Source of the DNA: Eledone cirrhosa
Lineage: Eukaryota
Assembly (NCBI GenBank): GCA_964016885.1
Contig: OZ024743.1
Span: 226,052,001 to 226,116,000, forward strand
Length of the DNA: 64,000 bases
Direction: 5' to 3'
Below the pieces are notes generated by a model that worked only from the letters and a program-made list of their open reading frames with translations, had not been told where the DNA came from and ran no database searches. Made by a program: the position numbers and the translations under genes. Each line of letters begins with the position of its first letter. Within the stretch, counting starts at the first letter, position 1. Below are positions 1 to 64,000 of this stretch, piece by piece.

Positions 1-731
1 AGATGATATACAGTTTGCACGGAGCTATAGTTTCAACATTCTCGTCTCTATTTGGTTCTAATTTCCTTGGCTTCTGAGTAAATAGAATTTAATATTTAAT
101 TATTGATTTTATAATATGAATATATAACGCTATTAAATAGAAATGATTAAAACGTAAAACAGTTTGTTTCATAAAGATATTTTATTTTGAATGAATGTAA
201 AAAAAACCCAACAACGTTGTTTGAACCATTAAAAAAAAAATTTATGTTTCAAACTAATATGAATGGATATGTTTAAAATCATTTCAGTAATTTATTTTAA
301 TGATGTACGGTCAAGCTTAAAAGCCGAAATAACATCCGAGGCTATTTGAATTTCTTATTCAGGTGTTAATACTAAAGGTTTTCCTTTATGATGTCAGAAA
401 ATACTTGAAGGTAAATAAGCAATTCAAGCAGGTCTTGGAAATTGATAGATTTACTGTTGGTTAAAAAAATCTATTTTATATATGGACTTAAATGACAGCA
501 GTGCAACGGATAAAAGAATTAAACATGTTTCTTCACTAAAGCTGATTTATCGATTTCCAACCACAGAAAAAATACTGACTGAAAATAAAACAATATAGCT
601 GATTACACGTAAAACGATTAAATACCACACACCAATAAAATATTAAGGACGGATATCGCCACATAGGAAAAACACAGGAGACTCCATGCCAGTAAGGATA
701 GCATCTCGACCAAAACTACGAGACATACAAC

Positions 732-856
732 GTATGTATGTATGTATGTATGTATGTATGTATGTATGTATGTATGTATGTATGTATGTATGTATGTATG
801 TATGTATGTATGTATGTGTATGTATATGTGTATAGATAAATATATGTATGCATACA

Positions 857-895
<39 letters not shown>

Positions 896-927
896 ATATC
901 TATCTATATGTAAATATATATGTATGC

Positions 928-970
<43 letters not shown>
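732..970. repeat. Compound microsatellite (TATG)n-(ATCT)n-(TA)n
   Basis: Directly visible; explains the ORFs 618-857 and 742-1032. Confidence 0.95.
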
Positions 971-1717
971 AACACACACATACTCACCTATGTGCTTTTA
1001 TGTATTTGTGTTATATATTTCAGAATTTATAAACATCATTTGACACCAGAAGATAGATAACCTAGATTGGGTAAGATGTTGGTAAGGTATGAAGAGGTTA
1101 GACTGAGAGGTTGGCAGAAAGAGAAGAACAAGAGTGAACCGAGACGAATAGAAACATAAATGAAAGAAACGTATAGTATACACAACGGCAAGACGCTAAC
1201 ATCATATTCTATTATGGAATTTTGAATTAATCTATTAGATGACGAAACAATCATCGGGAGATTTGAAGTTGCCAAAACCAAACGTACGAACTAAACCTAA
1301 TTACATACTCTCAAGAACAATATCAACGCTAAGATCCGTGCGTGAGACAACGGTAATAATTCTTTCATTCGAATCATAAGCGTTGAATCCAATTTATAAA
1401 TGTTCTTTCCCATAGGACAGTTGCCAATGTCATTCAATGTACAGCTCTTACTCTGACGAAAGCAGCATGAGTTTACAACGAGTTAATTACAAAGGGCGTT
1501 GCGTTGTGTTTAGCTGCTGTGATTTCAATTTGACTAACTGCTTTGTTTTCAGCTATTAGAGTTCGGTGGTAAGTAAGGGCTAGCTTAAGACTTCGCTGTG
1601 ACTGTAATACTGTCTAAAATATCTTTCTTAATGGGTTGTGATGTGTGTGTGTATGTCTACCTGTCTGAATGTGTGTGTGGTATGAGTGCGTTTGAATGAA
1701 ACAGCTGTGGTTGTGGA

Positions 1718-1791
<74 letters not shown>

Positions 1792-2099
1792 CGTGTGTGT
1801 GTGCGCGCGTGTATTTGCATGTACATATGTAGTAAGCAGTCTAGGTATTGTGAAAATTACACACTAGGTTTATCTACCATATTGTGCTTAGTAGGTTGCC
1901 GTATATTGAAAATATTTGAAAGAAATGTTTTGTCATATTTTAGTCCTCAGCATATACTAATTTTGGATAATAACAATAATAATAATAATGTTTTCTCATT
2001 TAGGCACAAGACCAACAATTTGAGGAGAGGGGAAGTCGATTAAATCGACCCCAGTGCATGGCTGGTACTATATTTACTATGTCATCAGTAAAATCTGTA

Positions 2100-3750
2100 T
2101 CACATAAAACAGTTGGTGGGTTTCGCTTACTTTTCCCTTTTGTCAATGTAAAGCCAGATCTAATTCATTAAGAATGGCTTCCCTCATAGAACGATTACGA
2201 AAAGATAAGGTGCCAATGTGACGGCTAGAAGGACACCGGCTAGGGTTTAAAAACTCGATATCATCATCAGATGAGAAAACTTGAGCTTCCGTGTTTATGT
2301 AGAGTACATTCATAGCAGAAACTATGACGTTAGCTATGCCATATGCAACTAAGATCGACATAATCTGTCCTCTATGAATGGAATCAAAAGCCTTTTTGAA
2401 GTCAATGAAAGTTAATACAGCTTTCACGTTCTTGGATCTGACACCTTCTATTAGCCTCCGCAGTGTCAATATTTGTGAGACAGTCTATCTATTCTGTCTG
2501 AAACTATTTTGATTTATTCTGAGTTTCGGTTCTAGATGTGGTCTTTTTCTTTTTGTAAATTGTAATTTTAGCTGCGACTACTGACAATATAATTCCTCTG
2601 TAATTTTCTGTATATCCCAAGTCACCTTTCTTGTGTAGAGGCACCATAACTCCTTTTCTCCAGAATTTTGAAGGTCTTTTGGCAGATTTCTAGCAGCTCA
2701 GCGTTCATGCATACTTTCCATACACCTGCTCTGTATATTATCCAAGCCTGTAGCTTTGTTGTTTTCTGTCGATTTGATTGCATCTATCAACTCATGCATT
2801 GTATAATCACCAACACCATCAATAGGCCGTAGGTCAAATACCTTGTCAATATTTCCTTCAGCTATCGAAGGATGTTGTCCAAGTTACTTAGTAAAATGCT
2901 CCTTCTACAACTTTACTGTTTCCTCAGGGCTTTCACCTTTTATCTTAACTTCATTTGATTTCTTCCAGTTATTTCGTTGATATCACTCCCAGTAAGCTTA
3001 ACTTTTCAAAATAGTGAGTGTGACGCAGTAATTCTACTCTCTCCCTTATGTAGCTTTCTTGTTCTTTGATATAAGCAACATCCTGATTCCCTTTAGCTTC
3101 AACTATATGCTGTTTGTTTCCATAAGTCTGATGAAGCATTGTGTAGAAAGGGCACTTTTTAATTATTTCCTTTTCCTTACCACTTCTTGGTTTTCCCATT
3201 TGACCTTCTTCAATGCTCTACGTGGTTTCAAAGATATGTGCACTTCTGAAGCCTTTTTTAAGTACTTCAATTATGTTTTCATACATTGTGTTGGCAGAGT
3301 TGTCTTGAGATAGGTCTTGAAGATCATAGTATCTGTCACTAATTTCAACTGTGTAATTTTCCCTGATGTTTTCATGTGTTTAGTGCAGACCAGCGAAATG
3401 GAATTTTATTTGCCTTGTTAGCTTTGGTTCATCTTAATGATAATCTGATCCTTGATGTGATAGGACGATGATCTGAATTTAGTGACAAAGCAGAGTTATA
3501 AGCTTCACAGTTCATTGAACTGTCTTTCCATCTATTGTTTATTACAATATGGTCAAGTTGACATTGGGCACAATTTGAATAATTAAATCTCCACAACTTT
3601 CCTAGTTTGTTCATATACTTAAATTCCAAATCAGTCAGATTACATTCATTTAAAAGATTCAACAATGATGCTCCATTTCTCTTTGATTTGTAATGAAAAC
3701 AAAAGCCTTTAAACTTGTCTGGTCCAATCTTTGTATTAAAATCTCCTGCA
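2100..3750 (-). mobile_element. Decayed non-LTR retrotransposon (APE endonuclease + RT, RTE-like)
   Basis: Minus-strand motifs GDFNTKIG (~3722-3747), QLDHIVIN, SDHRPI (APE end) and TLRRLIEG..FIDFKKAFDSI (RT); many stops and frameshifts. Confidence 0.8.
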
Positions 3751-4195
3751 TGGAGAGTTGCGCATTCTGTTCAAATTAGCAAATGACGGAACAACGATAT
3801 AATTCACCTACCGCATCATACGTAGCGCAGGTCAACAAGAAACGCATCCCATGATAAAAAAAACAGGTCAAGGTCGAAAAATTGGTTACTGAAAAATTGA
3901 TTACATGAAATAGTCATGGCTAGAATGATTTCATTACAGTTTCTGTAGATCAGCACCAGCACTCAGGGGTTTAGGGCGCTTGGTTAACATTGTAATGCGT
4001 GTTCCTTTCCATCAGTTATGCGTCCCATTCGTCCAAATAAAGGAAATTACGGAGAATATTTGTTCCATTGGGCCATCCATACTCACCCACGCCGACCCTG
4101 GATGGAGCTAAACTACAACAACGACAAATACAATATCCACACACACATATCTAGTAACTAAACACAGAAGTTTATCGAGGGAAAAGAAGGTGATG

Positions 4196-4294
<99 letters not shown>

Positions 4295-5953
4295 AGGGTC
4301 GACCATGGTTACCTGGATGCGGTGCTAGCGGCGGCAGGCTTCGGACCCGTTTTCAGGGGCTGGATCACTGCTATGCACAGCAGCCGCATCTGCTCTAGGG
4401 TCAAGGTGAACGGCTACCTCTCGGAGCCGTTCAAAATCGCGCGGTCCATCCGACAACGGTGCCCTCTCTCCTCCCTTCTGTATGTAATGACTCTGGTGCC
4501 ACTACTGCGGAAGTTGGAGTTGTTGCAGGGCATCCCCTTGGAACCGGGATTGCGGAAAGCGGTGTCAGCCTACGCCGATGACGTGACAGTAATGGTGTCG
4601 ACGGCTTCCGAAATCGAGGCGGTCGGCACCTTACTGGAGGAGTACGAAAGGTTCACAGGGGCTAAGCTGAACCGGGACAAGTCGATCGGTTTGCAACTCG
4701 GCACGTGGAGGGGCAGACCGATGCCCTCCGATAGCGTCGTCGGACGCTGGACGGAGGGCCCGGTGAAGTTGCTCGGGGTCTCGTTCGGACCGGACCTCCA
4801 GGTGGAGAAAAACTGGGCGGAGGTTACGAACAGGGTGTTTGCACTGACCCAGAAGTGGGCCAGTTGCAAACTATCCCTGAAAGGTCGGGCGGAAGTGGCG
4901 AACACCTACATAGCGTCCGTCATCTACTACCGCCTGACCGTAGTGCCCTGCCCAAGGGAAACCCTCACCAAGATGGAGCGCGCGCTCTTCCAATTCCTTT
5001 GGAAGAGGCGGGCTCCTATGGTGAGGAGATCCATCTGCTGTCAACACCCTTCGAAAGGAGGGCTGGGGATGCCGTGGCTAATGATGCGTAAACACGCATT
5101 AAGGCTACGGCACCTCTACGTATTCCTCACCGGACAACCGGTGTGGGCCTCGTTTGTGAGACGAACCTTTCCCAGACTCGTCTCACTCACCGAGCTGCAA
5201 TCCTGGGTCAAGCAAAGACCGAGAAAACTGGGCGCCTGGCACACTGAGTGTGCCCAGGCGCTCACCGCCCTCTGGCAGGCGGATCCGGTTATCAGTGGAG
5301 ACTCCACCGCAACATTCTATAGAGGGCTGGTACGCAGCAGGTGCGACGAGGCCCTCGGAGAAGCCCTAGACATGGAGGAGGACGAACTGGCCAGCCTGTT
5401 CGGTAGGACATTCAGCCCAGGACCTATGGACAACTTCCAGAAGTCCCTGGCCTGGCAGTGCTACCGAGGGGCTTTACCCGTTCGAGAAAGGCTCTACAGA
5501 CACGGGCGCCCGGGTAGGGACCCCGCCAAAAAGATCTGTCCCAGATGCGTGTGCGACGAGGAAACCGTTGCACACGCATTGGTACACTGCTCGGGCGTAG
5601 CCGATCTGTGGGGCTATGTCGAACAACTGCTGTCAAGGGTGGGACCGATCCGGTTGACCACCGAGTCTATTGTAATGATCAAGCCGCCTCCCCCCTTCAA
5701 AGATGAAGCAGAGGCGGTGTTTCTGTGCGTAATAGCCATGGCGAAAGAGGTTGTATGGTGGACGCGTCTGAAAGGACTGAGGTCAGGCACCTTTCTCTCT
5801 GGCCAACAACTGGTCCGTTTCTTCCGATATCATTTCGGAAGAAGGATCAGGATGGAGAGAGAGGTGCTGCACCCCAGCCGTTTCTATGAAAGATGGGTGA
5901 AAGTGGCGAGAATGGCCCGTATGAATGGGCCTTCACTCTACATCAGACTATAG
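4295..5953 (+). CDS. Truncated RT ORF2 with C-terminal zinc finger
   Basis: RQRCPLS (QGCPLS-like), AYADD, GGLG, CPRC..ET..HAL..C. The listed start 4190 is microsatellite read-through. Confidence 0.8.
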   Translation, partial: RVDHGYLDAVLAAAGFGPVFRGWITAMHSSRICSRVKVNGYLSEPFKIARSIRQRCPLSSLLYVMTLVPLLRKLELLQGIPLEPGLRKAVSAYADDVTVMVSTASEIEAVGTLLEEYERFTGAKLNRDKSIGLQLGTWRGRPMPSDSVVGRWTEGPVKLLGVSFGPDLQVEKNWAEVTNRVFALTQKWASCKLSLKGRAEVANTYIASVIYYRLTVVPCPRETLTKMERALFQFLWKRRAPMVRRSICCQHPSKGGLGMPWLMMRKHALRLRHLYVFLTGQPVWASFVRRTFPRLVSLTELQSWVKQRPRKLGAWHTECAQALTALWQADPVISGDSTATFYRGLVRSRCDEALGEALDMEEDELASLFGRTFSPGPMDNFQKSLAWQCYRGALPVRERLYRHGRPGRDPAKKICPRCVCDEETVAHALVHCSGVADLWGYVEQLLSRVGPIRLTTESIVMIKPPPPFKDEAEAVFLCVIAMAKEVVWWTRLKGLRSGTFLSGQQLVRFFRYHFGRRIRMEREVLHPSRFYERWVKVARMARMNGPSLYIRL

Positions 5954-6216
5954 GTGAGGAAGATGAAAGACCAAGGGAGCACCCCTTCTCTGTGCTCCTG
6001 AGGAGAAGGGTTGCACACTTTTTTCGGGGGTGTGTGCGACCCCCCAAGGCGCCTCCTCTCTATTGAGGATTTTGTTAAAAATTTTATTTTTTGTTATATC
6101 TTATTTTATTTTTATATTTTGTTATTGCCTCCTCCTTATTGAGGACGCCTTTTTGTGTAAACTCCCCCCTTTGTACTTGTCCCACTTTTGATGCCCTAGT
6201 GGCAAATAAAAGAAAC
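4295..6216 (+). mobile_element. 5'-truncated Tx1/L1-like non-LTR retrotransposon inside an (ATCT)n tract
   Basis: GC-rich ORF to 5953, 3' UTR with AATAAA at 6205-6210; (ATCT)n on both sides. Confidence 0.85.
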
Positions 6217-6350
6217 ATATCTATCTATCTACCTATCTATCTATCTATCTATCTATCTATACTAAATCCATCCGTCCATCATCCATCCATCCATCCATCC
6301 ACCCCACCTCTCTCTCTCTATATATATATATATGTTAGTTATACTATATA

Positions 6351-8231
6351 TGTTAGTTATACTAACGGAGTGCAGCGCGACTTATGTCGGACAGACGGGA
6401 CGTCGCCTGGCGGACCGATTCACTGAGCACCTCCGGGATATTCGTCTCGGTGGTAGTTCCCCCATCGCCCGCCACTTTGGTGGCCCTGGACATTCCGCAC
6501 GCCATCTCACAGTCTGTGGCCTACTCCAATGCCACGGAACACCCGCCAATCGCCTTAGAGTCGAACAAAGAACTATCTTCATCTTACAGACCCACACTCC
6601 CCCCGGCCTGAACTCCCCACCCTTATTCCTTTAGCCTTCGACCGCCCCCCTCCCCCCACACTTATTCCCCACTAACACCACTAACACACCCCTCCTTTTC
6701 ACCGCCCACCCCACAACTAACAATACTAACACCTCCACTCCACCCCTCATCTGACCACCCTTCCCCAACTAACATACTAACATACCTCCCTTCTTCTCCC
6801 CCCTCCTTATCACACGCACACACCCACCGGCACATATATACACGCGCTCACACTAAACACACACCCTACTACCACCACTAACCCTCACCCCCACACCTCC
6901 ATCCCACCACACCGCAACTGACCTCACTAACACCCCCTGACCCCAAGCACACGAACACACGCACCCACTTACACCACCCACCCCACACGCAACTAACATA
7001 ACTAACACCCCCCCCCCCCCACACGTACCCACACACCCTCGTACACCACCAACTCTACACACCCTACCACCACTAACCCCCACTCACACCTGCATTCAAC
7101 CCTTCCCCACCTCCCGTATACTAACACCCACTAACACCCCCTTCATCAAACTACACACACACACCAGTACACCACACTCCCTCCATAGAACTACACACAC
7201 CCTTCTCTCCCCGCTCCACCCACACCCTCGCTCCACACTCACTCATCCCACTAACACCTCTACTAATATACACACACACCCTCCTCACTCCAACTTTCAC
7301 ACCTACCCATCCTCGCCCCTTTACCATTCCACCGACTGCTGCTATGCCCTCTGACCACCTCCCAGCACAAACAGACACACAGCACTCCCACCGCTTGACC
7401 ACTTCCTGTTGCGCGCGCACCCCACATCTCTCCTCTTCCGACCATCTCTTCATGGAATACTCGTATGTGGAACTTGACCACCACAGAATCCACTAAACAT
7501 CATAGGAATTTACCAACATTTCAACCATCGTCTTACGGAATCACCTATATAACTCACCCACACACACACCCAAAACAAATTTTTTTCTCACACACGCCAC
7601 CTACACCCACAACACGCTTAAACCCCACACACACGTGCTTTCCACCACATATTTACACCCTCAGCCTCCTGATTCCTCTCCCCCCACCCCTCTATCCACA
7701 CACGCACAGACACTCCGACCTACAACCCCCCCCCCACACACCTCTTCCTGAACATGCAACCCCGTTCTTCCCACAACCCTTACTTTCACATACACACACA
7801 CACACACACGTACACCTACACAAACACACCACCTTCAGCCCTCCCCGCTCGGACACCCCATCTCCCTCTCCCCACTCCACCCGCCACCACCCCTACACAC
7901 CCCACACCCTTCCACCACCTGTTTTACCCCTTTTTAATTTCAGTTTATTTTGATCATGCTTTTATATTTAATTTTATTTCATTCCTTGTATTTTGATCAT
8001 GCTTTATTTTTATTTTTATTTTTAATTTCATTCACACCGTTTCCTTTCGCTATATGTCTCTCCACCACTCCCCTACACACCCTTTGAACTCTGTTCCCAC
8101 ACACTTCTCACCTGAGGAAGGGCTTATGCCCGAAACGTCGTTCCCCATCACTACCCCACTCTCCAGAGCGTGAAATTAATAAACATTCGTTGTACTGCCT
8201 CTCTGTTTTGTTCCTGTTCAAATTTTTCCAT

Positions 8232-8232
<1 letters not shown>
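6351..8232 (+). mobile_element. 5'-truncated Penelope-like element: GIY-YIG end, C/A-rich 3' UTR, HHR, TA-flanked
   Basis: CSATYVGQTGRRLADRFTEH..RVEQ..PPGLN (to 6634); HHR core at 8112; AATAAA near 8178; (TA)n on both sides. Confidence 0.8.
8107..8142 (+). ncRNA. Minimal hammerhead ribozyme motif
   Basis: CTGAGGA-A-GGGC-TTAT-GCCC-GAAA-CGTC; stem I weak. Confidence 0.7.
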
Positions 8233-8266
<34 letters not shown>

Positions 8267-8310
8267 TATAAAAATATTGATTGAGGCAGGCGAGGCTGTG
8301 TGGTTACTGA

Positions 8311-8496
8311 TAACTGTTTCTACTTTAGGCACAAGGCCAGCAATTACCCAGTGCATTACTGGTACTTTATTTTATCGACCCCGTAAGGATGAAAGGCAAA
8401 GTCAACCTCGGCGGGATTTGAACTCAGATCGTAAAGGGACGTAACTATGCTGGAAAGCATGGTGTCCGACTCTCTACCGATACTGCCAATCCACCG
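8311..8496 (-). mobile_element. tRNA-derived SINE (family A, Meta-domain-like)
   Basis: Minus strand: A box TGGCAGTATCGG, B box GAGTTCAAATCC, central GCCTTTCATCC..GGGGTCGATAAA..GTACCAG, AAT-type tail. Confidence 0.9.
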
Positions 8497-8774
8497 TACT
8501 GATAACAAGTGTTAAAAGGTAAGTCGATACAAACAAGAGATGGACAGTTTCCCTTCCTCAACTGTTTACTACGGATCATTGATGTTTCAGCGCATTATAA
8601 ACACAACATCTGTCCATAGCGGGCCCATAGCCTTTTATCTTTCAAAAGGTAATGAAGGAAAGAAGTGATAGCGAAGAAAGAAAAAAAGGGGAGAAGAAAA
8701 AAAATGGAAAAAACGAAGTGAACATACCGATAGAAGGGGAAACACAGGACAATGGCACATGTAAGTGAGTAACC

Positions 8775-8822
<48 letters not shown>

Positions 8823-9228
8823 GCACACAAACACGTAGATAGATAGATAAATATATAGATAGATAGATAAATAAATAAATATATATATATTTATATATAT
8901 CTATCTATCTATCTATATATCTATCGACCTATCTACGTGTATGTCTATGTGTGTGTGTATGCGTATCTATATAGAGGAACAGACAGGCCGTGTATGATAT
9001 GATGGATGTCTTCTTGTTTTTCAACATTTTATTAATTCTCCATTCGTCTGGCTGTCCGATGTTAATTGGATATGGCGGAATTCACGTGACTCCTCTGTCA
9101 ACCTTTATCCCCGAGTAAACGTATTGGGACAGCTGACGGAATATGCAGCCTCAGATGACATCGTGACTTTAGCCATTCATTAGCTGCAAAGAATGGGTCA
9201 GTGATATATATATATATATGTGTGTGAG

Positions 9229-9303
<75 letters not shown>

Positions 9304-9453
9304 ATGTTTACGTATACGAAAGTATACGAATGTATGTGTGCATAATTACATATATATATATACAATGATATTAAATAAATGGAAACTATATTTATAAAAC
9401 CATATTTAAGGGTACCAAAAAATAAATTTCCAACAAACTAAATATCCCTTCTA

Positions 9454-9513
<60 letters not shown>

Positions 9514-9630
9514 ACGATAAATTAACGGAGCCATAGACTCTCGCTATTCCCTGTCATTAATGTGCTCAAAGGAGAAGGAGTTCAGAGCCCTTTATAATAC
9601 AATATGTTGAAAAGATAACACACTAGAGAG

Positions 9631-10100
9631 AGAGAGATAGTGCGCCATCAATCAGACAGGGAAAAACCACCAATGCATGGGATCTATAGCCCATGGAAGG
9701 CAGAGTAGATACACACTGATTAAAAGTATAAATTAAAGTGTAGATACATACCTCGATAACTATCTAACTATCTGAGATGTATAGCCTTACACACGCTGAT
9801 GAATCATGGGCTAATCATTTCTGTCAACAACTTATTTGGCGAAACAGATCTTTTTGGATTTGTACGTGTGTGTTCGATAGTTATCGAGGTATGTATTTAC
9901 ACTTTAATTTATACTTTTAATTATTGAGTGTCTACTCTGCCTTCTATGGGCTATAGATCCCATACACTGGGGGTTTTTCCCTGTAATTGATGGCCCCCTA
10001 TCTCTCTTATTGGTAACATGACCCTCCCAAAGTATAACAATATCGGTTTCAACACACGATTTCAGATAAAGAATCTTGCTAAACAAATTCAGAAACGAAA
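9631..10100 (+). mobile_element. Non-coding fold-back element with HHR in the loop and the PLE2 3' terminus
   Basis: Inverted arms ~9631-9764 and 9876-10007; 10018-10100 identical to 51966-52048; followed by (TA)n. Confidence 0.8.
9789..9871 (+). ncRNA. Type I hammerhead ribozyme
   Basis: Stem I ACACACG/CGTGTGT, CTGATGA, GAAA, stem III CAGATC/GATTTG, GTA cleavage triplet. Confidence 0.85.
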
Positions 10101-10310
10101 TATATATACATACATACGTACATATATACTTACATACACAAATAGATATATATATATATACACACTCACACACAGAGACACACACACACATATATATAAG
10201 GGGGTGCCCCAGCATGGCCTCAGCCGGATGGCTGGAACAGATAAAAGGATAAATATATATATATATACATACACATTCAAACAACATAAGGCCACCTATA
10301 AACATTCTTA

Positions 10311-10419
10311 GAAATTATAATTCTGCGAAAACTCTATACATATTTCATTGGACCAGTTTCATCATCCGATAATGCTGCAAGACTTAGGCGATTTCGTCAG
10401 GTGTTGATTGCAGAATTAG

Positions 10420-10499
<80 letters not shown>

Positions 10500-10704
10500 G
10501 TAGGTCCCGGGTTGAGTCGGGGATAACCACAGTAAGTAAGGTACTCAATACATGGCAGAGTAAAATTTTTTTATTTCATAGAAGGAGCTTCTACAGGACT
10601 AGTACTGTTTCATTCAGATGAAATCTTCAGGAAGCTTCCTGAAGATTTCATCTGAATGAAACAGTACTAGTCCTGTAGAAGCTCCTTCTATAAAATAAAA
10701 ATAA

Positions 10705-10766
<62 letters not shown>

Positions 10767-10988
10767 CGGGAATGGTTTGCTGTTATAATAACACCGAATT
10801 GGCAGGTCATACCCAATTCAAATCTATCCTGTATTTTCTATTCTCTGTTTGTGTTCGCTGTAGGCCTTTTATTTTATATAACTAATTCTGCTATCAACAC
10901 CTGATGAAATCGCCTATGTCTTGCATCATAATCGGATGATGAAACTGGTCCAATGAAATATGTATAGAGTTTTCGCAGAATTATAATG
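10311..10988. mobile_element. Inverted pair of HHR-bearing segments (10311-10425 / 10875-10988) split by TA tracts and a nested element
   Basis: Reverse-complement arms; CTGATGA..GAAACTGGTC at 10901-10950 (+), mirror copy at 10351-10400 (-). Confidence 0.7.
10499..10705 (-). mobile_element. Short palindromic HHR element in (TA)n
   Basis: Perfect 57-bp arms 10578-10634/10635-10691; CTGAAGA-T-TTCA-TC-TGAA-T-GAAA-C-AGTACTA-GTC on both strands; unpaired tail 10499-10570. Confidence 0.8.
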
Positions 10989-11249
10989 ATGAAACTGGGT
11001 CACTGAAATATGTTTAGTGTTTTCGCGGAATTTTGTAAAAAGTTTCCAGTCCATCCTTCTGTTGTTTTTAATGAATACATAACTTTGTTCCTGCACCAGC
11101 TAGGGGATACTACACCCACGATGGATAATTTGTATAACGCCGAGTGCTTTAATTTATTGCATCGTCGATTAGTAATCGGAATCACCAGTTCTATCATTTG
11201 GTAAACAACATAACATGCAACCTCTTGCTTGTTCGTTTCTTGTTTTCTA

Positions 11250-11312
<63 letters not shown>

Positions 11313-12045
11313 AAAATAGAATTGACTGTGTAGTTGCTAGTTAAGTTAGGCTTAAACATGGAATGATAATAAGAAGAAAGCAAGAACAGGGGTGGTGTTT
11401 TCCTTATTAGTTGTCTACTGGGGGTCTCGGATATTTCAACGCTTTAAAGACAATATATCTACCCCCAGAGCGTTCAATAACTGGGTAAGTTATTGGGAAA
11501 ACGGAGGAGGGAGTGAGGGAAAATAGAAGGGAAAATGGAAAAAGGAAAGAAAGGAGAAAAAAGCGAAAAAAATAATAACCCGGGAATGTGCGAGCAACTT
11601 AAGGTAAGAAAATCCAAGACCACAGCGGTAACAGAACTTAAGTTTGAGAGCGTGTGGGCGAACGAAAATACACGACTGACCCCAGCGAGTGTAAGTGAGA
11701 AAAGGACGGCTTGATGGTCAGGCGAGGGAAACAATGAGGTGGCTAACAGATCAGGGTGCTATTTCATCGAGCAATACTACCTAGTTGTTGCTTTATCAGG
11801 CTAATGCTGAAAGTTATAGTGACAATAACACTTGAAAAACTTTAGTTTGAGAAATAGAAAATCATTAATATAATAGTTGAGCGTGTAACTGTTAAGAATT
11901 CGTATGTAAAGCTGATTTCACATGATAATCAATAATTGTTGTTTTTGTTTAACCAAGGGTCAGTCCAGATTAAGCAGGACTACAATCCAAATCATTCCAA
12001 CGTGGATCATACCATATCTTTTTTTTTATTCAGGCATCATCTATA

Positions 12046-12234
12046 TAATTGTTTCTACTTTTGGCACAAGGCCAGCTATTATTCCAGTGCATTACTGGTA
12101 CTTTATTTGATCAATTCCGTAAGGATGAAAGGCAAAGTTAGCCTTTGAATTTGTACTCATACCGTAAAAGGCCTTAACTCTATGCTGCAAAGTATGGCGT
12201 CCGACCCTCTACCGATACTGCCAATCCTCTGCCT
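12046..12234 (-). mobile_element. SINE family A
   Basis: Similar to 8311-8496. Confidence 0.85.
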
Positions 12235-13109
12235 TCATGTATCTAATGCTATGTTACCCTGATTAGTATTAGATATATTTTTGTTAAAGACAGTTGAGTA
12301 TAATTTAATGTAGATTTTAGCTGCTATTTCTAGAAAGAGGAGCTATGGTAGAAAAGCTCATTTGTTGGTTTGTGGTAGAGCTGTTGTTGTTGCTGTTGTT
12401 ATTCGTCGCGGCAAATTTAGCATGATTAGTGTTGTGATTTGTGGTGGTAGTGATAAGGACATCGGTAGAAGCTTCTGTGAGTGGAGATGATGGTGTTGAG
12501 TGACTTTTGGGAGGGCATAATAATTCCGATAGTAACGGTAAATAGGATAGAGCTGGTAATGTTGCAACTTTTCTTGTCAGCAGGGTGGTATCGGTGGTGG
12601 TAATGGAACTGTGAGCGATAGAGGCTGTGTATGTAGAGTTCTATTTAATGGTTATGAAGCTTGAGTTTAGTATAGCAGTGATAGTTAATGTAGTAGTAGT
12701 AGCAAGCAAAGGAAGCTATTGGTTGTGGCAGGGATGGTTTTATATAATACTGATGCCAATAGCTAAGCCAATCAGCCGGCACAAAGTGATTTCCTGAAGT
12801 TTCTCCATTTATTAGAAACAGGAAACTCGTGTCTTTGATGTTGCATCTACTCTTGGCTGTTCCTTAAGATATACTGCCATCAAATTTAGTTATATACTGT
12901 TACAGTATTATAGTGTTATAGTTTCTTCCTCCGGATTCTATCATAGCTTCAGTTAAGACATCAATAACTATTACACAATATACAGTATCAATTATGCCAT
13001 TAGCAATGATGGTAGTTATAATAACAACAACAATATCAGCAGGAGCAATACCGAGAACAACAAGAATAACAACAACAACAGCAATTAAGACCATTTAATA
13101 GCAGTTACA

Positions 13110-13487
13110 ATAATGGTTTCTGAACTAGGCACACAGCCAACAATATTTGGGGGTGGGGAAAATCGTTCAAAATGACCACAGTGCATTACTGGTGCTTTAT
13201 TTTATCGATCTCGGAAGGATGAAAGGCAAAGCTAACCTCGGCGGGATTTGAACTCAAAACGCAAAGGTGCGTAACTATGACGTGAAGCAGAGTGGCCGAT
13301 GCTCTACCGATAATGCCATTCTCCCGACCTAGTAGCAGTTACAATAATTGTTTCTACTTTTGGCACAAGGTCAGCAATTACCCAGTGCATTAATGGTACT
13401 TTATTTTTCTCAGAATGTAAAGGACCGTAACTCTATGCTGCAAATCATGGTGTTCGACTCTCTACCGATACTGCTAATCCTCTGCCC
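13110..13487 (-). mobile_element. Two adjacent SINE family A copies (second internally deleted)
   Basis: Similar to 8311-8496 at 13110-13330 and 13344-13487. Confidence 0.8.
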
Positions 13488-13703
13488 TAGCAGTTACAAT
13501 AATAATAATATTGACAGTATCTAAGATACCATTTACGACAATAGATATGGTGTTAATAACCACAACAATAGAAATATCAAAAACAATAACAACAAAATTG
13601 ACAACAATCAATATCTCTAATAGTAGTTACAACAACAGCCACAACACTTAAGATATCTATTAGAAAAATTGTTAAATAGATATGATGGTAATTATAGCTA
13701 TAA

Positions 13704-14287
13704 TCTATATATCTAAAACAGAGAATGTCTGTCTGTCTCCCTAAAACTCGAGAACCACCCAACCGATTGTTTTCAAACTTCACACATGTAATACTTATGG
13801 TCCTGTGAGTGTTTTCAGCAAAAACATTAGGCGATTTAGCGAACTCTCTCTATAATTCTTAGTCTTTCTTTTTAGATACATACATAGATATAACGTTGCG
13901 CCTTATGATATCTGTCTGTATGTCTGGCTGTCTACATTACCACATTATGACGCTATATGTGTGTGTGTGTGCATATATGTATATATAGTGTGTATATATA
14001 TATAGTTTGTAACGTTTTTCGAATTATTTACTTCTGCGTTCACAGATTGTTTTTTGGGGGTTTCAGAAGATCCCGTTAAGGGTGAAAGCAGCGATTCTTT
14101 GCATAAATTTTAATCTGTTATTTTAATATATATATATAATTATATATTCGTGTACATATATTTTTGCACATACAATAACAAAATATAAACAAACGTATTT
14201 ATTTCACAAGGCTCGATAAGGATAAATAGATATCAAATATATAAGAACCCTGAGAAAATCCCGAGCGACGCCGAGCCATTCTGCTAG
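13704..14287 (+). mobile_element. Non-autonomous Helitron-like element
   Basis: 5' A|TCTATATATCTAAAA, (GTCT)n, AACCGATT; 3' GC-rich hairpin-like CCCGAGCGACGCCGAG then CTAG. Confidence 0.6.
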
Positions 14288-14548
14288 ATAATCTAAGAGA
14301 TTATCTGAAATAACACATATTACAAGAGCTATGGGGTAAGTTTATGACCAAAAGATAATTGAGAATATCAAAATCAACGCATTTGACAATGGCAGTGATA
14401 AGTAGCAACTATGACAATACCATAAATAGTGTCTGTGATAATAGCTACATTAAGAATAAATAGATATCAAATATATAAGAATCTTGAGCAAATCCCGAGC
14501 GACGCCGGGCCATTCTGCTAGATAATCTAAGAGATTACCCAAAACCGA

Positions 14549-14830
14549 TGCTAAAGTGTTAACAATAGCTGTGAGTTTTGTGATAATAGGTACAGTGTAG
14601 GCCGTAACAGAGAAGGCAGCATTCAAAACAGTAGCTATGATATGTGTTAAAGTGTTAACAATTGCTGTGCGTTTTGTGATAATAGATACAGTAAAGGCCA
14701 TAACAGACAAGACATCATTCAAAAGAGTAGATATGATGGGTGTTAAGATGCTAGCAATAGTTGTGTGTTTTGTGAAAATAACTACAGTATAGGACATGAC
14801 AGACAAAGCATAATCCACAGCAATAGCTAT
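14549..14830. repeat. 96-bp minisatellite, ~3 diverged copies
   Basis: Units start at 14552, 14648, 14744. Confidence 0.8.
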
Positions 14831-17066
14831 AACACAGGTAATAATAACAGCTATGAGTAGTTTGGAACTGGAAGCTACAAACCATTGTTATGATAATAGC
14901 TAATAGAAATAACTAAGACAACTTCTAAAATGCCAGTTGTGATAGAAGCTATGACTGAAGATATGAGAAAAGTTAATCACCTCTGACTATGAGAATTGAT
15001 ATTGCATTTAACTCTTTTGTGATAGTATTTCTCATAATTACTCACTCTATTTCAATTAATCAATGATTATGAATAGATTAATTATAAAGATGATCTATTT
15101 CATATAACTTAACAAAAGGTATGCATATATAATTATGATAGAAGATTTCAATTCAAATAGAAATCCATTAAAACAAGTGGCAGTGTTTCATAGAACCTGA
15201 TGCAGTTGTACCCAAATTGGTATCATAAGAATGAGAACACGTAATCAATCTTGTACAAAGAACTGATATCATAAAATCTAATAGTAAGAGCTAAGACAAC
15301 TTTTAAAATGACAGTTGTGCCCAAAGCTATGATTTTCGTTATGAGAGAAGTTAATAATTAGTTAGGACTCTTCTATGACAATCACTACGCTACTTAATTC
15401 TTAACATCTAATACCTCATGAAACCACATTAGAGTAACATTCATGAAAAATACAAAACAGTAGTATGTGTGCAGTACATACAAAATTGAATTTTAGTATT
15501 GCAAAATGTCAAAAACGATCAGCCCAGTAGTAAAGATACGATACATAATTGAACTAAAAAAAATGTTTTTAGATATTTTCTTTCGAAAGCCATAAAATGT
15601 ATTAACATTGAAACAACTATGTGAACAACTACGGCAACAAACATCAACTATAACACTATCTCCATACATTAGTTGCTTTTATAGTCGAAACGATATAAGT
15701 TTCGAAGATAACCTTTATGTAACAGTTGTGACTATAATTCAACATGGACGAAGTGACGAAGTGACAAAGCAGTTAGTTATCAGAGTCGTTAGAATGCCAG
15801 ATAGGATGACCTACCACATTTGTTCTGTCACTCTGTATTCAAATCCCATCGAGATCAACAAGTGTTAGTTCAGGATTAGGGCCAATTCTTCCTCCAAATA
15901 TAGGTCCAAATCTCTTTCGCTCTATTTCTCGTCATCTAGAAGAAAGAAATCAGCTGTGTTCTCACTTGATGCGGGATGTTATCTGCAAGAATCGAATATT
16001 CAAATCACGTTGTATGTCACAATGGCATCCCTAACACTCTATCACGAGATAAGGGCTCATGTAGATATGTAAGCGAAGTGAACCAGGGATCAAACTTGCT
16101 TTAAGAACGACGCACTAACATTTTGTTTTCTACATTTTCTAATTTATAACAAGAAAAACATCTAGGTAGGTTACCTGCGTGTGTATATGGCGGTAATAGG
16201 CATCAATTGGTAGAGGAGTTTATCAAAAAATCTGAATCTCACCTTTATATACGATCTTCAACCCTTAGCTTCGTCGTAATTCATCAAATAAGATTTCGAA
16301 GAAAATAATAAATAAAAATTCTACTCCATTGCTTTTTACAAAAAATAGTTGTATGAGCGTGTGTGTGCTTGTGTGTATATTTGTGAGTGTACGTGTGCAT
16401 GTGTGCCTGTACGTTTGTGTGTATTTGGGTGATGGGATGTTTGGATACTGTATACTTTCCGAGAAAATAAAGAAGCGACGTATATTTTTTAAAAGTTTTA
16501 CCATGTGACATTTAACGACAACAACAGTTCCTTCATCTTAAACCTCTCACCACGTCAATATCTAACTATCTTTCGTTGTACGTTAACCCATAAATAAGTG
16601 CAGGAGTTTTATCCTACTCCATCACCAACAAACCCCCTTTCTTTCTCCGATCATCGCTGTCTTTATCTTCTTATACTCGCAAACACAAAAACAATACGTA
16701 CAAAAACATACGCATACATACACACATACGTACACACATACGTACACACACATATACATACATATATACATGCACACATACATACATAGACATATACCCA
16801 TACATACATAGACATACACACATACATACATAGATACATGCACACATACATACATAGACATCCAATATAAGCATACACATCTAAAACATACATACATAAA
16901 TACATACACATGTATGCATGCACACTAACAACATATACAAACAAACACTTTCATTCATACGCATACACACACATAAATACATAGGTTCATGCACACATAC
17001 ATACGTACATACATACACATGTACAGAATGTGTACAATAACATACATGCATATATATATACACACG

Positions 17067-17164
<98 letters not shown>

Positions 17165-18181
17165 CACATATACATGAATACATGTATACATAGACAAACA
17201 CACATAGATACACACGTATATAGACGCATATATACACACTTATATACACACAAAAACCCAAACAAATATACACACTTTCAAATATATATAAATACATAAA
17301 CGCATATGCATACGTACATACATGCATACATATGCGTGAATGCGTATGTGTATGTGTGTGTGTGTGTGCATTTATGTGTCTGTGTGTGTGCATGTATGTG
17401 TGTGTGTGTGTGCATATATGTGCTTGTGTGTGTTATGTATGTATATGTGCATGTATGTGTGTGTGTGTACATGTATGTGTGCACGTGTTTTGCTTCTGTC
17501 TACCATTACCACAGTCGTTGTCTTTGACTACACCTTTTGTTTCTTCCATTTCTTTCATTCCACATTCCATCATCTTGTTAACTCGATAAAATGATAGAAG
17601 ATGCTTCTAAAATTTCCTCTTAAGGTACTTTTAAAGGATACTGCCCGGAACATTAGCAAGAAAATACTAAAAAGTTACGAATATATAAGCATACCATAAA
17701 TATAATACGGAATGACAATAAATTTGTGTAAATAGCTTTTTGGACTTTGCTTGCGGATACAGTTCAAATATGATGGAATGATTCAATTTTAGAAACCAAC
17801 GTGAACACTTAAAAAAAAAAACATTCTAAGGAAAAAATAGTAAAGAACTGTTAAGGCAAGGGTGGACCATATTAACGACATGGAAGTGTTGATGGAGTTT
17901 CACGAGGTAACGCTTTTGTAACCACATTAGCTAGAAAGTATAAAAGCTGTACAAAATCAATGAATGAGAGAGAGAGAGGGGGAGAGGGAGAGAGCGAGAG
18001 AGTGAGAGAGTGAGAGAGAGGGAGGAAAAGAGCGAGAGAGAGAAATATGTGAGAGAATAAGAGAGTGGGAAAAGAGGGAAGAGAGAAGATAGAGAGCATA
18101 CATATATTTCCAGGAATATAGATATAAGCCCATTCAACCTCTTATATCTATTTACACACACACACACGCACACACAAACAT

Positions 18182-18234
<53 letters not shown>

Positions 18235-18260
18235 TATTTACATATATACATATATATATA

Positions 18261-18314
<54 letters not shown>

Positions 18315-18317
18315 TAT

Positions 18318-18376
<59 letters not shown>

Positions 18377-18384
18377 TATACATA

Positions 18385-18470
18385 TACACAGAGTGTTCCC
18401 ACAAAATATATACACATACTTATTAGAATGCACTTGAAATGTATATACATTTTTTTGGACACCGTCTATA
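18385..18470. mobile_element. ~80-bp Tc1/mariner-type MITE hairpin
   Basis: CAGAGTGTTCCCACAAAATATATACAC..GTATATACATTTTTTTGGACACCG; related to 60275-60353. Confidence 0.5.
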
Positions 18471-18620
18471 TGCATATATATTCATGCAGACCCGTACTAA
18501 AGTCACCCTTGTACTGATAGGACACACAGAATGAGCAAGCATATATATATATATATACACATACATGCGTATAAATCCTTATATGAAACTAACGTATGTA
18601 TATATGTATATCTATATATA

Positions 18621-18808
18621 TAATTGTTTCTACTTTAGGCACCAGGTCAGCAAATACCCAGTGCATTACTGGGACTTTATTTTATCGACCCCGTAAGGAT
18701 GAAAGGCAAAGTCAACCTCGGCGGGGTTTGAACTCAGACCGCAAAGGGACGTAACTATGCTGGAAAGCATGGCGTCCGACCCTCTACCGATACTGCCAAT
18801 CCACCGCC
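18621..18808 (-). mobile_element. SINE family A
   Basis: Full-length copy with A and B boxes. Confidence 0.9.
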
Positions 18809-18809
18809 C

Positions 18810-18840
<31 letters not shown>

Positions 18841-19363
18841 ATATTTGGGGAGGGTCATATTTGCGTAATATTGCCAGAATTAATAACAGAACACACTCAC
18901 TGTTTGGTTGGTTTTCGCTTCTCGCTGTCTTTTATATATATATATCTGCGATCTAGCTTACTCGGTCCTCAATGTTGCCATTGACTGACCGGCGGTCAAA
19001 AATAATACCGATACAATATAGACAAACACATATATATATAGTTTACATAAATCTTTCGTTGCACATCTGCAACATCGTCAGTGGTGTTATATTCATTGTT
19101 CCTCCTGTTGTGTTGTATGTCTACGCCATTTTTTTTGTTCAGTCTGTCTATATATTTATTTATTTATTTGCTTGTTTGTTTATCTTATTTTATTTTGTCT
19201 TCTTTGCGCATGCGTTTGCGTGTGTGTATAGTGTTATGTGTGATGTGTGATGTGTGACTAGTGTGTATAGTGTTGTCTGCTGGGTGACTAGTGTGTGTTT
19301 ATGTGCTTGTGTATGTATTTATTTATCTTATTTTATTTAATTTAATTTAATTTACTTATTTAT

Positions 19364-20520
19364 TTATACTTCTCTTAGGTCAGTGTTGTTTGTTTGGGTG
19401 TTGTTGTTGTTCCACTCATTCTTTCTGTTTAGCTTTGGTCTTCTAATTTCTATTTCACTGGCCTCTCTGATTTGCCTATCTGCTGGGTCATTCCTATGTT
19501 TAGATATTATTCTAATTTCTATGTTGTCTATGTTACCGTCATGATGTTGTCTAGCATGTTCGTATAGTACTGACCCGTTTTTTCGTCCTTTTAGTTCCCC
19601 CCAGTGTTGGTCTATCCTTTCACCTATGCTACGAGCTGTCTCACCTATGTATGTTGTTGTCGTGTTTCTGCAAGTACCCTCTGTACATCTTATGCTATAG
19701 ACTACGTTTCTAGTTTTACAGTTTATCCGGGGGTTCACCTTACATATGATACATTTCCTATTGGTACAGTGGGTTTTCTTAAAAGGGTAGGTTTTGCTGA
19801 TCAGGGATTTTATGGTGGTTCCTGGCTTTTCTACCACCTTTATTTTTAAGTGGGTCTTTCTCAGGGCCTTTCTACACTGGTTAGCTAATTTCCCTCCAGG
19901 GGTGGCGTCCACAAACATGACACTCTGATATCTCTGGTTGTCGTACCATGATGTGGCCTTCCCTATCTTATGTCTAGCCCTATCTAAGCTATTCCATGAT
20001 TTGCTCCTGTATAGTGGGCAAATTCCTTTCATGTCCAGTTCTATGAGGGTCTTATACTTTTCCATGGCTCCTTCGTATACTCTGACTCTGTCTCTTTGGT
20101 TGTAGCCAGAGAACTGCATGCGGTTGATGAAGTGTTGGATGTGTCCTTCCATTTCTGTTGGGTCGCACATGCTGGACACATTCTTCATCACTCGTACCAA
20201 ATCTGCGATCAGAATATTAAACTTAGCACTACTGGACATTGCTGAGTTTTTGAGTATCAGGTATTTGGAGGCCATGGGTTTAGCATAGTGTGAGTGGAGA
20301 ATTTGGGCTCTCTCGTCTATAGTGTTAATCCAGAGTTCTGTGTCTAATACAGGTAGTCTATTGTTAGGGTGTTTGGAAGGGAAGTCTATAGTTACAGTTA
20401 TACTCTGGTGTATGGAATTAGCTATCTGCTGGATGCTTTCCATCGTGCTACGTTCTAAATCAAACTTGTTAGTGCTGTCTAGTGGGGGTGTTCTTATAAC
20501 TATATTGATATCGTCTACAT
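19364..20520 (-). pseudogene. Inverted partial copy of the PLE1 ORF (from the YVDD codons to the stop)
   Basis: Translation identical to the C-terminal part of 21609-25238. Confidence 0.9.
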
Positions 20521-21107
20521 CATGGTACGACAACCAGAGATATCAGAGTGTCATGTTTGTGGACGCCACCCCTGGAGGGAAATTAGCTAACCAGTGTAGA
20601 AAGGCCCTGAGAAAGACCCACTTAAAAATAAAGGTGGTAGAAAAGCCAGGAACCACCATAAAATCCCTGATCAGCAAAACCTACCCTTTTAAGAAAACCC
20701 ACTGTACCAATAGGAAATGTATCATATGTAAGGTGAACCCCCGGATAAACTGTAAAACTAGAAACGTAGTCTATAGCATAAGATGTACAGAGGGTACTTG
20801 CAGAAACACGACAACAACATACATAGGTGAGACAGCTCGTAGCATAGGTGAAAGGATAGACCAACACTGGGGGGAACTAAAAGGACGAAAAAACGGGTCA
20901 GTACTATACGAACATGCTAGACAACATCATGACGGTAACATAGACAACATAGAAATTAGAATAATATCTAAACATAGGAATGACCCAGCAGATAGGCAAA
21001 TCAGAGAGGCCAGTGAAATAGAAATTAGAAGACCAAAGCTAAACAGAAAGAATGAGTGGAACAACAACAACACCCAAACAAACAACACTGACCTAAGAGA
21101 AGTATAA
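20517..21107 (+). pseudogene. Partial tandem copy of the PLE1 GIY-YIG region
   Basis: TSWYDNQRY...DLREV identical to the ORF end. Confidence 0.9.
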
Positions 21108-21383
21108 ATAAATAAGTAAATTAAATTAAATTAAATAAAATAAGATAAATAAATACATACACAAGCACATAAACACACACTAGTCACCCAGCAGACAACA
21201 CTATACACACTAGTCACACATCACACATCACACATAACACTATACACACACGCAAACGCATGCGCAAAGAAGACAAAATAAAATAAGATAAACAAACAAG
21301 CAAATAAATAAATAAATATATAGACAGACTGAACAAAAAAAATGGCGTAGACATACAACACAACAGGAGGAACAATGAATATA

Positions 21384-21430
21384 ACACCACTGACGATGTT
21401 GCAGATGTGCAACGAAAGATTTATGTAAAC
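21384..21430 (+). ncRNA. HHR motif in PLE1 upstream pLTR
   Basis: CTGACGA-T-GTTGCA-GATG-TGCAAC-GAAA-GATTTA; stem I imperfect. Confidence 0.7.
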
Positions 21431-21608
21431 TATATATATATGTGTTTGTCTATATTGTATCTGTATTATTTTTGACCGCCGGTCAGTCAATGGCAACATT
21501 GAGGACCGAGTAAGCTAGATCGCAGATATATATATATAAAAGACAGCGAGAAGCGAAAACCAAACAGTGAGTGTGTTCTGTTATTAATTCTGGCAATATT
21601 ACGCAAAT

Positions 21609-24600
21609 ATGACCCTCCCCAAATATAACAATATCTGTTTCGACACACGATTTCATATAAAAAACCTCGCAAAACTAATTCATCGCCGCTATGGCATTAG
21701 CTTGTGCCAAGCTGAAAGGTTATTGAAAGACACTGTTTTCTGTTATATAAAAACTACAATAACAACAGAACAAATCCGCTTCTTAAAACACTGTGTTTCC
21801 TCCAAAACATACACAACAAACATATCAAAACAAGTAAATAATTTATTATTGAACAAAACACAAGCTGAACGGCTAAAACACACAATAACAGTTAATATGA
21901 AAAGAACAACATACACAAAAGTCAACGCACTCTACAGACAAAAACGCATCAACGGTAAGGAAATCCGAAATCTCATCACAGCAAACGAGAGAGATGACTT
22001 CATGAGCGTCATCCGACGCGAAACGAAATATGCTCAAAACGAATGCTGTAGGCATTTCAAGAAGAAATTAGAATGGATGAATAAGAAAAAACTACAAGAA
22101 AGGAAAATCGAATATTCTCAAAAATACCCAGATAACATCGACAACATCCGTATGAGTGATGTAAAACTACCGGAAGAATTTACCAATGACCACACAGTAA
22201 ATATCTATGGGAACACTTTAATCAGTGAACAAGAACAACAAATCCTAAAGTTACCACCAAAATTTGCCATCTACAAAAAGATTAATCCTATGGAATGCAA
22301 AACGGAGCTGGAAAAGTGTTTCACAAAAATACGTTGGAATGCAAAGGTAAACAACAACAACAATAATAACGGTAGTAGTAATATAAACAATAACTCTGGG
22401 TATAGAAATAACAGCCATAACCATAACAATGGCAGGAAAGTGAGAAATAGTGATAATGGTAATAATACTAGCGATAGACAGAACAACAACAACCACAATA
22501 ATAATAATAATAGAAACGTTAACCACAGACACAGCAACAGTGACCACAGTAGTAATAACGGTAACAATACGAACAACAACAACAACAATAACCACAGTGG
22601 TAATAATGGAAATAGTACATGTAGCAACATCAACAAAAACAAGAAACATAATAATAGTAACAACCACAATGGTAGAAATAGCAGTAACAACAACAATAAC
22701 GGTGAAGTAAACAACAATACATCTAGCAATCATAACAATAATAATATTAATGCTAAGGATAGAAACAACAACAACCACCATGATAACAATAATAGCAACA
22801 CACACAACTATGACGATAGAAATAACGACAACCCCTTAGAGAAACTATTTTTCAACCCAGCTGACAAAACATATAAGATGGGTAATATCTATCCTACGAG
22901 GTTACCCTTTAATAAAAGAGTTTGCATACCACAACAAATAGATGACGAGACGGAGGCACAGTTCACCATAGCTAGAAATAAGATTAGACAAGTAGTAGAC
23001 AGGTACACTATGAGACAGAGCAGACCAGAGGCCCAACAACTTGGGATAAAACCTGTAGAAGGCTTGGTTAGCCTCAAGCAGCGCACAAGGGATGGTGAGG
23101 TAGTGTGTCTACCCACAGATAAGTCTGGTAGGATGTCAATAGATAGCATGCCGAACTACATCGAGGCAATGCAACCCCACATCACCAACACGAGCGAAGT
23201 TGCACAACTAACACACGATGGGAGAGAAAAAATCCTCAACGCTCACATGATGATGTGGACTGACATCCTAAAGCCAAGCAGACGCACTGCCAACAACTTC
23301 CAGGCGTCTAACAATGGCATACCACCCTTGTATGGGCTCCGCAAAGACCACAAGACAGTCGACGACCCGACAATAGGACCACCAACAAGACCTGTATGCG
23401 GAGCTAATATAGCTAGCAACTACAGGATCTCCTACTTCCTCTCAATGGTTATACGCCCCATAATCAAGATGTCCCCAGATGTATGTGAAAGTACAGAGGA
23501 CCTCCTCAGCAGAATCAGTGAGTGCAACAAAAACAGGAGCCTATCCAACTGCATAATAGGCAGCATGGATGTGGTGTCACTGTACCCATCCATTAACATT
23601 GATTTTGCTGTGAAAAGATGTGTGGAGATGATCATTGAGAGTGAGGTGGAGTTCTGCGACGTCGACACAGACGAACTGGGCCTCCTACTTAGACTTACCT
23701 ACGACACTGACTACCTAGACAGCCATGACCTTAGATGTTTCTGCCCTAGTAGACCTATAAGAGGTAGACCCCCCACCATAACCTCAATGGCTAAAAAGAC
23801 TCCCATAGGAAGGTGGATTGGGTGGACCAAAGCTATACGGACCCCCCAAAACACTGATCAGGTAAGAAAAATGGTCGCACATGCAATAGGGGCTAGTATC
23901 AAAACTACCCTAAAGGGCCACATATTTAAGTTCAATGAGAAAATCTACACCCAAAATGAGGGAGCAGCCATCGGCGTCAGCATAGCTGGCGATGTTGCCA
24001 ACCTTTTCATGGTATGGTGGGAAAGGAGACTTAAAGATCTCCTTAATGAAAGCTCCATAGACCTCATCATGTACTCTCGTTATGTAGACGATATCAATAT
24101 AGTTATAAGAACACCCCCACTAGACAGCACTAACAAGTTTGATTTAGAACGTAGCACGATGGAAAGCATCCAGCAGATAGCTAATTCCATACACCAGAGT
24201 ATAACTGTAACTATAGACTTCCCTTCCAAACACCCTAACAATAGACTACCTGTATTAGACACAGAACTCTGGATTAACACTATAGACGAGAGAGCCCAAA
24301 TTCTCCACTCACACTATGCTAAACCCATGGCCTCCAAATACCTGATACTCAAAAACTCAGCAATGTCCAGTAGTGCTAAGTTTAATATTCTGATCGCAGA
24401 TTTGGTACGAGTGATGAAGAATGTGTCCAGCATGTGCGACCCAACAGAAATGGAAGGACACATCCAACACTTCATCAACCGCATGCAGTTCTCTGGCTAC
24501 AACCAAAGAGACAGAGTCAGAGTATACGAAGGAGCCATGGAAAAGTATAAGACCCTCATAGAACTGGACATGAAAGGAATTTGCCCACTATACAGGAGCA

Positions 24601-25238
24601 AATCATGGAATAGCTTAGATAGGGCTAGACATAAGATAGGGAAGGCCACATCATGGTACGACAACCAGAGATATCAGAGTGTCATGTTTGTGGACGCCAC
24701 CCCTGGAGGGAAATTAGCTAACCAGTGTAGAAAGGCCCTGAGAAAGACCCACTTAAAAATAAAGGTGGTAGAAAAGCCAGGAACCACCATAAAATCCCTG
24801 ATCAGCAAAACCTACCCTTTTAAGAAAACCCACTGTACCAATAGGAAATGTATCATATGTAAGGTGAACCCCCGGATAAACTGTAAAACTAGAAACGTAG
24901 TCTATAGCATAAGATGTACAGAGGGTACTTGCAGAAACACGACAACAACATACATAGGTGAGACAGCTCGTAGCATAGGTGAAAGGATAGACCAACACTG
25001 GGGGGAACTAAAAGGACGAAAAAACGGGTCAGTACTATACGAACATGCTAGACAACATCATGACGGTAACATAGACAACATAGAAATTAGAATAATATCT
25101 AAACATAGGAATGACCCAGCAGATAGGCAAATCAGAGAGGCCAGTGAAATAGAAATTAGAAGACCAAAGCTAAACAGAAAGAATGAGTGGAACAACAACA
25201 ACACCCAAACAAACAACACTGACCTAAGAGAAGTATAA
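21609..25238 (+). CDS. PLE polyprotein: N-terminal domain, Asn-rich insert, reverse transcriptase, Cys cluster, GIY-YIG endonuclease (Neptune-like layout)
   Basis: TDKSG, YGLRKDHK, RPV, SMDVVSLYPSI, QNEGAAIG, SRYVDD, LPVLD; CxxxxCxxC; VVY..YIGETAR..ER..H..E..LN; uninterrupted 1209 aa. Confidence 0.95.
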   Translation: MTLPKYNNICFDTRFHIKNLAKLIHRRYGISLCQAERLLKDTVFCYIKTTITTEQIRFLKHCVSSKTYTTNISKQVNNLLLNKTQAERLKHTITVNMKRTTYTKVNALYRQKRINGKEIRNLITANERDDFMSVIRRETKYAQNECCRHFKKKLEWMNKKKLQERKIEYSQKYPDNIDNIRMSDVKLPEEFTNDHTVNIYGNTLISEQEQQILKLPPKFAIYKKINPMECKTELEKCFTKIRWNAKVNNNNNNNGSSNINNNSGYRNNSHNHNNGRKVRNSDNGNNTSDRQNNNNHNNNNNRNVNHRHSNSDHSSNNGNNTNNNNNNNHSGNNGNSTCSNINKNKKHNNSNNHNGRNSSNNNNNGEVNNNTSSNHNNNNINAKDRNNNNHHDNNNSNTHNYDDRNNDNPLEKLFFNPADKTYKMGNIYPTRLPFNKRVCIPQQIDDETEAQFTIARNKIRQVVDRYTMRQSRPEAQQLGIKPVEGLVSLKQRTRDGEVVCLPTDKSGRMSIDSMPNYIEAMQPHITNTSEVAQLTHDGREKILNAHMMMWTDILKPSRRTANNFQASNNGIPPLYGLRKDHKTVDDPTIGPPTRPVCGANIASNYRISYFLSMVIRPIIKMSPDVCESTEDLLSRISECNKNRSLSNCIIGSMDVVSLYPSINIDFAVKRCVEMIIESEVEFCDVDTDELGLLLRLTYDTDYLDSHDLRCFCPSRPIRGRPPTITSMAKKTPIGRWIGWTKAIRTPQNTDQVRKMVAHAIGASIKTTLKGHIFKFNEKIYTQNEGAAIGVSIAGDVANLFMVWWERRLKDLLNESSIDLIMYSRYVDDINIVIRTPPLDSTNKFDLERSTMESIQQIANSIHQSITVTIDFPSKHPNNRLPVLDTELWINTIDERAQILHSHYAKPMASKYLILKNSAMSSSAKFNILIADLVRVMKNVSSMCDPTEMEGHIQHFINRMQFSGYNQRDRVRVYEGAMEKYKTLIELDMKGICPLYRSKSWNSLDRARHKIGKATSWYDNQRYQSVMFVDATPGGKLANQCRKALRKTHLKIKVVEKPGTTIKSLISKTYPFKKTHCTNRKCIICKVNPRINCKTRNVVYSIRCTEGTCRNTTTTYIGETARSIGERIDQHWGELKGRKNGSVLYEHARQHHDGNIDNIEIRIISKHRNDPADRQIREASEIEIRRPKLNRKNEWNNNNTQTNNTDLREV

Positions 25239-25514
25239 ATAAATAAGTAAATTAAATTAAATTAAATAAAATAAGATAAATAAATACATACACAAGCACA
25301 TAAACACACACTAGTCACCCAGCAGACAACACTATACACACTAGTCACACATCACACATCACACATAACACTATACACACACGCAAACGCATGCGCAAAG
25401 AAGACAAAATAAAATAAGATAAACAAACAAGCAAATAAATAAATAAATATATAGACAGACTGAACAAAAAAAATGGCGTAGACATACAACACAACAGGAG
25501 GAACAATGAATATA

Positions 25515-25561
25515 ACACCACTGACGATGTTGCAGATGTGCAACGAAAGATTTATGTAAAC
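25515..25561 (+). ncRNA. HHR motif in PLE1 3' pLTR (mirror copy 19041-19087 on minus)
   Basis: Same sequence as 21384-21430. Confidence 0.7.
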
Positions 25562-25823
25562 TATATATATATGTGTTTGTCTATATTGTATCGGTATTAT
25601 TTTTGACCGCCGGTCAGTCAATGGCAACATTGAGGACCGAGTAAGCTAGATCGCAGATATATATATATAAAAGACAGCGAGAAGCGAAAACCAACCAAAC
25701 AGTGAGTGTGTTCTGTTATTAATTCTGGCAATATTACGCAAATATGACCCTCCCCAAATATAACAATATCTGTTTCGACACACGATTTCATATAAAAAAC
25801 CTCGCAAAACTAATTCATCGCCG

Positions 25824-26119
<296 letters not shown>

Positions 26120-26255
26120 CTACATATTAAGGTGAAGATAATAAGTAACAAAAGAAAAAAATAGTGTTGACGATATTGCCTTTCAGGAACACTACACTCA
26201 AAGGTGGTGTTCCAGAATTTGGAGCCAGTAAAATATACATACACACACACGCGCG

Positions 26256-26367
<112 letters not shown>

Positions 26368-26803
26368 AATATAATGACAGAAATAGATAGATATAGAGCG
26401 TGTGTGAGTATGTGTGCCTGTGTGTGTGTGTGTGAGAGAGAGAGATAGAGATAGAGATAGAGAGAGATAGTGAGATATAGAGATAGAGATAGAGAGAGAG
26501 GGGGGGGGGGAGAGAGAGAGAGAGCAACACTGGTTAAATAATATTTTTTTCTCCCTTGTCAGAAGGCAATTTTCAATGACCTCTGTATTATATATATAGC
26601 TAAAAGCTACTATTATTTCCATGGTCAGGAAAATGTGTGACCCCTGTCTTAAGAACTGAAACAAATCAGGTCAATTTTCGTCTTTTCATTATTTTGAGAA
26701 AGACATTTCCTATTAGTAGGACTAAACATGTCTATTTAGTAAAAGACACACCTCCGTGAATTTACATTACACACATAACTATATATATATCGAGATACGT
26801 ACG

Positions 26804-27365
26804 ATACGTACATATATATATGTGTGCATGTATGTATATATATACATACTACTGTACGTCTGTATACATATATGTATGTACGTATACATACTTATATTTA
26901 AGTAACAGCCGTACTAAGAGTGAGAAATGAAATTTCGTTTCATTTTTTCCGTTTATCGTTTTCGGTGCGCCCGGCCGATTAACTCACTCGATATGCAAAT
27001 TAGCCTGCTCAGCCGTTAATATGCATAAGGAAAGTATATACTTTCAGACATTCAATCATCTGGCAGGAAGGTATACGGTGCTGACGATAGCTAATAAGCT
27101 TGAAACTAGTACATCGTTCCTTTGTCAGTGTTGAACAAAAGGGTAACGATGGTTGCTAAACACTGTACAGCTTAATTCGGGATGTTGTTTACAAACACAC
27201 TGAGCATTATAATAAATGTTCGGTGAATCCATACGTACATATATATGTGTGCATGTATGTATATATATACATACTACTGTACGTCTGTATACATATATGT
27301 ATGTACGTATACATACTTAACAGCCGTACTAAGAGTGAGAAATGAAATTTCGTTTCATTTTTTCC

Positions 27366-27371
<6 letters not shown>
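26804..27371 (+). mobile_element. Retrozyme-like element: ~150-bp direct repeats enclosing an HHR
   Basis: Repeats 26804-26956 and 27231-27371; HHR at 27075; (TA)n flanks. Confidence 0.75.
27075..27117 (+). ncRNA. Minimal type I hammerhead ribozyme
   Basis: ACGGTG-CTGACGA-T-AGCT-AATA-AGCT-T-GAAA-C-TA-GTA-CATCGT. Confidence 0.85.
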
Positions 27372-27412
<41 letters not shown>

Positions 27413-27457
27413 ATAAGAAACGGAGAATCAGTGGTGCGATGAAAAATAACATTTATT

Positions 27458-27554
27458 AGACATATTACAATCGTTTCTCTGGCGACCAGCTCGAGGCACG
27501 ATCGATCCAATGATCGAACCTGACTCTGAAATCGCAAGATCCTCAGATACGTCT
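27458..27554 (-). ncRNA. Type I hammerhead ribozyme with long stem II, in TA-flanked segment 27410-27690
   Basis: Minus: AGACGTAT-CTGAGGA-TCT..AGA-GAAA-C-GATT-GTA-ATATGTCT; 8-bp stem I. Confidence 0.8.
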
Positions 27555-27687
27555 CGATTCTTCGAAGCAGAGTTTCCAAATATATACTGTATACATATAA
27601 CTAATTATTAGGGTCCTTATCTGTGAACGTTACGTTCCAATGTAATAAAGATGATCAGGTGCAAGAAGTTAAAAGCACTCATCGTCA

Positions 27688-27754
<67 letters not shown>

Positions 27755-28292
27755 CATTGTGATGCCAATTAAACACGACAGTGATTTCATGTACGAAATA
27801 ACGCTAAGACAGATGTCATGCTTATATAATTGTATCTATTACATTATGTTATGCGCATTTCAAGGACATGGTGGGTTATTATGTAATGGTTACACCAGAA
27901 ACTGGCACCGATGTGACAGCATCAGATATTAGCACAAATATGTGAAGTGTTTACGATGGTATGTTGATATGTCGCAGATAGAATAGGTCCGTCCTAGTGT
28001 AGATCCAGCGAACACACACACGCGCGCACACACATACACATACATATATATAGTAAACAAATCTGCGGAGCGTTGAGTGGGTTGATATTGCTCGGAATCA
28101 TGTACATCTTGTCCAACAGAAAGAAAAATATGGAGTAAATAGAATATGATCAGAACAATGAGTAATCACAGGAAAGTAAGAATAGTCATTGAGAAGAACG
28201 AAAAAGCTTTGACAATTAAATATGTCAATGAAAAACATCACCCAGTTTAGAATCCGATAAATGGATTAGTTACCTAACTAAGTATAGAACCA

Positions 28293-28417
28293 AAGTGAAA
28301 CTCAACTGTTGCGCGTGTTTTTATTGTCAACTTGACCCTCCGAAAGTAAAACATTATCTGTTTCACCACATGTCACCACATTAAAAGTCTTATTAAAGGA
28401 ATTTAAAAAAACGAAGT
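28293..28417 (+). mobile_element. Degenerate copy of the PLE2 3' terminus
   Basis: Alignable by eye to 51928-52050 and ends at the same point in (TA)n. Confidence 0.7.
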
Positions 28418-28455
28418 ATATATATATATATATATATATGTGTGTATGTAAAAGG

Positions 28456-28489
<34 letters not shown>

Positions 28490-28499
28490 TTTGTGTTTG

Positions 28500-28833
28500 A
28501 ATTTCTTTACAAGATTTTTTTTGATCTGGTGTGTCGTGTGTTGAATCAGATATTGCTTTACGTGCAAAGGCAACTGGCAGGAGACCCAGAGGTAGACCCG
28601 AGCATGGTGGTTGGATAACATCTATGAACGTGGCTGGTCTCGCTTAGGGATCTAGCCGGATCAGTTGGAGACGGTTGTTTCTGACAGGACCCACTGGAAG
28701 GAGTGTTTAAGGACTCTGCCACCACAACACTCTCAAGCATAAGGTGGCGAAGAAGGAGAAGAAGAAGAAGAAGAAGAAGAAGAAGAAGAAGAAGAAGAAG
28801 AAGAAGAAGAAGAAGAAGAAGAAGAAGAAGAAG
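28500..28833 (+). mobile_element. RTE-like LINE 3' end with (GAA)n tail
   Basis: GRRPRGRP..W..DR..W motif followed by (GAA)n. Confidence 0.65.
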
Positions 28834-29507
28834 ATATATAACGTATTTAGTTCTTATTTAATTCAAACCATATTATATTATGGCCAAGCCGGAGCACTCT
28901 CTGATGGTAAAGCCCTATCTTTTATTCAGTGTTTACCTTGTGCTCATGATGTTTATAAAGAACAGAGTGTTTGTATGTTTGTAGCTTTTGTATCAGTGGT
29001 TTGCTGGAAGATTCAGGGGAGATAACTAGTCACTGAAAAGTTTATAGTTTTCAACAGGTAACATTATTGTCACTTTCTTGATATCTTAAGATTAAGAATT
29101 AGATAAATGTTTCCTTAAACGTAAGATTATTGCAATAACATTTATCCCTTTTTTTATCAGCTGATGAAACATCTGACACTTGATAGAATCTCGCTTTTAA
29201 CTCGTTTATCCGATTGTGTATTGTAACATTTGGTTTCTGCACTGAAAAAAACATTTTATATCTCTCCCATTCCTTTATTTTCTTCCTATCACTTTATTTC
29301 AGGCTATCAAATTTCACTTAACTCACGACGAATTTATTTCGAAGTGAACTTCTTAACCGCACAATAATTGCGGAAAGGCATGATCAACGTTATCCTATTC
29401 TGCCGTTTATGCGTTGGAGTCGGGTTTCGTCGACGAGTGTTCCATTTTTTTGCTGACCCTTTGAATTACAAGTACAGCCCATCCGACTGGCATCCAAACA
29501 GTTTTCA

Positions 29508-29735
29508 TTAATCCTGTGGCATTTAAACCGGCCGTATCCGGCCATAATTCTCTCACCTCTCTCTGTTCAAACCGGACATAACTGGCCACTCATACTGACG
29601 TTAAGGTATTGTTCTCAAAATAAATAACATCAAAATCTTGTAGAATTGATATTATGTGAGATAATTATGAAGATAAAGACTTTACCACAAAAATACAATA
29701 GTATATATAGAGTAATGTAAATGCTAAAGGGTTAA
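29508..29735. mobile_element. piggyBac-like MITE
   Basis: TTAA-TCCTGTGGCATTTA ... TAAATGCTAAAGGG-TTAA imperfect TIRs with TTAA ends. Confidence 0.6.
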
Positions 29736-30300
29736 CCCAATTTCACTGACAAAACATAGGTGTGCCTGAGGTAATGGTAAATAACCAACCTACCGTGCAG
29801 TGGGATCGAACTCAGGACCTAATCGTTAACGATTCGGACTTGCTGCCTTCAAGACAGGATACGAAGCTTAAAAATGACAACGAATATTAACAACTCCGAA
29901 TACTTTCCTTGAGATACTGTGATAGCTACAGCAAGCTGACATTTGCATGCACAACGAACTCACACACACAGACACACACACACACACAATATATATATAC
30001 ATATATAAATACATGTATGTGTGTATATTGTAGTGAAAAAGGGTCGGTTATATCCAAAGTTGGTAGAGCACCCATAAATACTTCCGCTCTGGCTATAAAC
30101 ATCACGAGTTTAATTCTTTTCTAGGTGAAACACATGTCGTCGAGTATGGTTTGTTAATTGTTGTGGAACTAACTTTCTCTCTCTCCATCTCTCTCTCTGT
30201 CTCCCCCCTCTCTCTCTCTTGTAAACAGAAACAGCAACACGATCAGTACAGTATATGGAAGGGATATATTAGGTTGACGCTTGATATAGCAGGAAGAGGG

Positions 30301-30336
30301 TCTTAACGTTTCGGTCGCTAGTCCTTCAGCAGAAGA
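30301..30336 (-). ncRNA. Degenerate minimal HHR
   Basis: Minus: TCTT-CTGCTGA-AGGACTAGCGACC-GAAA-CGTT-AAGA; core A changed to C. Confidence 0.45.
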
Positions 30337-30917
30337 AAGAATGAGAAATAAGATAGATTGAGGGGACGGGCGGGATGGAATTGGAAAAAATGTCTTTAGA
30401 TAAAAATAACAGGTCCATTCATGTTGAAATCTCTTGCAAAACTGTTACTGCTCGCATTTTGTGTATGATTTATTTTTTTAGAAAAGTGGATGATGGAGTG
30501 CGTAATAATAATAAATACAAATTCCAAAATCCAGAGAGAACTCGATCAGGATTGTATACATATAAGTACATATAAACCCGTAGAGCAAATATCTATTATT
30601 AGCACAGATTAGAAGTTTAAGCAAATAATTTCTGCTTTCACCCTGAGCGATATCATCTGGAATCGAGAAATATCAATATGGGGATGCAGAAGTAAATGTT
30701 AAAAAAAATTAAGACTAATTATTTCCTTTAGAAAATAAAAAGTTATAGCGGTAGCGTGTGAGGACATTATCTTGAGATGAGCAAAATGTATGCAGTGAGA
30801 ATTACGTCATTAGGTGAAGCGAGAACAATTCTTGGTATGAATGATGTCTATACATCCGCAATGCACTGCGTACCTTTTTATTGTCGTTATGCTCCGACAC
30901 CATATAATATATAATAT

Positions 30918-31289
30918 GTAGGTTCCTGTGCGGTATCGGGGGTAACCACAGTTAAAATTGATACTCAATGCATTGGTAGAGTATAGGTATCTTTATTTGG
31001 ATTGGCAGTACCGGTAGAGCGTCTGACGCCATGCTTTGCAGCAAAGAGTTACGGCCCTTTATGGTCTGAGTTCAAATCCCGCCGAGTTTAACTTTGCCTT
31101 TCATCCTTTCGGGGTCGATAAAATAAAGCACCAGTAATACACTGTGATAATTGCTGGCCTTGTGCCAAAAGTAGAAACAATTATATGACTTTACAGGACT
31201 GGATCTTTTTCATTCGAATGAAATCATCAGGAATGCCCTTTGATTTCATACGAATGAAACAGTTCTAGTCCCGTAGAAGTCATTTCTAA

Positions 31290-31290
<1 letters not shown>
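30918..31290 (-). mobile_element. Diverged relative of the 10499 palindromic HHR element, interrupted by a plus-strand SINE A (30999-31184)
   Basis: Tail GTAGGTTCC..GGTAACCACAG..TACTCAAT..GAGTA and palindrome 31185-31285 resemble 10499-10691. Confidence 0.7.
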
Positions 31291-31348
<58 letters not shown>

Positions 31349-31514
31349 TACATCATCATCATCATCATTGCAAGGGTGGGACGGGAACTGATTCTGGCTT
31401 TATTTCTACAGCTGGATGCCCTTCCTAACACCAACCTCATTTACAGTGAGTTCTGGGTGCTTTTTTGCCGTGGCACCTCCACGACCACCTTGCAGTGGAA
31501 TGATAGGGACCCCA

Positions 31515-31665
31515 GTCCCTATCATCTCATTTCTACAGCTGAGTAAACTGAAGCAATGTGAAATAAAGTGTCTTGCTCAAGGAAACAACACATCACCCGG
31601 TCTGAGTATTGAACTCACAACCTTTCGATTGCAAGGCCAATGCTTTAACCACTAAGCCATATGCC
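31515..31665 (-). mobile_element. tRNA-derived SINE family B (CORE-like)
   Basis: Minus: TGGCTTAGTGGTTAAAGC A box, GAGTTCAAT B box, CCTTGAGCAAGACACTTTATTTCAC. Confidence 0.7.
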
Positions 31666-31667
31666 TC

Positions 31668-31723
<56 letters not shown>

Positions 31724-32142
31724 CACACACACACATACATATACACACACGCACACACATATATATATATATATTGTTATTGTCTTATATATATGTCTGT
31801 TTGTGTGTGTATGCGTTTGTTTATGTGTGTTTAAGGGGGACGGCGCATGCGCGTGTGCATGAGAGTATATGTATAATCAGGAATATATATAGAGAAATTG
31901 TAATTTGATAAGAGATAAATATAATTCGATAATAGAAAAATATAATTTAATGAGCAAACCGGCAAGGCGTAATGAATAAAACATATTAAGTAAAAAGAAA
32001 AGAAGAAAAACAAACCTCAACGTCAATAACTGCAACAACAGCAACAGTAGTAACAGTAGTAATAGTAGAGCCACTACACCACTTTCAATAGCAACAACTG
32101 TACTAAGAAGACTATTAACTTGAAAGAATAGTAATGAGAATT

Positions 32143-32291
<149 letters not shown>

Positions 32292-32849
32292 CTAACACAT
32301 AACACCCAGTAATGTTTTAGCACCAAACATGAAAATGGTTTCTTTAGTCAAATGTTTATAGTATCACTAGTAGTTGTGAGTTTGTCGTAAACATTTGCCA
32401 TTTTATACTAAAGGCTTTAATTTTGAATGTGATGCGATCATAGTGCTGTTTTGTACTTCCCAAGAAAGACTTTTTAATATGGTTTGGTGTGGTACAGAAC
32501 GTTAATAGTATGATTATAATCCAGATCACAACCAGTTCTGCTATAATCACTATCGTTACCACCACTATGATAATATAGATTAGATATTATTCCTCATATA
32601 ATGAAACAAAAAAAGCAAAAAGAAAACAGGATAATCAACCCAAAGTGACAAAAATGGGAATATGATATGTAATGGTATTTAGGGGAATTTAAGTCGTGGT
32701 TCATACAACTTTGAGTGAAGGTTTCTAGTTGAAATTCTAGTCGCGATTCCTTTTGAAGCCGGGCGGTAGGAGCAACTATAATCGAACTCATGGCTTACGA
32801 AGATGATTCGAATATCCTAACCACTAAACCAGGCACATTCGTATTTGAA

Positions 32850-34000
32850 GTTCATCATGGTGAACTATAATGGCAGGGAAGGGATGTGAGGAATGGTCAG
32901 AGAAGTTGAAGTGGTGATATGAAGCTTTTAGTATGCTCAAAACATTGTTATAAAGATGGATGAAATCCACCTAGAACCAATCTTCCAAGCAATGACGAGT
33001 CTCATCTTTGGTGGTTCAAGAACAAGAGCTTGATCAAATAAGTGCCACACTTGAAACATCAATACTGATGATGATAGCATCAACTAAATCAAGGCGATGT
33101 CTGAACATAGCCACAATCTAATAACTGAACCCAGTTAAGGTTAGGATTGCACTGTCAGCCTGCAATGCGATATAATACATTAGCATAGTTGCAATGGATG
33201 ATAGCTAGAAACTCGAACAGCGAACGAGGGGTTATCATATAGTGTTGGTGTTGGAGATGAAGGGACAATCATTGCATCGAGCGGGAAGCAGGCTGAGGTT
33301 AAAGTTTGGGTGTGGCTGAGAACAAAAGACCCTCTGGCGAGAACGACACGTAGGATTTTGTCATATTTGAAGGAGAGAAGTTGAAGTTCAAACAAGATAT
33401 GAATAGTGGCAAGTCGGACGTTAATGGACAGGACAGAAGTTGGTAGGAGGATATAATAGAGTGGATGGCAAGATTGGCCATGACAGTGAGCCTAGTCCAC
33501 AAAGGTTGTAGACACTCAGGAGCAGGGAAAAACAAAACTGTTTGGTGAACGTTCCTTGGAAACTTATACACAGGTAACGAAAACGAAGGAATTTACAGAA
33601 GTGGATAGCGCATTTGGTGTGGGTAAGATGCAAGAAATAAGAGCCAGGCTTATAGAAGAAGAAGGTGGAGAAGTAGGGGTATCGATGTGGACAAGATGTG
33701 GCAAGTGGATTCAAATGCTGCGTGGAAAATATTAACAAAGGATATGAATCGAACTCTGGTGAGTGTGTTGGAACTGGTTCAGCCGTGAATATAAAGACCA
33801 TGTCGTTCAGTTGATGCATGATACTGGGTGAAACTGGGCCTCAAAATAGGAAACATACAGAATACGATAACTGCGAAACGTCATGGCGTTCATGATAATT
33901 CTAGTGATCTAATTGTAGAAACCATAGATAGGAGAAGCTGAAGATGAGACAAAGTTCAGAGAGTGGAGGGTAATAAGAGTTTGCTGAGCAAAGTTCTTGT
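32850..34000 (-). mobile_element. Possible highly decayed LINE remnant
   Basis: Higher GC and strand-skewed; only faint RT-flanking-like peptide traces; no clean motif. Confidence 0.3.
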
Positions 34001-34379
34001 CATCATGAAAGACGATGGAGAAGAAAGATTTTTTATGTATGGTAAAAGCGAAGAGAAGTTTGAAAAGTCTAGGAATGGTGGAAAAGGAGTTGAAAAAAAA
34101 ACGAAGGGTGTATTCTTAGGTCGTAGTAAATCATGATAACGAAATAAACATATTAAAGCACACGGCCATATCTGTGTCCAGTCCATTGCAAACGGTGTAG
34201 GACAAAAGAAACAGACAATAAAAGAGACGTCCGGGAAATCTGACTATATTACGTCGTCAGAAATACAAAACTTTCAAATACAAATTAGAAATTCTAAAGA
34301 CATATTGATGGTGTCTGTTGCCAGACAGACTGAGTGAACTATTTGACTTTTTCTTGTCAAAGTTATTCATCAATTATCA

Positions 34380-34458
<79 letters not shown>

Positions 34459-34524
34459 TATATACATATATATATATGTATATATATATATATAAGTATA
34501 TATATATATATATATATATATAAG

Positions 34525-34588
<64 letters not shown>

Positions 34589-34608
34589 CATATACATATA
34601 TATATATG

Positions 34609-34703
<95 letters not shown>

Positions 34704-34784
34704 TTGTAAGTGTCTTTTTTAGAGATTTAGTTCCTCACATATTTCAAGCCGGTCACAAACAAAAGGAGGTGTCTTTCCTGAGCA

Positions 34785-34851
<67 letters not shown>

Positions 34852-35518
34852 ACGTGTGGGCGTGTGTGGGCGTGTGTGAGCACTTGTGTGTGTATATGTG
34901 TAGTGGAGTTTGTATACTTTCAATCATGTTATGATTGGAGATATCTCTTTAGTATATGTGTTTCTCGCTCTGTCCGCCTGTGCACACGCGTGATATATAT
35001 ATATATATATATATATATTGTATAAGTGTATATGCACACACTTGGATGTGATTGTAGAAGAAGACGTTTGAGTATTGTGGTATTCTCGGGTCTATATCGA
35101 ATTGTTCCTTACAAAAGAGCAATAACTCTGAATAGTTTACACAAGCTCTTATCTGCTTTGAACCGCTTGAATTCCTTTACGTTGTTGTAGACTAAACAGA
35201 TGATGTGTGGATCAACTTATATTAAAGAGAATATCCAAACGAATGTGACGGAGGCTAGTAATTTAGTTGCAACACCCGAACACGGAGACTCCTACTTGCA
35301 AAGTGAACCTCTTAGTCATACGATCGTATACTTTGAAACCAGATCTTACCGTATTAAAACACGAAGGTATTCGTAGATATATAGACTTTATTAAGCAACA
35401 AAATAACAACAGCAGCATTTTGTTTTTATCTTTAATAAAGGTTGATATTTTATTATTACATATTTCAAAGGCTCACTTTACATATTTAGTATTAGAACAC
35501 GTATCAATGCCCAACACA

Positions 35519-35605
<87 letters not shown>

Positions 35606-35736
35606 AGGGAGAGAGAGAGTGAGAGAGAGGATGGAGAGGAAGAAAGAGAAAGAGTTTCATCTTTATGAACTATGTTTCCATAGTGAAATAATTCCGTACT
35701 TAGTTATTTTCAACGACCGGTCTGTTTATTCCGTCT

Positions 35737-35813
35737 GTCTGGGATATAGTCTAAATCTGAAGTCTGGATATAGTCTAAATCTGAAGTCTGGATATAGTCT
35801 AAATCTGAAGTCT
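35737..35813. repeat. 24-bp tandem repeat x3
   Basis: GGATATAGTCTAAATCTGAAGTCT. Confidence 0.9.
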
Positions 35814-35819
35814 GTCTTA

Positions 35820-36050
35820 AGCCAGAAGGCTAATCAGGCCGGTCCTTATCCTGGTTTCATGGCGGGATGCGACTGAGAATACAAGACTCCCCCCTGGACA
35901 GGACGCCAGTTCATCGCAGGATTAAACCCCCAGATATAGCTGGTAATCATTTTCAGCTGAGTATACTGGAGCAACGTGAAATAAGGAGTTTTGCTCAAGA
36001 ACACAACACGCAACCCAGGAATCGAACCCACGACATTGTGATCGTAAGTG
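35820..36050 (-). mobile_element. SINE family B
   Basis: Minus: GGGTTCGATTCC B box, TTCTTGAGCAAAACTCCTTATTTCAC. Confidence 0.7.
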
Positions 36051-36136
36051 TCTGGGACATAACGAAAGTAGAATTATTATAGTTGTTGCTGATGACACTT
36101 GTTTTGCCAAAGTAATGATGTTGTCTTAATACATAT

Positions 36137-36307
36137 AATTGTTTTTACTTTAGGCCCAAGGCCAGAAATTACCCGGTGCATTACTGTTACTTTATTTTAT
36201 CGACCCCGTAAGGATAAAAGGCAAAGTCAACATCGGCGGGATTTGAACTCAGATCGTAAAGGGACGTAACTATGCGTCCGACCCTCTACCGATACTGCCA
36301 ATCCACC
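36137..36307 (-). mobile_element. SINE family A
   Basis: Similar to 8311-8496. Confidence 0.85.
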
Positions 36308-36891
36308 AATACATATAATGAGTTGTATTAGTAAATGTATGTGTTTGTAGAGACCAACGGTAGGAAACAGTTTATGAAATGTCCCTCTTCCTGCTGTTCT
36401 TTCGCACTACCTTTCGACGTATATATCCCAGTCAAATGTCGCCTCATGGTCCAAGCGGTCAGAATGAAGACAACGTTAACTCAGATGATTGCGAAGCAGA
36501 TGCGTTAAAATAGCTATTACATTGCCCGAGGGTCACGTCTGCAGGTGGTCAGTTTCTTCCTGATAGCAGCGAGTCGGGAGATGCTTCAGTGATCTAGAAC
36601 ACCAGAAGTCTCCATCCTTAATAGCTCAACCTTAAACATATTAGAAAGCGGCCGATACTTCAACATCTTACGATCTCCTATCTTTGTGCTATTGCCATTA
36701 CTGCCATTACTGCCATTACTGCTGCGGCTGTTGCTATTTCTGTTATTTCTTGATGTTCATGCTTGTTCTGAAAGTTTTAATTGTTTCTGGTGTTGTTTAG
36801 TAATAAATAAATACATAAATGAATAAATACAGAATAATAGTCTGAAATAAAAGTTCATTATATCTTTAAATTTCAATCACACACACATACA

Positions 36892-36972
<81 letters not shown>

Positions 36973-37164
36973 ACACACAGACACACACACAGACACACAC
37001 ACACACACACACGCACACACACACACACACACACAGACACACACACATGCAATTACACACTCACACACACACAAACACATGCGCACACATTATATATATA
37101 TATGCACATAATATATGTAATACATTATGTATATATTACATATATTATAAGTGTAATATATATA

Positions 37165-37263
<99 letters not shown>

Positions 37264-37474
37264 CACTTATAATATATGTAATATATGTAAAATCTGGAGG
37301 TTTTCCCCTGTGAGTTATGCAGTTGCTTCTACAAAACACTGTTATCCACAACACTGGTGCAGAACAAAATATCTGTTGATAACATGATATTCCTCGTTCG
37401 ATCATTATAGCAAAAGCTTATTGTTTTAAGCAGATAGTATTATTGATTTAGGTGTCACAGAAACCCTGTACTGG

Positions 37475-38261
37475 ATTTTAGTAAGTTGATTTTATAATTT
37501 TCTTATTTTACGTCTCTCATATTATTGTTCTGCAACCCCATGCATTGAACCACAAAGTTACTAAGACAAAACCTATATATTTGCTAGCATAAGTATGCAT
37601 CTGTGTGTATATATATATGTTACTAGATATACTAATTCTTTATAATTATCTCCAAATTATTTGTCGAGCAAAATTGGCCAAGACTGCTGCTATGGTAACA
37701 GTCAGGCTGATGTCTTCTTAACAAACCACTTTCCACTGATTGACTTCGATGTCACGTGATTGATTCTTTTGAATTTGCCACCGACGCAGTAGGCAGTGAT
37801 TTTCTCAATGGCTAGGAATTTAGTCCACGCTTTGATTTTTTCTATCCACTGAATTATTTTTGTATAAGTTCCCAGTGTCCACGTATTTCCTGGAAACTTA
37901 GCTGAGAATAGACTTCCCTGATGACGAAAGGCTTCTCTGTACACTTCTTCGGAAAGTGTGTTTATTCCCTTTCAGAAACTAATTAGTTGGGAGTGAAATT
38001 TTAGTAAGTAAGTTAATTTTATAATTTTCTTATTTTACGTCTCTCATATTATTGTTCTGCAACCCCATGCATTGAACCACAAAGTTACTAAGACAAAACC
38101 TATATATTTGCTAGCATAAGTATACATCTGTGTGTATATATATGTTACTAGATATACTAATTAAAAATAAAAAAAATAAAAATGTTTTAATTTAAAATAA
38201 ATTGGAGTGAAAGCAACTGGTGCGTGTGTTTCTTATTGGCAACATGACCCTCCCAAAGTAT

Positions 38262-38270
<9 letters not shown>
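37475..38270 (+). mobile_element. Retrozyme-like element: direct repeats, HHR and the PLE2 terminus
   Basis: Repeats 37475-37637 and 37998-38162; HHR 37912-37994; 38197-38270 matches the PLE2 end. Confidence 0.8.
37912..37994 (+). ncRNA. Type I hammerhead ribozyme
   Basis: ACTTCC-CTGATGA-C-GAAAGG..(cTTCGg-capped hairpin)..CCTTTC-A-GAAA-CT-AATT-AG-TT-GGGAGT. Confidence 0.85.
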
Positions 38271-38355
<85 letters not shown>

Positions 38356-39021
38356 TGCTTCCTATGTTTTGTTTTATTTCATTTATTAACTATATATATA
38401 TTATTATTGCCGCAAAGCACAATGGTCTGAATATCAGTAAATTAATGATTTAGAGTAAAAGAGAAAGAAACAACACTTCTATAAAGCCTCTCCCCCACAT
38501 AAAAGCAAACAAACAAAAGTTTATAAATTTGTCTGTCAATTAAATCAAAGCATAAACATTAAGAAAACACAATACCAAAATATCTTTGTGTTTAAATACA
38601 AATATAAATTGTATATACGTATAAGGAAATATTTTGTTTCAAAATTTTGAGACAAAAAAATTAATATCATAAACGAAACAAAAGATTTTGTTACAAGTCC
38701 CCAAATGACACTTTGACGAAAAGTAGGTAGATTAATAAGTAATATATTATTGATTTTAATTATGTCCAAGAATATAATGATGACGATGATAATAGGGTGA
38801 GGACGGTTGAGGCGGTGGTGATGATGATGGTGGTGATGGCATTGGTGGTGATGATGGTGGCGATGGTGGTGATAATAATGATGGTAGTGGCATCAAACAT
38901 TGATAATGGTGGTTATAATGGTTGTGGCGGTAGTGATAATGATGGCGGAGGTGATGGCATTGTTGATGATGGTCGTGGTGATACTGATGCTGGTGGTGAT
39001 GATGGTGGCGATGGTGGTGAT

Positions 39022-40189
39022 AATAATTGTTTCTACTATTGGCACAAGGCCAGCAATTACCCAGTGCATTACTAGTGCTTTATTTTATCGATCCCGTAGG
39101 GATGAAAGTTACCCTCGGCGGGATTTGAACTCAGACCGCAAAGGGACGTAACTCTATGCTGGAAAGCATGGCGTCTGACCCTCTACCGATACTGAGCGGT
39201 GATAGTGATAATGTTGGTTATCATGGTTGCGACGGTAGGGATATAGATGGTGGTGGGGATGGCATTGCTGGTGATCCCAGTAGTAGTGACGATGGTCGTG
39301 ATGATGATGGTGGTGGTGATGATGATGGTAGTGGTAATATTGATGGTGGCAATTATAGCATTGGCATTATGGTGGTGATGGTGATAACAATTCTTTCTAC
39401 TTTTGGCACAAGGCCAGCAATTACCCAGTGCATTACTGGTACTTTATTTTATCGACCCCGTAAGTATGAAAGGCAAAGTTAACCTCGGCGGGATTTGAAC
39501 TCAGTCTGTAAAGGGACGAAACTCTATGCTGCAAAGCATGGCGTCAGTCCCTGTACCGATACTGCCAATCCACTCGGTGGTGATAATGATGGAGATGATG
39601 ATGTTGGTGGTCACAGATTGGTAATAATGATGGAGGGGGTGAAGATGGTGGTGGTGGGGGTGAAGACGATGGTGGTGGTGGTAATTATAGCCGTGGTGGT
39701 GGTGATAATGATGGTAATGGAGATGATATTGATAATGTTATTACTGCTAATACTTCCACTAGTACTGCTGCTGTTGCTGTTGCTACTAATATTACAATTA
39801 GTATCACACGTGGTACTAATAGTAACAATATTTTTCTTACTATTCAAAATATTGATTTCTTTTTAAATAACAATAATAAACATAACAACAACAACAACAA
39901 CAACAATAACAATAATAACAACAACAACAACAACAACATTAACAACAACGATAATAATAATCATAATAATTGTTTCTACTTTAGGCATAAAGCCAGCAAT
40001 TTTTTTAAGGGGAGGGGAAAGTCGATTAACTCGACACCAGTGCATTACTGGTACTTTATTTTATCGACCCCATAAAGCTGAAAGCAAAGTTAACCTCAGC
40101 GGGATTTGAACTCAGACATTAAAGGGGCGTAACTCGATGCTGCAAAGCATGGCGTCCGACCATCTACCAATACTCCCAATCCACCACCC
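39022..40189 (-). mobile_element. Three SINE family A copies in (GAT/GGT/AAC)n low-complexity DNA
   Basis: 39022-39196, 39385-39572, 39965-40189. Confidence 0.85.
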
Positions 40190-40239
<50 letters not shown>

Positions 40240-40241
<2 letters not shown>

Positions 40242-40540
40242 GCAATACCAGTGGTTGTAGGCGCTCTGGGAATGATACCTAAGGGGTCTAATGATTACAT
40301 ATCGCAAATCCCAGGAAACCCGCGTATAGGAGAAATACAAAAGATAGTACTAATGGGAACTGCCCATATACTAAGGAAGATTCTGTCAATATAAGTACAT
40401 CACAAGTCTAAACACTAAAGATGCATGTGTGAATATGTATGTTCTTTCTTGAACATTGCGGACCTTATTGTCTCTTGAGGTCACTGGTTGTGACTTGGTG
40501 ATAACTCGTATGAACATAAAGCAAGATAAATGCAACTATA
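40240..40540 (+). mobile_element. R4/Dong-like non-LTR 3' end within (AAT)n
   Basis: IPVVVGALG..IQKIVLMGTAHILRKIL*; (AAT)n on both sides. Confidence 0.75.
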
Positions 40541-40572
40541 ATAATAATAATAATAATAATGATAATAATAAT

Positions 40573-41497
40573 GCTTTCTTTATTAAAGACAAGGGTTTAC
40601 ACAAAGTAAAACATTAAGGACAATACAGGACGGTACAAATGGGCATTTCTGCGTGTAACCCCCCCCCCCCCCAAAAAAAAAAAACAAAAAAAAAAAACAA
40701 ACAGAAGATGTAACAAAAAAAAAGAAACAATGTAAAATTCCCCAATAAGGGGGAGTCTTCCGAGGGACATTCGTGGAGAGAGCCCATTAAAAAAGACACG
40801 GTGACCCTGACCACCAGGGCAAGTGCCCTCTCCCAGTTTTCCACCTTCAATCTACAGGCGCATACTCACTCGTGCCATGCTGGCCCCTCTCACTCATCTT
40901 TCAACAAAATGCTGGGAAGGGAGCACTTCCCTCTCTACCCTGACTTTCCTTTTCAAATGAAATTTGAAAAAGTTAATCAGGGCATCACCGAAGAGGTAAG
41001 TGCTCGTCTTCAGCCCTTTCAAACGCGTCCACCACATTATCGCTTTCGCTATGGCCACCAGACAGATACTGCCTGCCCTTCCCGGCTAAAGGAAGACGGC
41101 GGGGCAATACTCACCAAGTGTTCGACATAAACACACAAGTCAGCAATGCTCGGACACTGGATGAGTGCGTGCAGGACAGTTTCGTCGCCCTGCGCGCATC
41201 TCGGACATGCCAGGGTGACGGCACTTCCATGACTGTAGAATTTATCCCGAACTGGTAAAGCTCCTCGGTAGCACTGCCAGGCCAAGGATTTCTGGAAGTT
41301 GTCCATAGGCCCCGGCCCGAAAGTTCTTCCGAAGAGATTGGCTAGTTGATTTTCGTCGACGCCCAGAATCCCCCCAAGTACGTCGTCGCTCTTCCCCTCC
41401 ACTAATCCTCTATAGAACGATAAGGTGGAGTTTCCACCAATCGCAATCCCCGACTGGTCGAGGGCTGTAAGCGCCTGAAGACATTCCAGTCTCCAAG
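40573..41497 (-). mobile_element. Decayed 3' fragment of a Tx1-like element related to 4295-6216
   Basis: FGRTFGPGPMDNFQKSLAWQCYRGALPVR, CPRC..ETVLHAL..C; AATAAAGAAAGC end joined to (ATT)n. Confidence 0.85.
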
Positions 41498-41504
41498 CGA
41501 TAGT

Positions 41505-41686
41505 AATAATTGTTTCTACTTTTGGCACAAGGCCAGCCATACCCAGTACATTACTGGTACTTTATTTTATCGACCCCGTAAGGATGAAAGGCAAAGTTAA
41601 CCTCAGCGGGATTTGAACTCAGATCGTAAAGGGACGTAACTATGCTGGAAAGCATGTCCGACCCTCTACGGATACTGCCAATTCAC
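41505..41686 (-). mobile_element. SINE family A
   Basis: Similar to 8311-8496. Confidence 0.85.
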
Positions 41687-42140
41687 TAACGATAATAACG
41701 ACTATATATGCTTTTTTAATTGCTAAGAGACCACCACCCACCAACAAAATTGAAAGAAAAACATTTACACATCACAAGATGTTTCAAAACAACACAAAAT
41801 GAAACACTAGAATATAACATTTACAAGAAAATACTAATGGGGTGTGACACAGGAATTGGTTTGCATACACACGTAGACATAAACACACAGTAGACATACA
41901 CGTAAATATATATAGGAATATGCAGAGATACACATACATACACATCACACGCTCTTACTCATGTATATGTAGGGAAACTTAAAACATATTGACGGAATAA
42001 GAATTTAAAAGAATATATTTCTCATTTCTAACTCACGCTTTCTATATATATATATATATATACATATATACTAATATACACATTAAAACATATATATATA
42101 TAAATATATATATGTATGTATATATTTATATATACATATG

Positions 42141-42178
<38 letters not shown>

Positions 42179-42183
42179 TACAT

Positions 42184-42236
<53 letters not shown>

Positions 42237-42758
42237 ATGTGTGTGTGTGTGTATGTATATACAGATATATACATGGAAAGCATACATCTCAAAGAAAAGC
42301 AAAACAATAACAATGATAATTTTGACAACATAACATAATAAAATAATAAAATAAATAAAGAAGAAATATTGCAGAAAAAACATACAATAAAAACAAAACC
42401 TAATGAAATAACGACATAAAAACATGAAAATCTAAGAAAACACAGACCAAACTGAACTGATTGATCAATAGAATTGGTAAAATTTTCAAGAATCGATAAT
42501 ATAATTTGTACAAACAATGAAATGGCAAATTGTTTTGTTAAAAGTTTGAAACGGTTGAAAAAAATAACAACCAATCAAAGATTATATATATATATATATA
42601 TATATTGTATATATGTATATATATATACATATATATATATATGTATAAATATCTATATATATGTATATATATGTATCTATACATATATATATATTTATAC
42701 ATAATATATAAATATTTATACATATAAACATATATATATATACATATGTGTGTATATG

Positions 42759-42883
<125 letters not shown>

Positions 42884-43332
42884 GTATATACCTACGTGTG
42901 TGTGTGTGTAGTTTACATACATGCATGCGTACACGCACATATACAAATTGTCTAATGTGTATATTATGTTTGTGTTATACGTATGTTTCATAAGCATAGA
43001 TACGTAGTTATCTAAAACGAAGACTAAAAAAAACATCTAATTGTTTTTATTAAAATATTTTTTGGGTTCTCTCATTTATGTGCTTTTGTTATTTTCTCTT
43101 CTTCCGAACGAAACTTTGTCTTCACCAAAGTAAGTAAAAGTTCATACACACACATATATTTAAGCAATAAGTGCAACAATAGTAACAGAAACTAGACACA
43201 CACTTTTCGTTATAAAGGTCGCAGTATAGAGTACAAACATACATAGACATATATAGATAGATGGATGGGTAGAGAGTGACAGAGGGAATCAGAAAAAGTG
43301 AGAGCGGAGGATATGCTGAATCAGCAAAATTT

Positions 43333-43366
<34 letters not shown>

Positions 43367-43751
43367 TCATATGCACACAGAAAATGAAAAAAAAAATATA
43401 TATACATATCATTTTTTCAGTTTCACACAAATTATTCAGCATATATATTATTTCCGCAATATACTCGTGTAAAAATTGAACTTTTTAGACCATTTTTTAG
43501 GGTTAAATTTAAGTGGTTGACTATTGAGGAACTTGAAATTCAAGCTAGTATCAAAAGTAGCGTATCAAAAGCAGGAATCCAACTGATTTCTAAACGAATA
43601 AAAACAAAAACTCACTGCATTACAGTAATATTACCGATTCTATGCATCAAAACACACATCCTAGTAAATAGCAAAATCCATGGCTCTTATGAATATTATA
43701 CTCGTATTTATTAAACTTAACAGACTAGCTCAGTGAAATTAATATTTCTAA

Positions 43752-43902
43752 GTTCTGAGTTCAAATCCCGCCGAGGTTAGTTTTGCCTTTCATCCTTACG
43801 GGGTCGATAACATAAAGTACCTGTCATGCATTTGGGTCGATTTAATCGACTTTCCCCTCCCCTCAAATTGCTGGCCTTGTGTCAAATGTAGAAACAATTA
43901 TT
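43752..43902 (+). mobile_element. SINE family A (5'-truncated)
   Basis: B box onward. Confidence 0.8.
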
Positions 43903-44306
43903 ACTATATTTTACAATGGGTAATATATCTACAGGTATGTCACTACCAGCCATAATATTGTATACATGACCGATTCCTGCTCACCGTGTTTCGCATCACA
44001 AATCTCCAAAACCAATATTTTTATAATTCTTGAAATTCAAGTAAGTTTGGATAAATTTTTATTTACAGACATGTATTTGCAATAATATAAATTTGCCTTA
44101 AATTCAGGACGATTTTGTAACAGTGTTATTTCTACATAGAGGATGATTCCTCCACTACAAATGTTGACCTGTTATCCGTGAAATACTTGGGTTGACTTTT
44201 GTACATGATCTATAGACAATTCCAAATATTTTGGCCAAAATAAGTGGTTGACTTTCACACGAGATCGACTATTACTCGAGTAAAACTTTCTGGTATATAT
44301 ATACAT

Positions 44307-44582
44307 ATAATTGTTTCTACATTTGACACAAGGCCAGCAATTACCCAGTGCATTACTGGTACTTTATTTTATCGACCCTATAAGGATGAAAGGAAAAGTT
44401 AACCTCGGCGGGATTTGAACTCAGATCATAAAGGGCCGTAACTCTATGCTGCGAAACATGGCGTCCGATCCTCTACCGATACTGCCAATCCACCGCCCTA
44501 TGGTATATATGCATAATTGTTTCTACTTTAGGCACAAGGCCAGCAAATACCCAGTGCATTACTGGTACTTTATTTTATCGAT
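44307..44582 (-). mobile_element. SINE family A plus an adjacent 3' fragment
   Basis: 44307-44498 and 44515-44582. Confidence 0.85.
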
Positions 44583-44669
44583 GCATAATGAAAATTATTT
44601 ACAGACTGAATAATTTTTGTGAAACTGGAATAAATAATATTGCAATAAGATAAAATAATTATGGTTGAA

Positions 44670-44812
<143 letters not shown>

Positions 44813-46280
44813 GGTCCATCTTTATCTTATAATGCAATAATTATCTGTTTGTACCTTATTTCAATGGCTTGGCATATACGTATAGTTACATATCTATAAA
44901 ATCATACATCCCCTCTCTCTCACACACACACACACACACTCACACACGCACACACACATATATATTTATATGTATATATGTCTGTCCATAAATAGCCTCA
45001 CCCAATATATATATATATATAATATATAAGATCAAAAGATGGTTAAAAGAGTTCCATGTATTTTATTATGCGCATTTCAAAAACAAATATCAGCATGAGA
45101 TGACATTTGCGTTTGCGTCAGATAAAATAGGGAGACATGATATGAAGGTTACAAAACACTTGTGAATAGTGCAGTTTTAAATAAACATATGAAAAGTAAT
45201 TTAAGATTGATGTGTGATATTGGGAAAAATTGAGGGAGGGGGGGGATGAGACAAAGGAGGAGATGAGAGTAAAGAATGGTGGGGCGGAGGAGTATAATAA
45301 GGAAGGATGAGATAGGAGGAGAGATGGGTGATAGAAAGAGAGAGATAGCCTTTATAACTGAGAAAAATATATATTGTTTCACAGAGAGAGGGTAAAAAGC
45401 CGTTGGAAGATAATATATGATTTAAAAGAATTTGAAAATTGATGAAGAGAAAAAAAAATAAAGAATAATATTAAATTAAGGTTTGTATATTGAAGGGTTT
45501 AATAATATGTGCGATGAAAAGAAATTGTTAATATGTATTATTAAAATAAAAATATTAATGTTATTAAGGATATAATGTGAAAAGAAGTAGAAGAGTGGAT
45601 GAATTATGAATTTAGAGGAATTAGTTAGTGTTTAAGTTTGTTTTTATGTAATGTAATATGTATGCGTAATATATGTAAATAGTCTGTTTACAAATGAGCG
45701 CAGAAAGCAAAGAAGAAAAATAGTGTTTAAGGAAGAGAAGACTCTAACATCAAAATATATATGTTTATGAAGTATTTCCTAATGGTAATAATATAATGTA
45801 ATAAAGGAGATTAGTTAGGGTTTAAGTTTGTTTTTATGTATTGTGATATGTAATATGTAAAAGTTAGATGAGCATGAAAGGAAGAAAAATATAATGAACT
45901 GAGGAGGAATAATCTAATGTCAAAAAAATGTTTATGTTTACGAAGGATTTTTAAAGGTAATACTATAAAGTATTTAAAAGGTAATAATACATTTTATGGC
46001 CAATGCTATGAAGAAAGAAGGAAGAGTGGATATGTTGTGGTGAGTAATAATAAGAATTGAGAAATATTTAGGAAGAAAAAGTACAGATTAGAGGTTAGAA
46101 ATTAAAAGAAAAGAGGAAGAAAGGAAAGTGATAAATAGGAATGATATAGAATGAGTAACTAGCATTATATAATGTATAATAAATAATATTGAAATAAGGT
46201 AGAAAGATGGGTATATTTTTAAAGAAATATATATATAAGCCTTTGAGAAAAAGGATTTTAAACTGGTAAAGTATTAGATA

Positions 46281-46814
46281 TTAGCTGTATACTTTATGGA
46301 ATGTTCTGTGGAATTTATGCAAGCAGAGAGAAAATAAGTCAGTGCGTCTATTTATTATAGAATCTAAATTAGATATAATGGTAAATTTTTCACATAAACA
46401 AAGATTACACGTTCTGGATAAGGAGGCATTCAAGTAGGAAGAGGCAGAACAAACTTTCTTCCAAGAGATGTTATAGTTAATATTTTTGTCTTTCAAGGAC
46501 CATATGAGTTCTGAGAGTGCCGTGTTGGTTCTTTTAAGTTGGTATTTAAAAGAAAAATTGTGATTATAAAAACGGGCTTTGAAGGAGATGGAAGTGGAGC
46601 CAAAATAGGTAAAGGAATTGGTGTCAGTTATAATTTTACATTCATAGACTAAGTTTTTTTCAAGACAATGGTTGTTGAGAGCACATTTATTTTTAACAGG
46701 GGAATTACAATTGCGATTAGAGAAATTAACAGAGTTATTAGCAAGTGACCTAGTTTTATCTATAGGAAGAATTGGATTGGAGGAGTTATTTACGATAGGA
46801 ATAATAGTTTCCTG
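46281..46814 (-). pseudogene. 5'-truncated GIY-YIG endonuclease frame of PLE3
   Basis: Hand translation: CNSPVKNKCALNNHCLEKNLVYECKI..TYFGSTSISFKARFYNH..LSELIWSLKD..W..CNLCLCEK..INRR; open upstream of the listed TTG start. Confidence 0.8.
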
Positions 46815-47390
46815 ATTTAGATTGGTATTAAGAACATATCCTTAATTACAGTTTCCTGATTTAGATTGATATTAAGAACATATCCTTAATTACATTACTA
46901 TTGTTATATTTTTATATTTTTAATAGTACATATAAAAATTTCTTTCCATCGCACATATTATTAAACCCTTAAATATTATTCTTAATACATATTAACAATT
47001 TCTTTTCATCGCACATATTATTAAACCCTTCAATATACAAACCTTAATTTAACATTATTCTTAAATTCTTCTCTTCGTTAATTTTCAAATTCTTTTAATA
47101 TATATATTATCTTCCAACGGTTTTTTAACCTCTCTATGTAAAACAATATATTTTTCTCAGTTATAAAAGCTATCTCTCTCTCTCTATCACCCATCTCTCC
47201 TCCTATCTCATCCTTCCTTATTGTACTCCTCCCCCACCATTCTTTACTCTCATCTCCTACTCTTTTTCATCCTCCCCCCCCCCCTCAATTTTTTCCCCAA
47301 TATCACACATCAATCTAAAACTACTTTTCATATGTTGATTTAAAACTGCACTATTCACAAGTGTGTTTTAACCTTCATATCATGTCTCCC

Positions 47391-47461
47391 TATTTTATCT
47401 GACGAAAACGCAAATGTCATCGCATGATGATATTTGTTTTTGAAATGCGCATAATAAAATA
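47391..47461 (+). ncRNA. Type I hammerhead ribozyme (mirror copies 45059-45129 and 47554-47624 on minus)
   Basis: TATTTTAT-CTGACGA-long stem II-GAAA-T-GCGC-ATA-ATAAAATA. Confidence 0.85.
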
Positions 47462-47730
47462 CATGGAACTCTTTTAACCATCGTTTGATCTTATATATTA
47501 TATATATATATATATATAATTTAAAATCAAAAGATGGTTAAAAGAGTTCCATGTATTTTATTATGCGCATTTCAAAAACAAATATCATCATGGGATGATA
47601 TTTGCGTTCTCATCAGATAAAATAGGGAGACATGATATGAAGCTTAAAAAACAACTTGCGAGCAGTGAAGTGTTGCTTTATTGTGCCACAATAAAACTGA
47701 CCTCCTACATATATATATATATATATAAAT

Positions 47731-48112
47731 AAATAAAAGAACAGGAGGCTGGACTGGTGTAAATCCTTGAAAGGTTTATTATACTATGATCATTTCAATT
47801 ACCGGGTTCCATATGAATCAGGTGATATTTTACATATTCCTTTGTTATATTTCGAATACCTGATGATATCACAGGTTTCATATGGAACCCGGACATTGAA
47901 ATGATCATAGTATAATAATCCTTTCAAGGATTTACACCAGTGTAGCCTCCTGTTATTTTATTTCTAATTAACTCCGTATTTGTACCACCAACTACACAAA
48001 TGAAGACGAGTGAACTGCACTACGTTGAGTACTCTCCACAATATTACACCAAGATTGACCATACAGAATAACCAATTCTATCCAGTCGTGAACCAACAAA
48101 TCTAAAGAAAAT
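47731..48112 (+). mobile_element. Fold-back HHR element in (TA)n
   Basis: Arms 47731-47817 / 47877-47963; HHR 47856-47913 (ATAC-CTGATGA..GAAA-T-GATC-ATA-GTAT); unpaired tail. Confidence 0.75.
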
Positions 48113-48131
48113 ATGTATATATATATATCTA

Positions 48132-48253
<122 letters not shown>

Positions 48254-48265
48254 AAATCTATATAT

Positions 48266-48318
<53 letters not shown>

Positions 48319-48330
48319 TATATATATATA

Positions 48331-48371
<41 letters not shown>

Positions 48372-48872
48372 ATACTTTGGGAGGGTCATGTTGCCAATAA
48401 GAAACACACGCACCAGTTGCTTTCACTTCAATTTAATTTATTATATATTTATAAATTTACAAATTTATAAATTTCTGGTTGGTTGGTTGGTTCCACAACC
48501 AGATAGTTGTTTATATATATATAGTCATAGTTCTTTCGTCACACACTCTGTGACCTCTTCAGTGACTGGGGATTTCTTTCTTCGTTTCTGTGCCTTTCCT
48601 TTCTTCTATCCTACGCCATTTTGTTTGTGTGTGGGTTGCGTGCTCAGTTTGCGCATGCGCCACATCCGGGTGTCTGTGTGTGTTTGTGTTCATTTTTCTA
48701 TTTTTCTATTTATATTTTTCTATTTGTTTATTTATTTATTTATTTATTGTTGGTTGGTTGTTTGTTCTATGTGTGTGTGTGTTTTCATTTTGTCTTGTAT
48801 GTGTTTTCATTTTGTGTGTGTTTTCAATTGTAAGTTGTTTGTTCTATGTGTGTGTGTGTTTTCATTTTGTCC

Positions 48873-50380
48873 TTAATTGTAAGTTGTGATGTTGCTGTTC
48901 CACTCATATTTTCTATTTAATTTTGGTTTTAATTCTTTTATGCTTACTGCCTCTGTAATTTGCCTAAACATTGCGTCTTTCTTGTGTGTGGATTCTATTT
49001 TTATTTCTATGCTCTCTAATTTACCCCTGTGTTCTATCTTAGCATGTTGGTAGAGCACAGATGATTCTTTATTATCTTGGAGGTCTCGCCAGTGTTCATT
49101 TATTCGTTCCCCTATACTACGAGCTGTCTCACCTATGTACACTATATTTTTGTTTCTACATTGTCCTTCAGTACATCTTATGCTATATACTACATTTCTG
49201 GTTTTACAGTTAATATGGGGGCTTATTTTACAGGTTATACATTTCTTATCTATACATGAGGGTCTTTGGAACGGGTATGTCTTGCTAATAAGTGTTTTTA
49301 CGGAGGTACCAGGTCTTTCTACTATCTTAATATTGAGATTATGTTTCTTTAGGGCCCTTCTAAATTTGTAGGCTAGTTCGCCTCTAGGGGTTGTATTGAT
49401 GAACATTACACTCTGGTATTTATTGCTATCATACCATGAGTTTATTCTATTGGCCTTGTTCCTAGTTCTTTCTATTCTATTCCAAAATTTGCTCCTATAC
49501 AAGGGGCAGGTCCCATTTATGTCATTATTTACCATTTTTTCCCATTTGGTTCTGGCTCCTTTATACACTCTGATTCTATCTCTCTGATTGTAGCCAGAGA
49601 ACTGCATACGGTGGATGAAGTGTTGTATGTGTCTCTCTAGTTCTTCGGGGTTGCACATGCGGGACACATTTCTCATCACCCGTACCAAATCCGCAATCAG
49701 TATGTTGATTTTGGTATGGTCCGAAATGGCCGAGTTTCGGTGGATCAGATGTTTGGAAGTCATGGGTTTGGCATAATGGGAATGGAGGATTTGTTTTTGG
49801 TTGTTAATTGTATCTAACCAGAGCTCTGTGTCTAGTACAGGTAATCGATGGTTGGGGTGTCACTTGGGTAGTCTATAGTAACTCTAATGCTCTGGTGGAT
49901 GGAGTTTGCTATTTGCTGGATGCTTTCCATTGTGTTTTTCTCTAGTTCCTGACTGTTCTTTAGTGGGGGTGTCTTAACTACGATGTTTATATCATCTACG
50001 TAGCGGGAGTACATTATCAGGGTTAAGCTGTCTTCTAATTGTTCATTAAGTTTTTGTTTAAGTCTACTGTCCCACCATACCATGAATAAGTTAGCTATGT
50101 CGCCTGCAATGCTAACACCAATGGCTGCTCCTTCCTCTTGGGCATATGTTTTACCATTAAATTTGAACATATGTTCCTTAAGGGTTAATTTTATGCTGGC
50201 CCCTACCGCATGTGCAATCATTTTCTTCAGTTCATCGTGGTTTTCGGGTGTCCGTATGGCTCTGGTCCACCCGTTCCATCTATCTGTGTGGGTTTTCTTG
50301 GCCATTGAGGTAATGGTAGGTGGTCTGCCTCTTGCTGGTCTTGTAGGGCACAGGTTGCTAAGGTCATAAGTGTCTAGGTA
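48873..50380 (-). pseudogene. Inverted partial RT + GIY-YIG of PLE2
   Basis: QEEGAAIG, SRYVDD, VVY..YIGETAR; 1-nt deletion near 49862 splits the frame. Confidence 0.9.
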
Positions 50381-51483
50381 AGACACCCCCACTAAAGAAC
50401 AGTCAGGAACTAGAGAAAAACACAATGGAAAGCATCCAGCAAATAGCAAACTCCATCCACCAGAGCATTAGTGTTACTATAGACTACCCAAGTAGACACC
50501 CCAACCATCGATTACCTGTACTAGACACAGAGCTCTGGTTAGATACAATTAACAACCAAAAACAAATCCTCCATTCCCATTATGCCAAACCCATGACTTC
50601 CAAACATCTGATCCACCGAAACTCGGCCATTTCGGACCATACCAAAATCAACATACTGATTGCGGATTTGGTACGGGTGATGAGAAATGTGTCCCGCATG
50701 TGCAACCCCGAAGAACTAGAGAGACACATACAACACTTCATCCACCGTATGCAGTTCTCTGGCTACAATCAGAGAGATAGAATCAGAGTGTATAAAGGAG
50801 CCAGAACCAAATGGGAAAAAATGGTAAATAATGACATAAATGGGACCTGCCCCTTGTATAGGAGCAAATTTTGGAATAGAATAGAAAGAACTAGGAACAA
50901 GGCCAATAGAATAAACTCATGGTATGATAGCAATAAATACCAGAGTGTAATGTTCATCAATACAACCCCTAGAGGCGAACTAGCCTACAAATTTAGAAGG
51001 GCCCTAAAGAAACATAATCTCAATATTAAGATAGTAGAAAGACCTGGTACCTCCGTAAAAACACTTATTAGCAAGACATACCCGTTCCAAAGACCCTCAT
51101 GTATAGATAAGAAATGTATAACCTGTAAAATAAGCCCCCATATTAACTGTAAAACCAGAAATGTAGTATATAGCATAAGATGTACTGAAGGACAATGTAG
51201 AAACAAAAATATAGTGTACATAGGTGAGACAGCTCGTAGTATAGGGGAACGAATAAATGAACACTGGCGAGACCTCCAAGATAATAAAGAATCATCTGTG
51301 CTCTACCAACATGCTAAGATAGAACACAGGGGTAAATTAGAGAGCATAGAAATAAAAATAGAATCCACACACAAGAAAGACGCAATGTTTAGGCAAATTA
51401 CAGAGGCAGCAAGCATAAAAGAATTAAAACCAAAATTAAATAGAAAATATGAGTGGAACAGCAACATCACAACTTACAATTAA
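50379..51483 (+). pseudogene. Partial RT thumb + GIY-YIG of PLE2
   Basis: 352-aa ORF starting just after the YVDD codons. Confidence 0.9.
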
Positions 51484-51788
51484 GGACAAAATGAAAACAC
51501 ACACACACATAGAACAAACAACTTACAATTGAAAACACACACAAAATGAAAACACACACAAGACAAAATGAAAACACACACACACATAGAACAAACAACC
51601 AACCAACAATAAATAAATAAATAAATAAACAAATAGAAAAATATAAATAGAAAAATAGAAAAATGAACACAAACACACACAGACACCCGGATGTGGCGCA
51701 TGCGCAAACTGAGCACGCAACCCACACACAAACAAAATGGCGTAGGATAGAAGAAAGGAAAGGCACAGAAACGAAGAAAGAAATCCCC

Positions 51789-51833
51789 AGTCACTGAAGA
51801 GGTCACAGAGTGTGTGACGAAAGAACTATGACT
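51789..51833 (+). ncRNA. Minimal type I HHR of the PLE2 pLTR (mirror 48523-48567 on minus)
   Basis: AGTCA-CTGAAGA-G-GTCAC-AGAGTGT-GTGAC-GAAA-G-AA-CTA-TGACT. Confidence 0.85.
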
Positions 51834-52045
51834 ATATATATATAAACAACTATCTGGTTGTGGAACCAACCAACCAACCAGAAATTTATAAATTTGTAAA
51901 TTTATAAATATATAATAAATTAAATTGAAGTGAAAGCAACTGGTGCGTGTGTTTCTTAAGGCAACATGACCCTCCCAAAGTATAACAATATCGGTTTCAA
52001 CACACGATTTCAGATAAAGAATCTTGCTAAACAAATTCAGAAACG

Positions 52046-52082
<37 letters not shown>

Positions 52083-52085
<3 letters not shown>

Positions 52086-52322
52086 AGTAAGTATGTTTAG
52101 AAACAGTGAGCGGGTTTGAAATTAGAAAATATATAGCTTTCACCGTATTTTTTACTAAAGGAATTTCAGCCTGATAATGGGGTTTAGAACCCTCAGATAA
52201 ATGGAAAAAGATGAGTATTGACTTACATGAGATTCAATACTCATCTTTTTCCATTTATCTGAGGGTTCTAAACCCCATTATCAGGCTAACATTCCTTTAG
52301 TGAAAAATACGGTGAAAGCTAT

Positions 52323-52334
<12 letters not shown>
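52083..52334. repeat. TA-flanked fold-back (~100-bp arms) with a short unpaired tail
   Basis: Arms 52121-52221 / 52234-52334; only partial HHR-like text (GAAAGCTA). Confidence 0.8.
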
Positions 52335-52366
<32 letters not shown>

Positions 52367-52368
<2 letters not shown>

Positions 52369-52840
52369 GATATTAACAAATGGAAACTATATTTATAAAA
52401 CCATATTTATTTCATTATACATATTTCAAAAACACGAATTTAAATTATGGTATGCTTTCATCAGACAAAATATAATATAGATCAGTTTTATAAATAAATA
52501 TTGACATACCCTTAAAGAATGCGACCCTTTCTATTGGAAGTTGCCGGATACTATCCCGGATACTATCCGGGAGCTCCCAACAGAAATGGTTGCATTTTTT
52601 AAGGGTATGTCAATATTTATTTATAAAACTGATCTATATTATATTTTGTCTGATGAAAGCACACCATAATTTAACTTGGTGTCCTTGAAATATGTATAAT
52701 GAAATAAATATGGTTTTACAAATATAGTTTCCATTTGTTAATATCGTATGTTTACTCCAAATACTTGTTGAGTGCTTTATATCAGTTATAAAAATATTTG
52801 CTTGTTGTATCCCAACAATTTAATTAGAACTTTTGCATAT
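52367..52840 (+). mobile_element. Fold-back element with HHR in both arms
   Basis: ~180-bp arms 52367-52545 / 52570-52747; HHR 52642-52706 (+) and 52408-52472 (-); related fragment at ~9366-9406. Confidence 0.8.
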
Positions 52841-52848
52841 ATATATAA

Positions 52849-52905
<57 letters not shown>

Positions 52906-52950
52906 GGAGGTGAGTTTATTTGTATATAAATATATATGTATGTGTGTGTA

Positions 52951-52996
<46 letters not shown>

Positions 52997-52999
<3 letters not shown>

Positions 53000-55621
53000 T
53001 TAGCCTAAGAAAATATCTATATGCGTGTGTAATTTATACACGCATATATTTATTTTTTTAATTTCAATTGAGTTCTTAACACGTTGGATTGATAATGTTT
53101 TCGAAAAAACTGATTAACCCGCGTGTATATTATTTTTTTTTCCTCCTTTCGTGGATCGTGGTTGTCTCCCCTTCCCGCTTAGTGACACTATAATACTTCC
53201 TCAGTCAAAAACTGCTGGAATTTCAAATTTGCCGGTCATTCGATGCGGGAAGGAGCAACTTAACGGACACGATTTTTAACTGTGGTAAGAAATGTTTTTC
53301 TTATATCAAAGTTTATTGGGCTTCCACTGATGATTTATAAGCGCCCACCTAAATATATTCTTACATGAATGTATATTAGGCTTCTACATAAACTGGAAAT
53401 ATTCTCCGAATTTGAAGAAAACTTATAATGAAACAATTGTTTGGAAAGAGAGAAATATTTTAACTTTAATTACATCTCATAAAATAATACAACTGGCTTT
53501 TCCACATAATACATATTGTTAGCACCCCAAACACTTAAATTGGGTTTATATTAAAATATAACCTAATATTTGTTGAGTGAGATGGTTACCAGTCAGAGAT
53601 TAGCTTTAAACTATCTCTGTTATTGTATTAATATTTTACTCTTGATTGGCCAGATGTGTTTATTTCCAGGTACATTATAAATTTGACTTTCCGTATTTAT
53701 TACTGTTGTGCGATATTGTGGTTTTTATTGGTTGTAACTTCTCTGTTTTTTAGCCTAAGAAAATATATATATGCCTATGTATATAATTACATGCATACAT
53801 TTATTTTTTCAAATTAATTGAGTTCTTTACACGAGGAATTGATATTGGTTTTGAAATAACTAATTAACCCGAGTGTGTTTTATATTTTACTCTTAATTCG
53901 GCCGGAGATTTACATTCCCATTTGCCCTTTAAAGCATAACTTTCCGTATTTACTACGGTTACGAGATGCAGTTTCTTATTCAGATACAACCTCTTGTTTT
54001 AGCCTAAGAAAATATCTATATGCGTGTGTAATTTATACACGCATATATTTATTTTTTTAATTTCAATTGAGTTCTTAACACGTTGGATTGATAATGTTTT
54101 CGAAAAAACTGATTAACCCGCGTGTATATTATTTTTTTTTCCTCCTTTCGTTGATCGTGGTTGTCTCCCCTTCCCGCTTAGTGACGCTATAATACTTCCT
54201 CAGTCAAAAACTGCTGGAATTTCAAATTTGCCGGTCATTCGATGCGGGAAGGAGCAACTTAACGGACACGATTTTTAACTGTGGTAAGAAATGTTTTTCT
54301 TATATCAAAGTTTATTGGGCTTCCACTGATGATTTATAAGCGCCCACCTAAATATATTCTTACATGAATGTATATTAGGCTTCTACATAAACTGGAAATA
54401 TTCTCCGAATTTGAAGAAAACTTATAATGAAACAATTGTTTGGAAAGAGAGAAATATTTTAACTTTAATTACATCTCATAAAATAATACAACTGGCTTTT
54501 CCACATAATACATATTGTTAGCACCCCAAACACTTAAATTGGGTTTATATTAAAATATAACCTAATGTTTGTTGAGTGAGATGGTTACCAGTCAGAGATT
54601 AGCTTTAAACTATCTCTGTTATTGTATTAATATTTTACTCTTGATTGGCCAGATGTGTTTATTTCCAGGTACATTATAAATTTGACTTTCCGTATTTATT
54701 ACTGTTGTGCGATATTGTGGTTTTTATTGGTTGTAACTTCTCTGTTTTTTAGCCTAAGAAAATATATATATGCCTATGTATATAATTACATGCATACATT
54801 TATTTTTTCAAATTAATTGAGTTCTTTACACGAGGAATTGATATTGGTTTTGAAATAACTAATTAACCCGAGTGTGTTTTATATTTTACTCTTAATTCGG
54901 CCGGAGATTTACATTCCCATTTGCCCTTTAAAGCATAACTTTCCGTATTTACTACGGTTACGAGATGCAGTTTCTTATTCAGGTACAACCTCTTGTTTTA
55001 GCCTAAGAAAATATCTATATGCGTGTGTAATTTATACACGCATATATTTATTTTTTTAATTTCAATTGAGTTCTTAACACGTTGGATTGATAATGTTTTC
55101 GAAAAAACTGATTAATCCGCGTGTATATTATTTTTTTTCCTCCTTTCGTGGATCGTGGTTGTCTCCCCTTCCCGCTTAGTGACGCTATAATACTTCCGCA
55201 GTCAAAAACTGCTGGAATTTCAAATTTGCCGGTCATTCGATCCGGGAAGGAGCAACTTAACGGACACGATTTTTAACTGTGGTAAGAAATGTTTTTCTTA
55301 TATCAAAGTTTATTGGGCTTCCACTGATGATTTATAAGCGCCCACCTAAATATATTCTTACATAAATGTATATTATGCTTCTACATAAACTGGAAATATT
55401 CTCCGAATTTGTAGAAAACTTATAATGAAACAATTGTTTGGAAATAAGATATATTTTAACTTTAATTATATCTCATAAAATAATACAACTGGCGTTTCCA
55501 CATAATACATATTGTTAGCACCCCAAACACTTAAATTGGGTTTATATTAAAATATAACCTAATGTTTGTTGAGTGAGATGGTTACCAGTCAGAGATTAGC
55601 TTTAAGCTATCTCTGTTATTG

Positions 55622-55626
<5 letters not shown>
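52997..55626. repeat. 999-bp tandem repeat, ~2.6 copies, TA-flanked
   Basis: Identical ORF starts at 53875 and 54874; internal ~250-bp sub-duplication. Confidence 0.9.
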
Positions 55627-55675
<49 letters not shown>

Positions 55676-56336
55676 TTACCGAATGTCTTCGTACTTTTAA
55701 ATTCGTGATATAGCATCAGGTTTGACTTCTTCCCTAAATACTAAAATAACAATAATAAATAAATATTAAATAAAACCATCATTAATATAGTAAATATACT
55801 ATATTTCTGCATCATTCGTATGTCATGTCAGTGTACTTCCTCTATTGTCTTCCATGTATTAATTAATTTTAATAGAAAAAATGGGACTGTACGCTTATAT
55901 TTTACGTCATTAAAATAATAATAAAAAAATAATAAAAACATTTATGTGATTTCAAGTTAAATTAATTACGATGAGATGCACCGATGTGATATAAAGACAC
56001 CGAAAAGTACATTTACAGATAATAGGAAAAAGGAAACAATATCATATAAACCTTAACTTTCATACCTTATTGCAGATGATGGGTAAAAATAAATCATTCC
56101 TTAATTGCAATATATAATAACTAAGTTTTTACTAGATTCGATCTTTCACACTATGCTTTATATTGATGGTTTTATGTGATGAAAGAAGTATTATATTAAA
56201 GATAGTCAATGCAAGACCTCTATTCTAGGCATTCTAGACGTTACCTGGGAAATATAGAGTTCAATTATTCGTAGCCACCGCTATTAATATTTTTCCGTCT
56301 CTAGGGAGCTTTCCTCGATTTTTTAAATCTTATAAT

Positions 56337-56669
56337 AATAATTGTTTCAACTTTTGGCACAAGGCCAGCAATTATCCCAGTACATTACTGGTACTTTATT
56401 TTATCGACCCCGTAAGGATGAAAGGCAAAGTTAACCTCGGCGGAATTTGAACTCAGATCGTAAAGGGACGTAACTATGCTGGAAAGCATGTCCGACCCTC
56501 CACCAATACTGCCAATTCACCGCCCTTATAATAATAATTGTTTCTACTTTTGGCACAAGGCCAGCAATTACCCGGTACATTACTGGTATTTTATTTTATC
56601 GACCCCGTATGGATGAAAGGCAAAGTTAACCACGGCGGGATTTGAACTCAGATCATAAAGGGACGTAAC
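56337..56669 (-). mobile_element. Two tandem SINE family A copies
   Basis: 56337-56525 and 56533-56669. Confidence 0.85.
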
Positions 56670-56994
56670 AATAATAATGGTTTCTAATTTATGTACAAAG
56701 GCAGAAATTTTGAGGTGGGGAAGCACGTTTGTTATATCACCTGCTATTTATATTTCTTTCTTTTCTATTTCCCGTAACTCTTAATGGAGTCGTATGGGCA
56801 CCGTATTAACGTGCGCTGTTTCTAGGGCATATTTTTCAAATCTGGTGGTACCCATCTCATCTCCAGCTCTGAATACAGCATATTTCTTCCAGAGAAGGAT
56901 ACAGAGTAAGAGGAAGGAAGTGAGAAAGACATATAGAGGAAGAATCGACCACAGTAGTGGACTGGTGCATTTTTATCGACCGTGTGAATGGGTG

Positions 56995-57176
56995 AACGGT
57001 AGAGCGCCAGACACCAGGCTTTACATCATAGAGTTATGGCCCTTTGTGTTCTGAGTTCAAATCCCGCCGAGGTTAACTTTGCCTTTATGTTATCGATCCT
57101 TACGGGATCGATAAAATAAAGTACCAGTAATGCACTGAGTAATTGTTGGCCTTGTGCCAAAAGTAGAAACAATTAT
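56995..57176 (+). mobile_element. SINE family A
   Basis: B box and 3' part. Confidence 0.8.
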
Positions 57177-57914
57177 TGATCTCAAAAGTATGAAAGGCTA
57201 AGTTGACCTCTGAATTTGAACTCCGAACCTAAAGAGCCGTAACTATATGCCGTGAAAAAATATACATGAGTTGTACCGATAAACAGCCACATCACAAGCC
57301 AACTAAAACTAAGAAGCCTTTAAGAGGCCTCATAATATGCTAGAAATAGCAGCCAAATCACAGCCTGCAGTCTTAGAATAGAACACGTTCGATGATGTGG
57401 TTCTAGATTCCATGGATATACGAAAAAAACAGGGTTGGTCACGACTGGAATGCCTGCGCGATTACAGCTAACGTACGGTTAAGCAATAACAGCACCATCA
57501 ACAATAATAGCAAAAACACCATCAACAACAACAAAGACAAAAACCATCATCATCAAACCACCATCACTACCACCGTCATCATTACCACTGACAACAACTC
57601 CGTCCCCCCCTTCTCACCACCACTACCACCAACACCCACACCACTACCACCAACACCCACACCAACATCACTACCACCAACAGCAACATTATAACTACGA
57701 CTGCCAACAACACCGTCAGTCCCTCTCACCACCACTATCAACAACAACATCATCACCACCACCACCACCACCACCACCAATAACAGTTCCTATATAGTTT
57801 AAGCAATGTTTATTCCTCCGTCCCCAGAGAGTCGTTAATGCAACTAAAAGCTCCCTTCCTTCTCTCTCAATAAAGAAGATTACCTTATAGTTATAGGCAT
57901 ACGTACATACATAC

Positions 57915-57983
<69 letters not shown>

Positions 57984-58244
57984 TTGTCTCGGTAATATAT
58001 TAATGCACTGCAGCCATTATCTTGACGCAGTAAAGTACTCAAACCATCCATTCAAAGTAAATCTCTTTTCTCTAAACTACATCTTATCTAATTTTTCCTG
58101 GCCAAATTCAATCATTATCATCATTATCTTCACCGTCATTATCATCCTCATTGTTATCGTAATCGTCAACTTCCTCGTAGCCACCATCACCACCACCACC
58201 ACCAACATCATCATCTTCATCATCAACATCGTCGTCGTCGTCGT

Positions 58245-58900
58245 CGTCTCAGTCATTTTCCGGTCTACGCCAGAGTCAAACAGCGGGGCGTGGCTCAATC
58301 CGATGCTCTCACCAGTAACCGTTGCCCTTCTACTTTGATGATTAGTGCCACCGCCTTGGAGTAGCTCGGTCCTTTGTCATATGTGAAGCCATGGTCAATG
58401 AGTATAGATTACACCTGCTCTCATGTCGAGACAGTGTAAGCTGTTTACTCAGGTACGCCACCCTGACTGACATCATCACAAATAGCTTTAATGTAACCGG
58501 CTTTTTATCAGGACTGGTGCCTGTCGACATTGACCATGGTGTTAGTTTGTGCCATGACGCTATAGCCCTTTGCGCGCTCAAGCTAATAAATGTTCAATCT
58601 ATGACACAACATGCAGTGACACGTTCTCTACATCCAAACCTGTTGCTTTAGCTTCAAACTGAGGCGCTACCGCCCGTAACGCAGAGGTGCGTAAGATATT
58701 CAAATAACCAGACTTGACCAAACGCTTCGTTTTCGTAGCGGTTACGGTCGAAACTACTAAAGTCCTCCCTCTCCGATTGCCGTTTGATTCAGCAAAATCG
58801 GAGGGAGTGTAGCTCCCCATGAAATGAAAATCAGAAATATCGGGTGTCGCTGGCTATTCCCTGTAGCAATGCTTTTGCTATTGTGTACGAGACTTGCAGC
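58245..58900 (+). mobile_element. Decayed CRE-like non-LTR fragment (zinc knuckle + restriction-like endonuclease)
   Basis: PESNSGAWL, HLLSC..RY..L.DII, YDTTCSDTF..AEVRK..DL..RFVFVAVTVET across broken frames. Confidence 0.65.
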
Positions 58901-59327
58901 CGATTTATACTACTCAGCCATGGAAGTAGAGTTTGCCGCTCATTTCCTCCTTCTCACTTCCTCAATATTTAACCATCCACATTTTTTTCGTTCTTTGTTT
59001 CTTCGCTGTCTTATCTCAAAATAAAATACTTTCATTATTGTTTTTCGTTCTTATTTTCTTTGTCTGTATATTTATCTTAAAATAAAATACTTTCATCATT
59101 GGAAACGTCTGTTCAACAATAAAGTATATTATTTATTATACTGAAAAAACAACAACATCATCTATAAGTTACTGGACATTATTATGAGGAATACTTTCGA
59201 TAGAGTAGAAACAACATCGCTATAAACAATACTGCAATTGTTCACAGCACAGTTGTGCTCATTAATTCAGTGACAGCTCGCAATGGAAATAAGGCTAATG
59301 TGAATAGTTTCAGTTTTAGTAACACGA

Positions 59328-59515
59328 GGGCGGTGGATTGGCAGAAACGGTAGGGCATCGGATACCATGTTTTGAAGCATAGAGTTTTGGCCCTTTTCGT
59401 TCTGAATTCAAATCCCGACGAGGTTAGCTTTGCATTCTATCCTTATGGGATCAATTTAATCGACTTTCCCCTCCCCAACATTGCTGGTCTGGTCCCTATA
59501 GTAAAAATCATTATT
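59328..59515 (+). mobile_element. SINE family A (diverged)
   Basis: GGCGGTGGATTGGCAGAAACGG.. A box, B-box-like. Confidence 0.75.
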
Positions 59516-59711
59516 GGGAATTCATATTTTAAATTATAGTAGCAGGGTAATAAATAAAGTACTAGGTAGTAAATTTAATCCACTCCCTCTCCGTACAAAA
59601 TCCTGGCCTTGAGCTTAAATTAGAAACCATTGTATTTATAAATCAGAGAACTGTCAAATTACTATTTTTACCCCTCAGTAATTCCGTGTATTTCGTTCGA
59701 ATAGAGATTAT

Positions 59712-59744
<33 letters not shown>

Positions 59745-59801
59745 ATTATATATACATATATATATATATATATTTGTGTATCTCCCCATCTCTCTCTATC
59801 T

Positions 59802-59905
<104 letters not shown>

Positions 59906-60274
59906 CCATATAATATGATATAATATGATATAACATAATATAATATAGCTCCAGATTTACCATAGTTTGAAACTGAATTAAGAAATATAAATGTCATATT
60001 TCATATAATTTGCCTATAGTTCTGCAAAGATGTATTTGGTTTTACGATGTAGCAAACAATTCTAAATAGATTGAACAGAGATCTGACAATTGTTAAACAA
60101 GGTAGAAAAGTCTGTTTAAAATTCCAGACTGAGAGGAGTCAAACGAATCGGAAAGTAAGACAGAAATACACTTAACTGGTTTTCTAGTTTTAGATTTGTT
60201 TAACATTCAACAGGAAACCGTCCATTAAATCGTGGATGGGGAATATATACTATGTGCATATATGTATATATATT

Positions 60275-60349
60275 TGGTGTCCCTCCCAAAATGTATACAT
60301 ACTTTAACAGCATCCTTATCAAAGTGTGTATACATTTTGGGGAACACCT

Positions 60350-60353
<4 letters not shown>
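60275..60353. mobile_element. ~80-bp Tc1/mariner-type MITE hairpin
   Basis: GGTGTCCCTCCCAAAATGTATACA..TGTATACATTTTGGGGAACACC. Confidence 0.5.
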
Positions 60354-60420
<67 letters not shown>

Positions 60421-60423
<3 letters not shown>

Positions 60424-60568
60424 AACCAGTAAGACCCCGACGGCTGAGCTCAAGCCGTTTCGACGGCTAATTCTGGTCTTACTGGTTCCTATTACCCACT
60501 CTACTACCCCAAGTATTGAGTACTTTGGTGCGTTATGGTCCACCTGGTTCCTTACCACATTTCCTTCG

Positions 60569-60570
<2 letters not shown>
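60421..60570 (+). mobile_element. Tiny TA-flanked fold-back element
   Basis: AGGAACCAGTAAGACC/GGTCTTACTGGTTCCT, inner AGCCGT-TTCG-ACGGCT hairpin, tail with ACTC..TTGAGTAC. Confidence 0.65.
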
Positions 60571-60637
<67 letters not shown>

Positions 60638-60777
60638 TCATGTTAGACCTTTGTCGGTGCCGACGACGAGTGCTTTTCGAACAACCTGCTCGTGAAATTT
60701 ATATGCAAGTGGCTGAGCATTCAGCTGGCATATGTACTTCATTGTAGTTTTTTACACGTTTTTAGAGACAGCAAGGA

Positions 60778-60930
60778 AAGCGGTGCATTGGCGGAGTCAT
60801 TAAAACGTTGGATAGAGTATTTTGTGGTATTTGTTCCAGCTTTCTGCTCCCTGGGTTCAGCTCCCGTCGAGGTCAACTTTGACTTTTATTCTTTCGGGGT
60901 CGATAAAGAAAGTACCAGATTAGTCCTGGG
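60778..60930 (+). mobile_element. SINE family A (old copy)
   Basis: GAGGTCAACTTTGAC..TTTCGGGGTCGATAAAG..GTACCAG. Confidence 0.65.
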
Positions 60931-61629
60931 TCAGTTCTTCCTCTATATTTCTTTCTCACTTCCTCTCCCACTTTCTATCCTTCTCTGAAAGAAATCTGTT
61001 GTACTCAGGCCTGGAGTGGGGTGGCCTCCACCAGGCTTAAATTACCCAAGAAACCCCATACATTAATATGGCATCCCTACGACTCCATCATGAGTTACGT
61101 GACCATATAATGCCATAGACAGCAAGGTTAAAATTATAAAGTGGCGAATTGGACGTCGGATAACATGTTTTGCCATATTTGTTCCTGACTATCAGTTCTC
61201 AAACCACATCAAGCTCGATAAAAATTGTACCAGTCTAGTTCTGTGGTTGATCTTTCCTCTATATCTCTTTTTCATTATCACATTGTCTCGCGCCCCACTC
61301 TTATTTTTTGGACAAAATGGACTCTGTGTAGACCTAAAGAGGGATTGGCTTACTAAAGTTTAAAATACCCCTAGGACTTTATTAGGATTGAAGAGCTTAG
61401 CAGAAAGAAAATGAAGGCTATGTGTATTTAAAACATGTATATCGCACATTTAGAATTACCAAATAAATAAATAATAAATAAAATACAAATAATAATAAAC
61501 AACGGTGTAGTGCAGCATGAATAAATTAATAAATATTGTAGTTGTCATGTTGTGAATCAGGTTATGGTCATTCATTAGGAAATTGTATACGAACATTATT
61601 TTGAACATTATTTTTATGCCAGCGTTTAG

Positions 61630-61825
61630 AAATCAATTAATTCGTTATTCTCAGCAATTTGGCAGGGTAACAAATTACATTAAACTTCTGTGCAAGCCTA
61701 GGTCTGCATCTGTTTGAACCGTTTCTATTTGGTTCCACGAAGTCTACGATTGACCAGGATTTTATAAATGTATTGCTTAATTTTCTTCCCATCAACACTC
61801 CCTGTCTTTGTTCAGTTTTCAATAT
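61630..61825 (-). pseudogene. Degenerate PLE3-type GIY-YIG C-terminus
   Basis: WSIVD..PNRNGSNRC..L..KF..I..LL resembles the W..Y..C.LCL.EK..I..N pattern at 46281. Confidence 0.5.
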
Positions 61826-64000
61826 AAAGCCAGTAAGTTCTTTTATACATACTCTACAACATATATTTCGGCATATTTTCTGTACAAATTATACTCTATG
61901 CCGCCTACCCAAACTCTGACTTTTCTATTAATGAATTTATATTTAGACTCATGTTTTAATAAGTTTAATAGTAAAAAGAAAAGAAGGAAAGAGTCCCCTT
62001 TGATTATGACTGGCCATGGGTTTGGCAACGATGACAGTATGATCAGGGATTTGCATTTCCGACGCACAAGCACCGGAATAATGTTCTGTGGAAGACGAAC
62101 AGTCACCCATGTATGCACAGCTCTTCTCTCCACGACAATGATGTTATTCAAAGAAATGGCAACGACAAATCCAGCTCGGCATCGAGTTTTCCAGCCAATG
62201 TGAAATAAATAAATAAAAAATTTATCAAGCATTCAACACATCCTGGGTCCGGGAATCGAACTCATGATCGCGAGCCCACTAAGCCACGCATCTTCCAATT
62301 GCAATACAGTGGATGCTGAATCAGAGAGTAATAAATATGGTCAATTTGAATATTGTTTTATAAAATATAAAGCATATTGATCTAAAGAGGGAGTCACATA
62401 CCTCATCTACTAAATACAGACGAACAGCAATTACCCCACTCTGATCGACTCCACCATGCCCACTACAATAATTTATAAACATACGTGGTAACGAGGGAGC
62501 TTTTACGTAGTCACTCGACTTGTTAGAAATAGTAGCCAAAGTGCCCTTCAACCTCCATTCGTTGTCAAAACAAAACACTCTTTGGATAATGTAGTTCTGG
62601 ATACATTATTCCAATAAAACAAAAGAGGGGAAGGTCGTGCCTGGAATGCCACCGATCGAATGACTGCTCAAAAAGGCTAAAGAGCATCAATAACAACATA
62701 AAATGTGTACATGAGACAACTCGGGAATCTCTACGACCTACTAACATTTACAGAGAAGTCTTCAGCAAATTACACCCTACCCATCTTCATCCTTAAAAAC
62801 AGGACATATTGGATAGTGAAACACTATGTCGGGGAAAAAACTTGAAATGGGAGTTGCTGGAATGCTTTTGATCATAGGTCCGCTTGATCAGTGTTGCCCT
62901 ATGGCTAAATAACGCTACATGTGCACATATATAGAAAAAGTGTGGGTAGTAGAGAGAATACATGCCGAGACGTACGTACTGCATGTCGGAGTTAGCAGCC
63001 TGATTCTGAGCTTGGTTGAGAGGCTGAAATATAATATAATTGAAAAAGAAGGATGTCTGTCGAGCTCTTAGCCATTCGGCTGACAAACTACGTTCGAAAC
63101 GACAACTCGACGTGAGGAGAGACAGCGAATCACTAAGCAGTAGTGTTAGAAATAATTGACGAATCTCACTTTAAATTATTAAAATACACTCTTTACAAGT
63201 AATATTAATAAAAAAAGAAGAATTTCTATATTAGATAATATATTTTTAACATCTCTAAAACAGGATTACGCATGGAAAGTCTTTGATCTGTGTAGAGAGT
63301 CCCACGTTGTTTGTCATCATCATTAAATGGTTGCCTAACCACATTAGATTAATCTCATAATGTACTTGTAAATGCCAGTTTATAATACAACTCATTTATT
63401 GGATTCGGTTTCATATTTCCATATGTCGATGAGCTATATACACTCATGTTACATATTTACAGCTAATCACAATACAGCCTTCAAACTCAACCGCCTGCAG
63501 TGACATTATAGATAAATAATAGAAACAACAGATTAATAATAACCACAGAGCAACAACAGTTAACTTCACAAAATGCTGTTGGATTGATATTCAGTCCCTT
63601 TAATACTAAATTGCCAAGAAGCCGGGTCAGGTTCTATGATAGAAAACTGTTTGTTTTAAGGCGTGTATATTCATTTACAAAATCCCTCCATCATAATATG
63701 TAAGAACATTTGTTAAATTGTATTCCAAATACAATTTACTGCAAACGTTAGATACATTAAGTCTATCCAGTATTATTTTCAAAATTAGTTGAAAATCAGA
63801 GTCACTATTTTTTCATTATAAATTAGGTATGGAACAGTTTAAAACTGTTTCATTGTTGTGGTGATTCTATATTATAGAGAAAAATACCAATAGCTCTGGT
63901 AGCGTGGAGGACCAGGTGCATGACATTGGAAGTTTTCAGATGAGGGTTCCCAGAATATTTCCTTAGTAAAGCCTACGGGCTTAACAGTTGTGCGCAAAAG

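Follow-up and report, generated by a model that had tools for sequence, protein, structure and literature searches.

The described systems that come closest to the element reported here are the metazoan non-LTR retrozymes, which PMC7229834 (Cervera and de la Pena 2020) describes as AT-rich, very abundant, non-coding units that carry a type I hammerhead with a short palindromic stem III and are found beside PLEs. All of these traits recur in an element at 37475-38270 of the window, by which we mean the whole 64-kb stretch of AT-rich, microsatellite-rich animal DNA that was analyzed. Even a mismatch at the base of stem II has a counterpart, the U.U of the axolotl ribozyme HHR_Amex2 (PMC7229834). 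The element differs from the retrozymes described there in the length of its unit (523 nt versus 150-450 nt), in a long stem II with a distal UUCG hairpin, and in the extent of the copy (1.3 units with one ribozyme); it is, moreover, known from DNA alone.

What moves animal retrozymes is a question to which PMC7229834 offers PLEs only as a proposal; the element studied here ends in the start of a PLE ORF. The preprint bioRxiv 10.64898/2026.07.22.740005 (Li, Clavereau, Pollet) argues for PLEs from co-occurrence and homology. A PLE origin of animal retrozymes is already its thesis, and the class is known. Among 57 Xenopus retrozyme families, 24 are reported there to match Repbase TEs, nearly all of them PLEs; monomer copies are described as common, and a SINE-LINE-like partnership is proposed. 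Our element shares with these retrozymes the similarity to PLE termini, and its 523 nt fall within their range of 51-972 bp. As described, the 35 species of that work include no mollusc, and its main text relates neither ends to RT start sites nor 5' ends to the cut. In the present case, the ribozyme and the unit are unlike those of PLE2, a PLE of the same window, and only 77 nt are common to the two.

Further likenesses connect the element to PLEs themselves. With the PLE pseudo-LTR hammerheads, as described in PMC4209133, it shares the bulged base after position 9, the G10.1-C11.1 pair and the palindromic stem III, but it differs from them in a unit without an ORF and in an extra A before GAAA. 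As in the two-site 'tail' of a PLE described in PMC11167929, the ends found here lie inside the ORF start at two fixed sites, and the target is AT-rich; they share ATAT with that target, whereas the anole element of the same study is reported to have started at a site non-homologous to the cut DNA. Non-autonomous Chlamys PLEs such as MRC1 likewise form head-to-tail copies with 3' similarity to autonomous families (PMC8557442 section 10); unlike the present element, they are described as belonging to a green alga and a permuted-domain clade and as mostly lacking hammerheads. PLE ends acting in trans have also been described (PMC3846280). Plant LTR retrozymes are non-coding and ribozyme-bearing with direct repeats at both ends as well, but they possess a type III ribozyme within their LTRs, a PBS/PPT and a 4-bp TSD, whereas the element has a type I ribozyme outside its repeats and a PLE end. 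By motif and unit, the element thus resembles a metazoan non-LTR retrozyme and, at the same time, a non-autonomous PLE.

Literature searches, which covered few subscription papers, found no paper on cephalopod retrozymes, and the word 'ribozyme' occurs 0 times in the text and supplement of an octopus repeat annotation (PMC13282606). Besides the identity of the mover, a second question is whether PLE hammerheads cut in vivo: PMC8557442 calls the role of the ribozyme unclear, and PMC11167929 found cleavage dispensable in vitro. We describe an element that looks like an unusually clear footprint of a PLE-driven insertion, with a 5' end suggestive of definition by the ribozyme. A family of so many copies, in which one end would be a PLE start signal and the other possibly defined by the cut, makes both questions addressable by mapping ends in a single genome.

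Architecture of the Element

Table 1. Coordinates of the element at 37475-38270, its surroundings and the other main elements of the window.
Feature	Position	Strand	Basis
Repeat 1, 5' end of the insertion	37475..37637	+	Repeat comparison
Middle of the 523-nt unit, non-coding	37638..37911	+	blastx, read depth
Type I hammerhead motif	37912..37994	+	Descriptor search, folding, variants in reads
Repeat 2	37998..38162	+	Repeat comparison; join to ribozyme bridged by X1-8, X2-16
A/T-rich linker, differs from the corresponding PLE2 stretch	38163..38192	+	Sequence comparison
PLE2-type end: end of 5'-UTR, ATG at 38244, first codons; proximal of two terminal offsets	38193..38269	+	
(AT)n target; ATAT common to target and element end	38266..38355	.	
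Separate lower-copy repeat forming the 5' flank, most likely outside the element	37360..37468	.	Depth; records X1-2, X2-10, X4-17
PLE1: whole ORF (ATG 21609 to 25238), RT motif, CX4CxxC linker, C-terminal GIY-YIG-type domain	18833..25861	.	
PLE2: 5'-truncated inverted/direct pair, RT and GIY-YIG coding remains	48334..52083	.	
Second element with a hammerhead (core at 9796); stem III long, cut predicted after 9864	9505-10100		

The original prediction had placed a ribozyme cut at 37988, the start of repeat 2 at 37998, and the start of repeat 1 about 10 nt past the equivalent cut; our analysis agrees. Over 158 alignment columns, positions 37480-37637 match 38007-38162 at 97.5% identity, with 2 substitutions and a single 2-nt gap, and the direct repeat can be prolonged across a 4-nt duplication. 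Because the repeats then reach 37475 and 37998, their start-to-start distance is 523 nt. They are separated by the hammerhead and a middle of 274 nt, and nine bases (37989-37997) lie between the predicted cut and repeat 2. The window contains only this one copy of the element, and long microsatellites flank the locus.

No ORF remains in the 523-nt unit, and the best blastx match of its middle among 116 PLE-type proteins had an E value of 7.3. An ORF for RT plus GIY-YIG is absent from the element, which contains only the first eight PLE codons. At the insertion, whose 3' end meets (AT)n, no target-site duplication was seen by eye; missing duplications are described as common at microsatellite targets (PMC8557442 section 15).

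When read by eye, the stretch 37481-37668 shows a repeat that opens with GTAAGT and an AG about 30 nt into the middle. We take the GTAAGT to be splice-donor-like and the end of the repeat to hold a branch-point-like motif. Introns in the 5'-UTR of PLEs are known (PMC8557442 section 10). We also observed that a 9-mer located after the predicted ribozyme cut (37990-37998) recurs near the start of the PLE-type end (38204-38212) and nowhere else in the window; it could be a relic of the parental UTR or an old duplication. A direct join of ribozyme to tail via this 9-mer (37990, 38204) was not found among the joints listed in the read data. Upstream of the element, short inverted copies (37124-37155 and 37262-37293) stand on either side of an (AT)n run at 37160-37261.

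Sequence, Variants, and Predicted Folding of the Hammerhead Motif

Stem I of the motif consists of 6 bp, one of them G.U, formed by 37912-17 with 37989-94. The core is made up of CUGAUGA (37918-24) and GAAA (37975-78), and the cut is predicted after GUU at 37988. A bulged C37925 follows position 9, G37926 pairs with C37973 (G10.1-C11.1), the UUCG hairpin of stem II spans 37940-60, and the palindromic stem III spans 37977-88. Both a palindrome in stem III and a cUUCGg loop in stem II had been claimed beforehand, and we recovered both by sequence, descriptor, and folding. The earlier reading did not mention an extra A37974, which precedes GAAA and lies opposite the usual bulged base C37925. This nucleotide and the GUU triplet may lower the activity of the ribozyme.

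Hammerheads were sought with a purpose-made descriptor, which returned 16 rows (14 sites) in the window and matched one of 1000 dinucleotide shuffles of 37262-38270. Rfam reported no hammerhead at the locus, either at the gathering score or at E values up to 5; its weak miRNA matches derive from AT runs and were discarded. Pattern scans of viral contigs, metagenome contigs, and prokaryote genomes returned 0 loci.

In folding predictions, stem III had an energy of +1.5 kcal/mol as a hairpin and of -9.0 as a duplex of two copies, values that would fit cleavage as a dimer. Stem I was predicted to be mostly unformed within the whole unit (P 0.03-0.04), pairing of the tail with stem I had a P of 0.0, and the predicted fold of a 523-nt circle was no better than that of shuffles (z -1.4; 9 of 100 as good). 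A helix between 37727-42 and 37980-95, which would oppose ribozyme formation, was predicted at P 0.8-0.9 in long transcripts. Such a helix would neatly account for an uncut last ribozyme; since 75-263 of 1000 shuffles pair equally well, the predicted helix is no better than chance pairing and we do not count it as evidence.

Variants among the reads bear on both stems. In stem II, C37969A is accompanied by an altered partner base in the consensus of the loose ends behind 37914; in stem I, the loss of one G at 37989 goes together with the loss of one U on the opposite strand. These changes look compensatory, the pairing being deduced from variants in unphased reads.

Abundance of the Repeat in Sequencing Reads

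We analyzed four of the 20 listed public runs (X1, X2, X4, and X18) and left out X5-X17, which make up a small share; X1 and X2 represent one sample, from which the window itself may derive, and X4 represents organism B. Every part of the unit reached very high depth in X1 and X2 and was present in X4 and X18, so that the family exists in organism B too. Across 37500-38145, the summed contig depth in X1 ranged from 22,000 to 609,000, compared with 7.7 for the locus-specific contig; because summed contig depth is not equal to copy number, we give the abundance only as thousands-fold over the single locus.

The join between ribozyme and repeat was bridged in both X1 and X2, with at least 31 letters on each side. 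At the join between repeat and middle (37637/8), the bin depth was 171,000 and loose ends read into repeat sequence; among the listed records, none reaches 31 letters on each side of it, and the best has 77 and 25 (X4-18). None of the records listed contains two ribozymes. At the family-variable sites that we checked, repeats 1 and 2 carry the same letter in 6 of 6 cases, including sites at which 64-77% of the X1 depth differs. We conclude from these data that the element is one of the dispersed copies of a non-coding repeat that is very abundant and bears a hammerhead motif.

The PLE-Type Terminus

A match of the element end to PLE2 over about 75 nt had been claimed; we found 77 nt (38193-38269 versus PLE2 51916-51991) at 94.8% identity, and compared with PLE2 48440-48334 the tail is 98.1% identical over 107 nt, AT run included. 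These shared 77 nt correspond to the end of the PLE2 5'-UTR, the start codon, and the first eight codons, which the original prediction did not say. Upstream of them, nothing is common to the element and PLE2, and this includes the ribozymes: PLE2 has its own, different hammerhead (51794 on the + strand, 48562 on the - strand). The order of hammerhead, UTR, and ATG follows a pseudo-LTR layout, in which the ATG lies 256 nt past the cut as compared to 138 nt in PLE2.

The PLE ORF-start motif has eight matches in the window, one of which is the true start of PLE1 while the other seven are ends of elements. Three of the seven stop at +22, namely the 37475-38269 element and, in both PLE1 and PLE2, the inverted arm; the remaining four stop at +81 to +85 (counted from the ATG, the direct arm of either PLE at +81/82), and all seven run into (AT)n. 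That every one of these termini lies at one of two offsets in (AT)n points to PLE-primed insertion. In vitro work on an anole PLE showed that its RT starts at two fixed sites within the beginning of the ORF, the stretch between the sites forming a 'tail' (PMC11167929). On the evidence of the sequence, the offset match is the strongest argument that PLE machinery likely made the insertion.

The read-depth analysis covered the sequence on either side of 38154-38187, the stretch that holds the junction of repeat and tail. At 38205, 21-30% of the depth does not carry the PLE2 letter, a depth of the same order as that of the unit, which gives weak and indirect support to a family-wide PLE tail. At 38195, the window's letter accounts for only 2.5% of the X1 depth; this fits a rare linker and counts against the explanation that we favor below.

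Judged by its ORF, PLE1 shows that the type of enzyme in question is present in the genome. The proteins of PLE1 and PLE2, each an inverted/direct pair, are 62-71% identical, and the longest ORF of the window has its best match in an Octopus vulgaris protein (68% identity), which makes a cephalopod host likely. Pfam gave 0 families for both PLE proteins, and their identity as PLEs consequently rests on motifs and homologues. The CX4CxxC linker is described as a mark of the Neptune and Nematis clades (PMC8557442), to one of which PLE1 may, judged by this motif, belong. Its ORF contains a long asparagine-rich insert resembling those described for rotifer PLEs (PMC3846280).

The 5' End of the Insertion

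In three listed records from other copies, the flanking repeat 37360-37468 stops at 37467-68, which places the start of the element at 37469-37475; an estimated 5-18% of the X18 reads at this boundary run on. The start thus lies 3-9 nt past the cut-equivalent base 37466. The chance that a start falls 10 nt or less from a fixed point of a 523-nt unit is 10/523, or about 2%, the coincidence having been noticed post hoc. In the second hammerhead element, the inverted arm (9631-9768) starts 7-11 nt past its own predicted cut. With one or two such cases, noticed after the fact, the coincidence of 5' end and cut is suggestive of an end defined by the ribozyme.

The right arm of this second element switches to the PLE2 end at about 10005, at a short match, and the left arm terminates at (TA)n in a different sequence. 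Since the PLE2 end is present on one arm only, one-off capture likely occurs in this genome.

Several candidate ends were discarded. The read and loose ends of X18 at 37496, 37637, 37772/5, 37852/5, and 38199/38200, together with a joint of 38269 to 37496, were dropped as library artefacts because all of them fall on AATT sites. A 26-nt match that would relate the 5' flank to the second hammerhead element was equalled in 5 of 500 shuffles and was not used.

Origin of the Insertion

With moderate confidence, we propose that a PLE enzyme inserted the element from a linear RNA whose front end had been cut by an upstream ribozyme. The observations to build on are the anatomy, the abundance, a ribozyme joined to the repeat in other copies as well, and a terminus at a PLE offset in (AT)n; from them we infer the following steps. 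The family would probably go back to a PLE pseudo-LTR; with the ORF lost, the 523-nt unit would have remained in tandem before the native PLE end. In the transcript of such a tandem source, an upstream hammerhead would cleave, probably as a dimer via the palindromic stem III, and the last hammerhead would stay uncut. A PLE2-type RT/GIY-YIG protein would nick (AT)n, the ATAT that (AT)n shares with the ORF start would serve for priming, and the RT would copy about 795 nt and halt near the cut end of the RNA. Cleavage at two ribozymes of the tandem source would yield, in addition, a 523-nt monomer, which lacks the PLE end and could circularize; the 37475-38269 copy itself is predicted to make no circle because it has one ribozyme only.

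The original prediction invoked reverse transcription of a self-cleaved RNA that was either longer than one unit or a circle of about 523 nt. Its first part agrees with a multi-copy repeat of more than unit length that ends at a PLE RT start site; its second part has to be restricted, since a closed 523-nt circle has no PLE end and cannot be the sole template. For such a circle to give rise to the element, the RT would have to switch templates, and a 5' end at the cut, where a circle is endless, would be better explained by a linear RNA that had been cleaved. According to PMC11167929, insertion of the PLE studied there did not require ribozyme cleavage in vitro, and none of the RNA-seq reads stopped at the cut; among the dimers tested in bioRxiv 10.64898/2026.07.22.740005, 8 of 9 are reported not to cleave.

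Of the competing explanations, a circle combined with a template switch survives best, although we consider it doubtful. A tail-less retrozyme would be expressed as 523-nt circles or multimers, and in this insertion a PLE RT would have begun on a PLE2-type RNA and jumped to the retrozyme RNA, making the PLE end a one-off chimera. Two passes over one template would be expected to leave the same letters in both repeats, as is the case at 6 of 6 variable sites, but neighboring units of one array would be expected to share them too. PMC7229834 demonstrated circles of other animal retrozymes, the junction with the PLE2 end at about 10005 is of the switch type, and the rarity of the window's letter at 38195 speaks for the same view. 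A closed circle, however, has no end at the cut, and a start there needs either linear RNA or the chance of about 2%; the 30-nt linker is, in addition, foreign to both the unit and PLE2.

Clearly less probable still is an ordinary 5'-truncated copy of an ORF-less tandem PLE end, in which the ribozyme was uninvolved and the start near the cut reflects chance or a pause of the RT at the hairpin. While PLEs are as a rule 5'-truncated (bioRxiv 10.64898/2026.07.22.740005) and can dispense with cleavage in vitro (PMC11167929), such a copy would be hard to reconcile with the apparent compensatory changes in stems I and II and with a start at most 9 nt from the cut that has a similar second case at 9796. 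It would agree with the atypical core of the hammerhead, its predicted misfolding, and the predicted sequestration of stem I in the whole unit, and depth is no proof of activity. A local duplication, the alternative raised with the original prediction, or an assembly artefact would suit a single copy in the 64-kb window at a locus between long microsatellites, but is very improbable and was rejected because other copies bridge the join of ribozyme and repeat and the variants of the ribozyme look compensatory. Both the unit and this join have very high depth in X1 and X2 and occur in X4 and X18, too, and the loose ends before 37634 run into repeat sequence.

Insertion from a linear, cleaved tandem RNA can be extended to the whole family, a step that we make tentatively and regard as rather unlikely in its entirety. 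Every dispersed copy would then possess the PLE RT start signal at its 3' end and start just past the cut at its 5' end, the last ribozyme would be held shut by the helix with 37727-42, and the family, a cephalopod retrozyme with many thousands of copies, would be a SINE-like parasite of a Neptune-type PLE. If true, this would prove from genomic data that PLE retrotransposition in vivo uses a template defined by hammerhead cleavage, and it would name the enzyme that moves an animal retrozyme.

Other Elements in the Window

An older, diverged PLE end at 28294-28420 stops at +85, and no hammerhead was found upstream of it. At 47399/47616 and 52650/52464 there are small palindromic elements, both arms of which contain a hammerhead-like motif, and more hammerhead-like motifs are present at 27081, 27546, 8112, 10639/10630, and 10901/10400. 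About 2.6 copies of a 999-bp tandem unit occupy 52995-55631; the descriptor matches within it (53327, 54326, and 55324) have a long, poor stem III and may be false. A dispersed family of about 185 bp, which we take to resemble an octopus SINE, is represented by many copies (8310, 12045, 18620, 30998, 36135, 39023, 39389, 41506, 44307, 56338, and others).
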